This document shows, in pieces, positions 1 through 64,000 of a stretch of DNA of 64,000 bases; positions within the stretch are counted from its first letter, which is position 1, and each line of letters opens with the position of its first letter. The stretch lies in contig OZ253545.1 in assembly GCA_965262615.1 (NCBI GenBank), positions 544,001 through 608,000 of the forward strand, read 5' to 3'. This DNA is from Alphaproteobacteria bacterium (lineage in GTDB: Bacteria; Pseudomonadota; Alphaproteobacteria; GM7ARS4; G965262615). The position numbers and the translations under genes were made by a program. The notes under the pieces are model-generated. The model saw nothing but the letters and a program-made list of their open reading frames with translations, did not search any database and was not told the DNA's origin.

Positions 1-732
1 CGGCAATTCAATTCCTGAAGATTGTTTTGTCTCACGAATGGCAAAGTGCTTAATTGAATTGAAGATGCCAGACAGAACATCGCTGTATTTTTCATCCGTT
101 TCATCATTTTTCATATCAGGCAAGTCCGTTTGTCTTTTGAATTGATCAAAAGAATCCCCTAATGCTTTGCCTCCATCCAGAAAATTGATTTGTGACCAAA
201 TATCATAGGGGCGATTGGCAACGGGCGTTCCTGTCATGATGATGCGCCGTTCAAAAGATGGCGCCATGTTCAAAAATACTTTGGTGATTTTGGAGTCAGG
301 ATTTTTGATTTTATGTGCCTCATCCAAAATCACACCGACACGACAGGTTTGCAAAAAAATCTTCAGCAATTCTTCATTGGCTGTCAAAACTTCATAATTC
401 ATCACATAGAGAAGCACAGGCGAATTGAGCAGCATGCTATTTTCTCTACGCTTTTGTGAAAGAATACTTGGCTTGATATGACAGTGAACCTGAGCCTCTT
501 CTCGCCAATTATGAACAAGAGATTTTTTTGTGACGATAAAAACCGTATCCACAATGTCCTTTGTGAGCCAAAAAAGAGTGAGATCCAAAGCAATCTTGGT
601 TTTTCCTAATCCTTGTTCATGAAAAACAGCCGCATAGGGCAAGTCTTGAATTGCTCGCAGTGCATCCAACTGATACGGAAAAGATTCCGTTTTGCCCATG
701 AAGCTGGGAGGCTTTTTCAAAACAAATGCCAT
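1..732 (-). CDS. SNF2/SWI2-family helicase/ATPase, N-terminal part (runs off window start)
   Basis: Not in the ORF track because it is truncated. Manual translation from ATG at 732: MAFVLKKPPSFMGKTESFPYQLDALRAIQDLPYAAVFHEQGLGKTK...TKKSLVHNW...MNYE...ILDEAHKIKNPDSK...MTGTPVANRPYDIWSQINFLD, giving the SNF2 Q-motif and motifs I, Ia, II (DEAH) and III (TGTP). The start overlaps the stop of the upstream ORF. Confidence 0.9.
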   Translation of the reverse strand, partial: MAFVLKKPPSFMGKTESFPYQLDALRAIQDLPYAAVFHEQGLGKTKIALDLTLFWLTKDIVDTVFIVTKKSLVHNWREEAQVHCHIKPSILSQKRRENSMLLNSPVLLYVMNYEVLTANEELLKIFLQTCRVGVILDEAHKIKNPDSKITKVFLNMAPSFERRIIMTGTPVANRPYDIWSQINFLDGGKALGDSFDQFKRQTDLPDMKNDETDEKYSDVLSGIFNSIKHFAIRETKQSSGIELP

Positions 733-1154
733 TTTATTTTTCCTCCTGCTTTTAAGAACCAAGCGTCACACTCATCAAAAACAATCATGTGGGTTCTTTT
801 TAATTTCATGTCGTCTCGTAATTTTTCTAGCACGAATTGCGTTTTTTCCAAGCACTCATAAGGCACAGACAACATCAATTGATTATCTTTACCTTTTTCA
901 AGGTAAGATAAAAAAGACTTGAATTGGCTGATACTATGACGACGCTCAATATCAAATGATGTCTTAGCCTCGCCAATGATAATCTGTTTTTTCGTTTCGG
1001 CGTATAGGTCAGGTCTGTGGCTACCGATAATGGGAGGTGTGGGGTCTCCCGGCTTTTCTTGAGCATCAACTACAGCCTTACTATCAGGAAAATTCTCATT
1101 GAGCCAAATTTCCATTTTTTTCACTAAGAGTCTGTGTTGCTCGCTTTCAGCCAT
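717..1154 (-). CDS. Small PD-(D/E)XK-like nuclease-fold protein (145 aa)
   Basis: N-terminal ESEQH..L helix followed by RPD...GEAK, the typical PD-(D/E)xK catalytic spacing. Lies between the ParB-like and SNF2 genes. Confidence 0.65.
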   Translation of the reverse strand: MAESEQHRLLVKKMEIWLNENFPDSKAVVDAQEKPGDPTPPIIGSHRPDLYAETKKQIIIGEAKTSFDIERRHSISQFKSFLSYLEKGKDNQLMLSVPYECLEKTQFVLEKLRDDMKLKRTHMIVFDECDAWFLKAGGKIKWHLF

Positions 1155-1173
1155 ATTGCAAGCTTAGCTATAA

Positions 1174-2199
1174 TTAATCCTTCCGCACCATCTGAAGAAG
1201 TGATTGCAAGTGGCTCAGTAAAGAATCCAAAACTCTCACTTCATCTTGTGCGTCTTCATTGCCAGCATCTTGTAGTCTTTGCACTTCAGAAAAAGACAGG
1301 GATGAAATTTTTTGCGACAGATTATCTGCCAATTGGCTTAATGACGCATTGCTCAAATTTTCATTGCCGGATTTTTGCTTTTCCTTCACTATGAGAAAAT
1401 CATTTGCTTCGCCGACCGAATTGATACCTCCTTTGAGGAATATATTTTTAGCCTCTGGGTCACGAAGGACTTTAGGTAAAATTCTCACATCCGCTAGGCG
1501 ATGAATCCAGCCATCGCGAATCCATTTTCCAAAATCTTCCAGCGAGTGACCGCTATCAAAGATAGCTTTCTTAACACCAGCCTTTTGCAATTCAACGAAG
1601 CCACTAAATCTATCTATGTGGAATTCATTGTCATTGACAGTGTTTTTATAAAATTCAATCATATCTTCATAAGCCTCTATCAAAATTTCAATTTCTCTTT
1701 TATTGCCGCCACAAAGAGCAACAATTTGATCGCGGCTCATAAAATTTTGATAATAGAGCTCATGCAAGTATTTTGCTTTTTCGTAAGCCGGCCAATCCCT
1801 CGGCGGCACCATGTGGGCAGCTATTCTGATGGTCTCAATACCAGCGCGGTCAATATTTTCTTTTACCTGTGCAGGTATTTTTCCCCAATGACCTGAAGCA
1901 TCATTTTTGAGAAATTCATGATAAATTGCCAAGCGTGTGTTTCCATCTATGCATTTGTACTCTCCATTTTCAATGACAACAATAATTGGCTGCTCGATTT
2001 TGCCGCCTGCTCTGATTGAATCTCTGAGCTTTGCAAAAGCTCCACTAGAGCCAGACTCACCTTCTCCAGCAGATCGCAAAGCAAAATAAATGCGTTCCGC
2101 CGTTATTTTGTCGCCATACTTCTCAAGTGCATTTTTGATGCGAGGATTCCCCGTATCGTATTCAATCTTATCAATATCAAGCAGCTGAATATCACTCAT
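1174..2199 (-). CDS. ParB/Srx-family N-terminal domain protein with HTH-like segment (341 aa)
   Basis: NPR...LRDSIRAGGKIEQPIIV...IDGNTRLA matches the ParB/Srx core, followed by WPAYEKAKYL..MSRDQIVALCG (HTH-like). No parA is adjacent. Confidence 0.8.
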   Translation of the reverse strand: MSDIQLLDIDKIEYDTGNPRIKNALEKYGDKITAERIYFALRSAGEGESGSSGAFAKLRDSIRAGGKIEQPIIVVIENGEYKCIDGNTRLAIYHEFLKNDASGHWGKIPAQVKENIDRAGIETIRIAAHMVPPRDWPAYEKAKYLHELYYQNFMSRDQIVALCGGNKREIEILIEAYEDMIEFYKNTVNDNEFHIDRFSGFVELQKAGVKKAIFDSGHSLEDFGKWIRDGWIHRLADVRILPKVLRDPEAKNIFLKGGINSVGEANDFLIVKEKQKSGNENLSNASLSQLADNLSQKISSLSFSEVQRLQDAGNEDAQDEVRVLDSLLSHLQSLLQMVRKD

Positions 2200-2218
2200 T
2201 GCTCACATCCGTCGGGCA

Positions 2219-2246
2219 ATTATACCATAAGTGGATTGATTCACAA
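2219..2246 (-). promoter_or_regulatory. Putative sigma70 promoter for the ParB-nuclease-SNF2 operon
   Basis: Minus strand TTGTGA-N16-TATAAT with extended -10 (TGgTATAAT), about 20 bp upstream of the ATG at 2199. Confidence 0.55.
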
Positions 2247-2343
2247 AAGCCTATGGAGAAAAATTTATCCGATTATCATCGTGGGACACAACCTCTTGCC
2301 TTTTCAGAAAAGTTAGGTATTATAGGGGCTTGCAAGTCATTAC

Positions 2344-2432
2344 TGGCGGATGGGGCGGGATTCGAACCCGCGAGGAGCAAAACCCCTGCCGGTTTTCAAG
2401 ACCGGTGCATTCGACCACTCTGCCACCCATCC
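2344..2432 (-). tRNA. tRNA-Ser(TGA)
   Basis: Reverse complement GGATGGGTGGCAGAGTGGTCGAATGCACCGGTCTTGAAAACCGG...GGTTCGAATCCCGCCCCATCCGCCA has a long variable arm, anticodon TGA and an encoded CCA. Confidence 0.95.
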
Positions 2433-2484
2433 AAAAACAACTCTAGCAGAGTGCAGCCCGCCTGTCTCTTAATTTGATGAGTAA

Positions 2485-4935
<2,451 letters not shown>

Positions 4936-4950
4936 GAATGGAAGAGTCGG

Positions 4951-6942
4951 ATGCATCATCCCTCGCCTTTTGACTCCTCGCCGTTTGCTCCTCCCTTTCC
5001 GCCCAAACGTTCGTTGTTCATGATGGCGATTGTGATGATGGTGCGCTTGGCGGCGGCATTGGCGGTGGTGGTGCTGGCGGTGGTGTTGTGGTACGGACGA
5101 GATTTGCCGAGGGTGGGAGAATCGGTGCATCCTGTGACTGCACCAAGCATCACTTTTTTAGACCGAGCGGGAAAAATTATGGCGGTGCGCGGGGCTTTTC
5201 GCGGTGAGGAGGTCTCTTGGGAGGAACTGCCACAGCACTTGATTGATGCCATTATTGTCACTGAAGACAGGCGGTTTTTCTCCCATCATGGTTTTGATGT
5301 GCGCTCCATTGTGCGTGCCGGATGGAGCAATATACGCTCCTTGCAGGTCAAGGAGGGCGGCAGCACCATCACACAGCAGCTGGCAAAGAATCTTTTTTTG
5401 ACTCCGCAGCGCACACTCAAGCGCAAGGTGCAGGAATTGTTGCTGAGCATTGCTCTTGAGTTTAGATACGACAAAAAGGAGATTTTCACGGCATATGTGA
5501 ATCGCGTTTATTTCGGTGCGGGAGCATGGGGCATTGGAGCGGCGGCGCGCATTTATTTTGGCAAGGATGTGGCATTGCTCAACATTTATGAATCGGCTCT
5601 GCTGGCAGGATTGTTGCGCGCGCCGTCACGCTATGCTCCCATCCATGCACCCCAAGAGGCACATGGCAGGGCGCGGCGCGTGCTGCTCAATATGGTGGAT
5701 GGCGGCATGATCAGTTTGGATGAAGCTCAATTTCTTTTGTCGCAAGGCGATAGTGAGCTGCATCAGCGAGAGCATCTGTTTGCCTCGCACTATTTTATTG
5801 ATTGGTTGATGCCTGAGGTTCAGGCGTTTGTGGATAAAGTCCAGCGCAATGTGATTGTGGAGACCACATTGGATATGGATTGGCAACAGAACAGCTCTCA
5901 ATTGGTGGGGGAATTGATTGAGCGAGAAGGCGAGCCGTTGTTGTTGGAACAAGCGGCGGTGCTGGTGATGAATCTATCGGGAGCGGTGCGGGTGATGGTG
6001 GGAGGCAAGGATTATTTAGCCAATCGTTACAATCGTGCCACCCGAGCATTGCGGCAACCGGGGTCGGCATTCAAATTATTTGTCTATTTGGCGGCACTGG
6101 AGGAGGGGCGCGCGCTGGATTCGTGGATGGAAGATCAAGCCATTGATATTGATGGGTGGCGACCGCGCAATTTTGATGAAGACTATCATGGAACGGTGTC
6201 GCTGGCATCGGCGTTTGCTCAGTCTCTTAACACGGTGGCGGTGCAGTTGAGCGAGGAGATGGGACGACAAAAAGTCATTGATATGGCATTGCGTTTTGGC
6301 ATTGAGGGGGTCGTGCCCAACACGCCGTCGGTTGCATTGGGGACGGCGAATATTAATTTGCTCTCTCTCACCAGTGCCTATGGCATGATTGCCCGCGGCG
6401 GCACGACTCTTCACGCCTATGGCATTGTCCGCATGACCGATGAACAAGGAGCTGTGCTCTATGAGCATCCGTCCGGGCAAGAGCAGGTGTCGCTGATTGA
6501 TGACAAAGCCGCCGAGACAATGACCGCCATGATGCGTTATGCCATGATACGAGGAACAGGGCGCGGGGCGTATCTGGAAAAACGCCCCGCAGCAGGCAAG
6601 ACAGGGACAAGTCAAAATTTTCGTGATGCATGGTTTGTGGGTTTTACGGCGAACTATGTGGCGGGTGTCTGGGTGGGCAACGATGACGAATCGGCAATGG
6701 CGGAAGTGACGGGCGGGTCTGTTCCCGCTCAATTGTGGCGGCAGGTGATGCTGCCCTTGCATGAATCTCTTCCCGTCACGCCGTTGGCGGGCGATGAGCT
6801 GGTGCGCTTGTTTCAAAGTATGGAAGCTTCTCCCCCTCCTGCAACACAAAGTGTGGGTTCTGGCGAGGAAGATGGCCAGGGTGATGGAGAGAGTGGTGGA
6901 GAGATTGAGACTCTGTTGCGCCGTCTGAATTTACTGGAATGA
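4951..6942 (+). CDS. Penicillin-binding protein 1A family (transglycosylase/transpeptidase)
   Basis: N-terminal TM segment; EDRRFFSH, GGSTITQQLAKN, RKVQE (transglycosylase); SAFK, SLN, KTG (transpeptidase). Confidence 0.93.
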   Translation: MHHPSPFDSSPFAPPFPPKRSLFMMAIVMMVRLAAALAVVVLAVVLWYGRDLPRVGESVHPVTAPSITFLDRAGKIMAVRGAFRGEEVSWEELPQHLIDAIIVTEDRRFFSHHGFDVRSIVRAGWSNIRSLQVKEGGSTITQQLAKNLFLTPQRTLKRKVQELLLSIALEFRYDKKEIFTAYVNRVYFGAGAWGIGAAARIYFGKDVALLNIYESALLAGLLRAPSRYAPIHAPQEAHGRARRVLLNMVDGGMISLDEAQFLLSQGDSELHQREHLFASHYFIDWLMPEVQAFVDKVQRNVIVETTLDMDWQQNSSQLVGELIEREGEPLLLEQAAVLVMNLSGAVRVMVGGKDYLANRYNRATRALRQPGSAFKLFVYLAALEEGRALDSWMEDQAIDIDGWRPRNFDEDYHGTVSLASAFAQSLNTVAVQLSEEMGRQKVIDMALRFGIEGVVPNTPSVALGTANINLLSLTSAYGMIARGGTTLHAYGIVRMTDEQGAVLYEHPSGQEQVSLIDDKAAETMTAMMRYAMIRGTGRGAYLEKRPAAGKTGTSQNFRDAWFVGFTANYVAGVWVGNDDESAMAEVTGGSVPAQLWRQVMLPLHESLPVTPLAGDELVRLFQSMEASPPPATQSVGSGEEDGQGDGESGGEIETLLRRLNLLE

Positions 6943-7705
6943 CTTCTTGACGATGATTAATGACTTCCCCAACAATCACCAGTGATGGCGGCGTGAGGTC
7001 AGCCGCACGCCGCGCCAACCGATTGAGCGGTGCAATAATAACCTTTTGCTGAGGTGTGGTGGCATGGGCAATGACCGCCGCGGGCTCATCAGGGTCTCTG
7101 CCGTTCTCAATGAGCAAATCACAGATGCGAGTCAATTTAGACAGTGCCATGAAGAACACCAGCACAGGAGAGGCGCGCGCAATGATATGCCAATCCAATT
7201 GCTGAGGAATATCGCCGCTTTTGTCGTGTCCGGTGATCATCATCACGGAGGCATTGACAAGGCGATGCGTCAGAGGAATTCCTGCGTATGAACACGCCGC
7301 CGTCACAGAAGAGATCCCCGGAATGATGCGTGTGGGAATGGCGTGGTGAGCCAATGCGGTGAGTTCTTCGCCACTGCGAGCGAACACGAGGGGGTCGCCT
7401 CCCTTGAGACGCAAGACTCTTTTGCCCGCCTTGGCTTCAGCAATGAGGCATTGATTGATGGATTCCTGTGTTGGCACACACCGTGCGCCGCGCCGTTTGC
7501 CCACAAAAATCGTCTCGGCATCAGGATGAATAAACTGAAGCAATTGGGTGTTGACCAAGCTGTCATAAAGAACAGTATCGGCGCGCCGCAGAGCATCCAT
7601 GAGATGAAGGGTGATGAGTCCCATGTCCCCAGTGCCTGCGCCGCCAATCCAGACACTGCCCGCGGCAAAAGGCGGACAAAAGGAAGAAAAATCAGGCTGT
7701 GTCAT
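6776..7705 (-). CDS. cobA: Uroporphyrinogen-III C-methyltransferase
   Basis: [44 protein letters not shown]. The C-terminal tail overlaps the PBP gene. Confidence 0.9.
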
Positions 7706-9494
7706 GATTCATGAGGAACAGCTGTTCCATTTGTTCAAGGAGCGTCTCCCCCAGCTGGGTGGCATCGGAGATGGTGACTGCATGGCGATAGTATTTGGAC
7801 ACATCATGCCCAATGCCAATGGCTTTGAGCTCAATGGGGGTGTGATTTTCAATATGATGCACCACCGCCGCCAGATGATCTTCCAAGAGATTGCCATGAT
7901 TGGCGGAGAAGGTGGAGTCATCCACAGGTGCGCCATCGGAGATGACCAGCAGGATGCGTCTGTCCTCAAATCGCCGCAGCAGGCGTTGGCATGCCCACAA
8001 TAGAGCTTCGCCATCAATGTTTTCTTTGAGCAGTCCCTCTTTGAGCATTAATCCCAGTCGTTGTCTGCCGTGACGCATGGGGGTGTCGCCATCTTTATAG
8101 ATGATGTGCAGCAGTTCATTGAGGCGACCCGGATTTTGAGGTTTGCCGTCACTGGTCCACAGTTCTCTGAGTCGTCCGCCTTTCCAAGCGTTGGTGGTAA
8201 AGCCGCAGATTTCGCTTTTGACACCGCATCGCTCCAGAGTGCACGCGAGAATGTCGGCACACATGGCTGCCAAAGCGATGGGGCGACCCCGCATAGAGCC
8301 CGAATTGTCAATGAGCAATGTCACAACCGTGTGACGCACTGAGGCGCGCTGTTCCTGTCGCCACGGTGTTGGATACAGAGGATTGGCAATCACGCGGGCG
8401 AGGCGCGAGCCATCAAGAAATCCCTCTTCGCAATCAAGCCGCCAGTTTTGTTTGTTTTTGGCGAGCAATCGTCTTTGCAGACGTTTTGCAAGACGCACCA
8501 CAACGGCGCGATAGGGAGCGATTTGCTCGTCCAATGATTGCCGCAGATGACGCAGCTCCTCATGGCTTGCCAGTTCCATAGGGGTGCAGGTGGAGTCGTA
8601 ATGCCTGCTGTAGGGGCGATAGCGGTGAAATATGTGCTGACTTTCATCATGGGTGTCATGAGGCGACAACAGAGGATGACGCGCCTCTTCCTGATGAGGC
8701 ATGGGAATCCAGTGATTTTTTTTCTTGGGTTGCTTTTGCGTGAGACGAGATTCATCCCCATCGGATTCGGCGGCGGTGAGGGAGGCTGTATCGTCACCAA
8801 GTGAGTCCTCTTCCGAAGGAGCGGGCGGCGCATCTGTCTCATCATCTGCTGGGGGCGGCTGTGTTTCTTGAACCTGATCATGCCAGAGGGTGAGCCACTG
8901 CTGGCAGGCGTGGGCAAAGCGGCCTTGGTCATGAACGAGAGGAAGCAATGATTCCATGACGGGAGCAAAAAAATTCATCAGCACATGATTTTTTTCCGTG
9001 ACAATGCGCCGATGGTGAGGGTGAGCCTTGCCCGCCGCCGCCAGCAACAAAAAACGCAAACGCAAAGCATCATTGTCAGATGCGTGGCGACTCATCTCGC
9101 TCAGACGCGCCTGCAAATTGGCTTCCAAGCCTTTCATGTCTTGTGTGCCGCACAAAAACAGACGGGTCTCCTCAAGGGCATCATAGCCCTGTGCCAGTGA
9201 CGAATGGTGCGGACGATATTGCTGGTGAATGGTACTGTCATGAAAACGCAGTGCCAATGCAATGGCATCCCCTTGTCCTCTTAGATGGACGCGTTGCTTG
9301 GGCGACAGCGATGAGTCGTCAAGCCATTGTTGCTTGCTTTGGGTGATGCAAATTCTGTGCGGCGATTCCAGTGGGTCGGCGGGGGACTCCTCATAGCGAC
9401 AGGAAACATCGGCAGACGATGCGCCAATCGCTTGCGTCACTTTGACCAGATGCTCGCAAAATAATTCTTTAGGATGGCGCATAATCGTTGCCAC
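7692..9494 (-). CDS. cobT: Cobaltochelatase subunit CobT
   Basis: vWA domain [40 protein letters not shown]; follows cobS. Confidence 0.92.
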
Positions 9495-10449
9495 CGTCCA
9501 TCAAAGACTCATTGAAACAGCGTTGATAACATTCATTGAGCAGGGGGTGTTCGCTCTCATCACTGCGATTGAAAAAAGACAGGCGAAAGGCAAACGCCGT
9601 GTCGGCGAAAATATCATGATTTTTCACCCAGCTCATCACGGTGCGCGGGGACATCACGGTGGAGAGATTCCCTTTGGCAAAACTGGTGCGGGTGAGATTG
9701 GCGAGCGTCACCATGTGTGCCAACAATTGTCGTCCTTTTTGATTGTTGTGATGAGGGTAGAGTGCCAGCAAAATGGCGATTTCTTCCTCTTTTGGAAGAT
9801 AATTAAGCGTCACCACGCTGTTCCAGCGATCCAGCTGTCCCTGATTGAGCTGCTGCGTGCCGTGATACAAACCACTGCTATCGCCCAAGCCGATGGTGTT
9901 GGCGGTGGCAAACAGACGAAAAGACGGATGAGGTGTCAGCACCTGTTTTTGCTCAAGGAGCGTGAGTTTGCCATCGTGTTCCAGCACTCGTTGCAACAGA
10001 AACATCACATCGGGGCGAGCGGCATCATATTCGTCAAACACCAGAGCCATCGGGCGCGTCAGTGCCCAGGGCAAAATGCCCATAGAAAATTCCGTCACTT
10101 GTTTGTTGTCATGGAGAACGATGGCATCCTTGCCGATGAGATCCATGCGGGTGATGTGTCCATCCAAATTGATTCGCACGCAAGGCCAACGCAAGCGCGC
10201 CGCGACTTGCTCAATATGGGTGGATTTGCCCGTGCCGTGATAGCCCTGAATGAGCGTGCGTTGGTTATGAGCAAAGCCCGCACAGATGGCAAGAGTCGTT
10301 TCTCGCTGAAAGCGGTAATGAGGGTCAATGGACGGAACATGTGCCATCAATTCGGTAAAGGCAGGACACTGCATGTCGGTGTCTATGCCGAATTGCTGTC
10401 TGACCGAAATGCTGATGTCGGGCTGGGTGGTTTGTGGCTCGGCGGGCAT
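9469..10449 (-). CDS. cobS: Cobaltochelatase subunit CobS (AAA+)
   Basis: [44 protein letters not shown]. Confidence 0.95.
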
Positions 10450-10452
10450 GGC

Positions 10453-10950
10453 TCACTTCCTGATTCCATAATCCACAAAGTGCAGAAGATGACGATAGGC
10501 ATCATTGATGGCACTCATGCGGCGCGCTTTTTTCTCGTCTCCGTGATTGGCATCAGGGTGATGCAGCTTCACAAGGTGACGGTAGCGTCTTTTGACATCA
10601 ATTTTTTCACAAGAGGGAGAAAGAGAAAACAGCGACAGGGCTTGGCGGGTCTTTGGCGGCAATGGCAAAGGTTCTTGGAAATCCAGAGCGTCATCAATCC
10701 TCATATACGGCGACACGCGATGCGTGCCAAAACGCCATGTGGGACGCATCCCCACCAAAGCATCCCGCTGAAAGCGTCTGATAAAGCCTTCACTGCAGCC
10801 GGCAAAATAGTTCCACTGTTTGTTATAAAGGCGCACATGTTTATAGCAGAACCAATGATAATCATGCGCGGCGCGACTCTTGGGCGCAGGATAATGAGCC
10901 TCTTCATTGCATCCCTCGTAGTCACACATGCGTGGCGGCGTTTTATTCAT
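10453..10950 (-). CDS. J-domain (DnaJ-like) protein
   Basis: C-x4-C...APKSR...WFC..HVRLYNKQWNYF N-terminus and C-terminal J domain with HHPD; this gene typically sits upstream of cobS in Alphaproteobacteria. Confidence 0.85.
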   Translation of the reverse strand: MNKTPPRMCDYEGCNEEAHYPAPKSRAAHDYHWFCYKHVRLYNKQWNYFAGCSEGFIRRFQRDALVGMRPTWRFGTHRVSPYMRIDDALDFQEPLPLPPKTRQALSLFSLSPSCEKIDVKRRYRHLVKLHHPDANHGDEKKARRMSAINDAYRHLLHFVDYGIRK

Positions 10951-10992
10951 GCCAGCTAGTATGGTGTGTGTCGCCGTCAGACGCAAGACGGC

Positions 10993-11580
10993 TTAAGGAT
11001 ACAGATGGGTGCGTTGCCACTGAGTGTGGCTGATGTCATCACGGCAAAAAAGGAGTCGCTCATGAAGGCGTCCGTCTCGTCTGTGCCAGAATTCCATGCT
11101 GAGAGGTTCAAGACGAAAGCCGCTCCAGTGGTCAGGGCGAGGCACATCATGTCCGTGAAATTTTTTTTGCATGTGCTGCAATCGCCTCTCCAGTGTGGCG
11201 GGCGCATCAAGGGGTGCCGATTGCTTTGATGCCCACGCCCCCAACTGACTCAAACGATGACGGCTGGCAAAATAAGCGTTGGCTTCCTCAGAATCAACAG
11301 GCTTGACAGTGCCCTCCATGCGAATTTGCACATCAAGAGGATGCCAATAACAACACAAAGCCGCTTGGGGATTGTGAGCAATGTCTTGCGCCTTGCGGCT
11401 GGCAAGATTGGTGTAGAAGACAAAGCCGCGCCCATCCATTTGTTTGAGCAAAATCATGCGCACCGAGACTTTGCCGTGAGCATCACTGGTGGCAAGGGCG
11501 GCGGCGGTGGCATCCATGCCCTCTTGCTTTTGAGCTTGGGCAAAATAGTGAGCAAAGAGAGCAAAGGGGTCGGTGGTCAT
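10993..11580 (-). CDS. pdxH: Pyridoxamine 5'-phosphate oxidase
   Basis: RMILLK, FYTNLASRK, GAWASKQS, EFWHRRDGRLHER. Confidence 0.93.
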   Translation of the reverse strand: MTTDPFALFAHYFAQAQKQEGMDATAAALATSDAHGKVSVRMILLKQMDGRGFVFYTNLASRKAQDIAHNPQAALCCYWHPLDVQIRMEGTVKPVDSEEANAYFASRHRLSQLGAWASKQSAPLDAPATLERRLQHMQKKFHGHDVPRPDHWSGFRLEPLSMEFWHRRDGRLHERLLFCRDDISHTQWQRTHLYP

Positions 11581-11581
11581 G

Positions 11582-12547
11582 TCACCAGCGCACCAAAGCC
11601 GCCCCCCATGTCAAGCCGCCGCCGATGGCATTGAGCAGCAACACATCGCCCTTGTGCAAGCGTCCTTCTTCTTGCCACAGTGCCAACGCCAGAGGAATGG
11701 ATGCCGATGAGGTATTGGCATGACGATCCACTGTCACCACAAGCTTTTGGCGATCAATGGACAATTGGTCTGCCACCTTATCCATGATGCGCTTGTTGGC
11801 TTGATGGGGAATGAGCCAGGTCACCTCATCAGCGTCACGAGAGGCATCGCGCAGCACCTGCTGGCTGGATTGAGTCAGATAGGTGACCGCTTTGCGATAA
11901 ATCTCCTTGCCGTTCATGCACAGATGTCCTGCTTGTCCAGTGGTGGAGGGACCGCCATTCACATACAGGGCATCATAGTCGCCGCCGTCACTATAGAGAC
12001 GAATGCGTTCTATTCCCGCATCCCCATTGGTTTTCTCCAGCACCGCTGCGCCCGCACCATCACCGAACAGGACGGCGGTGCTGCGATCATTCCAATTCAG
12101 AATACGGCTATAGCTTTCTGCGCCAATGACCAACGCGCGCTCTATGGAAGGCATGGCGGGATTTTTCATCATGGAATCGGCAACCGCCAAACCATAGAGA
12201 AAGCCCGAACAAACCGCTTGCACATCAAAAGCAAACGCCGAGCTGCCCAGACGATGCTGCACCTTTGTCGCTGTCGCGGGAAAGGTGTTGTCAGGCGTGG
12301 AGGTCGCCACAATGATGGCATCAATGTCACTGCCTGTGAGGGATGCTCGTTGCAGAGCTTGCATCGCTGCATGATATGCCATGTCTGAGGTGTATTCGTC
12401 ATCGGCGGCGATGTGACGCTGGCGGATGCCACTGCGATCTCGAATCCATTGGTCGTTGGTGTCCATGATGGCACTGAGGTCATCATTGGTCATGATGCGC
12501 TTGGGCACATAGGAGCCGCACGCAACCATGCGGATTGCCACAGTCAT
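11582..12547 (-). CDS. fabH: 3-oxoacyl-ACP synthase III
   Basis: QAVCSGF, FGDGAGA, PHQAN, ANTSSASIP, GGGLTWG. Confidence 0.95.
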   Translation of the reverse strand: MTVAIRMVACGSYVPKRIMTNDDLSAIMDTNDQWIRDRSGIRQRHIAADDEYTSDMAYHAAMQALQRASLTGSDIDAIIVATSTPDNTFPATATKVQHRLGSSAFAFDVQAVCSGFLYGLAVADSMMKNPAMPSIERALVIGAESYSRILNWNDRSTAVLFGDGAGAAVLEKTNGDAGIERIRLYSDGGDYDALYVNGGPSTTGQAGHLCMNGKEIYRKAVTYLTQSSQQVLRDASRDADEVTWLIPHQANKRIMDKVADQLSIDRQKLVVTVDRHANTSSASIPLALALWQEEGRLHKGDVLLLNAIGGGLTWGAALVRW

Positions 12548-13563
12548 GATGCCGAACTCACAAAGGCTTGCTTGACATGATGATTGAAATCATAATGCAC
12601 CAAATCAAGAGCCTCTTCCACCGCATGGGCAAATCCAAAGCCATCGGTGCCGCCATGACTTTTGACCGCCACGCCTTCCAATCCCAGCAACATCGCGCCG
12701 TTGTAGGTGCGCGGGTCAATGCGCATGAACATGTGTTTCAGCTCAGTTTTTGCCAAAGCAAAGCCCACCCGTGCAAAAATTGAACTGTGCGCTGCGCGTC
12801 TGAGAAATTCGGCAAAAAATTGGGCGAATCCTTCAATGGTTTTGAGGGTCACATTGCCCACAAAGCCATCGCAGATGATGACATCGGCTCCGCCTTTGGC
12901 AATATCATCCCCTTCGCAAAAGCCTCCAAAGGTGATGTTTTTTTGTTTGGCAAGCCGTTGCGCCGCTTCGCGAACGGCTTGATTGCCCTTGTCGGGCTCA
13001 CTGCCAATGCTGAGAAGTTTCACCAGAGGCTTTTGAATTCCCAAAACGACTCGGGCGAATATTTGTCCCAAAAGGGCAAATTGAACCAATTGATGAGGGG
13101 AGCAATCCACATTTGCGCCCAGATCTAACAGCAGGGTTTCACTCTTGAGATTAGGGATAAAGGTGGCAATGGCGGGTCTTTCAATGGATGGCAGCGGACG
13201 CAAAATCATTTTTGCCAATGCCATGAATGCACCCGTGTTTCCTGCGGACACGCAAGCATCCGCCTCGCCGTTTTTGACGCTCTCCAGTGCCGTGCGCATG
13301 CTGCTCTGGCGACTTTGGCGCAGAGCCACTCTGACATCATCCTCCGCACGGATGACATCATTGCAATGAATCACGCGACTTTGCTGTGCCAGCTGGGGGT
13401 AATGCTTGATCAGAGGTGACACCTTGCTTTTTTTGCCGTAGATGCGAAATTGGATATCAGGATAGCGTTGCACAATGCGATGTGCGCCCTCAATCACAAT
13501 AGCGGGAGCGCGATCACCGCCCATGGCATCAAGGCTGATAATGGCGTTTTTTTTATCAATCAT
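12544..13563 (-). CDS. plsX: Phosphate acyltransferase PlsX
   Basis: SLDAMGGD, SAGNTGA, LDLGAN, DGFVGNVTLK, KSHG. Start taken at the internal Met at 13563. Confidence 0.95.
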   Translation of the reverse strand: MIDKKNAIISLDAMGGDRAPAIVIEGAHRIVQRYPDIQFRIYGKKSKVSPLIKHYPQLAQQSRVIHCNDVIRAEDDVRVALRQSRQSSMRTALESVKNGEADACVSAGNTGAFMALAKMILRPLPSIERPAIATFIPNLKSETLLLDLGANVDCSPHQLVQFALLGQIFARVVLGIQKPLVKLLSIGSEPDKGNQAVREAAQRLAKQKNITFGGFCEGDDIAKGGADVIICDGFVGNVTLKTIEGFAQFFAEFLRRAAHSSIFARVGFALAKTELKHMFMRIDPRTYNGAMLLGLEGVAVKSHGGTDGFGFAHAVEEALDLVHYDFNHHVKQAFVSSAS

Positions 13564-13762
13564 GTGGCGGCGTCTGCGAGTCATCCTTCGCAACAACGAT
13601 GGCACTGCGTCCATGATAGAAACCGCATTCATTGCAGATATGGTGCGGCTGTTTGATCGCACCACACTCAGGACAAATCACGCCCAGCTGAGGGGTGAGG
13701 CGATCGTGGGCACGACGCATATTGCGCTTAGAAGGCGTTGTTTTGCGCTTGGGCACTGCCAT
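13556..13762 (-). CDS. rpmF: 50S ribosomal protein L32
   Basis: MAVPKRKTTPSKRNMRRAH, CPECG...HHICNECG. Confidence 0.95.
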   Translation of the reverse strand: MAVPKRKTTPSKRNMRRAHDRLTPQLGVICPECGAIKQPHHICNECGFYHGRSAIVVAKDDSQTPPHD

Positions 13763-13810
13763 GACTCGCCCACCTTACAATCAATCCGTGTTATTGACAA
13801 GAGAGACGCA

Positions 13811-15022
13811 TCACGAAAGCTTAAAAGCATCATGAAGAGCTCGCACAGCCGTGGTAAGAGCGGATTCTTTGATGAGAATGCTGATTTTAATCTCCGAGGT
13901 GGAGATGACCTCAATATTGATTTTGTGCATCGCCAAGGTTTGAAACATGAGCGCGGCAACACCCGCATGTTCACGCATGCCCACACCAACAATGGAGCAT
14001 TGTGCGAGTTCCTCATCACAGAGCAATTGGTCGTATCCCAGTGATTGTTTTTTGTCTTGCAGCAATTGGGTGGCATTTTTGACCTCTTTTTTGTCAATGG
14101 TGAAGGTGATGTCGGTTTTTTTCGTTCCTGCGGCGATGTTTTGCACGATCATATCAACGGAGATGCGTGCGGCAAGGAGGGTTTGAAACACATCGGCGGC
14201 GACACCGGGGCGGTCGTCAAGTTTGGTGAGGGTGATTTTTGCCACATCGGTGCGATGGGTCACGGCGGTGACTTCGGCTTTTTCTAGGATTTGCTCTTCG
14301 TCTTTAATCACCGTTCCATCCTCTTGGGTCAGACTGGAACGGATAACTAACGCCATTTTGCGTCCCATAGCAAGAGCCGATGCCCGTGCGTGTAGCACGC
14401 GCGAACCTGAGGATGCCATCTCCAGCATTTCTTCGTAGCTGATGGTGTCATGCTTGCGGGCGCGTGGAATGAGGCGGGGGTCGGCGCTATAGACTCCGTT
14501 GACATCGGTATAGATTTCGCACGAATCGGCTTTGAGGGCGATGGCAAGGGCGACCGCAGTGGTGTCAGAGCCGCCTCGTCCCAGTGTGGTGATGCGATTG
14601 TCTTGGGTGACACCTTGAAATCCCGCCACCACCGCAACGCCGTCTTCTCGCCACACAGACTCAATAGCCCCCGTTTGCACATCAACAACGCGCGCCGAGC
14701 CATGATGGAAATCCGTCACGATGGGCAATTGCCAACCGCAAAAGCCGCGCGCAGGAACATTCAATGTTCGCAGTGCCGCCACCAACAGAGCCACACTCAC
14801 CTGTTCGCCACTTGCCAGAAGCATATCATGACTCTCATCGCGCGCATCTGAGATGGCGTGATACAGCGATGCCAAGCGGCTGGTCTCATCTCCCATTGCC
14901 GATACCACCACCGCCAGACGCGACCCTTGGCTGTGGTAATCTTTGATGCGCTGTGCCACATTGCCAATGCGCGTCTCGTCTTGCAGCGATGTGCCGCCAA
15001 ATTTTTGGACGATTTTCATCAT
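13811..15022 (-). CDS. lysC: Aspartate kinase
   Basis: KFGGTS, VVSAMG, TLGRGGSDTTA, TDVNGVYSADP, C-terminal ACT domains (ISTSEIKIS). Confidence 0.95.
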   Translation of the reverse strand: MMKIVQKFGGTSLQDETRIGNVAQRIKDYHSQGSRLAVVVSAMGDETSRLASLYHAISDARDESHDMLLASGEQVSVALLVAALRTLNVPARGFCGWQLPIVTDFHHGSARVVDVQTGAIESVWREDGVAVVAGFQGVTQDNRITTLGRGGSDTTAVALAIALKADSCEIYTDVNGVYSADPRLIPRARKHDTISYEEMLEMASSGSRVLHARASALAMGRKMALVIRSSLTQEDGTVIKDEEQILEKAEVTAVTHRTDVAKITLTKLDDRPGVAADVFQTLLAARISVDMIVQNIAAGTKKTDITFTIDKKEVKNATQLLQDKKQSLGYDQLLCDEELAQCSIVGVGMREHAGVAALMFQTLAMHKINIEVISTSEIKISILIKESALTTAVRALHDAFKLS

Positions 15023-15049
15023 GACAGCTCTATACCTATCTTAACCATT

Positions 15050-15730
15050 ATGAACAAGACAAGTCATCCCCTTGATGAATGGCACATGCTGCGTGAGATG
15101 AATGAGACGCGCCTGACATTCATCAAAGAGCAGTTGCGGACCCAAGAGAGTGAGAAACCGTTGGCGGGTAAGCAAGTTTTGGATGTGGGGTGTGGCATTG
15201 GTATTCTCACTGAGCCTTTGGCGCGCTGGGGCGGCACGGTGGTGGGCATTGATGCCGATGGCGACCGCATCAAAACCGCTCAAAACAATGCCGAGACCAT
15301 GAATCTCACCATATCCTATGAGCATCAATCCCTTGCTCGCCACGCACAAGACAAGCCGCAAAAATATGACCTCATCACCGCACTGGAAGTGGTGGAGCAT
15401 GTGGACAATGTGGGCGAATTTTTGACGCAATTGCACGGCTTGTTACGAGACGATGGATTGGTCATCATCTCTACCATCAATCGCACGCTGCTTTCCTACG
15501 GGGTGGCGATTGTGGGGGCGGAATATATCAGTGGCATTATTCCTCGTGGCACTCATCAATGGCATCGGTTCATCACCCCGCGAGAATTGGATGATGGTCT
15601 GCGCGTTGCTGGATTCATCCGCACGGCGCGATGCGGGATGATGTTTCATCCATTGCGGCGGCGATTTGAACCGCATCGGTCTCGTCTGGAAATCAATTAC
15701 ATTGTGGCGGCAGCAAAATCTCGCCGATGA
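15050..15730 (+). CDS. ubiG: Ubiquinone biosynthesis O-methyltransferase
   Basis: LDVGCGIGILTEPLAR, LEVVEHV, STINRT, AEYI...PRGTHQW..FITP. Divergent from lysC, as in other Alphaproteobacteria. Confidence 0.88.
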   Translation: MNKTSHPLDEWHMLREMNETRLTFIKEQLRTQESEKPLAGKQVLDVGCGIGILTEPLARWGGTVVGIDADGDRIKTAQNNAETMNLTISYEHQSLARHAQDKPQKYDLITALEVVEHVDNVGEFLTQLHGLLRDDGLVIISTINRTLLSYGVAIVGAEYISGIIPRGTHQWHRFITPRELDDGLRVAGFIRTARCGMMFHPLRRRFEPHRSRLEINYIVAAAKSRR

Positions 15731-16082
15731 TTCAGCACCGGCACGCGCGCCAAAGCCTCTTATTGATGGATTGGTCATCATTTCCACCATCAATCGCACG
15801 CTGCTTTCCTACGGGGTGGCGATTGTGGGAGCGGAATATATCAGTGGCATTATTCCTCGTGGCACTCATCAATGGCATCGGTTCATCACCCCGCGAGAAT
15901 TGGATGATGGTTTGCGTGCGGCTGGTCTCGTACGGACGGCACGGTGTGGGATGGTGTTATTCCTCGTGGCACTCATCAATGGCATCGGTTCATCACGCCG
16001 CAGGAATTGGATGATGTTTCATCTATTGCGGCAGCAAAATCCCGCCGATGATTCAGCACCGGCACGCGCGCCAAAGCCTCTT
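15452..16082. repeat. Diverged tandem duplication (~313-bp unit) of the ubiG/nitrilase convergent junction, with an internal sub-duplication
   Basis: GATGGATTGGTCATCAT... starts at 15452 and 15765. TTATTCCTCGTGGCACTCATCAATGGCATCGGTTCATCAC occurs three times (~15537, ~15850, ~15957). GATGATTCAGCACCGGCACGCGCGCCAAAGCCTCTT occurs twice. Confidence 0.95.
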
Positions 16083-16854
16083 GTTGTTTGTGGGGGTCAA
16101 TGGAGGCGGTGATGACTCCCACATCCTCTCCTGCCGAGCTGCAACAGTCTCCCCACGGGTCAATAATCATGGAATGTCCCCAGGTGGTGCGTCCGCCGTC
16201 ATGGGTGCCGCATTGGGCACTGGCAAGAATGTAACAGGCATTTTCAATGGCACGAGCTTTGAGAAGACAGTGCCAGTGAGCCTCGCCAGTGGGGCGCGTG
16301 AAGGCGGCAGGAACGGTGATCATCAACACGCCACATGCCGATAATGATTGAAACAACGCAGGAAAACGCACATCATAACAAATGGTCAAACCGATGCCGT
16401 GTCCCTGATGAGATGCCACCACCGCTCGGCGACCCGCCTCATAAAAATCCGATTCGGCGTGGTGTTCGCTGGCACTGACGCAGGCATCAAAGAGGTGAAT
16501 TTTGTCATAGTGGTGGGTGATGCCCTTGTCATTAATCACATAACAGCGATTGGTGGGTTTTTTTGCCCCCTTTGTCCTCACAATCAATGAGCCGATGACG
16601 AGCGTCACTTGATGCTCGGCGGCGAGCTGCGTCAAGCGTCCAAGCGCGGGATGATTGTCTTCATCATGAATGAGGCTCGCGCGCCGCGCGGCACTGTTTT
16701 TGCCATAGACGATGCCACTGGTGTTTTCAGGGGTGACAATCAATGTCGCGCCTTGTGCAATGGCTTGGCGAATGAGTTCAATGGCTTGGTCAATGCTCTC
16801 ATTCAATACGGGCGGCGCATTCATCTGCACACAGGCGGCGATAAAGGCACTCAT
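15976..16854 (-). CDS. Carbon-nitrogen hydrolase (Nit1/deaminated glutathione amidase family)
   Basis: TPEN, YDKIHLFD, ICYDVRFP, ARAIEN, GHSMIIDPWG. Confidence 0.92.
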   Translation of the reverse strand: MSAFIAACVQMNAPPVLNESIDQAIELIRQAIAQGATLIVTPENTSGIVYGKNSAARRASLIHDEDNHPALGRLTQLAAEHQVTLVIGSLIVRTKGAKKPTNRCYVINDKGITHHYDKIHLFDACVSASEHHAESDFYEAGRRAVVASHQGHGIGLTICYDVRFPALFQSLSACGVLMITVPAAFTRPTGEAHWHCLLKARAIENACYILASAQCGTHDGGRTTWGHSMIIDPWGDCCSSAGEDVGVITASIDPHKQQEALARVPVLNHRRDFAAAIDETSSNSCGVMNRCH

Positions 16855-17126
16855 GAGACTGCCGATGTTCCCAGACGCTGTGCCAGAGAGCCATCATGGT
16901 GCATGGCGTCCAGCTCATCATAGCCGCCGATGGGTTCTTGATTGATAAAAATTTGCGGCACGGTGGTGGCATGAGGCACGCGCTCATGCATGGCTTTTTT
17001 GTGTTGGTGTGACTCAATGACATTTAACTTGTCGTAAGGCACATCATAGCTGTCCAGCAACGCCAATGCTCGCACACAATAGCTGCACAGAGGCGAATAA
17101 TAAATTTCAATGTGAGGAGAATTCAT
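16851..17126 (-). CDS. grxC: Glutaredoxin 3
   Basis: CSYC, TVPQIFI, GGYDEL. Confidence 0.88.
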   Translation of the reverse strand: MNSPHIEIYYSPLCSYCVRALALLDSYDVPYDKLNVIESHQHKKAMHERVPHATTVPQIFINQEPIGGYDELDAMHHDGSLAQRLGTSAVS

Positions 17127-17878
17127 TGGTGCGGCACGATGGCAAGGGTGAGGGCAAAGATGGTGGCATCGGGCGCGGCTTTGCGGAGCACTCCACAGGC
17201 AGCTCGCATGGTTGCGCCACTGGTGAGGACATCATCCACCACCAGCAACGGACGCTCATGAAGAAGATGGCGGCGTTTATTGTTGACCACAAACGCCCGA
17301 CTGACATTGGCAATGCGTTCCGTCAGCGACAGCCGACTTTGCCGCAATGTCGCAGTGCTTCGTTTGAGCATATCGGCACAAAAGGGAAGATGGCTCATCG
17401 CCGCCAAGTGACGACCCAATTCGGCTGCCTGATTATAGCGGCGACTCACAAGCCGCCGCCAATGCAATGGCATGGGAATAATCAAAGGCTTGGCATCCAG
17501 AATGTCGTAGGCGGCGTGCATCATCCAACGGGCGAACAGGGATGCGTTTTCTATATGGTCTCCATACTTAAAACGCAAGACTAAAGTGCGTCCCACATCC
17601 TTGAAAATGAGTGCGCTGCGCGCCTTGTTCCACGGCGGCGGATTTTCAAAACATGCCGCACATTGCAATGAATTCTCTGTCGCCGCCAACAAAGGCATAC
17701 CGCAGCAATCACAATAGGGACGAGACACAAAATGCAATTGCCGCCAGCAGTGCGGATGCAAAACCGAATCCAACGCCAAGGGCTCAAAACAAGCAGGACA
17801 CAAGGAGGGCAAAAGCAGCTCAAACAGACGGGAAGCAGAAGGCATGATGGCATCGTGAGCGGGTTTCGTGTTATTCAT
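17123..17878 (-). CDS. comF: ComF family amidophosphoribosyltransferase-like protein
   Basis: N-terminal double zinc ribbon, RRYNQA, VVDDVLTSGAT. Confidence 0.88.
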   Translation of the reverse strand: MNNTKPAHDAIMPSASRLFELLLPSLCPACFEPLALDSVLHPHCWRQLHFVSRPYCDCCGMPLLAATENSLQCAACFENPPPWNKARSALIFKDVGRTLVLRFKYGDHIENASLFARWMMHAAYDILDAKPLIIPMPLHWRRLVSRRYNQAAELGRHLAAMSHLPFCADMLKRSTATLRQSRLSLTERIANVSRAFVVNNKRRHLLHERPLLVVDDVLTSGATMRAACGVLRKAAPDATIFALTLAIVPHQ

Positions 17879-17883
17879 CTTTT

Positions 17884-18669
17884 ATGACATCTGCCGTTTT
17901 TCATCAAGAACGCCGTGGGCGATTGCGTCTGCGTCATGGAGAATGCTGGCTGGATTACAATGAACCCAAACGGCAGCTGGCGGCTCATCTGGCAGCCATT
18001 GTCAGGGAGAGTCACACCTCGTTTGAACGCCTGCTGGATTTAGGCTGTCATCATGGCGAAATGACGGAGGCTTTGCGCGCGGCGGGCATCACGCTGAATG
18101 ATGTGATTTTTATGGATGGCTGTCTGCTGAAGCCTCATGGACGCGAGGTTGTCTGTGATGACCATGTCATTCCACTGGTGCATGATTGTTGTGATGGGGT
18201 GATGAGCGTTTTGCATCTGCACAGTGTCTCTGCCATCGGCAGTGTGTTGCGAGAGATTGCGCGCGTTTTGTGCTCGGGGGGATTGTTTATGGGCACGGTG
18301 TTTGGCGACCATCACCTGCGAGAGTGGCGATTGGCTTTGTTGGAGGCGGAGGCTGAACTGACGGGCGGCGCGCATGGGCGAGTCATGCCGTTTATTTCTT
18401 TGCAAGATGGTGGATTGTTGGTGCAGCAGGCGGGTTTGTGTCATGGCACGGCGGAGTTTGAGCGCATGACGCTGTATGAGCCAAGCGTGGCACTGTTTAT
18501 AAAGTGCATGAGAGCAATGGGCGAGAGTTCGTGTCTGCGCGACACCCCTCCTGCTTTGCGGCGGTCGGTGTGGCAACGGGCTGTGGCGTTGTATGACGAA
18601 CGCTATCGCACCCCTCACGGGGTGGCGGTGAACATTGAGGTCATCACCTTGCGCGGGTTTGGCAGATAA
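17884..18669 (+). CDS. SAM-dependent methyltransferase (BioC/NDUFAF5-like)
   Basis: LLDLGCHHG, LHLHSV, L.E.R.ALLEAE.ELTGG...RV.PF, RAMGES. Divergent from comF, a usual arrangement. Confidence 0.8.
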   Translation: MTSAVFHQERRGRLRLRHGECWLDYNEPKRQLAAHLAAIVRESHTSFERLLDLGCHHGEMTEALRAAGITLNDVIFMDGCLLKPHGREVVCDDHVIPLVHDCCDGVMSVLHLHSVSAIGSVLREIARVLCSGGLFMGTVFGDHHLREWRLALLEAEAELTGGAHGRVMPFISLQDGGLLVQQAGLCHGTAEFERMTLYEPSVALFIKCMRAMGESSCLRDTPPALRRSVWQRAVALYDERYRTPHGVAVNIEVITLRGFGR

Positions 18670-18672
18670 AAG

Positions 18673-18750
18673 CTTGACAAGAGCTCAAAGCAACATATCT
18701 AGGTGCAGTGGAATACTCAATTGGATACCCAATTGGACACTCAATTGGAG
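18673..18750 (+). promoter_or_regulatory. Putative promoter plus three tandem 12-bp repeats ending at the RBS of the holin-like gene
   Basis: CTTGAC at 18673, then ATACTCAATTGG ATACCCAATTGG ACACTCAATTGG (18713-18748). Each unit contains the palindrome CAATTG; the last runs into the SD GGAG. Confidence 0.6.
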
Positions 18751-18758
18751 ACTAAAGA

Positions 18759-19154
18759 ATGATATGGTCAGCCATAGGAGCGAGCATTGAGGGGATGATC
18801 ACCGCGACCGATCATCTCTTGACCTCAAGTGAAAATAAAGCGGCTATCCAAAAAGCTCTCAATGAGGGCAATGCTGAAATCATGACGGCTCTTTCGCAGG
18901 AGCGCAGGGACTCCATCGCTTTTGCTCTTGAAACGGCAAAGAGTGTGAATCCGTTTGTTGCGGGGGCTCGTCCTGTGATGATGTGGTGCGTGACGCTTTT
19001 GTTCTCGGCGTTTTGCACGGTGGCGTTGCTCAGTTCCATTGGTGTGATTGCCATCACCAATCAGACACTGTTTGGGAGCATGTTTGAAACCATCAGCGTT
19101 CTTGCGTTCGGTCTTTATGGTGTGCGAGCCATAGAGAGACGAAAAAAATCCTGA
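18759..19154 (+). CDS. 3-TM holin-like protein (GTA/phage holin family)
   Basis: D.L.TS.E.K N-terminus, FVAGARPVMMW, hydrophobic segments and C-terminal GLYGVRAIERRKK resemble the 'holin of 3TMs' family. Confidence 0.65.
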   Translation: MIWSAIGASIEGMITATDHLLTSSENKAAIQKALNEGNAEIMTALSQERRDSIAFALETAKSVNPFVAGARPVMMWCVTLLFSAFCTVALLSSIGVIAITNQTLFGSMFETISVLAFGLYGVRAIERRKKS

Positions 19155-19164
19155 AGTGGGCGAG

Positions 19165-19235
19165 CTGGGGCGGCAGGATTCGAACCTGCGATCACGGGAT
19201 CAAAACCCGCTGCCTTACCGCTTGGCTACGCCCCA
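19165..19235 (-). tRNA. tRNA-Gln(TTG), CCA not encoded
   Basis: Reverse complement TGGGGCGTAGCCAAGCGGTAAGGCAGCGGGTTTTGATCCCGTGATCGCAGGTTCGAATCCTGCCGCCCCAG has a U1:A72 pair and anticodon TTG. Confidence 0.93.
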
Positions 19236-19262
19236 CTGATTCTCACAGATTTCTATGGGAGC

Positions 19263-19865
19263 TCAAAAGATGTTTTGCGCCGCCACCATGGCATACAGCA
19301 TGGGAATGGAGAGTGCCGTGTTGGTGCGTGAGGCAACCATCGCAAGGGTGGCGGCCTGTTTTTTTTCACCATCGGATGCTTTCACCAATCCCAAAGCCTT
19401 TTTCTGATTGGGCCAAATCACCAGCCACACATTGAGAAACATAATGATGCCCAGCCACATGCCGATGCCAATATTGACATAGCGCGCCACGACAAATTCA
19501 CTGCCAATCTCAAGGGTGAGGGCACTCAAGAGATAGCCATTGAGGTGAGCCAGCAGCAAGCCTGTCAGCACGGTCGCCGCCGCCGCCCAGCGAAACCAAA
19601 ACAACGCCGCAGGAGCAATCACCTGAGTGATGGCAGGCTTTTGGTCATTCTTGATGCGTCCCATATTGGGAATTTGCACAAAATTGAAATACCACAAAAG
19701 ACCAATCCACATGATGCCAGACAAAACATGCAACCAGCGCATGAAGAATGCCATCCACGTATAGTCAAAAGCAAAGCCCTGATACAGCATCAGCAGCAAT
19801 AAAAGCGTCACGCCCACAAGAAGCGCATTGCGAAGGGAAGAAAGAAGCGAAGCGATAAAAGTCAT
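19263..19865 (-). CDS. Urate hydroxylase PuuD N-terminal-like membrane protein
   Basis: RWLHVLSGIMWIGLLWYFNFVQ, ALFWFRWAA, NVWLVIWPNQKK, SRTNT.LSIPM. Confidence 0.78.
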   Translation of the reverse strand: MTFIASLLSSLRNALLVGVTLLLLLMLYQGFAFDYTWMAFFMRWLHVLSGIMWIGLLWYFNFVQIPNMGRIKNDQKPAITQVIAPAALFWFRWAAAATVLTGLLLAHLNGYLLSALTLEIGSEFVVARYVNIGIGMWLGIIMFLNVWLVIWPNQKKALGLVKASDGEKKQAATLAMVASRTNTALSIPMLYAMVAAQNIF

Positions 19866-19927
19866 GAGACCCTCCATTGATGAGGCGATAGAGCTTCCAC
19901 TATACAAAAAAAGCGTTTCTTGTGCAA

Positions 19928-20365
19928 TCATTCATTGGGCACAACGGTGATGGTGAGCACTTCGGACACCATGCCCTGAATGGGATAGTGATCGCGATCC
20001 CCCATCACCAGCCGCAATTTGTAGATGCCGGGGACAAGGTGAATCAGGGCTTCGGTTTGTCCGTTGCCATAGTGGCGATGATAGTCATCCTCAACGATGG
20101 GCTCTCCCAGTGGTGGCGGGTCGGCATTGATGAGCAGATGATGATGACCAGTGCGAGCGTTCCCCGGAGTGGAGACACCAGCAGGCGCAACGCCCCAATT
20201 GGCAAGACCAAAACGCACAATAAACGGACTTTTCACACGAGCATTCTCAAGAGGCGAGATGAAATAAACGCGCGGCGCGGTCACATCCACCATCACCCCA
20301 TGAGACGGCACTGCCGCCATCAACAGACACAAAGCCAGCAGGGCGAGAGACAATTGTTTCCTCAT
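19928..20365 (-). CDS. DUF4399-like exported protein
   Basis: Signal peptide, VYFISP, VRFGL, GVAPAG, TGHHHLLIN, HYGNGQTE. Confidence 0.8.
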   Translation of the reverse strand: MRKQLSLALLALCLLMAAVPSHGVMVDVTAPRVYFISPLENARVKSPFIVRFGLANWGVAPAGVSTPGNARTGHHHLLINADPPPLGEPIVEDDYHRHYGNGQTEALIHLVPGIYKLRLVMGDRDHYPIQGMVSEVLTITVVPNE

Positions 20366-20426
20366 GAAAGGGTTATAGAGGTTCAATTGTCTTGAGGCAA
20401 GGGTATTGGTGTGCTATCGCCATGAC

Positions 20427-21368
20427 ATGAAAAAAGAACAGGTGGATTTGTGTGTCATTGGTTCGGGTCCTGCGGGCTACAGTGCGGCGATTTATGGCGC
20501 GCGCGCAGGGCTCACAACGGTGGTGGCAACGGGGATGAGTCAGGGCGGGCAGCTCACCATCACCACCGATGTGGATAATTATCCGGGGTTTGCCGACACC
20601 ATTCAGGGGCCATGGCTGATGGAACAGATGGTGCAGCAAGTGACACGCATGGGGGTGCGGGTGCATCATGAGACCATTGTGGAGGTTGGGCTGCGATCTC
20701 GTCCTTTTGTTGTGCGGGGTGATGGCGGGCATTGTTATGAGGCTCGGGCGGTGATTATTGCCACGGGCGCACTGGCGCGCTGGTTGGGATTGCCTTCAGA
20801 AGAGATGTTTCAGGGATTTGGCGTGTCGGCGTGTGCCACCTGTGATGGATTTTTGTTCAAGGGAGAAGAACTGGCGGTGGTGGGCGGCGGCAACACCGCG
20901 GTGGAGGAGGCTTTGTATCTCACGAACCATGCCAGTAAGGTGACGCTCATTCATCGGCGCGATGCATTGCGCGCCGATCACACGCTCACGCAGCGATTGA
21001 TGAACCATCCCGCCATTGAGATTTTATGGAATCATGAGGTGGCGGAAGTGCTGGGAGAGACCGAACCCCACAAGAAAGTCACGGGATTGCGTTTGCAAAA
21101 CTGCCTTGACGGCTCTGAAAAGGAACTTGGCGTGGCGGGGCTTTTTGTCGCCATCGGACACGACCCCGCCACCGATTTATTCAAGGGGCAGATTGAACTG
21201 GATGATGACGGTATTATTCGTGTGGCACGCGGTGGCACCGCCACCAGTGTCGGAGGCGTTTTTGCGGCGGGGGATGTGTGTGACCGTCACTATCGTCAGG
21301 CAATCACGGCGGCAGGCATGGGATGCATGGCAGCACTAGACGCCTATCATTTTCTCAGCAGAGCGTGA
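20427..21368 (+). CDS. trxB: Thioredoxin reductase
   Basis: IGSGPAGYSAA, GGQLTITT, SACATCDG, VGGGNTAVEEA, FAAGDV. Confidence 0.96.
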   Translation: MKKEQVDLCVIGSGPAGYSAAIYGARAGLTTVVATGMSQGGQLTITTDVDNYPGFADTIQGPWLMEQMVQQVTRMGVRVHHETIVEVGLRSRPFVVRGDGGHCYEARAVIIATGALARWLGLPSEEMFQGFGVSACATCDGFLFKGEELAVVGGGNTAVEEALYLTNHASKVTLIHRRDALRADHTLTQRLMNHPAIEILWNHEVAEVLGETEPHKKVTGLRLQNCLDGSEKELGVAGLFVAIGHDPATDLFKGQIELDDDGIIRVARGGTATSVGGVFAAGDVCDRHYRQAITAAGMGCMAALDAYHFLSRA

Positions 21369-22000
21369 GATACTTGTTTTTTGAGCAATTCTTCTAACAA
21401 TTGCTCCAGAGGAATGATATTTCCGTCATCGGCTTCTTTTAGTGCTTGCACATATTCGTGCCGAAAATCGCTCTGTAAGAGATTGCCAACGGAATAGCCA
21501 TCTCTTACTGGAAAGTTAGCCCCCGCTTTCATGCTCATCAAAAAATAAGAAAGTGATCTTGCTGTTCTGCCATTGCCGTTCACAAATGGATGAATCCAAT
21601 TGAGCCGCCACAAAGCAAAACTAGCGATTTGGATATGGTCATGAGAATGCCATTTTTTGTTCAACTCCTCTACAAATTTTTCCATAAAAAAGGGGACTTC
21701 ATCGGCTTCAGGTGGAGTATAATTTTCAACCCATACTTGTGTTGTCCTATAATCGCCCGCATTGGGGATGAGAATATTCATGCAAAGTGCATGCAAATAG
21801 CAAACAGTAATTTCATTGATGAATAGTTGTGGTTCTTGCCACGCTTGCCGAGAGACCACCATATCAATCCAGTCGGAGACTCGTGCTAAGTTACCAAGGC
21901 GGATTAAGTGTTGATAAGGTTCTTGTTCGTCCGCGTTTGTCCGTCTGCGAATTGCCTGTTTTGGCAGTAAGTCCTCTTGATGTTCTTTCTTTTTATTCAT
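21347..22000 (-). CDS. Fic-domain protein (putative toxin)
   Basis: HPFVNGNGRTAR Fic signature, AGDYR..V...YTPP. AT-rich. Start taken at MNKKKEH (22000). Confidence 0.88.
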   Translation of the reverse strand: MNKKKEHQEDLLPKQAIRRRTNADEQEPYQHLIRLGNLARVSDWIDMVVSRQAWQEPQLFINEITVCYLHALCMNILIPNAGDYRTTQVWVENYTPPEADEVPFFMEKFVEELNKKWHSHDHIQIASFALWRLNWIHPFVNGNGRTARSLSYFLMSMKAGANFPVRDGYSVGNLLQSDFRHEYVQALKEADDGNIIPLEQLLEELLKKQVSHALLRK

Positions 22001-22010
22001 GTGGGATTTT

Positions 22011-22202
22011 TTATTTTTTCCCTTTAATAATTCTGTAGATGACGCGCATATCCTCCACGCTGACATCATCACCCACACTGCGCGCCATGCCGGTGGCGTG
22101 AGCAACAATACGCTCTTCGCGGTCTTTTTCCGTTGTCGGTATGCTTTTGACATACTTCACAAGCTCTTCTCGGGTCATATCTTTAATTTTCTTGTTCATC
22201 AT
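22011..22202 (-). CDS. Small helical protein, putative Fic antitoxin
   Basis: 63 aa, strong SD (AAGGAG) upstream, ends 10 bp before the Fic start. Confidence 0.6.
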   Translation of the reverse strand: MMNKKIKDMTREELVKYVKSIPTTEKDREERIVAHATGMARSVGDDVSVEDMRVIYRIIKGKK

Positions 22203-22281
22203 GGGGTCTCCTTGTTCGTGGCTTTGTAATTCTATGTTACAGCGAAAATCAAGCCGTTACAAGACGGAATTTCATGTGTTT

Positions 22282-23211
22282 TTATGAGAATGCAAGGGTG
22301 ACTTTCCGCACTTCCTCGCAAATCGCGTCATGGGCGGGGGTGGCGATGCCGTGTTGATGTCCGAGCTGCACCACCCGTTGCGATAGCCATTGCAATTCCA
22401 GTGGTCGTCCCAGACGGGCATCACGCGCCATAGAGGAATCATAATCGGCAGGAAACGATGCGAAGCGTTTTTGCCATTCATCGGCTGATGATGCCACCGA
22501 TGAGATTCCCATCGCATTCGCAATGGCGGCGGTTTCGTGCATGGCGGCGCAAAACAATTGCCACAAGTCGTCATCATCACGAATCGCGCCGATGGGCTTT
22601 TGTGCCATTGTGGTGACGCCACTGAACGCCGTAAGGAAAATGAACTTGTCCCAAAGCATGGTGGTCATATCATCATGCTGGCGGATGGGCAGGTCATCAT
22701 TGTGCCATGTGCGCTGGATGATGGCGGCTTGGGATGCGCGAGGCGCAGGTGCTTGATAAAAAAAGCGCGCCAGCGTGCCCTTCCTATAAATGACACCGGG
22801 CTCTTCAACATAAGAGACAATATGCACCGTGCCCCATCCCACACAGTCATGATGTTTGGACGGCAGCGCGCTCACCACCATATCATGAGCATCAATGCCA
22901 TTTTGCAAGGGGATGATGAGACTGCCCTCGTGCAGACAGCTCGGCAGGGCGGCACTCACTTCAGCGAGGTCGCCCAGTTTGGTGGTGAGCAGAACAACAT
23001 CGGCAGTGGTCACCTCGTTGGGTGAGCTCACCACCGTGACGGCATGATGGTGCACGGGCGGTGCGTCATCCCCCCGCAGAGTCAAGCCGTTGTGGCGCAA
23101 GGCATCGCCATGGCTTCCACGCGCCACCAGAGTCACGGTGTAGCCCTTGTGGACAAAAAGACCGCCAAACCAGCCGCCAACGCCCCCCGCGCCAACAATG
23201 ACAATGTGCAT
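22282..23211 (-). CDS. panE: Ketopantoate reductase
   Basis: VGAGGVGG, LQNG, LWDKF, SSMARD...PLE. Confidence 0.88.
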   Translation of the reverse strand: MHIVIVGAGGVGGWFGGLFVHKGYTVTLVARGSHGDALRHNGLTLRGDDAPPVHHHAVTVVSSPNEVTTADVVLLTTKLGDLAEVSAALPSCLHEGSLIIPLQNGIDAHDMVVSALPSKHHDCVGWGTVHIVSYVEEPGVIYRKGTLARFFYQAPAPRASQAAIIQRTWHNDDLPIRQHDDMTTMLWDKFIFLTAFSGVTTMAQKPIGAIRDDDDLWQLFCAAMHETAAIANAMGISSVASSADEWQKRFASFPADYDSSMARDARLGRPLELQWLSQRVVQLGHQHGIATPAHDAICEEVRKVTLAFS

Positions 23212-23212
23212 G

Positions 23213-23773
23213 TCAGGTTTTATGACTGCCCGCAATCAATTGACGCACCGCCTGTGGATAGAGGTGATGTTCTTTTGCTAACACGCGCGCCGCCAGAGAA
23301 TCGGGAGTGTCATGTTTGTGGACAGTGACGGTTTCTTGGGCAATGGTTGCGCCACCATCCAGTTTGGATGTCACATGATGCACCGTGCAGCCGCTTGTGT
23401 CGTCACCACTGGCAAGCACTCGCTCATGGACACGAAGTCCCTTATGGCGTGGCAGCAAGGAAGGATGAATGTTCACGATGGGCTTGTTCCATTGGTGCAA
23501 AAAATAACCGCTGAGAATCGTCATGAAGCCCGCAAGACAGATGATGTCAATGGCGTGTTCATGAAGACACGCAAGAAGTGCGTCATCATCACTGATGATG
23601 TGGGTAGGAATGTGATGGTCGCGCGCCAGTGCAAGCCCAGAGGCATCCCGTTTGTCACTCACCAAAAGAGATACTTTTGCGGGATAGTCATCATCGTGTG
23701 TCGCGGCAACAAGCGCACGAGCATTGCTTCCTCTGCCCGATATGAAAATAGCGAGATTTTTTTTAGCCATCAT
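23213..23773 (-). CDS. purN: Phosphoribosylglycinamide formyltransferase
   Basis: ISGRGSN, LAGFM, NIHPSLLP, GCTVHHV...DGG. Confidence 0.95.
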   Translation of the reverse strand: MMAKKNLAIFISGRGSNARALVAATHDDDYPAKVSLLVSDKRDASGLALARDHHIPTHIISDDDALLACLHEHAIDIICLAGFMTILSGYFLHQWNKPIVNIHPSLLPRHKGLRVHERVLASGDDTSGCTVHHVTSKLDGGATIAQETVTVHKHDTPDSLAARVLAKEHHLYPQAVRQLIAGSHKT

Positions 23774-24839
23774 GGACGACATCCCCCACCACAAACGCGC
23801 CCTCATTGCGCCACAGCTTCAGCAATTCATCGGGATGCTCAGTGACCGCCACCATGCCCACACCGCCATTGAAGGTGGCAAAAAGGGTGTCATCATCCAT
23901 CGCTCCCAGCTGTTGCAGCCATGTGAAAACCGGCTGACGCTCAAAAGAATTCCAATCGGGGCGCGCCACAAGATGCGGCGGCAGGCTGCGTTTGATGTTG
24001 CCAAAAAATCCGCCCCCCGTGATATGAGCCAAAGACTTCACGAGTTCATGCTTCACAGCTTCGCAGGTGGCGTTGGCATACAGCCGCGTCGGCGTGAGCA
24101 AAATATGCCGCAGGCTGAATGTGTCATCAAAGGGAGCGGGGGCATCCAAATCAATGGCATTTCTTGTGATGAGATGACGAATCAAGGAGAAGCCATTGGC
24201 ATGGCATCCGGACGAGGGCAGTGCCACAAGTGTATCACCCTCACGAACAGACGACAGATTGAAGAAATTCTCTCGTGTTGCGCGCTCCATCGCCCCCACG
24301 GCAAAGCCGGCAATATCAAAGCGTCCCTGAGGATAAAATCCCGGCATTTCCGCCGTCTCACCACCAATGAGCGTTGTTTTCACCCGTTTACAGGCATCAC
24401 TGATGCCGCGGATGAGGTGAGTGATGGCATCCTTATCCAGTCGCTCACAGGCGATGTAGTCTAAAAAAAACAACGGCTCGCCGCCCGATGCGGCAATATC
24501 ATTGACACACATCGCCACTAAGTCTTGACCCAAATCACGCAAAGCTTGAGCGCGCTCGTTTTGAGGTGCGTCTTCGGCAAGCATCAATTTCGTGCCCACG
24601 CCATCCGCCGCCGCCAGCAACAGAGGGTCTGTGTAGCCACATTTTTTGAGATCAAAAAGAGCAGCAAAGTCGCCCGTTCCAATTACATTGTCGTCTGCAC
24701 CATCACGCTTCGTCTTGGCTGCTTGCGGAGCAATGACCGTTGCGATCAAAGAATCCGCCTCTTGCACATGGACACCCGCCTCACCATAAGAATCATAAGG
24801 GTGAGAAGAAATTGGTTCTCTGTCGTCAAAAGCATTCAT
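23763..24839 (-). CDS. purM: Phosphoribosylformylglycinamidine cyclo-ligase
   Basis: DGVGTK, DLVAMCVND, PLFFLDY, GGETAEMPG, AHITGGG, TFNGGVG. Confidence 0.95.
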   Translation of the reverse strand: MNAFDDREPISSHPYDSYGEAGVHVQEADSLIATVIAPQAAKTKRDGADDNVIGTGDFAALFDLKKCGYTDPLLLAAADGVGTKLMLAEDAPQNERAQALRDLGQDLVAMCVNDIAASGGEPLFFLDYIACERLDKDAITHLIRGISDACKRVKTTLIGGETAEMPGFYPQGRFDIAGFAVGAMERATRENFFNLSSVREGDTLVALPSSGCHANGFSLIRHLITRNAIDLDAPAPFDDTFSLRHILLTPTRLYANATCEAVKHELVKSLAHITGGGFFGNIKRSLPPHLVARPDWNSFERQPVFTWLQQLGAMDDDTLFATFNGGVGMVAVTEHPDELLKLWRNEGAFVVGDVVHDG

Positions 24840-24969
24840 GGTGACACTCACACGAAAGATAGAGCAATTGATGGCTCTTGTCAAAAAAATCACCGACAAT
24901 TCATCACAGGTTGTCAAATGAAGACTAGATTGACAATAAAGGCATGACTGACGATAACCAATACCAATT

Positions 24970-26340
24970 ATGACTGCGCGCTTTTTACTTTCAATTCGCC
25001 ATGTGTTTTTTTTGTTGATGCTCAGCGCGCTAATTCTGCCGTCATCGGGCTTGAGTTTTCAGGGACAAGAATTATTCACGGTGCGGGATCTCACCATTGA
25101 AAAACGCATTGGCGAGAAAGAGGAGGCGGCAAGCGTCAAACGGGCGCGCGTTTTGGCACTGCAAGAGGGACGCATTCGCGCCTATCGGCGATTGCTGGAG
25201 ACGCTCATTCCCGATGAAGAGGTGGATTCTCTGCTGATTTTGAACGGTGAGGACATTCAAATTTTATTGCGCGATGTGGAGATTAAACAAGAGGTTGCCA
25301 CGAAGGATTTTTATCGGGTGACCACTCATTGGCATTTTGAGCCCGAGCTGGTGGTGTCATTGCTCAAACAGAGTGACAAGCCTTATTTGAGTCGTGCGCC
25401 GTTTCATATGCTGCTTGTTCCCTTGCTGCGCGGCGGCGTGGATGTGATGGGACACACTTTGTGGAGCGAGGCATGGCGCAATCTCACACAAAAAAGAGGC
25501 ATTATTTCCTATGAGCTCTATGATGACAACCGCGCCCGTCTGCCCATCAGTTGGGATGAGCTGTTGGCGAGCGAATTGCCTCATTACAAGGGGGGCATTT
25601 TTGTGCCACTGGCGGAATTGTTTCTTGATGCAGACGGCGACACCGATGCCGCCGTTGTGAAAAGTTTGGTGATCAAACCCGATGGCAGCAGGGATTATAT
25701 TTTATCCGACAGTGTTCTCAATGTGTTGCGTCATGAGGGTGAGAGCGAGCAAGATTTTTATGAACGCAGTGCGGCGGTGCTCTATAAGCACATGGCAAAT
25801 CGTTGGAAGCGGGCGTATCGCATTGACCATGAGTCGCGCATCATTCCCGTCACGGCATCAGTGCGCTATGACGGACTCAAGGAGTGGCTGGCGTTGCGCA
25901 AGAATTTATCCCTCATTCCTGTGTTGGATGATTTTCAGGTGGAGAATGTCACCGCCAGCGGCGCGGTTGTCACATTCAATGTGGTGACGGCGTTGGATGA
26001 TTTGCGTTTGCACTTGCGAGGCTTGGGTCTGTCTTTGGGGCGCACCAATGACGGGTGGGTGATTGACCATGGCACACAGGAGCAAAAAAAGCGCACCGCT
26101 CAGTCGTATTCTTTTGAAAGCGAATTTTTGAATGAGGATGAGGCGGAGCGTCTGTATGAGGCGGCGCGTCAATTTCAGAATGAGGAGATTCCTCTGGCGA
26201 CAAAAGAGGATGCCGATGCCCAGCAACAACAAGCCGATGATGACCTCTGGTCGCGCCTGTTCAGCAGTGGTGTCAAGGAAGATGATTTCAAAAACGCGCC
26301 CAAGCCCGACCGTCTGCCGCCGTTCTTTTGGGATTTATGA
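24970..26340 (+). CDS. Exported protein, DUF2066-like
   Basis: Signal peptide, ELFTVRDLTI...AR..AL..G...A...L. Sits divergent from purM, as DUF2066 genes do in Alphaproteobacteria. Confidence 0.55.
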   Translation: MTARFLLSIRHVFFLLMLSALILPSSGLSFQGQELFTVRDLTIEKRIGEKEEAASVKRARVLALQEGRIRAYRRLLETLIPDEEVDSLLILNGEDIQILLRDVEIKQEVATKDFYRVTTHWHFEPELVVSLLKQSDKPYLSRAPFHMLLVPLLRGGVDVMGHTLWSEAWRNLTQKRGIISYELYDDNRARLPISWDELLASELPHYKGGIFVPLAELFLDADGDTDAAVVKSLVIKPDGSRDYILSDSVLNVLRHEGESEQDFYERSAAVLYKHMANRWKRAYRIDHESRIIPVTASVRYDGLKEWLALRKNLSLIPVLDDFQVENVTASGAVVTFNVVTALDDLRLHLRGLGLSLGRTNDGWVIDHGTQEQKKRTAQSYSFESEFLNEDEAERLYEAARQFQNEEIPLATKEDADAQQQQADDDLWSRLFSSGVKEDDFKNAPKPDRLPPFFWDL

Positions 26341-26573
26341 GCGCGCCATTGGAGCTTGATTTGCGCGCTGAGCGATGCCCTCTGACTTTTGTGCGGGTGC
26401 GCCTGTTGCTGGAATCCATGCCCCTCAATGCCGCCGCCACCCTGTTGCTGGCAACCGATGATGGCGACAGCATTCGCGAATCATTGGTGCGGGAAGGTCA
26501 CGCCATTGACATAGAGGAGAAAAAAGACGGGCATATCCGCCTTGTGTTTTGCAAAAAGGTGGATGAAGGGTGA
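26337..26573 (+). CDS. Sulfurtransferase TusA family protein
   Basis: LDLRAERCPLTFVRVRLLLE. Confidence 0.82.
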   Translation: MSAPLELDLRAERCPLTFVRVRLLLESMPLNAAATLLLATDDGDSIRESLVREGHAIDIEEKKDGHIRLVFCKKVDEG

Positions 26574-26658
26574 TGACACAAAATCTTGTTTTTTCTTGTT
26601 TTTGAGCGTATGGTGACGGTGCAAAAGTTGTCACAGTCTGATTTATGCGTAAGCATAA

Positions 26659-26760
26659 GTCGGGCTTCTTATTGAATACAAGACCCGACCCCGAATGCTT
26701 GCGTTCGGTGGGGGGAATAGATAGGAGTCAGCCACTGTGATGACTTTTGCAAAGCCCGAC
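26659..26760 (+). ncRNA. c4-antisense-like cloverleaf RNA, copy 1, with flanking target sites
   Basis: P1 GTCGGGCTT/AAGCCCGAC; P2 CTTATT-GAATACAAGACC-[hairpin]-GGGAATA-GATAGG; P3 AGTCA-GCCACTGTGA-TGACT; single-stranded TTTGC. Complementary sites GCAAAA..TCACAG lie upstream (26621-26637) and downstream (26777-26795, over the SD AGGAG). Upstream promoter-like TTGTTT-N17-TATGGT (26586-26614). Confidence 0.7.
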
Positions 26761-26802
26761 ATATGTTGGGTGTTTCGCAAAACTAAAGTCACAGGAGTTG
26801 TC

Positions 26803-26856
26803 ATGACACCTATCGCGTTTCAAAACACCACGCCATCACGACCCTCTCTTTCCTAA
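26803..26856 (+). pseudogene. 17-codon ORF MTPIAFQNTTPSRPSLS, possible truncated phage antirepressor start
   Basis: SD AGGAG overlaps the c4 target site. The MT.I.FQNTT start resembles BRO/P22-type antirepressor N-termini that follow c4 elements (recalled, not searched). Confidence 0.4.
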
Positions 26857-26865
26857 AGTGAATGA

Positions 26866-26979
26866 GTCGGGTTGCCTGCTGAATACAAGACCTAATAGCG
26901 AAATAGGGAAATAGGCAGGTGTTTCATCGCCTCGTTGCGAACGCCACTCGGTGAGGTTGAAATCTGGCGGCGACCCGAC
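26866..26979 (+). ncRNA. c4-antisense-like RNA, copy 2
   Basis: P1 GTCGGGTTGCC/GGCGACCCGAC; same TGAATACAAGACC...GGGAAATAG core closed by CCTGC/GCAGG (compensatory relative to copy 1); different P3. Followed by SD GGAGG and a 5-codon ORF MAQNP. Confidence 0.6.
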
Positions 26980-27018
26980 ATATCAAAAAATTGGAGGAAG
27001 TGTCAATGGCACAAAACC

Positions 27019-27047
27019 CTTGACTTCTGCACTCAATTGGACATATC
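27019..27047 (+). promoter_or_regulatory. Putative promoter of hicB-like gene 1
   Basis: CTTGAC-N17-CATATC, alphaproteobacterial-type. The spacer contains ACTCAATTGGA, also seen in the holin repeats. Confidence 0.5.
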
Positions 27048-27100
27048 TTCTTGGTATCGTGGTAAGTTTCCTGCTACGAAGTCACAAATTGGAGAGGGAC

Positions 27101-27487
27101 ATGACCGTTTCGGTTTCACAACAAACGAAGCAATCGCCACAAAATCATAAGATCAACCTGAATGCTTTGTGCATTGAGGAATGGGAGGATTCGTGGGCAG
27201 CCGTTGGGATAAAGCATTACATTGTTGCTCAAGGCGACAGTGCTGGTGAAGCTGTGAGCAATCTTGCGAAAATCTTAATAGCTCAGTATGCCTATGATTA
27301 TTTGAAAGGGAGGAAGCCCCTTGCTGACTTTTCTGAAGCCCCCAGTGACTATCAAAAAAGATTTGAAAATGCTTCTGAGGAATTCAAGCCCCCCATTCCA
27401 AAGGTGACCGTGAACGGAAGCTTGCAAGCATTGTCTGGAGATTTGGGTTTTAGTGTGTGCGATTGCAAAATTGAACGCAAAAGATAA
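27101..27487 (+). CDS. HicB-like protein (no obvious DNA-binding domain), copy 1
   Basis: WAAVGIKHYIVAQGDSAGEAVSNL resembles the HicB partial RNase-H fold (..QG.T..EA..NL). SD GGAGAGGG. Confidence 0.65.
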   Translation: MTVSVSQQTKQSPQNHKINLNALCIEEWEDSWAAVGIKHYIVAQGDSAGEAVSNLAKILIAQYAYDYLKGRKPLADFSEAPSDYQKRFENASEEFKPPIPKVTVNGSLQALSGDLGFSVCDCKIERKR

Positions 27488-27618
27488 AGAGCATTCAGTG
27501 AGTTGAGCTCACAAGCATTGCACTCGCGGCAGTGCCTCCTCGTTTGCTACAATCTTTTTTCCATTGTGCCGAAGCCTTCCGTATGGGTTTTTCGTCAAGA
27601 TTTTGAACATAGTAAGGG

Positions 27619-27948
27619 ATGAGGGTTATGGTGGTGGAAAACGATAGAAGTTGGTTAAGGTGGTTTACGATGCGCTCGTTCGTTGCTATAGCGATGGTAA
27701 GGGGGTATTGCGAGGAAATTTCAGACACAACAAAAATGGGTTGTAATATTGAGATTGATGGAGCACCTTCTAAGACAGATTTATTGAAGGGGAAAAAGAC
27801 AGGTAATACTCTCTTCGTGCCAGATAGCGAGTTAGATAAGAAATTAGATAAGGAAAAGATTAGGTGGTTATGTGAGCATTTTGGAATTCCTCAAGGCGAA
27901 TTTGATTATGTCATGGAACACCTTGCTGAGTCGTCCGCGGACAATTGA
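27619..27948 (+). CDS. Divergent HicA-like protein, copy 1
   Basis: C-terminal VP....KKLDKEKIRWLCEHFGIP..EF resembles the HicA C-terminal helix. Aligns by eye with 46818..47039. Confidence 0.5.
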   Translation: MRVMVVENDRSWLRWFTMRSFVAIAMVRGYCEEISDTTKMGCNIEIDGAPSKTDLLKGKKTGNTLFVPDSELDKKLDKEKIRWLCEHFGIPQGEFDYVMEHLAESSADN

Positions 27949-27965
27949 GATGAGGGCAACTGTTT

Positions 27966-29003
27966 TTACGGCGCAGGGTTTGGATTGTCTTTGTGAATTT
28001 CGGCAATGGCATCCATGACTTCTTGTGACAATGTCACCTCACTGCTGGCAATGTTGCTTTTGAGCTGGTCCATTGTGGTTGCGCCAATGATGTTGCTGGT
28101 GACAAACGGCTGCTGATTGATCAATGCCAGTGCCATCTGTGCAGGGTCAATGCCGTGTTTTTGTGCCACATCAAGATAGGCATCGGTTGCCCGCACGGCA
28201 CGAGGCTGAACATACCGCTTAAACTGCTCGCCGAACAATGTCAGACGCGCCCCTTTGGGTTTGTTGCCGCCTTTGTATTTTCCCGTCAAAACGCCAAAAG
28301 CCAACGGTGAATAAGCCAGCAAGCCGCACTGCTCTTTGATTGCCATCTCCGCGAGGCCCACCTCAAAGGTGCGATTGAGCAGGTTGTAGGGATTTTGCAC
28401 CGACTGCACCCGCGGCACATCACGGCTGGCGGCTTCGTTCAAAAAGCGCATCACTCCCCACGGTGTCTCATTGGACAAGCCGATATGACGAATCTTGCCT
28501 TCTTTGCGCAGTGTTTGCAGGGCATCCAGCTGCTCGCCGATGGGAACGGAGCGATCATCGGGGTTGTGGGCGTAATCCAATTGACCAAAAAAATTGGTGC
28601 TGCGGTCGGGCCAATGGAGTTGGTAGAGGTCAATCACATCGGTTTGCAATCGCTTGAGGCTGCCCTCCACCGCCTCACTGATGTTTTTGCCATCAAGACA
28701 GCTGCCGTCACGAATCCAAGGAATGCCCGACCGACCCGTGACCTTGCTGGCAAGAATGACCTTGTCACGACAACCACGCTCCTTGAACCAATTGCCAATC
28801 ATGCGTTCGGTCTCGCCTGAGGTGTCCGCCTTGGGCGGCACGGGATAGAGCTCGGCGGCATCAAAAAAATTGACACCCGCCTCAAGGGCGTAATCCATCT
28901 GAGCAAAGGCTTCCTCTTGCGTGTTCTGCTGACCCCAGGTCATGGTGCCGAGGCAAATCACGCTCACATTGAGACCACTGGTGCCGAGAGGACGATATTC
29001 CAT
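27966..29003 (-). CDS. tas: Aldo/keto reductase (Tas-like)
   Basis: CLGTMTWGQQN, DAAELYPVP, IDLYQLHWPDR, GLSNETPWG, QNPYNLLNR. Confidence 0.9.
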   Translation of the reverse strand: MEYRPLGTSGLNVSVICLGTMTWGQQNTQEEAFAQMDYALEAGVNFFDAAELYPVPPKADTSGETERMIGNWFKERGCRDKVILASKVTGRSGIPWIRDGSCLDGKNISEAVEGSLKRLQTDVIDLYQLHWPDRSTNFFGQLDYAHNPDDRSVPIGEQLDALQTLRKEGKIRHIGLSNETPWGVMRFLNEAASRDVPRVQSVQNPYNLLNRTFEVGLAEMAIKEQCGLLAYSPLAFGVLTGKYKGGNKPKGARLTLFGEQFKRYVQPRAVRATDAYLDVAQKHGIDPAQMALALINQQPFVTSNIIGATTMDQLKSNIASSEVTLSQEVMDAIAEIHKDNPNPAP

Positions 29004-29092
29004 ATCATCCTTATAGAGTTTTTTCACAGGTGCTTGCAAGTGGCTTTTTTTTTGTTATATTAAGTGTGTTGTTCAACCTCAAAAGGAGTTTA

Positions 29093-29839
29093 ATGATGCA
29101 AGAACACTATCGCTCTTCCGCCGTCAGTGCCAAGGTTGTGGACGCTGGTTTGCGATCTCACATGATTCGTGTTTATAATTTCATGGGGCTGGGTTTGTTT
29201 CTCAGTGCCGTTGTGGCATGGCTCGGCTTTGATGCCGCCGTGGTGACCGCAAGCGATGGCAGCATTATGGGAGTCACCGCCTTTGGTGCGATGCTGTTTG
29301 GCGGCGGGTTTCTCTCTGTTGTCCTGATGCTTGCCCCGCTGGGATTCATTCTGGCTTTGTCTTTTGGTGTCAATCGGTTTAGCTATGGCACATTGCAGAT
29401 GCTGTTTTGGTCTTTTGCGGCGGTCATGGGGCTGTCACTGTCCAGCATCTTTTTGGTGTATTCTCAGAGCTCCATCACGCAGGTGTTTCTCATCACCGGC
29501 ATCATGTTTACCTCCATGAGCCTTTATGGCTACACCACCAAAAAAGACCTCACCCGCATGGGCAGCTTTCTCTTTATGGGATTGATCGGAATTATTATTG
29601 CCAGTGTGGTGAATCTGTTTGTTGGCGGCAGTGCGTTGTCGTGGGCGATTTCGGTGTTGGCGGTGGTGATTTTCACGGGACTCACCGCTTATGACACTCA
29701 GATGATCAAGGCTCTGTATCATGAGGGTGATTCCTCCGACACGGCGGGCAAAAAAGCCCTGATGGGCGCGCTCAGTCTGTATCTGGACTTCATCAATATT
29801 TTCATCCATCTGCTGCGCCTGATTGGTGAAAGACGATAA
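29093..29839 (+). CDS. Bax inhibitor-1/YccA family membrane protein
   Basis: DAGLRSHMIRVYNFM, YGYTTKKDL, AYDTQ.IK, ALSLYLDFINIF. Confidence 0.92.
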   Translation: MMQEHYRSSAVSAKVVDAGLRSHMIRVYNFMGLGLFLSAVVAWLGFDAAVVTASDGSIMGVTAFGAMLFGGGFLSVVLMLAPLGFILALSFGVNRFSYGTLQMLFWSFAAVMGLSLSSIFLVYSQSSITQVFLITGIMFTSMSLYGYTTKKDLTRMGSFLFMGLIGIIIASVVNLFVGGSALSWAISVLAVVIFTGLTAYDTQMIKALYHEGDSSDTAGKKALMGALSLYLDFINIFIHLLRLIGERR

Positions 29840-29869
29840 AGAGGTGTGTTCCACTTTTCGCAACCCATG

Positions 29870-29897
29870 AGAAAGCCGCCCTGCAAGGCGGCTTTCT
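29870..29897 (+). terminator. Hairpin/terminator after the BI-1 gene
   Basis: AGAAAGCCGCC-CTGCAA-GGCGGCTTTCT perfect inverted repeat. Confidence 0.7.
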
Positions 29898-29976
29898 TGT
29901 GTGCAATGTGGTTGAAAACAGAGTTTTTTTATTTTATAGTGAGGCTCTTGCCGCTGGATTATAGGAGGAGCGAGCG

Positions 29977-31776
29977 ATGTCGTCATATAACACAGTTGAG
30001 GATGTTCTTCATGAAATTGAGGGGGAGAAGAAATTTAAGGGTTTAAAATATCCACAGCTGCTTTCTCTTGCGGCAATTCAGTATTTTGTTTTTAAGGACA
30101 AAGATACAGATAGGCTCAAAAAAGATTTTTTGACAGACGGTAAAAACGATGGCGGGGTTGATGCCATTGTTTCGTTGTCAGGTGTTTATGGGCAAGCAGG
30201 TGAGGGATTGGTCATTATCCAATCAAAGTATACAGACAACATCACAGCTGGTGAGATTGAAGGCGAGTGGCGGAAGATTATGGGGACGATACAAAAGATT
30301 AAAGAAGGGGATACAAAAAATGTAAAGGATGAAGTGTCATCAGTTCTTAGCATAGCTGTGAAGGCGAATGAAGAAATTGAAATAATCTTCATGACAAGTG
30401 CCTCCAGTGCTAACAAGTCTAGCATTGAAAGTAAAATCGCAGATTTGAATGACGAAGATGATGCCGTGCAGGCGAAGGCATATTTTGGCAACGATTTGTT
30501 GGAGCAGAAGGAGTTTGTGTCCGATCCAAATATTTGCGTTGATATGGGTAGCCTTGACTTGTGGAAAGGCACTGGTTCGAATCAATCATCTTTTTTGGAA
30601 CATGATTTTGATAATTTGAAAGGCAAGATTGTCAGTGTCAGTGCTCGGAGTTTGAAAAATCTTGCCGAAAAGCATATCAAGAAAGGGCTGCTGGAAGGCA
30701 ATTTGCGTTCTTACATCAAGGAAAAAAGGGTGGATGAGAGAATCGATTACACCATTGAAAATGAACCTGACGAGTTTTGGTTTCTCAATAATGGCATCAC
30801 CATTTTTACTGAAGGTGTGGAAATTGAGGATTATAAATTGAATCTTAAGAATTTTTCCATCGTCAATGGCGGTCAGACGACCTTTCGTTTGAAAGAGGTG
30901 TTTCATAAAAATGGAGACTTTCCAATTGTATGTAAGGTGATTACTTTTGAAAGTGATGATGATGATGAAAAAAATAAGATGAAATTAAAAATTGCTTCTG
31001 CGTCAAATACGCAGAAACGCATAAAGCCGCAAGATCAACACTCCAATGATAGGGAGCAGAGGGATTTGAAAGAATTGCTGGAAAAGCAAGATCCTCCTGT
31101 GTTTTACAAAATTAAAAGTGGCAATCTTTTCCAAGAAAAGATGAAAGGTAAGAGTGTCGAAAAATGGCAAAAAATAGATATTAAAAAAATGACACGAATT
31201 CTTTGTGCCACGAGATTGGCGAGACCTGATGAAGCTTTTGCTAGACCAGATGACATTTTTAGAATCAAAGATGATTTGTATGAAAGGATTTTTCACTCAG
31301 GCACGCGAGATATCCCTTTTATTGTTGATGCCGTTCGTTTGTGTTCTGTCTGGGAAAATTGGTCAAAAAAATGGCTCATCGACAATAAAGATCCAGATGT
31401 AAAAACGCTTGAAGAAGAAGCTGTTAAAAAGTCTTGTTGGCATACTTTGGCAGTGATACACCTTGCCATTAAAGAGATGCGAGGGGACTTAGACCGAAAA
31501 AAAATTAATGAAACCCATAAATGGGAAGACGAAATTGCTCGCGAGGTGAAGACAGATTCTTTCATTAAGTGTGAATATGAAGATGCGAGAGAAAAGTATG
31601 ATGAACTTTTTTATTTCATTAGCTCAAAAGTAGTCACTATTTTTTCTAGTGAAATAGGAAAAAAATTAAAAAACAAAGACGCGTGGAACGAGCTGAGTAA
31701 GTCATGCTTGAACGATTTGAGGGAGTTTAGTGGTTGGCGAGAATTAATCCAAGATTTATTTATCACGAAAAAGTGA
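29977..31776 (+). CDS. AIPR (abortive infection phage resistance) family protein
   Basis: N-terminal DGKNDGGVDAI..IQSKY; NLRSYI, FWFLNNGITI, IVNGGQTT, SNTQKRI. AT-rich. Confidence 0.85.
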   Translation: MSSYNTVEDVLHEIEGEKKFKGLKYPQLLSLAAIQYFVFKDKDTDRLKKDFLTDGKNDGGVDAIVSLSGVYGQAGEGLVIIQSKYTDNITAGEIEGEWRKIMGTIQKIKEGDTKNVKDEVSSVLSIAVKANEEIEIIFMTSASSANKSSIESKIADLNDEDDAVQAKAYFGNDLLEQKEFVSDPNICVDMGSLDLWKGTGSNQSSFLEHDFDNLKGKIVSVSARSLKNLAEKHIKKGLLEGNLRSYIKEKRVDERIDYTIENEPDEFWFLNNGITIFTEGVEIEDYKLNLKNFSIVNGGQTTFRLKEVFHKNGDFPIVCKVITFESDDDDEKNKMKLKIASASNTQKRIKPQDQHSNDREQRDLKELLEKQDPPVFYKIKSGNLFQEKMKGKSVEKWQKIDIKKMTRILCATRLARPDEAFARPDDIFRIKDDLYERIFHSGTRDIPFIVDAVRLCSVWENWSKKWLIDNKDPDVKTLEEEAVKKSCWHTLAVIHLAIKEMRGDLDRKKINETHKWEDEIAREVKTDSFIKCEYEDAREKYDELFYFISSKVVTIFSSEIGKKLKNKDAWNELSKSCLNDLREFSGWRELIQDLFITKK

Positions 31777-31829
31777 TAGGTAAACCGACCCTTTCGTGGG
31801 GTTTTTGCTCATGACTAGAGAGCCTTAAA

Positions 31830-33242
31830 CTATAGGGACTTAAGAATTTTTTCCACCATTTTTTTGGCATCGCCAAACAGCATCATGGTGTTGTCGCTAA
31901 AAAAGAGTTCGTTTTCAATGCCGGCGTATCCTGCACCGAGGGAGCGTTTGCAAAAAAGCACCGTTTGGGCTCGTTCCACATCAAGAATGGGCATGCCATA
32001 GATGGGGCTTTGTTCGTCGTTTTTGGCGGCGGGGTTGGTGATGTCATTCGCGCCGATGACAAACGCCACTTCGGTTTGCCCAAAATCCTTGTTGATATCA
32101 TCCAGCTCAAACACATCATCATAGGGGGTTTGAGCTTCGGCAAGAAGCACATTCATGTGACCGGGCATCCGTCCCGCCACAGGGTGGATGGCGTACCGCA
32201 CCGTGATACCCATTTGTTGCAGTTGCTGAGTCATTTCCTGCACCACATGCTGAGCTTGGGCGACCGCCAGTCCATAGCCGGGCACAATGATGACAGAGGC
32301 GGCATTTTTGAGGATGAACGCCGCGTCGCTGCCATTGCCCTCTTTGACAGGGCGTTGTTCTTGCGCGGTGGGTGAGGCAACGGTATCATCGCCGCCAAAG
32401 CCACCGAGAATGACACTGATGAACGAGCGGTTCATGCCCTTGCACATGATATAGCTCAAAATCGCCCCCGATGATCCCACCAGTGCGCCGGTGATAATCA
32501 GCAGGTGATGATCCAACGTGAAGCCGATGCCCGCCGCCGCCCATCCCGAATAGGAATTGAGCATGGAGACCACCACGGGCATATCCGCACCGCCAATGGG
32601 AATAATCAGAGTGATGCCCAACACGGTGGCAAGGATGATGGCAATGGCAAAGGCAGCATCATTGTGACCAAAGGCGAACAATCCAATGGCGGCAAAAATG
32701 GCAAGAATGAGCAAGCCATTGCACACATGGGTCAGGCGAAAAATAATGGGAGCAGAGGTCATAATTCCTTGCAGCTTGGCAGCCGCAATGAGGGAGCCGG
32801 TGAAGGTCATCGCTCCAATGGCACCGCCCAGACTCATTTCTATGGCGGAGGCGGCGGATATATCACCTCCCATCATGACAATGCCATAGGCGTGGGGATT
32901 CAAAAAGGCAGCCCATGCCACCAACACGGCGGCGAGTCCCACAAGGCTATGAAAAAAGGCGACCAATTGAGGCAAATCGGTCATGGCAATGGAACGGGCA
33001 ATTCCAATGCCCACCACGCCGCCGCCCAGCAGCATCATCACAATGACAAACAGACTTTGCACCTGCGGCATGGTGAGAGTCACCACAATCGCCAACGCCA
33101 TGCCCACCATGCCAAACACATTGCCGCGCCGCGCCGTCTCAGGATGCGCGAGACCCTGCAGTGCAAAAATAAAGCACAGCGAGGCAATCGCATAGAACAA
33201 GGATGCCTGATCAACAGAAAGTGTGGGGATAGAGGTCATCAT
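31830..33242 (-). CDS. pntB: NAD(P) transhydrogenase beta subunit
   Basis: PQLVAFFHSLVG, IGGADMPVVVSMLNSYSG, HPVAGRMPGHMNVLLAEA. Confidence 0.96.
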   Translation of the reverse strand: MMTSIPTLSVDQASLFYAIASLCFIFALQGLAHPETARRGNVFGMVGMALAIVVTLTMPQVQSLFVIVMMLLGGGVVGIGIARSIAMTDLPQLVAFFHSLVGLAAVLVAWAAFLNPHAYGIVMMGGDISAASAIEMSLGGAIGAMTFTGSLIAAAKLQGIMTSAPIIFRLTHVCNGLLILAIFAAIGLFAFGHNDAAFAIAIILATVLGITLIIPIGGADMPVVVSMLNSYSGWAAAGIGFTLDHHLLIITGALVGSSGAILSYIMCKGMNRSFISVILGGFGGDDTVASPTAQEQRPVKEGNGSDAAFILKNAASVIIVPGYGLAVAQAQHVVQEMTQQLQQMGITVRYAIHPVAGRMPGHMNVLLAEAQTPYDDVFELDDINKDFGQTEVAFVIGANDITNPAAKNDEQSPIYGMPILDVERAQTVLFCKRSLGAGYAGIENELFFSDNTMMLFGDAKKMVEKILKSL

Positions 33243-33246
33243 GGCT

Positions 33247-33573
33247 TCACTTTTTCTTGACGAACATGGCAAGCATCCGTCTGGTGACAGCAAAGCCGCC
33301 AAAAATATTGATTGCCGCTAAAAAAATGGCAGCCGCCCCAATGACAACCGACAGGGCATCGCCCCCCGGTCCTGCGGCAATGATTGCCCCCACAATGATG
33401 ACGCTGGAGATGGCGTTGGTGACCGCCATCAAAGGCGCGTGCAGAGCGGGTGTCACGCCCCACACCACATAATAGCCCACCAGTATGGCAAGCACAAAAA
33501 CCGTCAGCCCCAAAAGCAGAGGATCGGCGGCGGCACTGCTGAATGTCGTTGTCTCCATTGTATGTGTATTCAT
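33247..33573 (-). CDS. pntAB: NAD(P) transhydrogenase alpha subunit part 2
   Basis: VTPALHAPLMAVTNAIS, NIFGGFAVTRRMLAMF. Confidence 0.93.
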   Translation of the reverse strand: MNTHTMETTTFSSAAADPLLLGLTVFVLAILVGYYVVWGVTPALHAPLMAVTNAISSVIIVGAIIAAGPGGDALSVVIGAAAIFLAAINIFGGFAVTRRMLAMFVKKK

Positions 33574-33582
33574 GAGGCTCTC

Positions 33583-34674
33583 CTAAAGAAGGGTGGCTGT
33601 GATGATATCATCCTGGGCATCAAAAGTGATGTCGTGCGATTCATCGCTTGTGAACAACTGGGTGATGAATTGGGTGATGTTGCGTCCCAGCAAAAAGCTG
33701 GCATCATGAGGCATACGCGCGGCGAGATTGCTCCAGCCGATGATGGTGACCTGCTTGTGGGTGACGATTGTATCGGTTTGTGTCAAAGCACAATTGCCAC
33801 CGCCACTGGCGGCAATATCCACAATGACAGACCCTGCGCGCATGGATTCCACCATTTTTTGATCAATGAGAACGGGTGCTTTTTTTTGCGGAATCAATGC
33901 GGTGGTGATGACAATATCCTGCTGCGGAATGTGGTCTCTGAGCAATTGGTCTTGTTTCTTTTTGTAGCTGGCACTGACCTCGCGAGCATAGCCTCCTTGT
34001 TCGTCACTTTGCTGTCCCTCTTGGTCATCGCTTGTGATGAAAGTTGCGCCCACACTGGTGACTTGTTGGGCGGCGGCTGCGCGCACATCATAGGCACTGG
34101 TGATGCCCCCCAGACGGCGAGCGGTGGCAAGAGCTTGCAACCCCGCAACCCCTGCGCCAATCACAAACACTCGTGCGGCTTTGATAGAACCCGCCGCCGT
34201 CATCATCATGGGCAACAGGCGCGGGTAGTGGTGAGCTGCTTCCAAAATTGCCCGATAGCCCGCAAGATTGCTTTGCGAGGACAACACATCCATGCCTTGA
34301 GCCCGTGTGATGCGCGGCAGGCGTTCTAGGGCAAACAATTGCAGCGATTTTTGCCGTGCCACCGCAAGAGCGTCATCGGGTGTTGCCGTGAGCAAGCCCA
34401 TCACAATCGCCCCATCGCGCATGGCTCGCAAATCTGTGACGGATGGCGGCGCAAGAGTCACGATGATGTGTGCGTTTAATCCTTCACTGGCGTTTGTCAG
34501 CAGTTTTGCTCCTGCTTGCTTGTAGGCATCATCCTGATACTGAGCCTGCATCCCACCGCCTTTGACACACACCATCTTGCCGCCCCATCGCTCAAGAGCC
34601 ATCACATTTTCTGGCGTGAGCGCGACGCGCGGCTCGGAATCATCGGATGGATACACAAAAACAGATATTGTCAT
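33583..34674 (-). CDS. pntAA: NAD(P) transhydrogenase alpha subunit part 1
   Basis: PRITRAQGMDVLSSQSNLAGY, GAGVAGLQA, GGYA, ITTALIP. Confidence 0.93.
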   Translation of the reverse strand: MTISVFVYPSDDSEPRVALTPENVMALERWGGKMVCVKGGGMQAQYQDDAYKQAGAKLLTNASEGLNAHIIVTLAPPSVTDLRAMRDGAIVMGLLTATPDDALAVARQKSLQLFALERLPRITRAQGMDVLSSQSNLAGYRAILEAAHHYPRLLPMMMTAAGSIKAARVFVIGAGVAGLQALATARRLGGITSAYDVRAAAAQQVTSVGATFITSDDQEGQQSDEQGGYAREVSASYKKKQDQLLRDHIPQQDIVITTALIPQKKAPVLIDQKMVESMRAGSVIVDIAASGGGNCALTQTDTIVTHKQVTIIGWSNLAARMPHDASFLLGRNITQFITQLFTSDESHDITFDAQDDIITATLL

Positions 34675-34678
34675 GGCA

Positions 34679-35413
34679 TTAGCGACCTCTGCGCACCACA
34701 GGTTCGCTCGGGCGTTGCCTTTCGGCAGGCTCTTCTTCCAAAAAGGGCACTGAGTCTGGAAGCTGAGACAATGATTTTGAAAAAAATTCGCTCATCATAT
34801 TTATTTCCCGAGACGGTAGGTAAGCTCTTCCATAATTGCGTGCCACTCTGGTTGCTTTTGTGACATAGGGCATCATGATTTTTTCAGAATGCTTTGACAA
34901 CGAACACCCTTGTGCAAAAATGCCTTGCATATCAGGCGGAACATAAGTCCGCCCGTAGCACGACAAACGAAGCACCCCAAAGGCTACAGCTCCCAAAATA
35001 GCAAGCTTCAATGTCAAGCGCAACAATCGTTTCATGATATCGAACGGAAAGCGCAGCACCCGCCAGACAAGACGCCACAGATTAAGAATCAATCGCTGGA
35101 CAGCTGAAAAAAAATTCTTGATTAGAGCAATCACCCGACGCACAAAAGAAACCGCTGCAACTCTGACACTTCTTCTGGGAACATCCCATGCTTCAAATTC
35201 GTCATCATCGTGACGGGAGGGCGTGTCGGTCTTTGGTGGAGGGGGCTTTTTATTGGTGAATCGCTTGCTTTTTGATTGTGCGGGTTCTTGCATCACGCCA
35301 TGCCACCGATGTCCACAATTGTTGCAGCGCATCAGACGCCCCGCCTTGGGAATCAAATCTTCCAAGACAGAAAAGCGCGCATCGCACGAGGGACATATAA
35401 TCACAACCGGCAT
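34679..35413 (-). CDS. Zinc-ribbon (MJ0042-type) membrane protein
   Basis: ICPSCDARF...IP..GR.MRCNNCGHRW. Divergent from ftsE, the usual alphaproteobacterial context. Confidence 0.8.
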   Translation of the reverse strand: MPVVIICPSCDARFSVLEDLIPKAGRLMRCNNCGHRWHGVMQEPAQSKSKRFTNKKPPPPKTDTPSRHDDDEFEAWDVPRRSVRVAAVSFVRRVIALIKNFFSAVQRLILNLWRLVWRVLRFPFDIMKRLLRLTLKLAILGAVAFGVLRLSCYGRTYVPPDMQGIFAQGCSLSKHSEKIMMPYVTKATRVARNYGRAYLPSREINMMSEFFSKSLSQLPDSVPFLEEEPAERQRPSEPVVRRGR

Positions 35414-35503
35414 GACTGTAGCTTCTCGTTTGTGACTTGTTTGTCAAGAGACTATTTTCATCTCACCCTTTTTATGGGTCATGAATGTGATACACTGATT
35501 GTC

Positions 35504-36181
35504 ATGAGTGATGTTCAGTTTGCCCATTGCGACAATGTGTCCCTGCGCTACGGCAATAAAGCACCCATTTTGCGCGATGTCACCATGACTTTGCAACGAG
35601 GACACTTTTATTTCCTTACGGGAGAGTCCGGTGCGGGGAAATCAACTTTTTTGAAGTTGCTTTATATGGCTCACCTTCCCACGGCGGGCTCTTTGTATCT
35701 GTTTGATAAGGATGTCAAAACGGCTTCTCGTCATGAGCGTGTTTTAATTCGTCGGCGTTTGGGGGTGGTGTTTCAAAATTTTCGTCTGCTGCACCATTTG
35801 AATGCATTGGAGAATGCCGCCCTGCCGCTATATTTGGCGGGGCACGGCTATGAGGATTCTCTGGCGCGAGCGCGCCAATTTCTCAACTGGGTGGGGATGG
35901 ATGAATATGCCGATGCCTATCCCTCCACATTGTCCGGAGGGCAACAACAGCGCATCGCCATCGTCCGAGCCGTGATTCATAAGCCCGCTCTCATTCTCGC
36001 CGATGAGCCCACAGGAAGCGTGGATAAAAACAGTGCCATGCGATTTTTTCGCTTGTTTGAAGAACTCAATCGCCTGGGGGCAGCCGTGATTGTCGCCACT
36101 CACGATGCCACACTGGTGAAGCAATATGCCTATGATGTGTTGCATTTGCACAAGGGAACACTGCGGTTGCAATCATCATGA
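35504..36181 (+). CDS. ftsE: Cell division ATP-binding protein FtsE
   Basis: GESGAGKST, VVFQNFRLL, LSGGQQQR, LADEPTG. Confidence 0.92.
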   Translation: MSDVQFAHCDNVSLRYGNKAPILRDVTMTLQRGHFYFLTGESGAGKSTFLKLLYMAHLPTAGSLYLFDKDVKTASRHERVLIRRRLGVVFQNFRLLHHLNALENAALPLYLAGHGYEDSLARARQFLNWVGMDEYADAYPSTLSGGQQQRIAIVRAVIHKPALILADEPTGSVDKNSAMRFFRLFEELNRLGAAVIVATHDATLVKQYAYDVLHLHKGTLRLQSS

Positions 36182-37053
36182 GCCTGTCTATCATTCCCTC
36201 TCGCCAGGACGAAGCCCTACGCGTTTTGCGGCGCATTGTGTCGTTCACCATGTTTTTGAGCAGCTTGCTCATTGCCATGATTTTGGTCACATCCTATTTT
36301 ATTGAGGGGGTGCGTTTTGAATTGGCGGGGCAGGTCACCGTGCAAATCGCCACCGAACAGAGCTTGGGAAGCGTCCCCACAAGCACAAAAAAAAATGTCT
36401 ACCAATTGGTCTCTCAGGTGGAGGGTGTGCGGCAGATCTCTATTCTGAGTCTGGCACAGGTCAAGGAATTGATGCAGCCGTGGCTACGCAGCGGCGTGGA
36501 TTTTCTGGATGAACTGCCATTGCCTCTGATTCTTGATATCACTGTTGCGCGCGATTCTTTCAATCCCGATGATATTCGCTCGGTTTTGACGCAAGCGGGC
36601 TATGAGGTGGTGGTGGATGATCATTTGTTGTGGTTTGCTCGTCATTACGGCTTGCTCAATCGCCTGCACCTGTTGTTATTGGCGTTGATGGGTGTGATTT
36701 TCGTTGCTTTGTTATTGGTTGTGGTGCGCACCGCCCATGCATCATTGGCTCTCAATGGCGAGACGGTGTCGGTTTTGCGAATTATTGGCGGCGGCGATGG
36801 TGTCATTGCTCGAGCATTTGCCTCCCACACGCTGATGGTGACACTGCGGTCATGCTTGTTGGGAATTTTTTGGGCGTTGGTGATTCTGGCGGCAATCGTC
36901 TATGGAGACGATTCCGAGCGTCTGCTCTCCTTGCCCAAGCGATTGTTGCAATTGTTTGGCTATGGCATGTTATTGCTCAGTGCGGTCACGGCTTTTGCCA
37001 CGATGGTGACCACATGGATGACCTGCCGTTCGTTATTGCATCGTCAGCCGTGA
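36178..37053 (+). CDS. ftsX: Cell division permease FtsX
   Basis: Follows ftsE; TM segments, L.PW, LPLP.ILDI, DDH..W. Confidence 0.85.
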   Translation: MSLSIIPSRQDEALRVLRRIVSFTMFLSSLLIAMILVTSYFIEGVRFELAGQVTVQIATEQSLGSVPTSTKKNVYQLVSQVEGVRQISILSLAQVKELMQPWLRSGVDFLDELPLPLILDITVARDSFNPDDIRSVLTQAGYEVVVDDHLLWFARHYGLLNRLHLLLLALMGVIFVALLLVVVRTAHASLALNGETVSVLRIIGGGDGVIARAFASHTLMVTLRSCLLGIFWALVILAAIVYGDDSERLLSLPKRLLQLFGYGMLLLSAVTAFATMVTTWMTCRSLLHRQP

Positions 37054-37068
37054 ATCACGCCCAACACA

Positions 37069-37947
37069 TCAAGCATGACCAAATTCCTGTTGCTTGATGG
37101 CTTGAATGGTGTGATTCATCAATTTCGTGATTTTGCGCAACGCCCCTGCCTCAATTTGACGCACCCGTTCCCGTGAGATGCCATAGTCGCGCGCCAATGT
37201 TTGCAAGGTGGTGGGCTCGTCCTTCATCTGGCGTTCGGTCAGAATGTGCCGTTCCCGCTCATTGAGCTCTCGCATGGCTTGTTTCAACAAGCGTTTTTTC
37301 TTCTCGTCATCCAAGTGGTCAATGACGGTTTCTTCAAGAGGGGCATCATCGCTGGGGAAAATATCCATGTATTGCTGGTCTCCCTGTTCGCCCACGGGCT
37401 TGTGCAAAGACACATCCGAGCCAGAGAGGCGGCGATTCATGTCAATAACATCGGCATGACTCACCCCCATGGTGGTGGCAACACGCGCCACTTCTTGCGG
37501 GGCTAAATCACCGTTATCAGACATTTGCAGCTTCTTCTTGAGAGAGCGCAAGCCAAAAAACAGTTTTTTGCGTCCCGAGGCACTGCCGGTGCGCACGATA
37601 GACCAGTTGTTCAAAATGTATTCGGTCATTGACGCTTTAATCCACCACATGGCGTAGGTGGAGAGACGAAAGCCCAATTCAGGATTGAAGCCATCAATGG
37701 CTCGCAACAAGCCCAGAACTCCCTCGCCCACCATGTCATGATGATCCAAGCCGTAACCACGATAGCCCGCAGCAATCTTCGCCACAAGGCGCATATGGGA
37801 TTCAACCAGACGCTCGCGCGCCTTATAGTCTTGATGATGCAACCAGCGACGAGACAAAGAAACCTCCTCGTCCGCCGTCAGAAGATCATGGCGGGTGAGA
37901 GAATAGCGTTGCATCATCAGGGTTCTCGGGATGGTGGATGGGGACAT
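37069..37947 (-). CDS. rpoH: RNA polymerase sigma-32 family factor
   Basis: SHMRLVAKIA.GYRGYGL, GFRLSTYAMWWIKA, YILNNWSIV, KKLFFGLR, ISRERVRQIE. Confidence 0.9.
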   Translation of the reverse strand: MSPSTIPRTLMMQRYSLTRHDLLTADEEVSLSRRWLHHQDYKARERLVESHMRLVAKIAAGYRGYGLDHHDMVGEGVLGLLRAIDGFNPELGFRLSTYAMWWIKASMTEYILNNWSIVRTGSASGRKKLFFGLRSLKKKLQMSDNGDLAPQEVARVATTMGVSHADVIDMNRRLSGSDVSLHKPVGEQGDQQYMDIFPSDDAPLEETVIDHLDDEKKKRLLKQAMRELNERERHILTERQMKDEPTTLQTLARDYGISRERVRQIEAGALRKITKLMNHTIQAIKQQEFGHA

Positions 37948-38187
37948 GGGACACTCCTTAAAGCAAGTGATGGTCAATCTGTTAGCCTCAACAAGCACTA
38001 ACACCCCATGAGATAGCACAATTGCTATGAAGGCAGCGTGAATGGGTGATATTGAGCCTATTCATGGTTTTTCTTGGGTTTTTCTAGGTTTTTCTTGATA
38101 TTTTTTAGTAACAAAAATCGTCTCAGTGCTCCTTTTTGTCTTTTACTTCTTGTATTTATGTGCGATTATCTATACATTGTGATTGCT

Positions 38188-38868
38188 ATGGATTTGCTGA
38201 TTTTAGGGACAGCCTTATTGGTTTTGTTGTTTCGCTTGTGGAGCTTGTTGGGGGAGCGGTCTCCTGATGAGAAGCCGCCGCGGGGCTTGGCTCCGTTGAC
38301 AATGGCGGAAGATGCCGCCGAGGCGGCACGAGAAGTGTCGGCTCTGGGAGAGCAAGAACAGAAAAGACAAAGCCAGGAGCAAGAACAGACAATTCCTGTC
38401 AAAGATCAGGCGGTGTATGAAAAACATCCTGTGCTCAAGGAGGTTGCCAGCAAAGATCCTCAGTTTTCGTTGGATGATTTTTTCAAGGGGGCACGCTACG
38501 CCTTTGCCACCATCATTGAAGCTTTTACCAATGATTCCCTTCAGACCATTCGTCCTCTCTTGTCACCGAAAGTCATGGCGCGCTTGCGAGAGGCTTTGCG
38601 TGAGCGCAACAGTCACAGACGTCGTCAGGAGACCCATGTGATTTCGGTGGACAAATGTGAGATTGTGGATGTGTCTTTGGAGAAGGGAAAAATTTATCTC
38701 ACGGTTCAATTCTTATCCACGCAAATCAATGCCCTCTATGATACGGTGGGCAAATTGGTTGATGGGGATCCGCAGAAAATGAACAAAATTTCCGATAAGT
38801 GGACATTCGTTCGTCCTTTGCGCGCACAAGATCCCAATTGGACCTTGTCTGATATTCACGCGACTTAA
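38188..38868 (+). CDS. Tim44/TimA-like protein
   Basis: LFRLWSLLGER, DPQF....F..GA..AF..I, D.WTF.R....DPNW.L. Confidence 0.85.
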   Translation: MDLLILGTALLVLLFRLWSLLGERSPDEKPPRGLAPLTMAEDAAEAAREVSALGEQEQKRQSQEQEQTIPVKDQAVYEKHPVLKEVASKDPQFSLDDFFKGARYAFATIIEAFTNDSLQTIRPLLSPKVMARLREALRERNSHRRRQETHVISVDKCEIVDVSLEKGKIYLTVQFLSTQINALYDTVGKLVDGDPQKMNKISDKWTFVRPLRAQDPNWTLSDIHAT

Positions 38869-38881
38869 TCATTGGCTACTG

Positions 38882-40042
38882 TTGTTGGTGCTCTTGCTGG
38901 GGTGTGACTCTCGCGAGGGGTGGCAGGAGGGAGATATTTTTAGTGCCCGCCCACTGTCTTTTGTCCAGTTGCCTTTGTGGCTCAAGACCAATGAAGTTTC
39001 CGTTTGGCATGAGGCGATGCGGTCATTTCACTTTGCGTGTGAGGGTCTGGCGCACCGTGATTATCGGGTGATTCTGCCCACGCCACTGCCCACGCCGCCT
39101 GCCGCTCATTGGCGCACACTGTGTGAGGCGGCGGAAGATTTGCTGGCAAACGATTCGTCCTCTTTGCGCTTTTTTTTTGAAGACTTTTTTGTGCCCTATG
39201 AGATTCGTGTCCGCAATCAATCATCACTGCTGACCGGTTACTACGAGCCGCAATTGGCGGGGGCGCGAGAGAAAACCGAATCATTCACCGTCCCCTTGTA
39301 TGGTCGCCCTCACGATTTATTACAGCTCAAGGGTGAGGATTTTGGCTTGGAAGGCATCGCTTTGTGGGGCAAGGCGCATGAGGGAGCGTTTGTTCCCTAC
39401 GACACGCGCGGCGATGTGATGCGCGATGGATTGGAAGGACGCGCACCGCCTCTGGCATGGGTGAGCAATGACACCGATGCATTCTTTTTTGCCATTCAGG
39501 GCTCGGGGCGCATTGTCTTGCAAGATGGAACGGTGTTGCGTTTGGGATATGCGGCGCGCAATGGGCATGTGTATCGTTCGGTGGGGCGCGCCATGGCACA
39601 GCGAGGATTATTGCCATCCAGCCGATTATCGCAACAAGGAATTGGTCAGTTTCTTGAGGAAAATTCGCACCGCACGGTGGAGATTTTGTCCATCAATCCA
39701 TCGTATATTTTTTTCAAGGAGCTCACCCATTTGAATGATGACGAAGGACCTCTCGGCTCATTCGGCGTTCCCCTGGTGGCTGGGCACGCATTGGCGGTGG
39801 ATGATGAGATGCTTCCTTTGGGAATTCCTTTGTGGCTGGTGTTTTCTCATCCATTGAACGATGAGCCCATGGGGCGTATGATGATGACTCTGGACACTGG
39901 TGCGGCGATCAAGGGGGCGTTGCGCGGTGATATTTTTTGGGGCACCGGAGACGATGCTCTGGAGGTGGCGGGGCGAACAAAAACAACCGCATCATTTTTT
40001 GTCTTGTTGCCTCATGCCGAACGATTGGAGAATGTGCCATGA
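38882..40042 (+). CDS. mltA: Membrane-bound lytic murein transglycosylase A
   Basis: TGYYEP, IQGSG, NGH.Y.S, NPSYIFF, DTGAAIKG..RGDIFWG. Start is uncertain. Confidence 0.9.
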   Translation: MLVLLLGCDSREGWQEGDIFSARPLSFVQLPLWLKTNEVSVWHEAMRSFHFACEGLAHRDYRVILPTPLPTPPAAHWRTLCEAAEDLLANDSSSLRFFFEDFFVPYEIRVRNQSSLLTGYYEPQLAGAREKTESFTVPLYGRPHDLLQLKGEDFGLEGIALWGKAHEGAFVPYDTRGDVMRDGLEGRAPPLAWVSNDTDAFFFAIQGSGRIVLQDGTVLRLGYAARNGHVYRSVGRAMAQRGLLPSSRLSQQGIGQFLEENSHRTVEILSINPSYIFFKELTHLNDDEGPLGSFGVPLVAGHALAVDDEMLPLGIPLWLVFSHPLNDEPMGRMMMTLDTGAAIKGALRGDIFWGTGDDALEVAGRTKTTASFFVLLPHAERLENVP

Positions 40043-40491
40043 GTCATGATGATGAGCGGCAATGCTGGTTGGATGCCGTCAAAAATGTGACACCAATGGA
40101 AAAGGCGCGCCGCGTCTCCATTCATGCTCGTGAAGAAAATTTGACCATCTCACCTCATAAAAATAAAAAACGCCGTTCCTCTTCGGCTCAACCAAAACGA
40201 GCCATTCGTCAAAGGCAATTGAAATTTGACCGCATCATTGACTTGCACGGCTGTTCTCTCAGTGAGGCACAGCATAAAGTCAAACAGACGATTATTCATC
40301 GGCGTCATGAGCGTTGGTTTTTGTTCATCACCGGTCAGGGCAAAAAAGCGGGAGCGGATGATGGATTTCGTGGACAGGGCGTGATTCTCAATCACTTTCC
40401 TCAATGGATGAGAGCATCATCGGTGCGCGCCCATATCATTGATTTTGGCGCGTATGGTGCGGGGGCGTATTATGTTCATGTGAGGCGATGA
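40039..40491 (+). CDS. Smr/MutS2 domain protein
   Basis: IDLHG, ITGQG, GAGAYYV. Confidence 0.82.
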   Translation: MSHDDERQCWLDAVKNVTPMEKARRVSIHAREENLTISPHKNKKRRSSSAQPKRAIRQRQLKFDRIIDLHGCSLSEAQHKVKQTIIHRRHERWFLFITGQGKKAGADDGFRGQGVILNHFPQWMRASSVRAHIIDFGAYGAGAYYVHVRR

Positions 40492-41291
40492 TGGAACATG
40501 CTTATTACATTCACGATTTGAGCCCCATCGCCATCCAATTGGCGGGGTTTCCCATTCGGTGGTATGGGCTTGCCTATATGGGCGGCTTTATTTTTGTCTT
40601 TGTCATGATGAGACGCTGGACGCGTATGGGAATATCCCAATTGACCAAGCAGGATGTGGATGACTTCATGACTGCCATCATTGTGGGAGTCATTGTGGGG
40701 GGGCGGTTGGGCTATTGTGTGTTTTATCATCCGTCTTATTACATGATGAATCCTGAAGAGATTTTCTTTGTGTGGCAGGGGGGGATGTCATTTCACGGAG
40801 GATTTTTGGGGGTTTTGCTTGGGGTTATTGTGTATCAGCGGCATCGGTCGTTTTCGCTGTGGCACTGTTTGGATCAAGCCGCCGCCACCGTGCCCATGGG
40901 ATTGTGTTTGGGACGAATCGCCAACTTCATCAATGGCGAGCTGTATGGCAGAGTGACCGATGTGTCATGGGCGGTGATTTTCCCTGGCAGTTTGTCGCCG
41001 CGCCATCCCAGTCAACTCTATGAGGCGGTGCTGGAGGGATTGCTGCCGCTGATTATTTTGATTGTGATGGTGGAACGGTATCGTTTTTTGCAAAAAATGC
41101 CTGGGGGTGTGGCATCATTGTTTCTCATTTTTTATGGCGGTGCGCGCATCATTGCTGAATTGTTTCGCGAGCCGGATGCCCATATTGGGTTTGTGTGGAA
41201 CGCCATCACGATGGGACAGCTGCTCTCTGTGCCCATGGTGGCAGCAGGATTCATTTTGTTATGGATACACAAAACCAGAGCTCAGACATAA
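40488..41291 (+). CDS. lgt: Prolipoprotein diacylglyceryl transferase
   Basis: RWYGLAY, GGRLGY, GGMSFHGG, RIANFINGEL.GR, RHPSQLYE. Confidence 0.96.
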   Translation: MMEHAYYIHDLSPIAIQLAGFPIRWYGLAYMGGFIFVFVMMRRWTRMGISQLTKQDVDDFMTAIIVGVIVGGRLGYCVFYHPSYYMMNPEEIFFVWQGGMSFHGGFLGVLLGVIVYQRHRSFSLWHCLDQAAATVPMGLCLGRIANFINGELYGRVTDVSWAVIFPGSLSPRHPSQLYEAVLEGLLPLIILIVMVERYRFLQKMPGGVASLFLIFYGGARIIAELFREPDAHIGFVWNAITMGQLLSVPMVAAGFILLWIHKTRAQT

Positions 41292-42319
41292 AACGCCCGC
41301 TCAATGTGGCTGCCTTCATGGCGCGCGCCGCTCGCAAACAGTCGGACATTGGACGGCGCGGCGATTTTATCACTGCGCCTGAAATCAGTCATGTGTTTGG
41401 CTCGTTGGTGGGACGCTGGATTGCGTCACTTGTCCAACACATGGCACTGGGTCAAGACTGGGCACTGGTGGAATTGGGAGTGGGGCGCGGATGGCTCGCT
41501 TATGATATTATTGCCGAACTGCATCGCCAGCGAATGAATCAATCAATGAGTTTTCATGCCGTTGAGCATCATGACGAATTTTTCGAAGCGTGTGAGCAAA
41601 AACTGGCGCGCCATGCCATGAGTGTCACGCGCCATCATCACGCCGCCAGTTTGCCCGATGACCGCCCTCTTGTTGTCATTGCCAATGAATTTTTTGATGC
41701 CCTGCCCATTCGTCAATATGTCTATGAGAACGACAGCTGGCATGAGCGGTATGTGGCGAATGGAGCGTGTTATGTGTGTGCGTTGTCGCGGCATGGAGAG
41801 GCTCGGCGCGCGCACATCATGGGGGATGCGTCTTTCAAGGAAGGCGATGTTGTGGAGTATTCACCCGTTGGAATGGCATGGGCGCGCGCTTTGGGCAGGC
41901 GCATCAGGCGACAAGGAGGCGTGCTGCTGGTGATTGATTACGGTCATGAGAACGGCGTTGGCGATACCTGTCAGGCGGTGTGTCGCCATGAGACCATATC
42001 GGCTTGGCATGAGGATGTGTTGCGTGGCGAGGCGGATTGTTCGGCTCATGTCAATTTTTCTTTGTTGCGGCGCGCCCTTACCGATTGTGATTGCGCCGTG
42101 ACACCTCTTGTGTCGCAGGCGGATTTTTTGCACCGACTGGGCATAGAGGCGATGGTGGAACAATTGCGGGAGCGTCATCCTCACGAGGAGCGCGCATGGG
42201 TGGGCAGCTATATGCGGCTGTGTGGCAGGCGCGAGATGGGATCTTTGTTTAAGGTGATGGCGAGCTGGGATGGTCGTCATGACAAGATTTTGCCCGCATT
42301 TGGAAATGATCATGGGTGA
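41261..42319 (+). CDS. SAM-dependent methyltransferase, MidA/NDUFAF7 family
   Basis: GDFITAPEIS, ELG.G.G, ANEFFDALP, IDYG, MGSLFKV. Confidence 0.88.
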   Translation: MDTQNQSSDIKRPLNVAAFMARAARKQSDIGRRGDFITAPEISHVFGSLVGRWIASLVQHMALGQDWALVELGVGRGWLAYDIIAELHRQRMNQSMSFHAVEHHDEFFEACEQKLARHAMSVTRHHHAASLPDDRPLVVIANEFFDALPIRQYVYENDSWHERYVANGACYVCALSRHGEARRAHIMGDASFKEGDVVEYSPVGMAWARALGRRIRRQGGVLLVIDYGHENGVGDTCQAVCRHETISAWHEDVLRGEADCSAHVNFSLLRRALTDCDCAVTPLVSQADFLHRLGIEAMVEQLRERHPHEERAWVGSYMRLCGRREMGSLFKVMASWDGRHDKILPAFGNDHG

Positions 42320-42986
42320 TTATCCTTTGCAAGGTGAGAAGTTGGCGCGCTGTTCCCATGTGCGTCATGGCTTTTTTGGACGAGACCACAACGCCAATGA
42401 CATTATGCGGTATTTTTCTGCGGTGCATCGGGTGTGTCAGGTGCACCAATGCCACAGCAGTGATGTGCGCGTCGTGAGCACAGAAGATGACTCGTCCGCT
42501 TGGCAGTGTGATGGCATGGTGACATGGGAGCGAGGCATTGTGCTGGCAGTTCGCACCGCCGATTGCATTCCGTTGTTGCTGGCGGCGGAGGGGTGTGTGG
42601 CTGCCATTCATGTGGGCTGGCGCGGCGCACTTGAGGGCATCATTGAGTCGGCACTGGCGCGCTTCAAGGCGCGAGGCATCGCACCACAGAATTGTCATGG
42701 CGTGATGGGACCCTCAATCATGGCACAGTCTTATGAAGTGGGAGCTGAATTTGAGGCAATGGTGGATGAACAATTTCTCACGCCATCCCCTCATAACCCC
42801 ACGCATTTTTTATTTGATTTGCGCGGCTATGTGATGACATCCCTCAAGAACGAAGGGGTGCACTCTCTTGAGGAGGTGGCGGTGGATACCTATCAAACGC
42901 ATTCTTTGTTTAGCCATCGCCGTTTTTGTCATGGTGGCAAACAAGGGAAAACGGGCACGCAATTGTCGGTGATTGGTCTTGTGTGA
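42312..42986 (+). CDS. pgeF: Peptidoglycan editing factor PgeF / YfiH family
   Basis: HGFFGR, QCHS, TADCIP, HVGWRGA, FSHRR. Confidence 0.85.
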   Translation: MGDYPLQGEKLARCSHVRHGFFGRDHNANDIMRYFSAVHRVCQVHQCHSSDVRVVSTEDDSSAWQCDGMVTWERGIVLAVRTADCIPLLLAAEGCVAAIHVGWRGALEGIIESALARFKARGIAPQNCHGVMGPSIMAQSYEVGAEFEAMVDEQFLTPSPHNPTHFLFDLRGYVMTSLKNEGVHSLEEVAVDTYQTHSLFSHRRFCHGGKQGKTGTQLSVIGLV

Positions 42987-43016
42987 GGACGCATCTCTTG
43001 TTATGGCCTTCATGAG

Positions 43017-43979
43017 ATGAAGATTTTTTCAGGCACAGGCAATGAACCATTGAGTCAAGCCATTGCATCCCACTTGGGGTTGCGGCTGGGGGCGATTGCC
43101 ACCAGTCGTTTTAGCGATGGCGAGCTGTTTATTGAAATTTTGGAGAATGTGCGTGGTGAGGATGTGTTTTTTGTGCAATCCACCTCCACTCCTGCCAATG
43201 ATCATGCGATGGAGCTGCTGATTGCGCTGGATGCCTTCAGACGCGGCTCGGCTCGGCGCATCACGGCTCTCATGCCGTATTATGGCTATGCGCGCCAAGA
43301 CCGAAAATCGGGACCTCGCACACCCATCACCGCTAAATTGATGGCGAATTTGATTACCATCGCCGGCGCGCATCGCTGCTTGACGGTGGATTTGCATGCG
43401 GGACAAATTCAGGGATTTTTTGACATTCCGTTGGACAATCTCTACGCCGCACCCGTGATGATTGACGACATTGACAAGCATTATCGTCAATCACAATTGG
43501 TGGTGGTGTCTCCTGATGTGGGGGGCGTGGTGCGGGCGCGCTCATTGGCGAGTCAGCTCAATGCGGGATTGGCGATTATTGATAAGCGTCGTGAGCACGC
43601 ATCGGTGTCGGAGGTGATGCACATCATTGGCGAAGTGGCGGACAAGGATTGTCTCATTATTGATGACATCATTGATACCGCAGGGACGCTGTGCAACGCC
43701 GCCGCCGCATTGCATGAGGAAGGGGCTCGGTCGGTGTGTGCCTATTCTTCTCATGGCGTGTTGTCGGGGGGAGCGGTGGCGCGCATTGAGGCATCGGTTT
43801 TGACGCGCGTGGTCATCACCGACAGCATCAAAGCCAGTGATGCAGTGCTGGCAGCTAAAAAAATAGAAACCATCTCCATCGCCCCCTTGCTCGCCGAAGC
43901 CATTCAGCGTATTCATAGGGAGGAGTCCGTGTCGGACTTGTTCGTCATGAGAAAGCAGGGCAAGAAAAAGGGTAAGTAA
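43017..43979 (+). CDS. prs: Ribose-phosphate pyrophosphokinase
   Basis: [37 protein letters not shown]. Confidence 0.96.
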
Positions 43980-43983
43980 AATA

Positions 43984-44622
43984 ATGAGTGAGATTCAAAC
44001 ATTGACGGCACAGGCGCGTGTTCCTCACGGCAAGGGACAGCTCAGACGGGCGCGCGGACAAGGTCACATTCCAGCCATCATTTATGGTGCGTCTTCTGAG
44101 CCGACTCCCATCACTCTTGAGGAGAAGGTCGTGGGCAAAATTCTACGGCAGGGAGGATTTCTTGCCACGCAGTTTAACATTGAGTTGGACGGCAAGAAGC
44201 ACCATGTGTTGCCGCGCGCGGTGCAGTTTCATCCTGTGACGGAGCGTCTGCTTCATTTGGATTTCATGCGGGTCAGTGCCAAGACGAAAACCCATGTGAT
44301 GGTGCGGGTTGTGTTTATCAATGAGGATTCGTGTCTCGGACTCAAGCGCGGCGGGCTTCTCAATGTGGTGCGTCATGAGGTGGAGCTGGTGTGTGCGGTG
44401 TCTCAGATTCCTGATCATTTGGAGGTGGATTTGCAAAACTGCGACATTGGTGACTCCATTCACATGAGTCAGATTGGCTTGCCGTCTGGTGTTCACCCCG
44501 CCATCAGTGACCGCGACTTTACCATTGCCACCGTTGCCGCGCCCACCGTTGCCACCGAAGTCACGCCCAGCGAAGAAGCCGAAGAAGAAACCGCCGATGA
44601 AGGTGAGCAAAAAGAAGAGTGA
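43984..44622 (+). CDS. rplY: 50S ribosomal protein L25/CTC
   Basis: IPAIIYG, VQFHPVT...HLDF, GLKRGG. Confidence 0.93.
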   Translation: MSEIQTLTAQARVPHGKGQLRRARGQGHIPAIIYGASSEPTPITLEEKVVGKILRQGGFLATQFNIELDGKKHHVLPRAVQFHPVTERLLHLDFMRVSAKTKTHVMVRVVFINEDSCLGLKRGGLLNVVRHEVELVCAVSQIPDHLEVDLQNCDIGDSIHMSQIGLPSGVHPAISDRDFTIATVAAPTVATEVTPSEEAEEETADEGEQKEE

Positions 44623-44699
44623 AGACTATTATTGACGAGAAGGGGTTGCTCGCACTATATTTAAGCGGGTATCGTATTTTTCATCATAGAGGTGATGAC

Positions 44700-45278
44700 A
44701 TGAATCTTGACGCACTAATTGTAGGGCTTGGTAATTATGGCGAAGCGTATTGTCGCCATCGTCACAATGCGGGTTTTCGCATGGTGCGGGCGTTGATTGA
44801 TGCGCGCGGCTTGCCTGCTCCCAAAATGGATAAGAAGTTTGATTCTTTGATGACGCGCGGCACCATTGGGGATGTGCGCGCCATTGTGCTTCAGCCTCAA
44901 ACCTACATGAATCGCAGTGGTGAGGCGGTCAAGAAGGTCATGGATTATTTTGACTTGGATGTGGAACGCCTGTATGTGATTCATGATGATTTAGACTTGG
45001 CGTGCGGACAAATCAAAGTGAAGAGTGGTGGCGGAACGGCGGGTCATAACGGCTTGCGTTCATTGGATGCTCATGTGGGCAGCACGGATTATCATCGCTT
45101 GCGGGTGGGCATCGGACGCCCTTCCCACAAAGAAGATGTGGTGCGTTATGTTTTGCACGATTTCGCCAAAGAAGATGAAGAATGGCTTGTGCCGTGCGAG
45201 GAAAAAGTCAGCAAGGAGTTTCCTTTGTGGATTACCCAAGGGGATGAGGCTTTGCGTAGGCAATTGCAAAACAGCTGA
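44700..45278 (+). CDS. pth: Peptidyl-tRNA hydrolase
   Basis: VGLGN, RHNAGF, PQTYMNRSG, HDDLD, GHNGLRS. Confidence 0.95.
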   Translation: MNLDALIVGLGNYGEAYCRHRHNAGFRMVRALIDARGLPAPKMDKKFDSLMTRGTIGDVRAIVLQPQTYMNRSGEAVKKVMDYFDLDVERLYVIHDDLDLACGQIKVKSGGGTAGHNGLRSLDAHVGSTDYHRLRVGIGRPSHKEDVVRYVLHDFAKEDEEWLVPCEEKVSKEFPLWITQGDEALRRQLQNS

Positions 45279-46360
45279 TGGGTTTTTCGTGCGGCATTGT
45301 GGGCTTGCCCAATGCTGGAAAATCAACTTTTTTCAATGGTTTGATGACGCGTGCCGCGTCAGAATCCGCCAATTATCCCTTTTGCACCATAGAGCCTCAC
45401 AGAGGACAGGTGGCTGTGCCCGATGAGCGATTGACATCACTGGCGACTCTATCGGCTTCCCAAAGCGTCATTCCCGCCACCATTGAGGTGGTGGATATTG
45501 CCGGACTGGTGCGTGGTGCAAGTGAAGGCGAGGGTCTTGGCAATCGGTTTCTCGCCCACATTCGTGAGGTGGATGCCATTGCCCATGTGGTGCGCTGTTA
45601 TGAAAGTGAGCAGATTGTCCATGTGGAGTCGTCCGTTGATGCGGTGCGCGATGTGGACATTATCAACACCGAATTGATTTTGGCAGACTTGGCAACGGTG
45701 GAATCCATGACGGGCAGATTGCGTAAAAATCAGGACAAAGAAAGTCACGCCGTGAGAGCGTTGCTGGCGCGCTATGCAGCATGGCTCAATGAGGGCAAGC
45801 GAGCAAACCTCATGCCGCTGGAGGAAGCGGAGGAATTGTTGATTAAACACCTTCCCTTATTGACGCTCAAACCTCTTTTGTATGTGGCGAATGTGTCCGA
45901 TGGGGGCGGCGGCGATCATGCGGCGGCTCTGAGCGCGTATGCCTCTGAGGAAGGCGCGTTGTGCGTGTCTGTTGCCTGCGGCGCGGAGGCGGAAATTGTC
46001 GCATTGGAGGAAGACCAGCGAGATGATTATCGCTCCATGCTGGGGCTACAGACATCGGCATTGCAGCTGTTTTTGCAAAAAGGCTATGAACTTTTGGGAT
46101 TGCAGAGTTTTTTCACCTCAGGCCCCCAAGAGACGCGAGCGTGGTCGTATCCTGTGGGGACGGCGGCACCACAGGCAGCAGGATTGATTCACGGAGACTT
46201 TGAAAGAGGCTTTATCGCCGCCGAAGTGGCGCGCTACGAGGACATCATGGCTTGCAACGGCTGGGAAAACGCCAAAGCCCAAGGCAAAATACGCGTTCAA
46301 GGCAAAGACTATATCATGCAGGATGGCGATGTGGTCTTTTTTCGCTTCAATGTGCAGTGA
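45278..46360 (+). CDS. ychF: Redox-regulated ATPase YchF
   Basis: [46 protein letters not shown]. Confidence 0.96.
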
Positions 46361-46464
46361 TGGCGACAAGACAGAGGCTCATCCATCAAGCACCATCAAT
46401 ATGGTCATGAGGGGTTTTCATTGAAGATGAAAATGACTATATTGGTGGGCAATGGAGGTCGCGA

Positions 46465-46818
46465 ATGAGTGGAAATCTTGAGTTGAATACAAAAGCTACG
46501 AGCGGCAAAATCAGTGTTGTCATCGTGAAAGACACGATGGGCTGTGTCGCGATTGGGCTGGAGCATTACATCGCCGCACAGGGTGATACCCCAAAGGATG
46601 CGATGCTTAATTTCGTCAAGACTCTTTATGCCGAGCTGACTTTTTGCTTTGAAAATGACTTGGGAGCTTTTGAGGGTATTGAGCCAGCTCCACAGGAGTA
46701 TTGGGACATGTATCATGCAGGGGCTAAAGATGAATTGGCTTCTGAAAGCAAGCAGGTCTCTCAAGATCAATTAAAGGTTTTTCAATTGCCGATGATTGAT
46801 TGCAGGTTGGCAGCTTGA
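46465..46818 (+). CDS. HicB-like protein, copy 2
   Basis: VAIGLEHYIAAQGDTPKDAMLNF; SD GGAGGT. Clearly homologous to 27101..27487 (HY...QGD...A..N; F....AP..Y). Confidence 0.68.
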   Translation: MSGNLELNTKATSGKISVVIVKDTMGCVAIGLEHYIAAQGDTPKDAMLNFVKTLYAELTFCFENDLGAFEGIEPAPQEYWDMYHAGAKDELASESKQVSQDQLKVFQLPMIDCRLAA

Positions 46819-47039
46819 TGGCAAAGCCGCTCATATACAAGGAATTTGAGGCAATTGCCATTAAAGAATTCTCTTGTGAGATTTATAAGGGTGCGATGAT
46901 ACATTTGACGCGCCATCATGAGGGTGTCTTGAAGCGAACGCCAGTTTTGTCGCCCCATGAGAAGATGAACCCTAGAATGATTCAGCAAATGTGCAAGCGT
47001 CTCAAGTTGCCACAGAAGCGATTTGAGGATTATCTGTAG
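46818..47039 (+). CDS. HicA-like small basic protein, copy 2
   Basis: TGATG coupling with the upstream gene; 73 aa, basic; C-terminal H..MNPRMIQQMCKRLKLP...F. Confidence 0.6.
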   Translation: MAKPLIYKEFEAIAIKEFSCEIYKGAMIHLTRHHEGVLKRTPVLSPHEKMNPRMIQQMCKRLKLPQKRFEDYL

Positions 47040-47045
47040 CAGATT

Positions 47046-47068
47046 CCCATCATTTGATGGGTTTTTTT
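47046..47068 (+). terminator. Rho-independent terminator after hicBA copy 2
   Basis: CCCATC-ATTT-GATGGG followed by T7. Confidence 0.8.
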
Positions 47069-47141
47069 ATGTAGTGTCGTCAAAAGATGGACTTAATTTT
47101 TCGTGAAGTAAAGGAAAATCTAAATTTTTAACAAAAAGTGC

Positions 47142-47177
47142 TTGTGATCAATCAAAAAATGATCGTAGTTTCGGATC
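47142..47177 (+). promoter_or_regulatory. Putative R-M promoter containing three GATC sites
   Basis: TTGTGA-N18-TAGTTT with GATC at 47146, 47161 and 47174. Confidence 0.5.
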
Positions 47178-47193
47178 GCTCTGGAGGTTCGAA

Positions 47194-47955
47194 ATGGCAT
47201 CATCACAAAGCTGGCAAAAGATATTCAAAGACTATGATATTTTGAACCATGATTTTAGGTCAGGATACTTCCCTTTGTCCAATGACATGATAAAGGAGAG
47301 TTGCCAAAATTTCAAAGCAACAGGTGAAAAAGAGGTTCGCATCCTATGCAAACAAGATAGCCGTGAGGATGTTCCCGACATCATGCGCGAGCATGGGCTT
47401 TTTTTACTCCCCATCAAAAACGGCTCTTATGTCATCATAAAAGGCGAAGGATACATGGATATTCCAGAAATTGATGAAGTAGCAGAAAACTATCAATCAA
47501 AATTGGGCTTTACGCCTAAATCATCCAAAGTTGGCAATTCAGAAATGCAACATGTTGATTTTGCCTTTGCGACCAGCCTTATCAGAACTTTTATGGCAGA
47601 TGACAGTTTGGTTCTCACCATTAGAGGCAGAAAATACACACCTGAATTTTCTTTTAGAGTGGGGCAACAAAATATCGAAGTAAAAAGCGTTCAAACGGAA
47701 GTGGATGCGGGTTTTGAAGGCAAAGACAAAATTGTTCTTGTAGAAGCTAAAAATTCAAGAACAAAAAATGTGATTATAAGGCAGTTGTATTATCCCTTCA
47801 GAAAATGGGGAATTGAAACGGGCAAAAAAATCCATTCCTTGTTTTTTGAAAAAAGAGGTAAGGCATATTTCATTTGGGAGTATGACTTCAAAGACGAAGA
47901 GGATTACAACAGCATTGAGCTCATTAGAAGCGCAAAATTTGAAATTAAGAATTAA
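47194..47955 (+). CDS. Putative type II restriction endonuclease
   Basis: EVDAGFEG....VLVEAK PD-(D/E)xK core, IRQLYYPFR. Directly upstream of a DNA methyltransferase. Confidence 0.78.
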   Translation: MASSQSWQKIFKDYDILNHDFRSGYFPLSNDMIKESCQNFKATGEKEVRILCKQDSREDVPDIMREHGLFLLPIKNGSYVIIKGEGYMDIPEIDEVAENYQSKLGFTPKSSKVGNSEMQHVDFAFATSLIRTFMADDSLVLTIRGRKYTPEFSFRVGQQNIEVKSVQTEVDAGFEGKDKIVLVEAKNSRTKNVIIRQLYYPFRKWGIETGKKIHSLFFEKRGKAYFIWEYDFKDEEDYNSIELIRSAKFEIKN

Positions 47956-47956
47956 G

Positions 47957-48748
47957 ATGAGCTTGTTTTTTTCAGAAGAAGCCATCAAGCTCTATCAAGA
48001 TGATTGCATTGCTGTGCTTGAACAGATGGAACAAGACGGGGTGCAATGCGATATGATATTTGCCGACCCACCTTATAATTTGTCCAACGATGGCATGAGC
48101 TGTCATGGTGGCAAAAGAGTGAGTGTCAATAAGGGTGAGTGGGATAAGTCAAACGGCTTAATGGAAGATGGGATTTTCACGGCAAAATGGATAGATGCTT
48201 GTCGCCGTATCCTAAAAGATAATGGCACAATTTGGATTAGTGGCACTCTGCATAATATCTATGTTGTCGGCTGGACATTGCAGCAGCTCAAATTTCACAT
48301 TCTCAATGACATCAGCTGGTTCAAGCCGAACGCGCCGCCACACTTGGCGTGTCGTTATTTTGCTCACTCTCATGAAACATTGCTATGGGCAAAAAAGAGC
48401 AAAAAGGCAAAGCACTACTTTGATTACCAACTCATGAAGCAGTGGGATGCCTCGCAAGACATGATAAAAAATGAAAAGAAACAAATGCGAAGTGTCTGGG
48501 CAATTGGCACGACTCCCAAAGCCGAAAAGGAATTGGGCAAACACCCCACGCAAAAACCATCGGAACTTTTGAGACGAATCATCCTTTCATCCACGCAAGA
48601 AGGCGATACGGTTCTTGACCCTTTTTGTGGCAGTGGAACAACGGGAGTCATCGCCAAAAAATATCGCCGCCACTTCATCGGCATTGACACCAACCCCACC
48701 TACCTCAGCCTCGCCCAAAACCGCATCCAAAAGATAAAAGCCGTTTAA
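47957..48748 (+). CDS. Beta-class amino-DNA methyltransferase (DpnA-like, probably GATC m6A)
   Basis: IFADPPY (motif IV) precedes HPTQKP and VLDPFCGSGTT (motif I). LSNDG.SC..GK.VSVNKGEWD and KPNAPP.LACRYF.HS resemble DpnA-type enzymes. Confidence 0.88.
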   Translation: MSLFFSEEAIKLYQDDCIAVLEQMEQDGVQCDMIFADPPYNLSNDGMSCHGGKRVSVNKGEWDKSNGLMEDGIFTAKWIDACRRILKDNGTIWISGTLHNIYVVGWTLQQLKFHILNDISWFKPNAPPHLACRYFAHSHETLLWAKKSKKAKHYFDYQLMKQWDASQDMIKNEKKQMRSVWAIGTTPKAEKELGKHPTQKPSELLRRIILSSTQEGDTVLDPFCGSGTTGVIAKKYRRHFIGIDTNPTYLSLAQNRIQKIKAV

Positions 48749-48888
48749 CCGACAATGCAATTCATTATTCGACTTTTAGTTTTCAAAAAGTACACACCCC
48801 GTGATTTTTTCTTCTTTAGTACTAGTAAACGAAAAAAGTTATGTTATCTCTTGACAACCTTCTAGGAATTTGAGACAAGTACACCAGT

Positions 48889-49033
48889 AGCAGGTTGCGG
48901 TGGAGAGGAGGGGATTCGAACCCCCCGACATCAGATGTAAAGCCGGCGTTGTGCACCATAGCACCCTCCCCCCTGCTGCTTATGAACTGTATCGGTTTCC
49001 CCTTGTGGGATGCCGATGCGGTCGCATAATCAA
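48889..49033 (-). ncRNA. Structured RNA with a 3' tRNA-like module (G3:U70 acceptor stem, canonical T arm)
   Basis: 48971-48898 reverse complement: GGGGAGG-GTGC(TATGGT)GCAC-AACGCCGGCTTTACATCTGATGTCG-GGGGG(TTCGAAT)CCCCT-CCTCTCC-A-CCG. Flanked by an AGCAGG/CCTGCT stem and an upstream hairpin. Confidence 0.55.
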
Positions 49034-49039
49034 TGACCC

Positions 49040-49068
49040 ACCATACCATATTGTTTTTCAAAAGTCAA
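49040..49068 (-). promoter_or_regulatory. Strong sigma70-like promoter pointing into the tRNA-like element
   Basis: Minus strand TTGACT-N17-TATGGT with extended -10 TG. Confidence 0.65.
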
Positions 49069-49231
49069 GAACTTTTTCGGATTTTCCACAATCCATTGTG
49101 GGGTGATGCCTCGAGACCTACCATCAGCTGACGCTTGCGAGGGATTTCAATTGACACCAACGCCATCTTTTCCCCACCTTTCCGTCACTTTTTTCTTGCT
49201 TTTTATGAGTTTTTGAGGCATGACATATCTT

Positions 49232-49564
49232 ATGAGTGTTGCGATACGATTAGCACGAGGTGGGGCGAAGAAGCGTCCTTACTATCGCATTGTGGTTGCT
49301 GACAGGCGCATGAAGCGTGACGGCAGATTTATTGAGCGCGTGGGGTCATATAATCCCATGCTGGCGAAGGGGGATGCGGCGCGAGTTGTTCTCAATGAGG
49401 AGCGTATCCGATATTGGCTTGAATGTGGCGCGCAGCCGAGCGAGCGGGTGCAGAGTTTTTTGGCGGCTGCCAAGATGATGCCGCCGCGTGCCGTCCCGAA
49501 ACAGACGGTGCGTCATATTGCGCGCGCCAAACGCAGAGGCGAAGCTGCCACAGCGGCATCATGA
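49232..49564 (+). CDS. rpsP: 30S ribosomal protein S16
   Basis: [32 protein letters not shown]. Confidence 0.96.
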
Positions 49565-50135
49565 CATTCCACAAGGCACGGTGTGTTTAGCCACAGTGGG
49601 GCGTCCGTTTGGTGTGCGCGGGGCTTTTTGGCTTGTCTCTTACACTCAGCCTGCTGAAAAGATTTTTTCTTACGAAAAATTGTGCCTATGGTTTCATCAT
49701 GATGGTGAAGTCGTCCCTATCTCTTTGCACCGTCATGGACACGCCAGTCGCAAGACAAGCACCTTAGTGGCGCGCAGCAAGGATGTGACATCACGGGAGC
49801 AAGCCGCAGCATGGCGCAATGCCGCCATCATCATCAAAAAATCCGACCTGCCGCCGTGCCAAGAGGATGAATTCTACTTTCACGATTTAACGGGATTGCG
49901 GGTGCATGACCGACAGGGCAATCATTGCGGCGTTGTGAGTCATTGTTATGATACGGGGGCGGGTGCGGCGATTGTGTCTATTCGCTCGCTGTGCGAAACG
50001 CGCGTTTGGGATGTGCCTTTGACGAAGACCGCGGTGGTGACGGTCAATGTGCCACAGGGATTTTTGGTGGTCGGTGATGCGTGGCGGGAGCCGTTGCCCG
50101 AGAAGGAGAATGAGAAGGACAAGAAGGAGTCATGA
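49545..50135 (+). CDS. rimM: Ribosome maturation factor RimM
   Basis: [24 protein letters not shown]; between rpsP and trmD. Start is uncertain. Confidence 0.88.
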
Positions 50136-50136
50136 C

Positions 50137-50826
50137 ATGTGGCAGGCAACGGTTCTGACATTGTTTCCAGAGTTTTTTCCGAGCATTTTGGATGCGTCCT
50201 TGCTGGGCGCGGCGCGGCGCAAGAAGCTGTGGAATCTGACGGCGGTGGATGTGCGCGCCTTTGCTCATGATTCTCACGCGTCGGTGGACGACAGACCCTT
50301 TGGCGGCGGGGCGGGGATGGTGCTGCGTGCCGATGTGTTGGATGCGGCGTTGCGTCATCATCATGATTCCTCGCATGGTTTGTATTGTTTGTCACCCCGT
50401 GGACGACTGCTGAATCAATCGTCATTGCAGGCGATGGCGCGCCTTCGCGGCATCACATTATTATGCGGGCGTTATGAGGCTATTGACCAGCGCGTGTTGG
50501 ATCACTGGCGTATTGAAGAGGTGAGCATTGGTGACTATATCTTAGCGGGAGGCGAGGTCGCCGCCATGGTGGTGATTGAAGCCACGGTGCGTCTGCTGGA
50601 TGGCGTGATGGGCAACGCGCACTCTCATACTGAGGAGAGTTTGCAGGGTCACTTGTTGGAATATCCTCACTACACTCAGCCTCTTGTGTATGAGGGACGC
50701 GGTGTGCCTGAGGTTCTGCGATCGGGAAATCACGCCGCAATTCAAGCGTGGCGCAAAAAACAAGCCGAAGACCTCACACGAAAACGCCGTCCAGACCTGT
50801 GGAAAAAGCTAGGAAATTTGCCATAG
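50137..50826 (+). CDS. trmD: tRNA (guanine-N1)-methyltransferase
   Basis: TLFPE, VDDRPFGGGAGMV, CGRYEAID.R, SIGDYILAGGE, LEYPHYT. Confidence 0.96.
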   Translation: MWQATVLTLFPEFFPSILDASLLGAARRKKLWNLTAVDVRAFAHDSHASVDDRPFGGGAGMVLRADVLDAALRHHHDSSHGLYCLSPRGRLLNQSSLQAMARLRGITLLCGRYEAIDQRVLDHWRIEEVSIGDYILAGGEVAAMVVIEATVRLLDGVMGNAHSHTEESLQGHLLEYPHYTQPLVYEGRGVPEVLRSGNHAAIQAWRKKQAEDLTRKRRPDLWKKLGNLP

Positions 50827-51138
50827 AAATTTCCATTTCTGGCTATCCTTTTAACATTTTAGGGATTTATGTATTTTTTATTCTTTCTATTGAACTGCCT
50901 CTAGTTTTATTATACAAAATAGAGGCAATCCATGTGGATTGTAAAACCCCTAATAGAGTAATCCTATGACAACAGAACCCTTTTACCTTGACGGAACTGG
51001 CAAGCATGGGCACGCCATAAAGCAGTTGAACGCAATCTTGCGCGCTGATGCTTTGATGGAATCGGCGCGGGCGGCGCGCTGTTGGCGATAAGAGGCGAGC
51101 GCGTATAGCGTATGATGATGCGTTATATGGGATGGGCT

Positions 51139-51603
51139 ATGAACAAACTTGTGAAGCAATACGAAGAGGGTTTGCGCGCGTCGCTAACCACTGATGTTCC
51201 CGATTTTAGGGCGGGCGATAGTCTTCGGGTGCATGTGAAGGTCACGGAGGGTGAGCGCGAGCGGGTGCAAATCTTTGAGGGCGTTTGCATTGCGCGGCGG
51301 ATGCGGGGAATTCATAGTTCTTTTACGGTGCGGAAGGTATCCTATGGCGAGGGTGTGGAGCGGGTTTTCCCCTTGCACTCGCCGCGCTTGGCATCCATTG
51401 AGGTCGTAAGACTCGGCAAGGTGCGGCGCGCCAAATTGTATTATTTGCGTGGTTTGAGCGGCAGAAAGGCGCGTATTGAAGAGCGCAAAACGCTTGTTGG
51501 CAAAAGCACAAAAGAAGCTGTGCCGTCCAAAACGGAACAGTCCGCCGCGACAGCCGAATCTGCACAGCAGGCGGGCGATGCGAGCGATGCCACAGACCCA
51601 TAA
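51139..51603 (+). CDS. rplS: 50S ribosomal protein L19
   Basis: [32 protein letters not shown]. Confidence 0.96.
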
Positions 51604-53011
51604 ACAAACACTCTATGACAAAATTTGGCAGCGTCATCTGGTGCATGAGTCCGATGACGGCGTGTGCTTGTTGTATATTGACCGCCATCTGATTCATGAG
51701 GTCACCTCGCCGCAGGCTTTTGAGGCATTGCGTCTCTCGGACAGACAGCCGCGCCGCGCAAAAGCAGCACTCGCGGTGGCTGACCACAATGTCCCCACGC
51801 TCTTTAGGCAAAAAGGAATCATTGAGGATGACGAGTCCCGTCTGCAGGTGGAGGCACTGCGGAATAATTGTCAGCAGTATGATATTCGCTATTTTGACAT
51901 GGATGATGCGCGGCGCGGCATTGTCCATGTGATTGGTCCCGAACAAGGATTCACCCAGCCGGGCATGACCATTGTGTGTGGCGATTCTCACACCTCAACG
52001 CATGGTGCGTTTGGGGCATTGGCGTTTGGCATCGGCACATCGGAGGTGGAGCATGTGCTTGCCACGCAAACATTGCGGACGGCTCGCTCACGCAACATGC
52101 GCATCACGGTGACGGGGGCGCGCGCCGATGGCGTGACGGCAAAAGACATTATTCTTGCCATCATTGGCACGATTGGCACGGCGGGCGGCACGGGGCATGT
52201 GATTGAGTATGCGGGCGATTCCATTGGTTCTCTTGATATGGCGGGTCGCATGAGCATTTGTAATATGTCCATTGAGGCGGGGGCGCGAGCGGGACTCATT
52301 GCTCCCGATGCCACCACCGAGCAGTGGATTAAAGGTCGTCCCTTTGCTCCCAACGATGAACAATGGGAAGCGGCGACTTCCTACTGGCGGCAATTGTATT
52401 CCGATGAGGGTGCAGTGTTTGACAACGAAGTGGCTTTGGATGCCACGCAGATTGCCCCACAAGTGACATGGGGAACAACGCCACAGGATGTGGAGTCGGT
52501 CACCGCTCATGTTCCCGATCCTCATCAAGAGGAGAATCCGCAGCGGCGCGCCGCCATGGAGCGCGCTCTGGATTACATGGGACTTCGGGCAGGCATGGCT
52601 CTCACCGACATTGCCATTGACCATGTTTTTATTGGCTCTTGCACCAATGCTCGCTTGGAGGATTTGCGCGCCGCGGCAGAAATTGTGAGAGGTAAGAGGG
52701 TCGATAAAAATGTGGAGAAACGAGCAATAGTAGTACCGGGTTCTGGCTTGGTCAAAGAGCAGGCGGAAAAAGAGGGGTTGGATCGCATCTTTGTCCAAGC
52801 GGGATTTGAGTGGCGCGAGGCGGGATGCTCCATGTGTCTTGCCATGAATCCAGACCGCTTGGGTCCAGGGGAGCGATGTGCCTCCACATCCAATCGCAAC
52901 TTTGAAGGACGACAAGGGCGCGGCGGACGAACCCATCTCATGAGCCCCATCATGGCTGCCGCCGCCGCCATTGATGGACACATCACCGATGTCAGAGAGC
53001 ACTTGTCATAA
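51587..53011 (+). CDS. leuC: 3-isopropylmalate dehydratase large subunit
   Basis: [46 protein letters not shown]. Confidence 0.96.
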
Positions 53012-53661
53012 TGGAGGCTTTTACGACTCTCACATCTCTTGCCGCGCCTTTGTGGAATCAAAGGACGGACGCGACGCACAATCAGCCGCCCGCATTGCGT
53101 GACAATGTGGATACCGACCTCATCATTCCCAAGCAATTTCTTAAAGTGTTGCAGCGCAAAGGATTGGGGAACGGACTCTTTTATGACTTGCGTCATGATG
53201 ACAAGGGAAACCCAGTCAAAGGCTTTGTGTTGGATGAGCCATGCTACCGAGGCGCGCGCATTTTGTTGGCAGGAGACAATTTCGGCAGTGGCTCATCGCG
53301 CGAGCATGCCGTTTGGTCTTTGGATGATGCGGGATTTCGCTGTGTCATTGCCAGCAGCTTTGCCGATATTTTTTACAATAATTGTTTCAAAAACGGCGTT
53401 TTGCCCATCACGCTGTCACCCGAACAAGTGATTGACTTGGCTGGCTTTGCCGCACACACCCAAGAACCCATCACGGTGGATTTGCCTAAGCAAACGGTGA
53501 CGCGTGCCGATGGTGTCACCTACGATTTCACCATTGAGCCGTTTCGCAAAAAATGTCTCCTAGAGGCTTTGGATGATATAGCTTTGACGAGCGCACACGA
53601 GGCTGCCATCACCGCCTTTGAAAAGACCAATCGCACAGAACTGCCGTGGCTATGGTCGTGA
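53011..53661 (+). CDS. leuD: 3-isopropylmalate dehydratase small subunit
   Basis: [32 protein letters not shown]. Confidence 0.96.
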
Positions 53662-54767
53662 AAAAAGACGGCGCGATTCTTATGCTGGCGGGGGATGGCA
53701 TTGGGGTTGAGGTCATGGCACAAGCGACGCGTGTGTTGCAGTGTTTGAATGAGATGGGCGCGTGTCAGCATCGCTGGCAGCACGAGCTCATCGGTGGGGC
53801 ATCCTACGACCAGCACGGCGAGCCTCTCACTCAAGAGACACTGCGCGCGGCGTGTGCCGCCGATGCCGTCTTGCTGGGCGCAGTGGGAGGCGACCAATGG
53901 AATGACCTCCCCTTTGACAAAAAACCAGAACGCGGTCTATTGGCTTTGCGCAAGGGCATGGAATTATACGCCAATTTGCGTCCCGCGGTGGTTTTTGACC
54001 CATTGGCGAATTCCTCAACTTTGAAAAAAGACATTGTGAAGGGACTGGACATGATGATCATTCGCGAGCTCACAGGCGGCATTTATTTTGGTGAGCCGCG
54101 CGGCATTGAGACTTTGCAAAGCGGCAAAAAAAGAGGCATTAACAGTCTTGTGTATGACTCCGATGAGATTGAACGCATCGGACGCATGGCGTTTGATATT
54201 GCTCGCGTCCGCAAGAAAATTCTTTGCTCGGTGGATAAAGCCAATGTGTTGGAATGCACTCTTTTGTGGCGTGAGGTCATGACCCAATTGGCTGAGGAGT
54301 ATCGGGATGTCACATTGACTCATATGTATGTTGACAATGCGGCGATGCAATTGATTCGCCATCCCGCCCAGTTTGATGTTGTGGTGACCACCAACATGTT
54401 TGGCGACATTCTCTCTGATGCGGCGGCGATGCTGACGGGCTCATTGGGCATGTTGCCGTCGGCATCTTTGGGCGCGGCGCAGGAGGGCAACAAACGACTC
54501 GGGCTCTATGAGCCGGTGCATGGCAGTGCCCCCGACATTGCCGGTTTGAATAAAGCCAATCCTCTTGCCATGATTCTCAGTGTTGCCATGATGCTGCGCT
54601 GGTCATTTGCCGATGAAGGCGCGGCGCGCGCGGTGGAACTCGCCGTTGCCGATGTGCTGCGCGCTGGGCATCGCACGCACGATCTCATTCATGAGGGTGA
54701 TGCCACCGCCTGTTCCACTTCGGACATGGGGGCTCATGTGTGTCGCGCCCTCACACAAAGATTATGA
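53652..54767 (+). CDS. leuB: 3-isopropylmalate dehydrogenase
   Basis: [47 protein letters not shown]. Confidence 0.96.
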
Positions 54768-55789
54768 CGGACACGAAAGGCATCAGTCTGGCTGTGGTGG
54801 GGGCGACAGGCAATGTGGGGCGAGAGATTATTGCCATTGTGCAAGAGAGACAATTGCCCTATCGCCAGCTGTATGCGGTGGCTTCGGCAAAATCGGCGGG
54901 CAGCACCATTCCATTAGAATCGGGCGGCGCGGCGGTGGTGGAGGATTTAGCGTCCTTTGATTTTAGCAAGGCGGATGTGGTGTTGGCATCGGCGGGCGGC
55001 GCGGTGGCGGCGGAATTTGCTCCCAAAGCCGTCCAGCAAGGCGCAGTGGTGATTGATAACTCATCTCATTTTCGCATGGAACAGGATGTGCCTCTCATTG
55101 TGCCCGAGGTCAATGGCGATGATGTGCAGAGATGCGCGCGCGGAATTATTGCCAATCCCAATTGTTCCACCATTCAGATGGTGGTGCTGCTGCACCATTT
55201 GCTTACCTTGTCGGACATTGAGCATCTATCGGTGGCGACCTATCAGTCGGTTTCGGGGGCGGGGCGCGCCGCCATGGACGAATTGTTTGAGCAAACATCC
55301 GCCATCTATAACAATCAACCCATTGAGCGCGCTCATTTTACCAAACAGATTGCGTTTAATGTCATTCCCCATATTGATGTCTTCATGGAGGACGGCAGCA
55401 CCCGTGAGGAGTGGAAGATGGTGGCAGAGACGCAAAAAATTCTGGCGCGTTCCATTTCCATGATGGCAAGCTGCGTGCGCGTGCCGGTCTTTGTGGGACA
55501 CGGTGAGGCGATTCACATTGTTTTTCGCCATGAGGTGGATGAGGATGATGTGCGCCGCGTGCTGAGCAATGCCGCCAATGTGGCGGTGGTGGATCATCGG
55601 GTGGATGAGGGCTATGTGACACCCCTTGAGGCGGCGGGCGAGGATGCCATTTATGTGAGCCGCATTCGCCAAAACCCCAATGACCGCCGCATGGTGGCAC
55701 TGTGGTGTGTCGCCGACAATCTGCGCAAAGGTGCAGCCCTCAATGCCGTACAAATCGCCGAAAACTGGATTAAGCAAAAATGGGGGTGA
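54764..55789 (+). CDS. asd: Aspartate-semialdehyde dehydrogenase
   Basis: [44 protein letters not shown]. Confidence 0.96.
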
Positions 55790-55816
55790 TAACCGCTATG
55801 CCTCTTTGAAGGCTTT

Positions 55817-57559
55817 TTAGCTGGGTAATCCCTGCTTCGTTGCACTTGTCGCAACAGCCACAATGGCATCCAATTTTTCTTTAATTTCATCGTCAATTTC
55901 ATCCTTTGGGATATAGTCCACTAATTCGCAAAATTTATTCTTTTGCATAGTCATCCTAGATATGTTATAATCAACTGAGTAGCACTTGAACACGGGGGCG
56001 AGAAAATCACGACTCGCTTTTATGTCATCGCTCCACGGGCTAGGTTTATCTGATTTTTCCAGCTCGTCTGAGATTTTGGAGATGGCTTTTTCCATAGCCT
56101 CTTTTCTTTTCTCCTTCTCTTGTAAGTCAAAAAGCGGAGCTTCTTCTTCCACCTGTCTGATAGCATAAGCTATGAGCGTTTTTCTCGTACATAGGTAATT
56201 TTCAATTTCTCTTTTTTTCCACATAAGACAGCGAAACGAATCACTTTTTATATCAGTTTCCAGACGGTCAAATAAAGCGATGGCTTCAAGGTCTGGGAAT
56301 GCTTCTTTCAATCCATGATAGTGATCCTTTGCAAGCTTGGGTTGATTGCCGACATAATGGACAAAAACTTTGCTTAATACTTTCATTGCTTCGTTATGTT
56401 GAAGCCGACTTGCAAAAGTCCGTAGAATTTCCCTGTCGGTTGCTCCTTCAAGATACAACACCCATCCCATCTTTTCAGCTTGGAAGTAATCTGCAGAATT
56501 AATGCTAGCCAGTGCTTTTTTCATCTGACTTTTATCTTTTACTGTTAGAGTGTGAGGATTATCCCCTGTGAATGCAATAGCAATGTGTGCGCCAACCGCT
56601 TCCTCTAACAGCACTTCTGAATGACTGGCTGCGATGATTTGGCTTCCGTTACTTTTGGCAATTTTTGTTATGACATCATAATTTTCACGCTGGCGAATGA
56701 TTTCAAGATGTGCGTCAGGTTCATCCAACATGACAATCGCATTTGGATTGGCTTTCATATAAGCCAAAATTAACAGGGTTTGTTGTAGCCCGCGTCCACT
56801 GGATGATAAGTCTAAATCGGTATTATTTTCGCTGTAAGCCATTGTAATTTCTCCTCGCTCGCGAATATGTTGAGGCTCTTTAATTTTGACCTGAAAAAGA
56901 GCCTCCATTTCTTCTGTTACCGACTTCCACTCATTTGGTTTTTCCTCTGCAAGTTGCAAACAAAGATTGCGCAAAACTTCAGCCGTGCGCCCCTCACCAA
57001 TTCTGACATTGACTGCCCCACTATCAATTTTTGTCTCAACCGCCACCAGTCCCGACATGGGAGGCAAGAATGCTATATTCAATTCTTTTGCTTCATCTGG
57101 AACGAGCATATGCTCTTTCCCAGCGTCATCGGTTCGTAAAGGGCGACAGTAAAAGCTTTCTGGATTGAAAAAATCAAATTCCATTCCACATTTCCAAGGG
57201 ATATCATTGGCTTCTCCATCCACAGTGACTTCAATACGCACATTTTTTGTTTTTTGCCTTCCACTTTCCCTTGATACATCCCGCGTGTGAAGATTATTCC
57301 AAAGCAAATTAGATGCTGGATTAGGGATTGCAAAAAGGTCTTTCCTATTAACCGCAACTCCCCGCCCTTTTTTTGCTTTTGAATCTGTTGAACGCTTTGC
57401 TGTCCAGCATTTCAAACCAACATTCCACAAATAGATTGCTTGCATCGCTGATGTTTTGCCAGAATTATTGGGACCCACAAAAACAACTGGATTGCCCAGT
57501 TCAATTTCCACTTTACTCTTGAACCTTTTGAAATTTTGTATTGTGAGCTTGGTCAGCAT
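55817..57559 (-). CDS. ABC/AAA ATPase fused to a TOPRIM-like domain (OLD-family-like ATP-dependent nuclease)
   Basis: Walker A GPNNSGKT, signature LSSSGRG, Walker B LDEPDAHL, H-switch ASHS. C-terminal LEGATD, LFDR, REIENYL. AT-rich and opposite in orientation to its neighbours. Confidence 0.78.
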   Translation of the reverse strand: MLTKLTIQNFKRFKSKVEIELGNPVVFVGPNNSGKTSAMQAIYLWNVGLKCWTAKRSTDSKAKKGRGVAVNRKDLFAIPNPASNLLWNNLHTRDVSRESGRQKTKNVRIEVTVDGEANDIPWKCGMEFDFFNPESFYCRPLRTDDAGKEHMLVPDEAKELNIAFLPPMSGLVAVETKIDSGAVNVRIGEGRTAEVLRNLCLQLAEEKPNEWKSVTEEMEALFQVKIKEPQHIRERGEITMAYSENNTDLDLSSSGRGLQQTLLILAYMKANPNAIVMLDEPDAHLEIIRQRENYDVITKIAKSNGSQIIAASHSEVLLEEAVGAHIAIAFTGDNPHTLTVKDKSQMKKALASINSADYFQAEKMGWVLYLEGATDREILRTFASRLQHNEAMKVLSKVFVHYVGNQPKLAKDHYHGLKEAFPDLEAIALFDRLETDIKSDSFRCLMWKKREIENYLCTRKTLIAYAIRQVEEEAPLFDLQEKEKRKEAMEKAISKISDELEKSDKPSPWSDDIKASRDFLAPVFKCYSVDYNISRMTMQKNKFCELVDYIPKDEIDDEIKEKLDAIVAVATSATKQGLPS

Positions 57560-57659
57560 TTTCAAACTATCGCACATATTTCATAAATGGACAACGCCAT
57601 TCCACCGATTAATCATTATGACCTTGCGAGGGGACGGTCATCTTGCTAGAAGGTCATCC

Positions 57660-58703
57660 ATGAAAAACTTTCCCAGTCGTTTTTTTGAAGATTATCATCC
57701 CCAATTGGAGATTGACCACTGCGTGCCGCGCACCATCACTGCGGGCGATGTGGCTCTCTATATGGCGGTGACGGGCAGTCGCTTTGCCCTGCACAGCAGC
57801 GAGCCATTGGCACAGGCGATGGGATTTGCCGCCATGCCGGTGGAGGATATTTTGGTGTTTCACATTGCGTTTGGACGCACCGTGCCGGATTTATCTCTCA
57901 ATGCCATTGCCAATTTGGGCTACGGCGAATGTGTCTTTGGTGCGCCTGTTTTTGTGGGCGATACCATCACGGCGCGCTCTGTCATCACGGGGGTGAAGGA
58001 AAACTCCAATGGCAAAACGGGAACGGTGTGGGTTCATTCCACCGCCACCAATCAAAGGGGTGCGATGGTGCTGGACTATCATCGCTGGCTCATGATGCGT
58101 AAAAAAGATGCGCGCGCAAAGCCGCCGCAAACGGTGATTCCATCCCTTGCCTCCCATGTGTCTCATGACAAATTCGTTCTGCCCCAGACGCTGAAACCGC
58201 ACTGGAACACCACCGCCAGTGGCTCGAAGGCTCTGTGGGATGATTATGACATCGGCGAGACCATTCATCATCAGGATGGACAGACCATTGAGGAGGCGGA
58301 GCATCAGATGGTGACGCGTTTGTATCAAAACAATGCGCGCGTGCATTTTAATCAGCATGTGGAAAAAGACGGACGCTTCGGGCGGCGCATCATTTACGGC
58401 GGGCATGTGATTTCTCTGGCGCGAGCTCTGTCGTGCAATGGTCTTGCCAATGGGTGGCGGGTGGCAGCCATTCATGGCGGACGCCACAGCGCGCCCACTT
58501 TTGCAGGCGACACCCTCTATGGATGGTCGTCCATTGAGGACAAACAGCCTCTGAATGACCACTGGGGAGCATTGCGCGTGCGCACCATTGTTGCTAAAAA
58601 TGACGACACAATGATCTTCCCCGCTCGTGATGATCAAAAATGGAAGGAATCCATCGTTTTGGATTTAGACTACAGCGTCCTCATGGCGCGAACGGCGGCG
58701 TGA
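57660..58703 (+). CDS. mch: Mesaconyl-CoA hydratase (double MaoC domain)
   Basis: RFFEDY...H.VPRTIT.GD.ALY..TGSRFAL.SS, VPDLSLNAIANLGY, YQNNARVHF, IYGGHVISLARALS.NGL. Confidence 0.8.
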   Translation: MKNFPSRFFEDYHPQLEIDHCVPRTITAGDVALYMAVTGSRFALHSSEPLAQAMGFAAMPVEDILVFHIAFGRTVPDLSLNAIANLGYGECVFGAPVFVGDTITARSVITGVKENSNGKTGTVWVHSTATNQRGAMVLDYHRWLMMRKKDARAKPPQTVIPSLASHVSHDKFVLPQTLKPHWNTTASGSKALWDDYDIGETIHHQDGQTIEEAEHQMVTRLYQNNARVHFNQHVEKDGRFGRRIIYGGHVISLARALSCNGLANGWRVAAIHGGRHSAPTFAGDTLYGWSSIEDKQPLNDHWGALRVRTIVAKNDDTMIFPARDDQKWKESIVLDLDYSVLMARTAA

Positions 58704-59071
58704 TGATTGATTTTCGCCGTCCCCTGTCCCCTCACTTGCAGATTTATAAGCCGCAGCTGACTTCGGTGCTTTCCATCACCCACCGCATGAGCGGCATGGT
58801 GCTGGGCAAGGGCGCGGGATTGCTCACCATTTGGTTGCTGCTTGTTGCCTTTGCTCCCATGACGGCACAGTGGATTTTAGACTATCAGGAGACATTGGTC
58901 TTTCGTTTGGTGGTGGGCGTGTTTGTCTGGGCACTGATGTATCACGGCTTGAACGGAGTGCGTCATTTGTTTTGGGATTGGGGCAGAGGATTTGAATTGG
59001 GAACGGCAATGGTCACGGGATGGCTGGTGTTGCTCACATCGCTGGCTGCCACCGCATGGGTGATGCTATGA
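58703..59071 (+). CDS. sdhC: Succinate dehydrogenase cytochrome b556 subunit
   Basis: RPLSPHLQIYKPQLTSVLSITHR, HGLNGVRHL.WD. Confidence 0.95.
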   Translation: MIDFRRPLSPHLQIYKPQLTSVLSITHRMSGMVLGKGAGLLTIWLLLVAFAPMTAQWILDYQETLVFRLVVGVFVWALMYHGLNGVRHLFWDWGRGFELGTAMVTGWLVLLTSLAATAWVML

Positions 59072-59394
59072 GCGGCGGGCGGCGGCACTGGATTGCCCAA
59101 AGGGTGAGCGCAATTGCATTGCTGTTCTTGATTGTGGCGATGGCATCGGATTTGCCGTCTTTGTCTTCGGTGATGGCATGGCGGGCGTGGCTTGCGTCTG
59201 TGGAGTGGGGCGGCGCAATGATGGCATTGCTTGTGTTGGTGTGGTGGCACTGGCAGCTGGGAATGAGGGTGATTGTGGATGACTATGTGTCCGGTTCCTT
59301 TCTTCCTGTGGTGCGGCGATTGGTGGAGGCAACGGCGGTGATTTCTGCCTTGCTGGGTGTCACGGCGGTGATGGCGATCATGATGGGGGTGTGA
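59068..59394 (+). CDS. sdhD: Succinate dehydrogenase membrane anchor
   Basis: [21 protein letters not shown]. Confidence 0.92.
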
Positions 59395-59395
59395 T

Positions 59396-61174
59396 GTGAC
59401 GGCATATCCATTGGTGCAACATGAATATGATGTGGTGGTGGTGGGCGCGGGAGGCTCGGGATTGCGCTGTGTCATGGGCGCGTCTGAAAAGGGACTCAAA
59501 GTCGCGTGTCTTTCTAAAGTTTTTCCCACCCGCAGTCATACGGTGGCGGCACAAGGAGGCATCAGTGCCGCGCTGGGTAACATGGGAGAGGATGACTGGC
59601 GATGGCACATGTATGACACCGTCAAAGGGTCTGATTGGCTTGGTGACCAAGATGCCATCGCCTTCATGTGTGAGCAAGCACCTCAAGCCGTCATTGAGTT
59701 GGAGCATCTGGGCGTGCCGTTTTCTCGCACCGAGGAGGGAACGATTTATCAACGAGCCTTTGGAGGCATGACAACGCACTTTGGCGAAGGACAGGCGGTA
59801 CGCACATGTGCCGCCGCCGATCGCACGGGACACGCCATTTTGCATAGTCTCTATCAGCAATCTCTTAATCATCGGGCGGATTTCTTTCATGAATTTTTCG
59901 TGCTGGATCTTTTGATGGTGGAGGGTGAGTGTCGTGGCGTGCTGGCGTGGTCACTGGAGCAGGGGGATTTGCATCTTTTTAAGGCGCACGGCACGGTCTT
60001 GGCGACAGGCGGATATGGACGCTGTTACTTCTCATGCACATCGGCTCATATTTGCACAGGCGATGGCGGCGGCATGGTGGCGCGACAGGGATTGCCTTTG
60101 CAGGATATGGAATTTATTCAATTTCACCCCACAGGTGTCTATGGCGCAGGGGTTTTAATCAGCGAGGGGGCGCGCGGCGAGGGCGGTTTTCTCACCAATA
60201 ATAAAGGTGAGCGATTTATGGAGACTTATGCTCCGCACGCATTGGATTTGGCATCACGCGATGTGGTCTCGCGCGCCATCACCATTGAGATGGAAGAAGG
60301 GCGCGGTTGTGGCGCGACGGGCGATTATATGCATCTCAATTTGAGCCATCTGTCCTCATCGGTGCTCAAGGAGCGGTTGCCTGGCATTTCTGAGATCGCT
60401 CGCGTTTTTGGCGGCGTGGATGTGAGCAAAGAACCCATTCCCATTCAGCCCACCGTTCATTACAACATGGGCGGCATTCCCACCAATATCACGGGGCAGG
60501 TTTTGGCATCGGGGGATAAGGATAATATTGTGCCTCAATTGTGGGCTTTGGGGGAGGCGGCGTGTGTGTCGGTGCATGGTGCTAATCGCTTGGGATCCAA
60601 TTCGTTGCTGGATTTGGTGGTCTTTGGCAAAGCCGCCGCCGACCAACTGGCAACCGTCATCAAAAAAGACACAAAGAAAAAAAATGTGCCACAAAAAAAT
60701 GTTGATGAAGCTCTTGCGCGCTTTGACCGTATTCGTCATGGCAAAGGTGAGCAATCCACCGCCCAATTACGGACGCATATGCAGCGCATCATGCAAAAAC
60801 ATTGTCCCGTTTATCGTGATGAGGAAACCATGAAGGAAGGAATCACACAACTTGACCAGTTGGCGCGCAGCTCCGATGCCATTGCCCTCAAGGATCGCTC
60901 TCTCATCTGGAATTCCGATTTGATGGAGGCATTGGAGTATTTGAATCTTTTGCCTCAAGCACTGACATCACTCCATTCGGCGTATCAGCGCACTGAGAGT
61001 CGTGGCGCACACGCCCGCAAGGATTTTCCAAAGCGCGATGATGACCAATGGCTCTGTCACACACTGGCGTGGTGCGATGACAAGGCGCAGCTGCGATTTG
61101 CCAAGAGAAATGTCACTCTTGACCCACAGCATAGGGATATGGCATCCATTCCTCTCAAGCAGCGAGTTTATTAA
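59396..61174 (+). CDS. sdhA: Succinate dehydrogenase flavoprotein
   Basis: [33 protein letters not shown]. Confidence 0.97.
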
Positions 61175-61187
61175 GGAGCGCGACATT

Positions 61188-61964
61188 ATGGTGCAATTGC
61201 GATTGCCCCCGCAAGATCGGGTGACCAAAGGAAACCATCATCACCAAAGCGGCATCAAGCGGCAGCAGGTGATTCATGTCTATCGCTATGACCCCAGCCA
61301 ACAAGACCAGCCGCCACGCATGGACTCCTACACCATTGATGCCGACAAGGTGGGTCCCATGATTCTGGACGCACTCATTTATATCAAAGACCACATTGAT
61401 TCGTCCGTCACCTTTCGCCGTTCGTGTCGTGAGGGCATTTGTGGCTCGTGTGCCATGAACATGAATGGGGTCAATGGATTGGCATGTTTGACACCGCGTC
61501 ACAAGCAAAAGAACATTCATATTTATCCCTTGCCTCACCAGCCCGTGATTAAGGACTTGGTATCGGATTTGACCAATTTCTATCGTCAGTATAGCAAGGT
61601 GCGTCCGTGGCTCATCAATGATGACAAAAAGCCCGCCAAAGAACGATTACAGACACCCGAGCAAAGAGCCGCCATAGAAGGACTCTATGAGTGTGTGTTG
61701 TGTGCGTGTTGTTCCACTTCGTGTCCCAGCTATTGGTGGAATGGCGACCGATTTTTGGGACCTGCGGCATTGTTGCAATCCTATCGCTTTATTGCCGACA
61801 GCCGTGACACCCGCACGCAGGAACGCCTTCGTCAATTGGATGATGACTTTGCTCTGTATCGCTGTCACACCATCATGAATTGTGTGACGGCGTGTCCGAA
61901 GGGTTTGAATCCGTCACGGGCGATTGCCATGATTAAGAAAAAGATCGCATCTCAAGGCACATGA
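61188..61964 (+). CDS. sdhB: Succinate dehydrogenase iron-sulfur subunit
   Basis: [34 protein letters not shown]...CPK. Confidence 0.97.
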
Positions 61965-64000
61965 TGACATCACCCTATGAGACAACCATGACCGTTGGGG
62001 GACGGGACTATCATTTTGTGAGTTTGCGCCGCGCTGCCGACTCTCTTGGTGATTCTCTCAAGGAATGTGTGGCGCGCTTGCCTCGTAGCATGAAGGTTTT
62101 ATTTGAGAATATGGTGCGTCATGGAACGGATGAGGCGCAATTGGTGTCATTTTTGCGTCACGGTGATGATTGCAGTGTGACTCTTCACCCTGCGCGTATT
62201 CTCATGCAAGATTTCACCGCTCTGCCCGCTTTGGTGGATTTGGCGGCATTGCGAGATGCGGTGCAGGCATCGGGAGGAGAGGCGCGCCGAGTCAATCCGG
62301 TCATTCCGTTGGATGTGGTGGTGGATCATTCGGTCAGTGTGGATGCCTTTGCCTCGCACGAGGCACAAAAAATCAATGAGAAGAGAGAATTTGAACGCAA
62401 CAGCGAGCGGTATCGCTTTTTGAAATGGGGACAACAAGCCTTTGCCAATATGCGTCTGATTCCTCCTGGCAGTGGAATTTGTCATCAGGTGAATTTGGAG
62501 CACTTGGCACAGCTGGTGGTGGTGCGTGATGAAGGCGACAAGCAATGGCTTTATCCCGACAGCGTGCTGGGCACGGATAGCCATACCACCATGGTGAATG
62601 GTTTGGGCGTTTTGGGCTGGGGCGTGGGCGGCATTGAGGCAGAGGCGGCGATGCTGGGACTGCCCTTGTCTATGGCACTGCCAAAGGTGGTGGGATGTCA
62701 TTTGCAAGGACGGTTGGGCGCAGGCGTGACCGCCACCGATCTCGTGCTCACCGTCACTCAGACACTGAGACAGCACGGTGTTGTGGGGTCGTTTGTGGAA
62801 TTCACGGGGGACGCTCTTGATCATTTGAGTCTTGCCGATCGCGCCACCATTGCCAACATGGCTCCCGAATATGGTGCCACTTGCGGATTTTTTCCCATTG
62901 ATGATGAGACCCTTCGCTATCTTGCCCTCACGGGACGAGACGACAATCACTGCGAACTCGTCAAAGCATACGCACAGGAACAAGGTCTGTGGCATGATGC
63001 CACAGACCTTGCCTTTGATGAAAGGGTTGCGATTGATTGTCGTGCCATTGAGCCCTGTGTGGCGGGACCGACGCGTCCGCAAGATCGGGTGCCATTGGCG
63101 CAAGTGCCGCAATCGTTCGCTGATTTCAGTGGCGCGCCACCATCATCCGAGCCGCCCGCACTGCGGGATGGCGCACTGGTGATTGCCGCCATCACCAGCT
63201 GCACCAACACATCCAATGCCGAACTCATGCTCACCGCAGGATTATTGGCACGCGCGGCGCGCCGTCATGGATTGCAAACAAAGCCATGGGTCAAAACATC
63301 GCTCGCACCGGGCTCGCGCGTGGTGACCGCATATTTGCAAGAGGCGGGACTGATGGAGGATTTAGAATATCTCGGATTTCATGTTGTCGGCTATGGATGC
63401 ACCACATGCATTGGCAATTCAGGACCTTTGTCCGATGATGTGGCACAGACAGTGCGAGGGAAAAATCTGTGTGTGGCATCGGTGCTATCGGGCAATCGCA
63501 ATTTTGAGGGACGCATTCATCCCCAGGTGCAAGCCAACTATTTAGCATCACCGCCCTTGGTGATTGGCTATGCATTGCTGGGGGTGGTGGATGCGTCATT
63601 GCTTGAGACTCCGCTGGGTGTCGGCAGTGATGGGAGCAATATTTTTCTCGCCGACTTGTGGCCCTCATCTGACGAGGTGACCCAATTGCTGGAGCGCACC
63701 GTCACATCGTCTTTGTTTGTGTCGCAATATCGGTCGTTGGAGCAAGGAAATGACGCATGGCAGGAGATGCAGACATCAACGGGACAGCTCTATGACTGGC
63801 ATGATTCTTCCACCTATGTGCGCTCGCCGCCGTTTTTTGAGGATGACGGATTTGTGGCACATGGTTTTTATGGCGCGCGCGCTCTGGCGATATTGGGCGA
63901 TTCGGTCACCACGGATCATATCTCTCCGGCGTCTGCCATTCCTGTGGGGGGTGATGCGGCGCATTACTTACAGCGGCATGGCGTTGTTCCCATTGATTTC
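61961..64000 (+). CDS. acnA: Aconitate hydratase A (runs off window end)
   Basis: Not in the ORF track because it is truncated. Manual reading gives [77 protein letters not shown]. Confidence 0.95.

Follow-up and report, generated by a model that had tools for sequence, protein, structure and literature searches.

The window analyzed here, a 64,000-nucleotide stretch of contig C1 of the alphaproteobacterial genome G000, opens with the promoter-proximal half of an operon of six genes that was acquired horizontally and is widespread and apparently undescribed. In order, the operon encodes a ParB-like protein (ParB1), a PD-(D/E)xK nuclease, an SNF2 ATPase, a second ParB-like protein (ParB2), a radical SAM enzyme (rSAM), and an Hsp90-like GHKL ATPase. 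The reading that we favor, with confidence a little short of even, is a two-module, modification-restriction-like defense, in which rSAM-GHKL would mark self DNA and a ParB-gated SNF2-nuclease would attack unmarked DNA. The original prediction, made from the first three genes, was of a candidate undescribed defense system; the genomic context fits this and no named system corresponds, but the unit comprises six genes.

The first three genes lie on the minus strand of the window. ParB1 (341 aa; positions 1174-2199) comprises a ParB/Srx-type N-domain and a helical C-terminal part, and is separated by a 19-nt gap from a stand-alone nuclease of 145 aa (717-1154; D49, E62-A-K64), which in turn overlaps by 16 nt the SNF2 ATPase ORF (1-762, open at the window edge; SNF2-rel_dom). 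The start ATG of the SNF2 gene is at position 732, and positions 1-732 encode the first 244 codons of a 491-aa protein. Since a tRNA-Ser(tga) is placed by ARAGORN on the minus strand at 2344-2432, these genes lie on its 3′ side, and the tightly coupled, co-oriented trio directly downstream of a tRNA gene was recovered as originally described. The extended −10 promoter attributed to the trio was also located: a promoter-like site (TTGTGA-16-TGg-TATAAT; minus strand, 2219-2246) lies 20 nt 5′ of the ParB1 start codon, and is putative, being a consensus match only (10 of 12 positions, plus the TG). The AT-richness of the trio is borne out as well, with a GC content of 0.38-0.43 across positions 1-2250, compared with 0.52-0.56 rightward and 0.514 for the genome.

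Leftward extension of the locus (L001, in which window positions are L001 positions minus 17000) revealed the further genes that had been anticipated beyond the window edge. The complete SNF2 gene (491 aa; SNF2-rel_dom and Helicase_C) spans L001 16257-17732, and to the left of the window on G000:C1 are ParB2 (326 aa; 15280-16260), a paralog of ParB1, the rSAM (533 aa; 13695-15296), with a CxxxCxxC motif and an rSAM fold, and the GHKL ATPase (483 aa; 12247-13698; HATPase_c_3). Neighboring genes overlap by 4 nt at the SNF2/ParB2 junction, by 17 nt at ParB2/rSAM, and by 4 nt at rSAM/GHKL, such that the five junctions of the operon consist of one 19-nt gap and otherwise overlaps of 4-17 nt, with one promoter-like site upstream. 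The operon has a GC content of 39-42%, compared with 51% genome-wide.

Conservation of the three-gene order across genomes was a check suggested with the original prediction, and the result extends to a fourth gene: ParB1, nuclease, SNF2, and ParB2 follow one another in this order on a single strand in 24/24 genome, 52/52 metagenome, and 5/5 viral-contig loci, or 81 of 81 loci, besides the one described here, in which all four occur, a recurrence that is not attributable to chance. The trio is not a complete system; it belongs to a four-gene module that includes a second ParB and nearly always accompanies rSAM and GHKL. Among 80 metagenome loci anchored on ParB1 (module tallies used a home-made ORF caller and BLAST clustering), 51 have the rSAM, 28 are too short to judge, and one, with at least 4.5 kb available on each side, is without it; rSAM-GHKL is thus present in 51 of 52 informative loci. 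Conversely, GHKL immediately follows rSAM on its 3′ side in 80/80 rSAM-anchored genome loci, and the ParB/SNF2 module is present at 31 of 79. Such asymmetric linkage is the pattern predicted for an rSAM pair that can exist without the nuclease module and a nuclease module that cannot exist without the pair. The pair also occurs where the ParB-SNF2 module is missing, there partnered by PIN, HerA, or DndB-type proteins, and at loci with flanks of at least 8 kb, one or more accessory modules (tallied as ParB-SNF2, PIN_8+GHKL2, HerA+GHKL+c8, and DndB fusion) adjoin the pair in 53 of 55 cases, with two such modules around a single rSAM in 10 of the 55. Nuclease domains occur in the ParB-SNF2 and PIN_8 modules, and weakly in the DndB fusion.

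The rSAM-GHKL pair is found in at least 571 species-representative genomes from many phyla, with thousands of protein relatives, and its distribution is patchy: the rSAM is carried by 3 of 41 relatives and by 4 of 401 genomes of the phylum (G000 included). Copies of the module are scattered over many unrelated chromosomal locations in bacteria of many phyla, and are also carried by large rhizobial and sphingomonad plasmids. IMG/VR copies of the close rSAM family mostly bear the whole system; no orphan pair of this family turned up on phages, and GenBank phages yielded only relatives of at most 38% identity.

The same tRNA-Ser precedes gyrB in two relatives, G001 and G003, in which the intervening slot holds a type II restriction-modification (R-M) system and an MTase+AIPR+MTase set, respectively. 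The tRNA-Ser/gyrB site behaves as a variable hot spot, and three PADLOC candidates (PDC-S19, PDC-S54, and PDC-M41) are located within 18 kb. A defense role, probably protection from foreign DNA, fits this context, given the R-M and AIPR genes in the same slot and the nearby PDC candidates. The implied integration of an island at the tRNA 3′ end is not supported, because a search of the 46 kb to the left gave no direct repeat of more than 12 nt of the tRNA end, and the ORFs scanned from C1:527001 to the tRNA included no integrase.

Conserved motifs of the ParB/Srx N-domain, including the GxxR arginine, are present in both ParB-like proteins. In ParB1, these are GNPR (residues 17-20), L..SI...G...QPI, and DGNTR (85-89), and the residues invariant in 25 sequences are N18, P19, R20, S61, I62, P71, G86, N87, T88, and R89, in agreement with the DGN.R motif named earlier. 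In ParB2, N31, P32, R33, E93, G94, N95, and R97 are invariant in 27 sequences. We take these motifs to be the NPR box and GxxR arginine signature of ParB/Srx. The paralogs are homologous (hhalign probability 99.8, E 1.3e-28). Profile matches are weak: ParB1 reaches 14.5 bits (E 0.038) against Pfam ParB_N (PF02195; cut-off 26.3 bits), the Pfam search gave no match for ParB2, and a ParB1 profile against the PDB returned SbnI (0.014) and Noc (0.078). The nearest Atlas cluster to ParB1 is annotated “ParB N-terminal domain-containing protein” (score 0.98), with ParB_N in 59% of its 2357 members. The ParB/Srx-like call holds as a probable assignment, based on the motifs and sub-threshold HMM matches. 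ParB and Noc are CTP-gated DNA clamps and SbnI is a ParB/Srx enzyme; the N-domain motifs seen here are alike (NPR box, L..SI...G...PI, and GxxR with its invariant Arg), whereas the ParA or parS context of the clamps is absent and two paralogs share a single operon with a nuclease and an SNF2 protein. As noted from the outset, there is no ParA-type protein among the operon genes and scanned neighbors. The identity of a partition ParB (ParABS) was rejected, as the adjacent ParA ATPase is absent.

The 145-aa protein is predicted to be a PD-(D/E)xK nuclease similar to a type IIS cleavage domain, as conserved residues and the modeled fold agree with the original call. The RPD...GEAK spacing is present and conserved in 22 homologs, with D49, G61, A63, and K64 invariant and conservation of E62 at 90% or above. 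The AF2 model (pLDDT 91.7) has as its top Foldseek matches XisH, SfsA, YaeQ, Hjc, and McrC, all of the PD-(D/E)xK fold (E ~1e-3). In VIA comparisons, the catalytic domain of Nt.BspD6I (Z 8.8, barely above the stated noise level of 7-8; rmsd 3.9, 134 aligned) is followed by the R.BspD6I small subunit (8.5), PaqCI and NucS (7.5), and FokI (7.1). The catalytic residues and restriction-endonuclease-like alpha/beta fold of the superfamily are both found, the latter with weak scores.

The SNF2 call was secure on the in-window portion (Pfam SNF2-rel_dom, E 7.5e-23), and the whole protein exceeds the cut-offs for both SNF2-rel_dom (1.9e-28; 99.8 bits, cut-off 24.9) and Helicase_C (1e-18; 68 bits, cut-off 23.5). 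Its ATPase motifs, diagnostic of the family, are intact: G41-T45 (Walker A, GLGKT), D137 and E138 (DE(AH)), and Q413-R420 (motif VI, QxQDRIHR) are invariant in 21 homologs. A natural nuclease-SNF2 fusion, P0121, occurs on four contigs; residues 1-126 match the nuclease, with PD-(D/E)xK catalytic residues retained, and 146-619 match SNF2. Together with translational coupling, this fusion supports a physical link between the two proteins.

Across the 25 loci carrying all six genes, the rSAM is the best-conserved and slowest-evolving component, with a median identity to the window proteins of 64% across phyla, followed by SNF2 (51%), ParB1 (42%), GHKL (38%), ParB2 (34%), and the nuclease (31%). 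All 17 aligned sequences retain its CxxxCxxC cysteines (C183, C187, and C190), and although its Pfam Radical_SAM score (26.6 bits) is slightly below the cut-off of 29.5, the motif and the partial TIM-barrel fold of the superfamily (Z 10.5-12.7) are both found. Its nearest structural neighbors are AprD4, MgmA, OxsB, TsrM, and MiaB (Z 11-12.7). The N-domain resembles cobalamin-binding domains (Z 8-9.8), such as AerR (9.8) and the MetH cobalamin domain (9.1-9.3), and a distant viral-contig relative has a sub-cut-off Pfam B12-binding match (1.7e-5); AprD4, which shares this fold, also ranks among the top matches. The rSAM shares its two-domain fold (an N-terminal Rossmann/cobalamin-binding-like domain and an rSAM barrel with CxxxCxxC) with the cobalamin-domain enzymes MgmA, TsrM, OxsB, TokK, and CysS, with AprD4, and with the methylthiotransferases MiaB and RimO (VIA Z 10.5-12.7; Foldseek E 3e-7 to 4e-4), but identity is 10-16%, and it differs in having a long helical C-terminal region and a GHKL gene that always follows it. 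The alignment of 17 sequences has no invariant or near-invariant Cys before residue 183, indicating that there is no methylthiotransferase (MTTase) auxiliary cluster; conserved Cys outside the cluster motif are limited to C276 (invariant) and C289 (at least 90%). A MiaB/RimO methylthiotransferase identity was rejected on the absence of the three-Cys auxiliary cluster.

The GHKL ATPase scores 41.3 bits against Pfam HATPase_c_3 (cut-off 25), and its Bergerat-fold ATP site is conserved, with E27, N31, D34, D65, G69, G95, G98, and G100 invariant in 29 sequences, as expected of an Hsp90-like GHKL protein. Its nearest solved structure is the HtpG N-domain (3.9e-13), but a score of 35.9 bits against 455 for the HSP90 family equivalog indicates that it is not an HtpG ortholog.

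In the modification-restriction-like reading, the invariant core, rSAM and its GHKL partner, would mark the DNA of the host cell covalently. The small nuclease, complexed with the SNF2 translocase, would form a translocating endonuclease comparable to type I/III enzymes or ZorD, and the two ParB/Srx paralogs, as NTP-dependent DNA binders, would load and license the cleavage of unmarked DNA. That the rSAM acts on DNA, that self is distinguished from non-self, and that the ParBs are the gate are steps that we infer. The earlier suggestion of a ParB clamp licensing SNF2 and nuclease may fit the effector half; it omits the best-conserved component, the rSAM, and since the module is almost always tied to rSAM and GHKL, it covers that half at most. 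To our knowledge, no rSAM marks cellular DNA for self-recognition, which counts against this reading, as do the absence of orphan pairs of the close rSAM family from phages, the pairing of GHKL paralogs with other enzymes, and the sub-threshold profile matches behind the ParB assignment.

Two known modification systems are among the closest comparisons. Dpd is a 7-deazaguanine DNA modification/restriction island, with the ParB-like DpdB beside the modifying enzyme and an SNF2-type DpdE in the restriction half. The SNF2 protein studied here matches DpdE models (2.4e-33), and a DndB/DpdB-type (DGQHR) ParB protein lies immediately 5′ of rSAM in 41/80 loci, matching DpdB (2.8e-13) in related loci. 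We count this neighbor in favor of modification because DndB and DpdB are placed alike in DNA-modification modules. The window's own operon is without a DGQHR protein, ParB2 instead abutting rSAM, and hhalign detects no ParB2-DGQHR homology (probability 0.08). Unlike Dpd, there is no TGT-like DpdA and no DpdC, and rSAM and the Hsp90-like ATPase occupy the modification position. In Dnd/Ssp phosphorothioation systems, a DndB-type ParB is found beside modification enzymes, and the modification part occurs uncoupled from nuclease modules as well as joined to different kinds of them (PMC10853773). HerA/DndH-like ATPases in related rSAM loci recall this arrangement, whereas DndA, C, D, and E are missing and the window operon, as stated, has no DGQHR protein. 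A further elaboration, possible but doubtful, is that these loci form a family of immune systems marking host DNA by radical SAM chemistry: an enzyme of the cobalamin-domain type, loaded onto DNA by the Hsp90-like ATPase, may introduce a C-methylation or other C-H functionalization of a base or sugar, for example, and interchangeable restriction modules, of which the ParB-gated SNF2-nuclease machine may be one, would read it.

The strongest competing explanation, which we hold rather unlikely, involves no DNA marking and is a sensor-effector system of the abortive-infection type: GHKL would be the infection-sensing switch and rSAM the effector, making a toxic or signaling nucleotide or damaging a target, with ParB-nuclease-SNF2-ParB as a second, co-regulated effector or sensor arm. 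GHKL paralogs of one cluster pair also with PIN_8 and HerA/c8, effector-like enzymes in the same loci, which fits a GHKL switch with a swappable effector, rSAM being effector and not modifier. Viperins are rSAM effectors in defense. Ophion is reported to be a second such effector (bioRxiv 10.1101/2025.09.30.679545). Another preprint describes HSP90-like NTPases as switches and places a three-gene “PAACC + HSP90 chaperone + Radical SAM enzyme” neighborhood among toxin-antitoxin-like immune contexts (bioRxiv 10.64898/2026.10.19.760177). That neighborhood likewise joins an Hsp90-like ATPase to an rSAM in an immune context, but its one-line mention names no ParB, SNF2, or nuclease, and the likeness is by name and description only, so that it may involve another family. 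This passing mention of “HSP90 + radical SAM” is the only one of rSAM-GHKL in the accessible literature searched. Several points speak against an effector role. Slow evolution such as that of the rSAM is uncommon in conflict effectors, its DndB/DpdB-type neighbors are placed as they are in modification modules, and one rSAM pair is shared by several accessory modules, at least the ParB-SNF2 and PIN_8 types having nuclease domains.

Less probable again is a non-defense role in DNA transactions on mobile DNA (repair, chromatin remodeling, or silencing), with ParB and SNF2 as the DNA remodelers and rSAM as an enzyme that repairs or modifies a lesion. Spore-photoproduct lyase is a precedent for an rSAM enzyme acting on DNA, SNF2, ParB, and GHKL proteins all work on DNA or chromatin elsewhere, and the copies on large plasmids suit such a role. 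The patchy spread, resembling horizontal transfer, argues against it, as do the low GC of the operon, the R-M or AIPR genes filling its slot in relatives, and the association with PIN, HerA/DndH-like, and PD-(D/E)xK nucleases.

It is very improbable that the operon is a divergent member of a named system (Zorya, DISARM, Dpd, Dnd, or PADLOC PDC-M38); profile searches of PADLOC, NCBIfam, and Pfam fit none, as the original prediction had supposed. ZorD of Zorya and type I/III restriction enzymes combine an SF2 translocase with a PD-(D/E)xK nuclease, and the SNF2 motor here is likewise coupled to a restriction-endonuclease-fold domain, a fusion of the two being known. Its core matches PADLOC models of ZorD (the best, 3.2e-48), DpdE, and DrmD (7.3e-16), but these matches are confined to the helicase core, and NCBIfam scores are far under the cut-offs. 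Zorya was rejected on a ZorD score of 75.6 bits against 1500 and no ZorA/B/C in the operon, DISARM on DrmD scores of 54.5 against 950 and 49.6 against 610 and no DrmA/B/C, and Dpd on a DpdE score of 45 bits against 500 and no TGT-like gene; DndACDE are likewise absent. In contrast to ZorD and type I/III enzymes, both methylase and specificity subunits are lacking, the nuclease is encoded upstream as a protein of its own, and two ParB paralogs flank the pair. PDC-M38A matches ParB1 weakly (22.6 bits and an E of 7.4e-6, along 158 of the 715 profile positions) and ParB2 with an E of 3.8e-4; the term “PDC-M38” is absent from the searched literature. No PADLOC model covers the rSAM, and the rSAM-GHKL pair is uncatalogued in NCBIfam and PADLOC 2.0. 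Similarly implausible is a module for the partition, replication, or maintenance of a prophage or plasmid: the ParB-like proteins weakly match PHROG “ParB-like partition protein” families (2.9e-6, for ParB1, and 1.7e-6) and some copies are on plasmids or IMG/VR contigs, but ParA, replication, integrase, and structural genes are all absent in or beside the operon, the partners are a nuclease, SNF2, rSAM, and GHKL, and the chromosomal locations of the module are many and unrelated, across many phyla.

If the rSAM modifies DNA, it would bring new chemistry to the few DNA self-marking systems and a new class of DNA-labeling enzyme; were the broader radical SAM reading true, epigenetic self-marking would gain a new chemical class besides methylation, phosphorothioation, and 7-deazaguanine. 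If the rSAM is instead an effector, it would represent a new radical SAM arm of immunity, beyond viperins. Either way, ParB/Srx NTPase switches are known from chromosome partition, and ParB-nuclease-SNF2-ParB would be a clean case in which to study how they are redeployed to gate a translocating nuclease.

The source genome (G000; 1.54 Mb, one contig) harbors a run of minus-strand genes that extends past the left edge of the window into the adjoining 17 kb (taken as L001, in which window positions are increased by 17000). Six of these genes are one operon: ParB1 (window 1174-2199, an ORF of 341 aa), a PD-(D/E)xK nuclease (window 717-1154, an ORF of 145 aa), an SNF2 ATPase (491 aa, L001 16257-17732; its part inside the window is an ORF at 1-762, open at the left edge), ParB2 (L001 15280-16260, 326 aa), a radical SAM protein (rSAM; L001 13695-15296, 533 aa, start set by homologues), and a GHKL, or Hsp90-like, ATPase (L001 12247-13698, 483 aa). 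The five junctions consist of a 19-nt gap, then overlaps of 16 (with the SNF2 start at the ATG at window 732), 4, 17, and 4 nt. Upstream of ParB1 are a promoter-like consensus match (TTGTGA-16-TATAAT with a TG extension; window 2246-2219, minus strand) and tRNA-Ser(tga) (window 2344-2432); because this tRNA is also on the minus strand, the operon genes lie 3' of it. In contig coordinates, the window is G000:C1:544001-608000, and the operon together with its promoter-like site occupies G000:C1 539247-546246. GC content is 0.38-0.43 over window 1-2250, compared with 0.52-0.56 rightward and 0.514 genome-wide. The original prediction had described the first three genes, their overlap, the promoter-like site, the tRNA, and the low GC, and every one of these elements is found where it was placed; it had also anticipated genes beyond the window edge, where ParB2, rSAM, and GHKL indeed continue the operon. 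Its proposal that the trio of ParB1, nuclease, and SNF2 is a candidate defence system holds in part: the proteins and the defence context support it, but the real unit, and the subject of interest, exceeds the trio and is a six-gene operon around a radical-SAM/Hsp90-like core.

The SNF2 protein has the SNF2-rel_dom and Helicase_C domains, both above cut-offs, and across 21 homologues there is no variation in its Walker A, DE(AH), or motif VI. For the nuclease, a profile search of the PDB returned nothing below E 0.4; its structural model (pLDDT 91.7) has restriction-endonuclease-fold proteins as all of its top Foldseek matches, at marginal E-values, and VIA comparison with the catalytic domains of Nt.BspD6I (Z 8.8), the R.BspD6I small subunit (8.5), and FokI (7.1) gives scores barely above the noise level of the tool. 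Across 22 homologues, D49, G61, A63, and K64 never vary, and the conservation of E62 is at least 90%. Fold and motif jointly make PD-(D/E)xK a sound call for this protein. A search for longer nuclease relatives located one natural fusion, P0121 (634 aa, four contigs), in which residues 1-126 correspond to the nuclease and retain HRPD...GEAK, and residues 146-619 match SNF2 (43% identity). That this domain order agrees with the gene order, and that the two genes of the window overlap by 16 nt, supports a predicted physical nuclease-translocase unit.

ParB1 and ParB2 are paralogues (hhalign probability 99.8) with conserved NPR and GxxR motifs, and their putative ParB/Srx assignment draws on these motifs together with weak or sub-threshold matches (Pfam ParB_N, E 0.038; SbnI and Noc; PHROG ParB-like families; the nearest Atlas cluster). 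A profile search of the PDB with ParB2 gave nothing below E 1, and kinship of ParB2 to DGQHR proteins was rejected (hhalign probability of just 0.08). In rSAM the CxxxCxxC motif is invariant, and the two-domain fold is that of cobalamin-domain radical SAM enzymes and their relatives (AprD4, MgmA, OxsB, TsrM, MiaB, TokK, RimO, and CysS; Z 10.5-12.7). Its N-domain resembles cobalamin-binding domains (Z 8-9.8) and contains no conserved Cys, and rSAM is therefore not a methylthiotransferase. The GHKL protein belongs to HATPase_c_3, has an intact ATP site, and has the HtpG/Hsp90 N-domain as its closest solved structure (3.9e-13).

Two relatives from the same order (G001 and G003) retain the arrangement DUF3280 ... 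tRNA-Ser(tga)-gyrB. In G001 the slot (L165 1503-3137) holds a type II REase-like gene (DUF6996/DUF6997, REase_II-like) and a methylase, and in G003 (L166 833-4872) it is occupied by two methylases, one on each side of an AIPR protein, and by TPR proteins. The slot is a defence hot spot with variable content and no obvious integrase. The suggestion that the tRNA 3' end served as an island integration site is not borne out, and a classical tRNA island is rejected: 46 kb yielded no tRNA-derived repeat, only a stretch of 12 nt that matches the 3' end of the tRNA (E 0.27) and is located inside a gene, and no integrase occurs among the scanned ORFs of the locus.

Several other genes in L001 match PADLOC models. 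After a 580-nt gap, GHKL is followed by a 196-aa ORF (L001 11076-11666) that matches the candidate defence model PDC-S54 (7.9e-32) over its N-half alone (positions 6-191 of 410); although it resembles a truncated remnant, it has a perfect 12/12 sigma-70 consensus promoter (L001 11854-11827, minus strand). Given this promoter of its own and its absence from 160/160 related loci (0/80 and 0/80), it was rejected as an operon member. A PDC-S19 gene (DUF3644 with an EC042_2821 REase-like domain; 1.3e-107; L001 8075-9952, G000:C1:535075-536952) adjoins an oppositely oriented N6/N4 DNA methyltransferase (type II or orphan), forming a candidate defence unit ∼2 kb from the end of the operon. Two tandem RDD-family membrane-protein paralogues (L001 4885-5825) have weak matches to the C-terminal part of PD-T4-6 (2.6e-8 and 1.2e-5). 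A PDC-M41 A+B pair also lies left of the window (L001 958-2571, G000:C1:527958-529571); its B gene is DUF5131 (1.6e-119), and its A gene matches PDC-M41A (1.2e-61) and, weakly, an RlmJ-like methyltransferase. DUF5131 genes are present within 10 kb of rSAM in 7/80 loci (the best 80 of at least 571 genome loci).

The rSAM protein has more than 7,800 relatives; leaving aside a single cluster at 99% identity, the top scorers share 63-68% identity with it and are spread over many phyla. Species-representative genomes, when scanned, gave at least 571 rSAM loci, and in the best 80 of these GHKL directly follows rSAM without exception (80/80), while ParB1 is present in 35, ParB2 in 34, SNF2 in 32, and the nuclease in 25; the ParB counts include weak cross-hits from a variant in which ParB is present as three tandem paralogues and SNF2 is divergent. 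In five loci (L018, L039, L042, L066, and L070) that variant, its SNF2 35-37% identical to that of the window, adjoins rSAM-GHKL, and no nuclease homologue was detected there. A reciprocal metagenome scan anchored on ParB1 found 570 relatives, of which 80 were kept: rSAM is present at 51 of these loci, 28 contigs are too short to judge, and L096 is the single locus without rSAM (at least 4.5 kb on each side). Since rSAM accompanies nearly every judgeable ParB1 locus and the rSAM-GHKL pair often occurs without the four-gene module (the trio plus ParB2), the module depends on the pair, not the reverse. The conservation of gene order by which the trio was to be checked extends to the whole module, as its genes are colinear on one strand wherever all four are present (24/24, 52/52, and 5/5 loci).

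Other genes also recur with the pair in the best 80 genome loci. A DndB/DpdB-type DGQHR protein is immediately upstream of rSAM in 41/80, and further partners are a larger DndB fusion (18 loci), PIN_8 with a second GHKL (31), and a HerA/DndH-C-terminal-like ATPase with GHKL and an unknown protein (∼10). Of 55 rSAM loci flanked on each side by 8 kb or more (a tally that excludes L012, whose rSAM ORF was not in the cluster), the ParB-SNF2 module is present in 26, of which 10 also have PIN_8-GHKL2, and only two carry none of the four tallied accessory-module types. The operon of the window is a compact variant, with ParB2 abutting rSAM and no DGQHR protein, as are those of L003, L004, L005, L007, and L013. 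An unannotated protein of ∼220 aa (cluster c12) is encoded beside rSAM-GHKL in four loci (L013, L019, L039, and L043) and might be the 'PAACC' partner named in the accessible part of a preprint (bioRxiv 10.64898/2026.10.19.760177).

Within the phylum, rSAM occurs in 3/41 relatives and in 4/401 genomes, G000 included, which is too rare (3/400 other genomes) for genome-level co-occurrence. Plasmid copies are rhizobial and sphingomonad, and are annotated merely as 'DGQHR domain protein / radical SAM protein / ATP-binding protein / PIN-like'. The IMG/VR copies are usually whole systems: 5/9 close copies have the canonical four-gene module, and a sixth (L171) has the divergent ParB/SNF2 variant; no PIN_8 module was found in the scan of viral contigs. 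GenBank phages have rSAM relatives at no more than 38% identity, including one in Marinitoga camini virus 1 beside genes annotated as a HerA helicase and a single-stranded exonuclease. The idea that orphan rSAM-GHKL pairs on phages point to DNA self-protection is rejected, given the low identity of these relatives and the module that accompanies most close IMG/VR copies. Four IMG/VR loci (L176, L177, L179, and L182; ∼5200-11900 in each) have a distant relative, a conserved four-gene block that encodes an unknown protein (∼390 aa), a ∼565-aa protein weakly matching HAS-barrel, GHKL, and rSAM (∼620 aa, 29-44% identity, weak B12-binding match), with GHKL ahead of rSAM in reversed order; its neighbors include an integrase, CI-type repressors, ABC-type ATPases, and a Macro-domain gene.

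We tentatively favor a modification-restriction design, at somewhat less than an even chance, in which rSAM, aided by the Hsp90-like ATPase, would mark self DNA, and the ParB-gated SNF2-nuclease would destroy DNA without the mark. This design fits the one-way dependence of the nuclease module on the rSAM pair, the sharing of one pair by several accessory modules, the DndB/DpdB-type proteins at rSAM, as in Dnd and Dpd modification modules, and the slower evolution of rSAM (median identity 64%, vs. 31-51% for the other five genes). In proposed working, Dpd and Dnd are closest, each combining a ParB-type protein, an unusual modification enzyme, and helicase-nuclease restriction, although by every one of their membership tests the operon falls outside them. 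In the main rival reading, which we consider less likely, GHKL would be the switch and rSAM the effector: GHKL paralogues pair with PIN_8 and HerA, and one line in the accessible part of the preprint (bioRxiv 10.64898/2026.10.19.760177, section 32) reads an 'HSP90 chaperone + Radical SAM enzyme' neighborhood as TA-like immunity. A role in DNA transactions other than defence seems improbable, and a partition or replication module very improbable.

Membership of a named system is equally doubtful, as NCBIfam scores are 3-20 fold under equivalog cut-offs and the operon lacks the partner genes that define Zorya, DISARM, Dpd, and Dnd; in PADLOC 2.0, SNF2 matches ZorD, DpdE, and DrmD over the helicase core only. 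The original prediction, too, had not recognised the trio as a named system. Ophion (rSAM+PHP+PRTase) and Ambrosia are different systems. No description of the six-gene set was found in the running text of the literature searched; the accessible parts of PMC10853773, PMC3632139, PMC2292703, PMC3226654, PMC10250203, PMC4158269, and two preprints describe no such gene set. If rSAM acts on DNA, this operon could represent a new class of DNA-marking chemistry.

Follow-up and report, generated by a model that had tools for sequence, protein, structure and literature searches.

The 1.54-Mb genome of this alphaproteobacterium carries 23 copies of one structured RNA, recognized by model R1 (built from this genome's copies only), and the family reuses the design of the phage P1 immunity RNA, for the most part upstream of envelope-protein genes of the cell itself. 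Two of the copies, here called copy 1 and copy 2, lie in the window, by which we mean the whole stretch of 64,000 nucleotides that was analyzed. We interpret both as members of a lineage-specific amplification of an sRNA-Xcc1-type RNA that works by the c4 principle, and we put the probability of this reading at roughly 70%. The first-pass annotation of this DNA had described two tandem elements with shared motifs and compensatory stems in a non-coding gap of about 530 bp, and all of these parts are present in the sequence. The gap from the stop codon of a TusA-like ORF (26571-26573) to the next sizeable ORF (ATG at 27101) measures 527 bp. GTCGGG, TGAATACAAGACC, GG(G/A)AATAG and CCCGACATAT are common to both elements, a 13-mer shared by the two occurs exactly twice in the window, and the inner stems differ in a compensatory manner (CUUAU/AUAGG in copy 1, CCUGC/GCAGG in copy 2). 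A genome search for further elements, which the annotation had proposed, gave the total of 23. Its remark that no phage is found here holds for the neighborhood: the surrounding genes are purM, purN, panE, the TusA-like gene, an aldo-keto reductase gene and pntAB, together with single Fic and AIPR genes.

Copy 1 (26659..26760, + strand, 102 nt) scored 79.6 bits with model R1 (E 7.7e-18). Its parts are a closing stem P1 and an inner stem P2, an internal loop that does not vary (UGAAUACAAGA / GGAAUAG), a hairpin P3 that does, and a 3' hairpin P4, whose stem joins 26726-30 to 26741-45 and whose loop spans 26731-40; the joiner UUUUGCAAA follows. The fold has a z value of -3.34. On its upstream side lies a target pair analogous to a1/b1 of phage P1 (26621..26637, + strand, GCAAAAGTTGTCACAGT), in which the 3' joiner finds its complement in GCAAAAG and the 3'-hairpin loop in GTCACAGT, including an exact complement of 9 nt (ACTTTTGCA). 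The downstream pair, analogous to a2/b2 (26777..26797, + strand), is made up of GCAAAA (26777-82) and GTCACAGGAG (26788-97), and its second site overlaps the AGGAG Shine-Dalgarno sequence (26793-26797) of a 17-codon ORF. The complementarity of copy 1 to both flanks, already pointed out in the annotation, was borne out by duplex energies: the duplex between the 3' half of copy 1 and its own upstream flank reaches -31.2 kcal/mol and that between copy 1 and its own downstream flank -22.0 kcal/mol, each ranking first of 19 when non-cognate flanks of the same side are included. The fold of the whole leader (26619-26812) has a free energy of -74.9 kcal/mol (z -5.68), and in it the loop and joiner of the RNA pair with 26777-26797. 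All four target half-sites of copy 1 are still matched, and these cis targets of its own suffice to explain its private address. A small hairpin with a GNRA-type loop (26643..26658, + strand, TTATGC-GTAA-GCATAA) abuts the 5' end of copy 1; the paralogue at G000:538984 has CTGC-GCGA-GCAG at the equivalent place, a compensatory replacement, and the hairpin may serve as a processing signal.

A putative sigma-70-type promoter (26586..26614, + strand) precedes the upstream target pair, with a -35 element TTGTTT (26586-26591) and a -10 element TATGGT (26609-26614) separated by a 17-nt spacer. The annotation had called this promoter intact. Its arrangement is indeed kept in the paralogous modules at G000:1392653 and G000:538984 (the latter with TATAGT as its -10 element); it matches only 8 of 12 consensus positions and is absent from the listing of a consensus scan. 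It is the conservation in the paralogues that suggests that transcription starts from this site.

The predicted matching of each RNA to sites on its two sides co-varies among the 23 paralogues and among 49 dereplicated RNAs from many other taxa. For the 23 copies the cognate upstream duplex had a mean of -22.2 kcal/mol, vs. -15.3 kcal/mol for non-cognate flanks and -15.3 kcal/mol for reversed flanks (Wilcoxon p 0.0009), and the copy's own flank ranked first in 10 of the 23 cases upstream and in 5 of the 23 downstream. The downstream signal over all 23 copies was non-significant (-17.5 vs. -16.1 kcal/mol, p 0.14), because at least seven copies are orphans. Among the 49 RNAs from other taxa the own flank came first in 24 upstream and in 11 downstream.

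The annotation's statement that the folds are intact agrees with the R1 scores and with covariation across the family. In an unfitted MAFFT alignment of the 23 copies 89.9% of cells pair, and 14 of the 21 pairs change on both sides. The covariation score was 0.379; shuffles gave 0.239, none of the 500 matched the observed score, and slid controls stayed at or below 0.135. These shuffle statistics overstate independence, the 23 paralogues being related by descent. Compensatory changes occur at all 5 pairs of stem P2, and stems P2 and P1 both have 96% of their cells paired. In other genomes, Xanthomonas species among them, we found 85 matches at 80 loci, of which the model-fitted alignment pairs 94.8% of cells and gives a covariation score of 0.590 vs. 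0.186. A metagenome scan for the pattern GTCGGGCTTC-N5-GAATACAA-N-ACC returned 0 loci.

The copies are numerous, dispersed, often in tandem and placed in intergenic islets, as would be expected of a REP or MITE-like repeat that acts at the DNA level and has no RNA function. We consider such a repeat scarcely credible here. Every copy with a downstream ORF points towards that ORF, the private complementarity to ribosome-binding sites is meaningful at the RNA level only, and G-U pairs are frequent (10 of 23 copies at pair 2-147). A G-U pair becomes an A-C mismatch on the opposite strand, so an RNA of this strand fits and a DNA palindrome does not.

The AAUACAA loop is invariant in 23 of 23 copies and nearly so across phyla, far above what an antisense scaffold needs, and a simple antisense scaffold leaves the invariance of the AAUACAA / GGRAAUAG loop unexplained. 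This conservation would suit a leader that senses a ligand or a protein, the loop forming the binding pocket and the pairing at the ribosome-binding site serving as expression platform. We regard such a sensor as very unlikely: a variable, privately matched address is no riboswitch feature, the cargo genes are functionally unrelated from copy to copy, and the conserved loop fits a processing site or a chaperone-binding site equally well.

Neither copy was recognized by any Rfam family at gathering thresholds in the window. The nearest family is sRNA-Xcc1 (RF02221), with which copy 1 scores 30.9 bits (E 0.0024), below the gathering score of 53; seven of the 23 copies match it at 30.6-41.2 bits, likewise below 53. 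The full-length RF02221 alignment covers model positions 1-87. The link to accepted members runs through R1, which retrieves three copies in another alphaproteobacterium (G017) that pass the Rfam threshold for RF02221 (55.8-57.9 vs. 53 bits). Likeness is found in the 9-bp closing stem around the hairpin with the AAUACAA...GGGGAAUA loop, and in the second hairpin followed by a U-rich joiner; the copies of this genome differ in their long, variable P3. Architecture, the AAUACAA / GGGGAAUA loop and the profile link connect the family with sRNA-Xcc1. That RNA was reportedly first described in an integron cassette of Xanthomonas campestris, the original paper being said to be that of Chen and colleagues from 2011. 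It is a widespread Rfam family, described in the available parts of the literature as a trans-acting sRNA whose target and mode of action are not established. Published reports place it, as far as their available text goes, immediately ahead of symE and of an ORF6N gene, and five copies form a tandem array in a Xylella genomic island (PMC12189769, Table 4). The same sources, in their available portions, hold no earlier statement of a cis a/b target layout for sRNA-Xcc1. The co-varying flank match would supply this family with a concrete, testable c4 mechanism and names the likely target of each copy.

The annotation had equated the layout with that of phage P1 c4, and the annotated P1 record supports the comparison. 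Its order is promoter, a1, b1, c4, a2, b2 (over the icd ribosome-binding site) and icd, and the 3' joiner of c4 pairs with the a sites while the second-hairpin loop pairs with the b sites. Copy 1 has the identical order of parts and the identical division of labor between joiner and loop seen in the P1/P7 c4 RNAs, within the same general plan of an outer stem around two hairpins. The "complete target-RNA-target switch" that had been claimed for the pair accordingly holds for copy 1 and fails for copy 2: two enclosed hairpins with complementary sites in the operon, the structure that characterizes C4 RNAs, are found in copy 1 only, and copy 2 has the fold without cognate sites. The differences from c4 are also clear. 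There is no detectable sequence or profile similarity (the best R1 score on the phage P1 stretch is 7.9 bits and lies outside c4), c4 is without the AAUACAA loop, and the distance from the upstream sites to the RNA is 22-38 nt here vs. 67-88 nt in phage P1. Searches with the C4, c4-a1b1 and other C4-clan models, of the Infernal type that the annotation had proposed, did not recognize the elements. Rfam C4 (RF01695, cut-off 45 bits) gave 0 hits in the window at the gathering threshold, in 26450-27150 at E<=10 and in the genome at E<=1, and as a positive control phage P1 c4 scored 68.8 bits with the same model. The c4-a1b1 model (RF03163, cut-off 46.7 bits; 51 bits for phage P1) gave no hit in 26450-27150 at E<=10, the counterpart here being a functional one only, the complementary pair at 26621-26637. 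The C4-clan (CL00128) and isrK models also gave no hit in that region at E<=10; the a1/b1 region of phage P1 matches isrK at 35.1 bits, and the copy 1 unit has no isrK-like terminator hairpin.

Other RNA-based immunity systems follow related plans. P4 CI acts through transcription termination. P4 CI RNA (seqA/seqC) and IsrK of Gifsy-1 provide RNA-based immunity, according to the available part of PMC3632133: a structured RNA, released by processing, binds to sites that recur within the operon it comes from. The copy 1 unit resembles these systems in carrying repeated sites for its RNA. The c4 RNA is released from its precursor by RNase P (Hartmann et al., 1995, as cited in the accessible text of PMC5320573); by analogy, the RNAs described here may be processed by RNase P or E. 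The same report, in its available part, describes multi-copy, C4-derived "Group 1" sRNAs of Acinetobacter baumannii that are processed from longer transcripts, and its authors propose that they act on phage or host transcripts. The likeness to our family lies in many c4-type RNAs with a variable address region in one chromosome. The "Group 1" RNAs match the Rfam C4 motif, whereas the copies here do not, and cis-flanking cognate target pairs and envelope-gene cargo are not described in the available part of that report (PMC5320573).

The genes behind the copies in this genome differ from those of the phage P1 operon. The cargo of phage P1 c4 is icd and ant; copy 1 is followed by the 17-codon ORF, and the paralogues by envelope genes. 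Elsewhere in this genome, copies stand ahead of genes for lipoproteins, membrane proteins and small secreted proteins, each with matching sites private to it, and not ahead of antirepressor genes: the cargo comprises three paralogous lipobox proteins, a 125-aa lipobox protein, a DUF6804 membrane protein and a YHYH mini-protein (GTG starts in the array at 1464243-1464792 were read by eye). In other taxa the same RNA family precedes Rha, ORF6N, Cro/CI-type and SymE genes, the last at locus L034 (41.9 bits), and in G017 a 104-aa ORF and an ORF with weak likeness to Rha follow the same a/b layout. Lipobox and outer-membrane cargo is also seen in marine and sponge-associated Acidobacteriota, Gemmatimonadota, Alphaproteobacteria and Gammaproteobacteria. 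This survey started from 33 ORFs of 40 aa or more that lie downstream of the RNA in other taxa, and 30 of these were compared with Pfam; L072:421-597, L104:828-950 and L081:697-885 were left out as spurious-looking or overlapping another RNA copy.

The annotation had read the pair as a possible RNA-only immunity cassette, in which c4-type RNAs differing in specificity would target, in trans, antirepressor or lytic-gene mRNAs once a phage or satellite enters. The phage-type genes behind the family in other taxa are in line with this proposal, as is the intact copy 2 (60 bits), with its conserved scaffold, swapped 3' domain and lack of a target in its flanks or in the genome; a similar idea has been published for the C4-derived sRNAs of A. 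baumannii (PMC5320573, in its available part). Against it, the two sites that flank copy 1 match its address completely, the private addresses of other copies match the leaders of their own envelope genes, a blastn search of 26560-27030 with a distant setting found no similar DNA in 50,697 phage records, and no phage target could be named. We consider the cassette improbable, and a stand-alone anti-phage role for copies 1 and 2 together is unlikely. The design appears instead to be a phage-type immunity device joined to ordinary genes for envelope proteins, with many copies in a very small genome. Such modular units would offer the cell a simple means of keeping many genes each under a private feedback loop of its own.

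The two ORFs noted in the annotation are present, one of 17 codons (26803..26856, + strand, ATG at 26803, peptide MTPIAFQNTTPSRPSLS) and one of 5 codons (27006-27023). Its view that they are remnants of decayed antirepressor genes was not upheld. The stop codon of the 17-codon ORF lies 9 nt before copy 2; in a paralogous module, 8 nt separate the stop of a 16-codon ORF (MTLITYQEASETPPHR) from the second RNA. The order RNA 1, 16-17-codon ORF, RNA 2 is thus present twice in the genome as a duplicated module, and no longer gene with the start of the short ORF is found in the genome, in which only the 16- and 17-codon ORFs share it. Recurrence of the same short ORF and second RNA in the paralogous module therefore marks the ORF as a retained feature. 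These observations bear on a further reading, a decaying relic of an immI-type phage operon whose antirepressor genes were lost and whose RNAs and gene stubs drift neutrally. Tiny ORFs stand behind both RNAs, and in other places the typical cargo is of phage type. A phage origin of the cassettes is plausible, since the lipoprotein family that serves as cargo for three other copies matches phrog_6823, a phage family (E 1.6e-35). One contig from the DNA runs departs from the window right after the TusA-like gene, so that the unit may be accessory. Neutral drift would hardly leave both folds intact with covariation maintained between paralogues, four copy 1 target half-sites that all match, and a short ORF alike in length and in its 8-9-nt distance to RNA 2 in an independent paralogous module. 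The cargo of a P1-type immI operon, icd followed by an antirepressor gene in a phage or prophage, is replaced here by the 17-codon ORF amid housekeeping neighbors. We judge the relic unlikely.

The conserved start of the ORF in two modules, together with the SymE toxin gene behind sRNA-Xcc1-type RNAs (L034; also in a Xanthomonas integron preprint, 10.1101/2025.06.18.660453, in its available part), could be taken for a type I toxin-antitoxin pair, with the 17-codon ORF as a small toxin and copy 1 as its RNA antitoxin. The peptide MTPIAFQNTTPSRPSLS is polar and proline-rich, without a hydrophobic helix as read by eye, and has no SymE similarity, and we hold a toxin-antitoxin pair to be highly improbable.

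Under the c4-type reading, the promoter would give a transcript with the first target pair, the folded RNA, the second target pair over the ribosome-binding site, and the short ORF. The 3'-hairpin loop and the single-stranded joiner of copy 1 would form a private address; pairing with the downstream sites would hide the Shine-Dalgarno sequence and hold down translation of the 17-codon ORF. Copy 1 could repress in this way in cis while the leader is still unprocessed, or in trans after a stable RNA is cut out, and the upstream sites could compete for the address as a decoy or folding partner. In both modules the ORF stops 8-9 nt before RNA 2, so translation of the short ORF may, speculatively, influence the folding of RNA 2. 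The genome twice combines a gated short ORF and a second, orphan RNA, and this combination is unexplained.

Copy 2 (26866..26979, + strand, 114 nt, of a "long type") scored 60.0 bits with R1 (E 1.8e-12). It has P1, P2, the loop and the P3 scaffold as in copy 1, with a larger and different 3' domain. No Rfam match to it was obtained in region 26450-27150 even at E<=10. Its own flanks rank 16 of 23 upstream and 22 of 23 downstream; within 300 nt there is no cognate target, only 7-mer complements at chance level, and none was found elsewhere in the genome. The best genomic complement of the 3' domain, considered as a possible trans target, was a 16-mer inside a coding region. We rejected it as non-significant, as a 16-mer complement arises in 1 of 60 shuffles, which is non-significant over 23 RNAs. 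The coding region itself resembles a BamA-type protein by eye. Compared with the paralogue at G000:538984, copy 2 has 3 differences in the first 56 nt; the 3' domains differ, and that of the paralogue is still a long hairpin. Copy 2 is an intact orphan and the sole element that leaves room for a role in trans, which it may have. It would be a scaffold-conserved variant with its 3' domain swapped, and its target would lie outside this genome.

A broader version of the main reading, which we regard as doubtful, is that a domesticated phage immunity RNA provides about 20 orthogonal, "bar-coded" translational governors on the envelope and secreted-protein genes of a reduced marine symbiont, and that this reuse recurs in unrelated phyla. 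The unit in the window would then be a two-RNA relay: RNA 1 would gate translation of the 17-codon ORF, this translation would determine whether the orphan RNA 2 folds, and RNA 2 would act in trans on a phage or on other family members.

Contigs from four DNA runs gave no usable strain comparison, because the paralogues cross-map. Apparent variants at 26897 and 26909 were rejected, as they are differences of the paralogue at 538984. Contig joints 26657/8 -> 26865/6 reproduce the form of that paralogue, a loose contig end matches its leader, and neither was accepted as a strain variant.

Behind copy 2, a GGAGG sequence is followed by the 5-codon ORF MAQNP (26993..27023 in all, + strand). A counterpart was not seen behind other long-type copies in the genome, and this ORF is probably without meaning. 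The 128-aa product of the gene starting at ATG 27101 has no family match in Pfam, PHROG or NCBIfam. The gene is preceded by a promoter-like site (27020..27049, + strand, TTGACT and TATCTT 18 nt apart, 9 of 12 consensus positions), which suggests that it is transcribed separately.

Two RNA elements, copy 1 (26659-26760) and copy 2 (26866-26979), lie in a 527-bp gap (26574-27100) between a TusA-like ORF and a 128-aa ORF. Both contain GTCGGG, TGAATACAAGACC, GG(G/A)AATAG and CCCGACATAT, with compensatory differences between the two inner stems; the coordinates and ORF lengths in the first-pass annotation, which had noticed the pair, were all correct, and the shared motifs and compensatory stems it described are present. 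Copy 1 is preceded by target sites at 26621-26637 and followed by a second set at 26777-26797 overlapping AGGAG; the short ORFs are of 17 codons (26803-26856) and 5 codons (27006-27023). No family match in Pfam, PHROG or NCBIfam was found for the 128-aa ORF (27101-27484, + strand) 3' of the RNAs, or for the 456-aa ORF (24970-26337, + strand) directly 5' of the TusA-like gene. By eye, the 128-aa ORF and an ORF at about 46470-46700 (+ strand) have a ...HYI(V/A)AQGD(S/T)... stretch in common and may form a small paralogous family.

The annotated P1 record was used as the reference layout: promoter P1c4 (48195-48223), a1 (48255-61), b1 (48269-76), c4 (48343-48419), a2 (48423-29), b2 (48452-59) and icd (from 48470). 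The P1 sequence and the Rfam alignment show that the joiner 3' of the second hairpin is the partner of the a sites, and the loop of that hairpin the partner of the b sites, b2 lying over the icd ribosome-binding site. In copy 1 the order of parts and the division of labour between joiner and loop are identical to those of P1, which suggests that it works like c4. For the predicted leader (26619-26812) the fold energy is -74.9 kcal/mol (z -5.68), and in this fold the loop and joiner of the RNA pair with the ribosome-binding-site region. The earlier c4-like reading holds for the mechanism, given the layout shared with P1, but not for the family: within the window, Rfam C4, c4-a1b1 and isrK gave no match at a cut-off as loose as E≤10, C4 gave none in the whole genome at E≤1, and R1, a covariance model built from the copies of this genome, does not score P1 c4.

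The search for further elements proposed in the first-pass annotation was performed by motif scan and then with R1, built from the copies found. The source genome, a single contig of 1,542,258 bases (51% G+C) with a 16S rRNA of alphaproteobacterial type as read from the alignment, contains 23 copies in total, many arranged in tandem; 22 score 50-81 bits with R1 and one degenerate copy scores 27.6 bits. For the 23 copies, a structure was written on an unfitted MAFFT alignment; it consists of P1 (the closing stem), P2 (the inner stem), the base of P3 (a variable hairpin) and P4 (the 3' hairpin). In that alignment 89.9% of the pairing cells are paired, both sides have changed at 14/21 pairs (5/5 in P2), and the covariation score is 0.379 vs 0.239 in shuffles (0/500 as high), although these statistics overstate independence because the paralogues are kin. 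Structures slid by 1-3 columns reached ≤0.135; G-U pairs are numerous, as would suit an RNA of this strand. When this structure was applied to 85 matches drawn from 80 loci in other genomes, pairing was 94.8% and covariation 0.590 vs 0.186, in an alignment that leans towards the model since it was fitted to R1.

Next, duplex energies were computed for the 3' part (P4 plus joiner) of each copy against the flanks of all copies, 60 nt on either side. Upstream, the cognate flanks averaged -22.2 kcal/mol, vs -15.3 for both the non-cognate and the reversed flanks (Wilcoxon p 0.0009), and the cognate flank was top-ranked in 10/23 copies. Downstream, the difference over the 23 copies was not significant (-17.5 vs -16.1 kcal/mol, p 0.14), 5/23 cognate flanks ranked first, and several copies are orphans with no matching sites. 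Copy 1 ranked 1/19 on both sides (-31.2 kcal/mol upstream, -22.0 downstream); the cognate flanks of copy 2 ranked 16/23 upstream and 22/23 downstream. The three units at 1464243, 1464517 and 1464792 differ in their loops, and their upstream sites differ correspondingly; the match between RNA and site co-varies between paralogues. Among 49 RNAs dereplicated from the 85 matches, an independent set whose named genomes span many taxa, the cognate flank was top-ranked in 24/49 upstream and 11/49 downstream.

The nearest described family is sRNA-Xcc1 (RF02221). Copy 1 matches its full model at 30.9 bits (gathering score 53), as do 6/21 other copies at 30.6-41.2 bits. R1 found no match in three genomes of the same order and 1-4 copies each in 4/37 genomes of the same class. 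In another alphaproteobacterial genome (G017), three R1 copies exceed Rfam's own sRNA-Xcc1 threshold (55.8-57.9 bits) and have the a/b layout on both sides, as at copy 1; upstream of them lies a hairpin with a U-run that closely resembles the isrK-like element of P1, and 3' of them lie an ORF of 104 aa and one with weak similarity to Rha, in three units of ~1 kb each. Judged from these sub-threshold matches and the G017 link, the 23-copy family is best placed with sRNA-Xcc1, as a divergent branch; the c4 principle apparently extends to sRNA-Xcc1 itself. In the accessible parts of published sources, sRNA-Xcc1 lies upstream of symE in Xanthomonas integron cassettes (10.1101/2025.06.18.660453) and of an ORF6N gene in APSE phages; in Xylella, C4, isrK and sRNA-Xcc1 annotations stand side by side, and a genomic island carries five tandem sRNA-Xcc1 copies (PMC12189769). 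Our literature search found no statement of a cis a/b layout for sRNA-Xcc1 and no description of its amplification in a marine symbiont.

The whole unit in the window (promoter, a1/b1, small hairpin, RNA 1, a2/b2, SD, ORF, RNA 2) is paralogous to a module at 1392653-1392359. The short ORFs of both modules start with MT(P/L)I(A/T)(F/Y)Q, are 16-17 codons long and stop 8-9 nt before the long-type RNA, the type of copy 2, which argues against simple decay; no further ORF in the genome has this start. At a third locus (L010:1984-2200; genome positions 538984-539200), 5 kb before the start of the window, a copy-1-type promoter and a1/b1-like leader are joined directly to a copy-2-type RNA. The arrangement is suggestive of recombination between tandem RNAs, and the same joined form is present in contigs of sequencing runs. 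The ORF fragment 3' of this RNA ends in ...GGRAIGWRTSVIQRWIDSR, which may resemble the C-terminus of AlpA-type regulators. Copy 2 and this paralogue have 3 differences in the first 56 positions and quite different 3' domains, each folding as a long hairpin; in the extended closing stem a G-C to A-U change keeps the pairing. No convincing partner for copy 2 was found in its flanks or the genome. In the long-type copy of the paralogous module (L018:4859-4971, - strand; genome positions 1392359-1392471), UGUUGUAUU occurs in the loop of the 3' hairpin. It is the complement of the AAUACAAC loop, a conserved feature of the family, as present in the copy lying 134 nt upstream; an 8-nt complementarity also exists with the long-type copy's own loop. 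A loop-loop contact is one possible role, regulation of other members of the family another.

The first-pass annotation had further proposed that the host retains such RNAs as an RNA-only immunity against incoming phages. This is the least supported part of its reading: it is superfluous for copy 1, and only copy 2 leaves room for it. For Acinetobacter baumannii, the accessible part of one article gives a precedent for a multi-copy c4-type family and proposes the same two speculative roles (PMC5320573). An AIPR/Abi-alpha-like abortive-infection gene (29977-31773, + strand; Pfam AIPR 115 bits, phrog_1841 E 1.5e-45) and a Fic-domain gene (21347-22150, - strand) each stand singly amid housekeeping genes close to the RNAs.

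The absence of phage was rightly noted. None of the genome's copies lies within a recognisable prophage; they sit in small accessory islets amid housekeeping genes and adjoin Panacea-domain antitoxin genes three times. Complete copies are followed 3' by three paralogous lipobox proteins of 146-172 aa, one matching phage family phrog_6823 (E 1.6e-35), or by a 125-aa lipobox protein, a DUF6804 membrane protein, a 58-aa YHYH protein and several very short ORFs. When 30 downstream ORFs from other taxa were compared with Pfam, matches above the cut-off were SymE_toxin (1), ORF6N (1), HTH_3 (3), Phage_CI_repr (1), OMP_b-brl (1), Rap1a (1) and Phage_pRha (1, with another below); a collagen match fell exactly at the cut-off, and 15/30 had no Pfam family match. 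Several of these ORFs from marine MAGs open, by eye, with signal peptides or lipoboxes, so that phage/toxin cargo and envelope cargo both occur. The same RNA, often multiple per genome, is found in MAGs of Candidatus Marinacidobacterales (Acidobacteriota), Candidatus Poriferihabitaceae and Longimicrobiales (loci L033, L051, L057, L058, L061, L065, L078, L079, L087 and L106), frequently with a lipobox or signal-peptide ORF 3' (by eye); envelope-cargo use therefore crosses phyla.

Four tandem copies occur in a MAG of Parvibaculaceae whose chromosome measures 1.84 Mb (L081:381-950) and three in a Rickettsiales MAG (L101:3-778), indicating that tandem arrays are common in small alphaproteobacterial genomes. 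In the source genome, two copies with a 146-aa lipobox gene (L011:2168-2910; genome positions 683168-683910) lie between a 16S rRNA gene (L011:120-1619) and a tRNA (3755-3828), so that the cassette apparently occupies the spacer of the rRNA operon. The array at L019:2243-3385 (genome positions 1464243-1465385) has three units at a spacing of 274-275 nt; every unit carries a loop of its own, matched by a private upstream site. By eye, units 1-2 are followed by a 16-codon GTG-start ORF (MKTQPWW...) that duplicates the beginning of the 147-aa ORF 3' of unit 3; the array looks like a tandem duplication of the leader and the 5' end of the gene.
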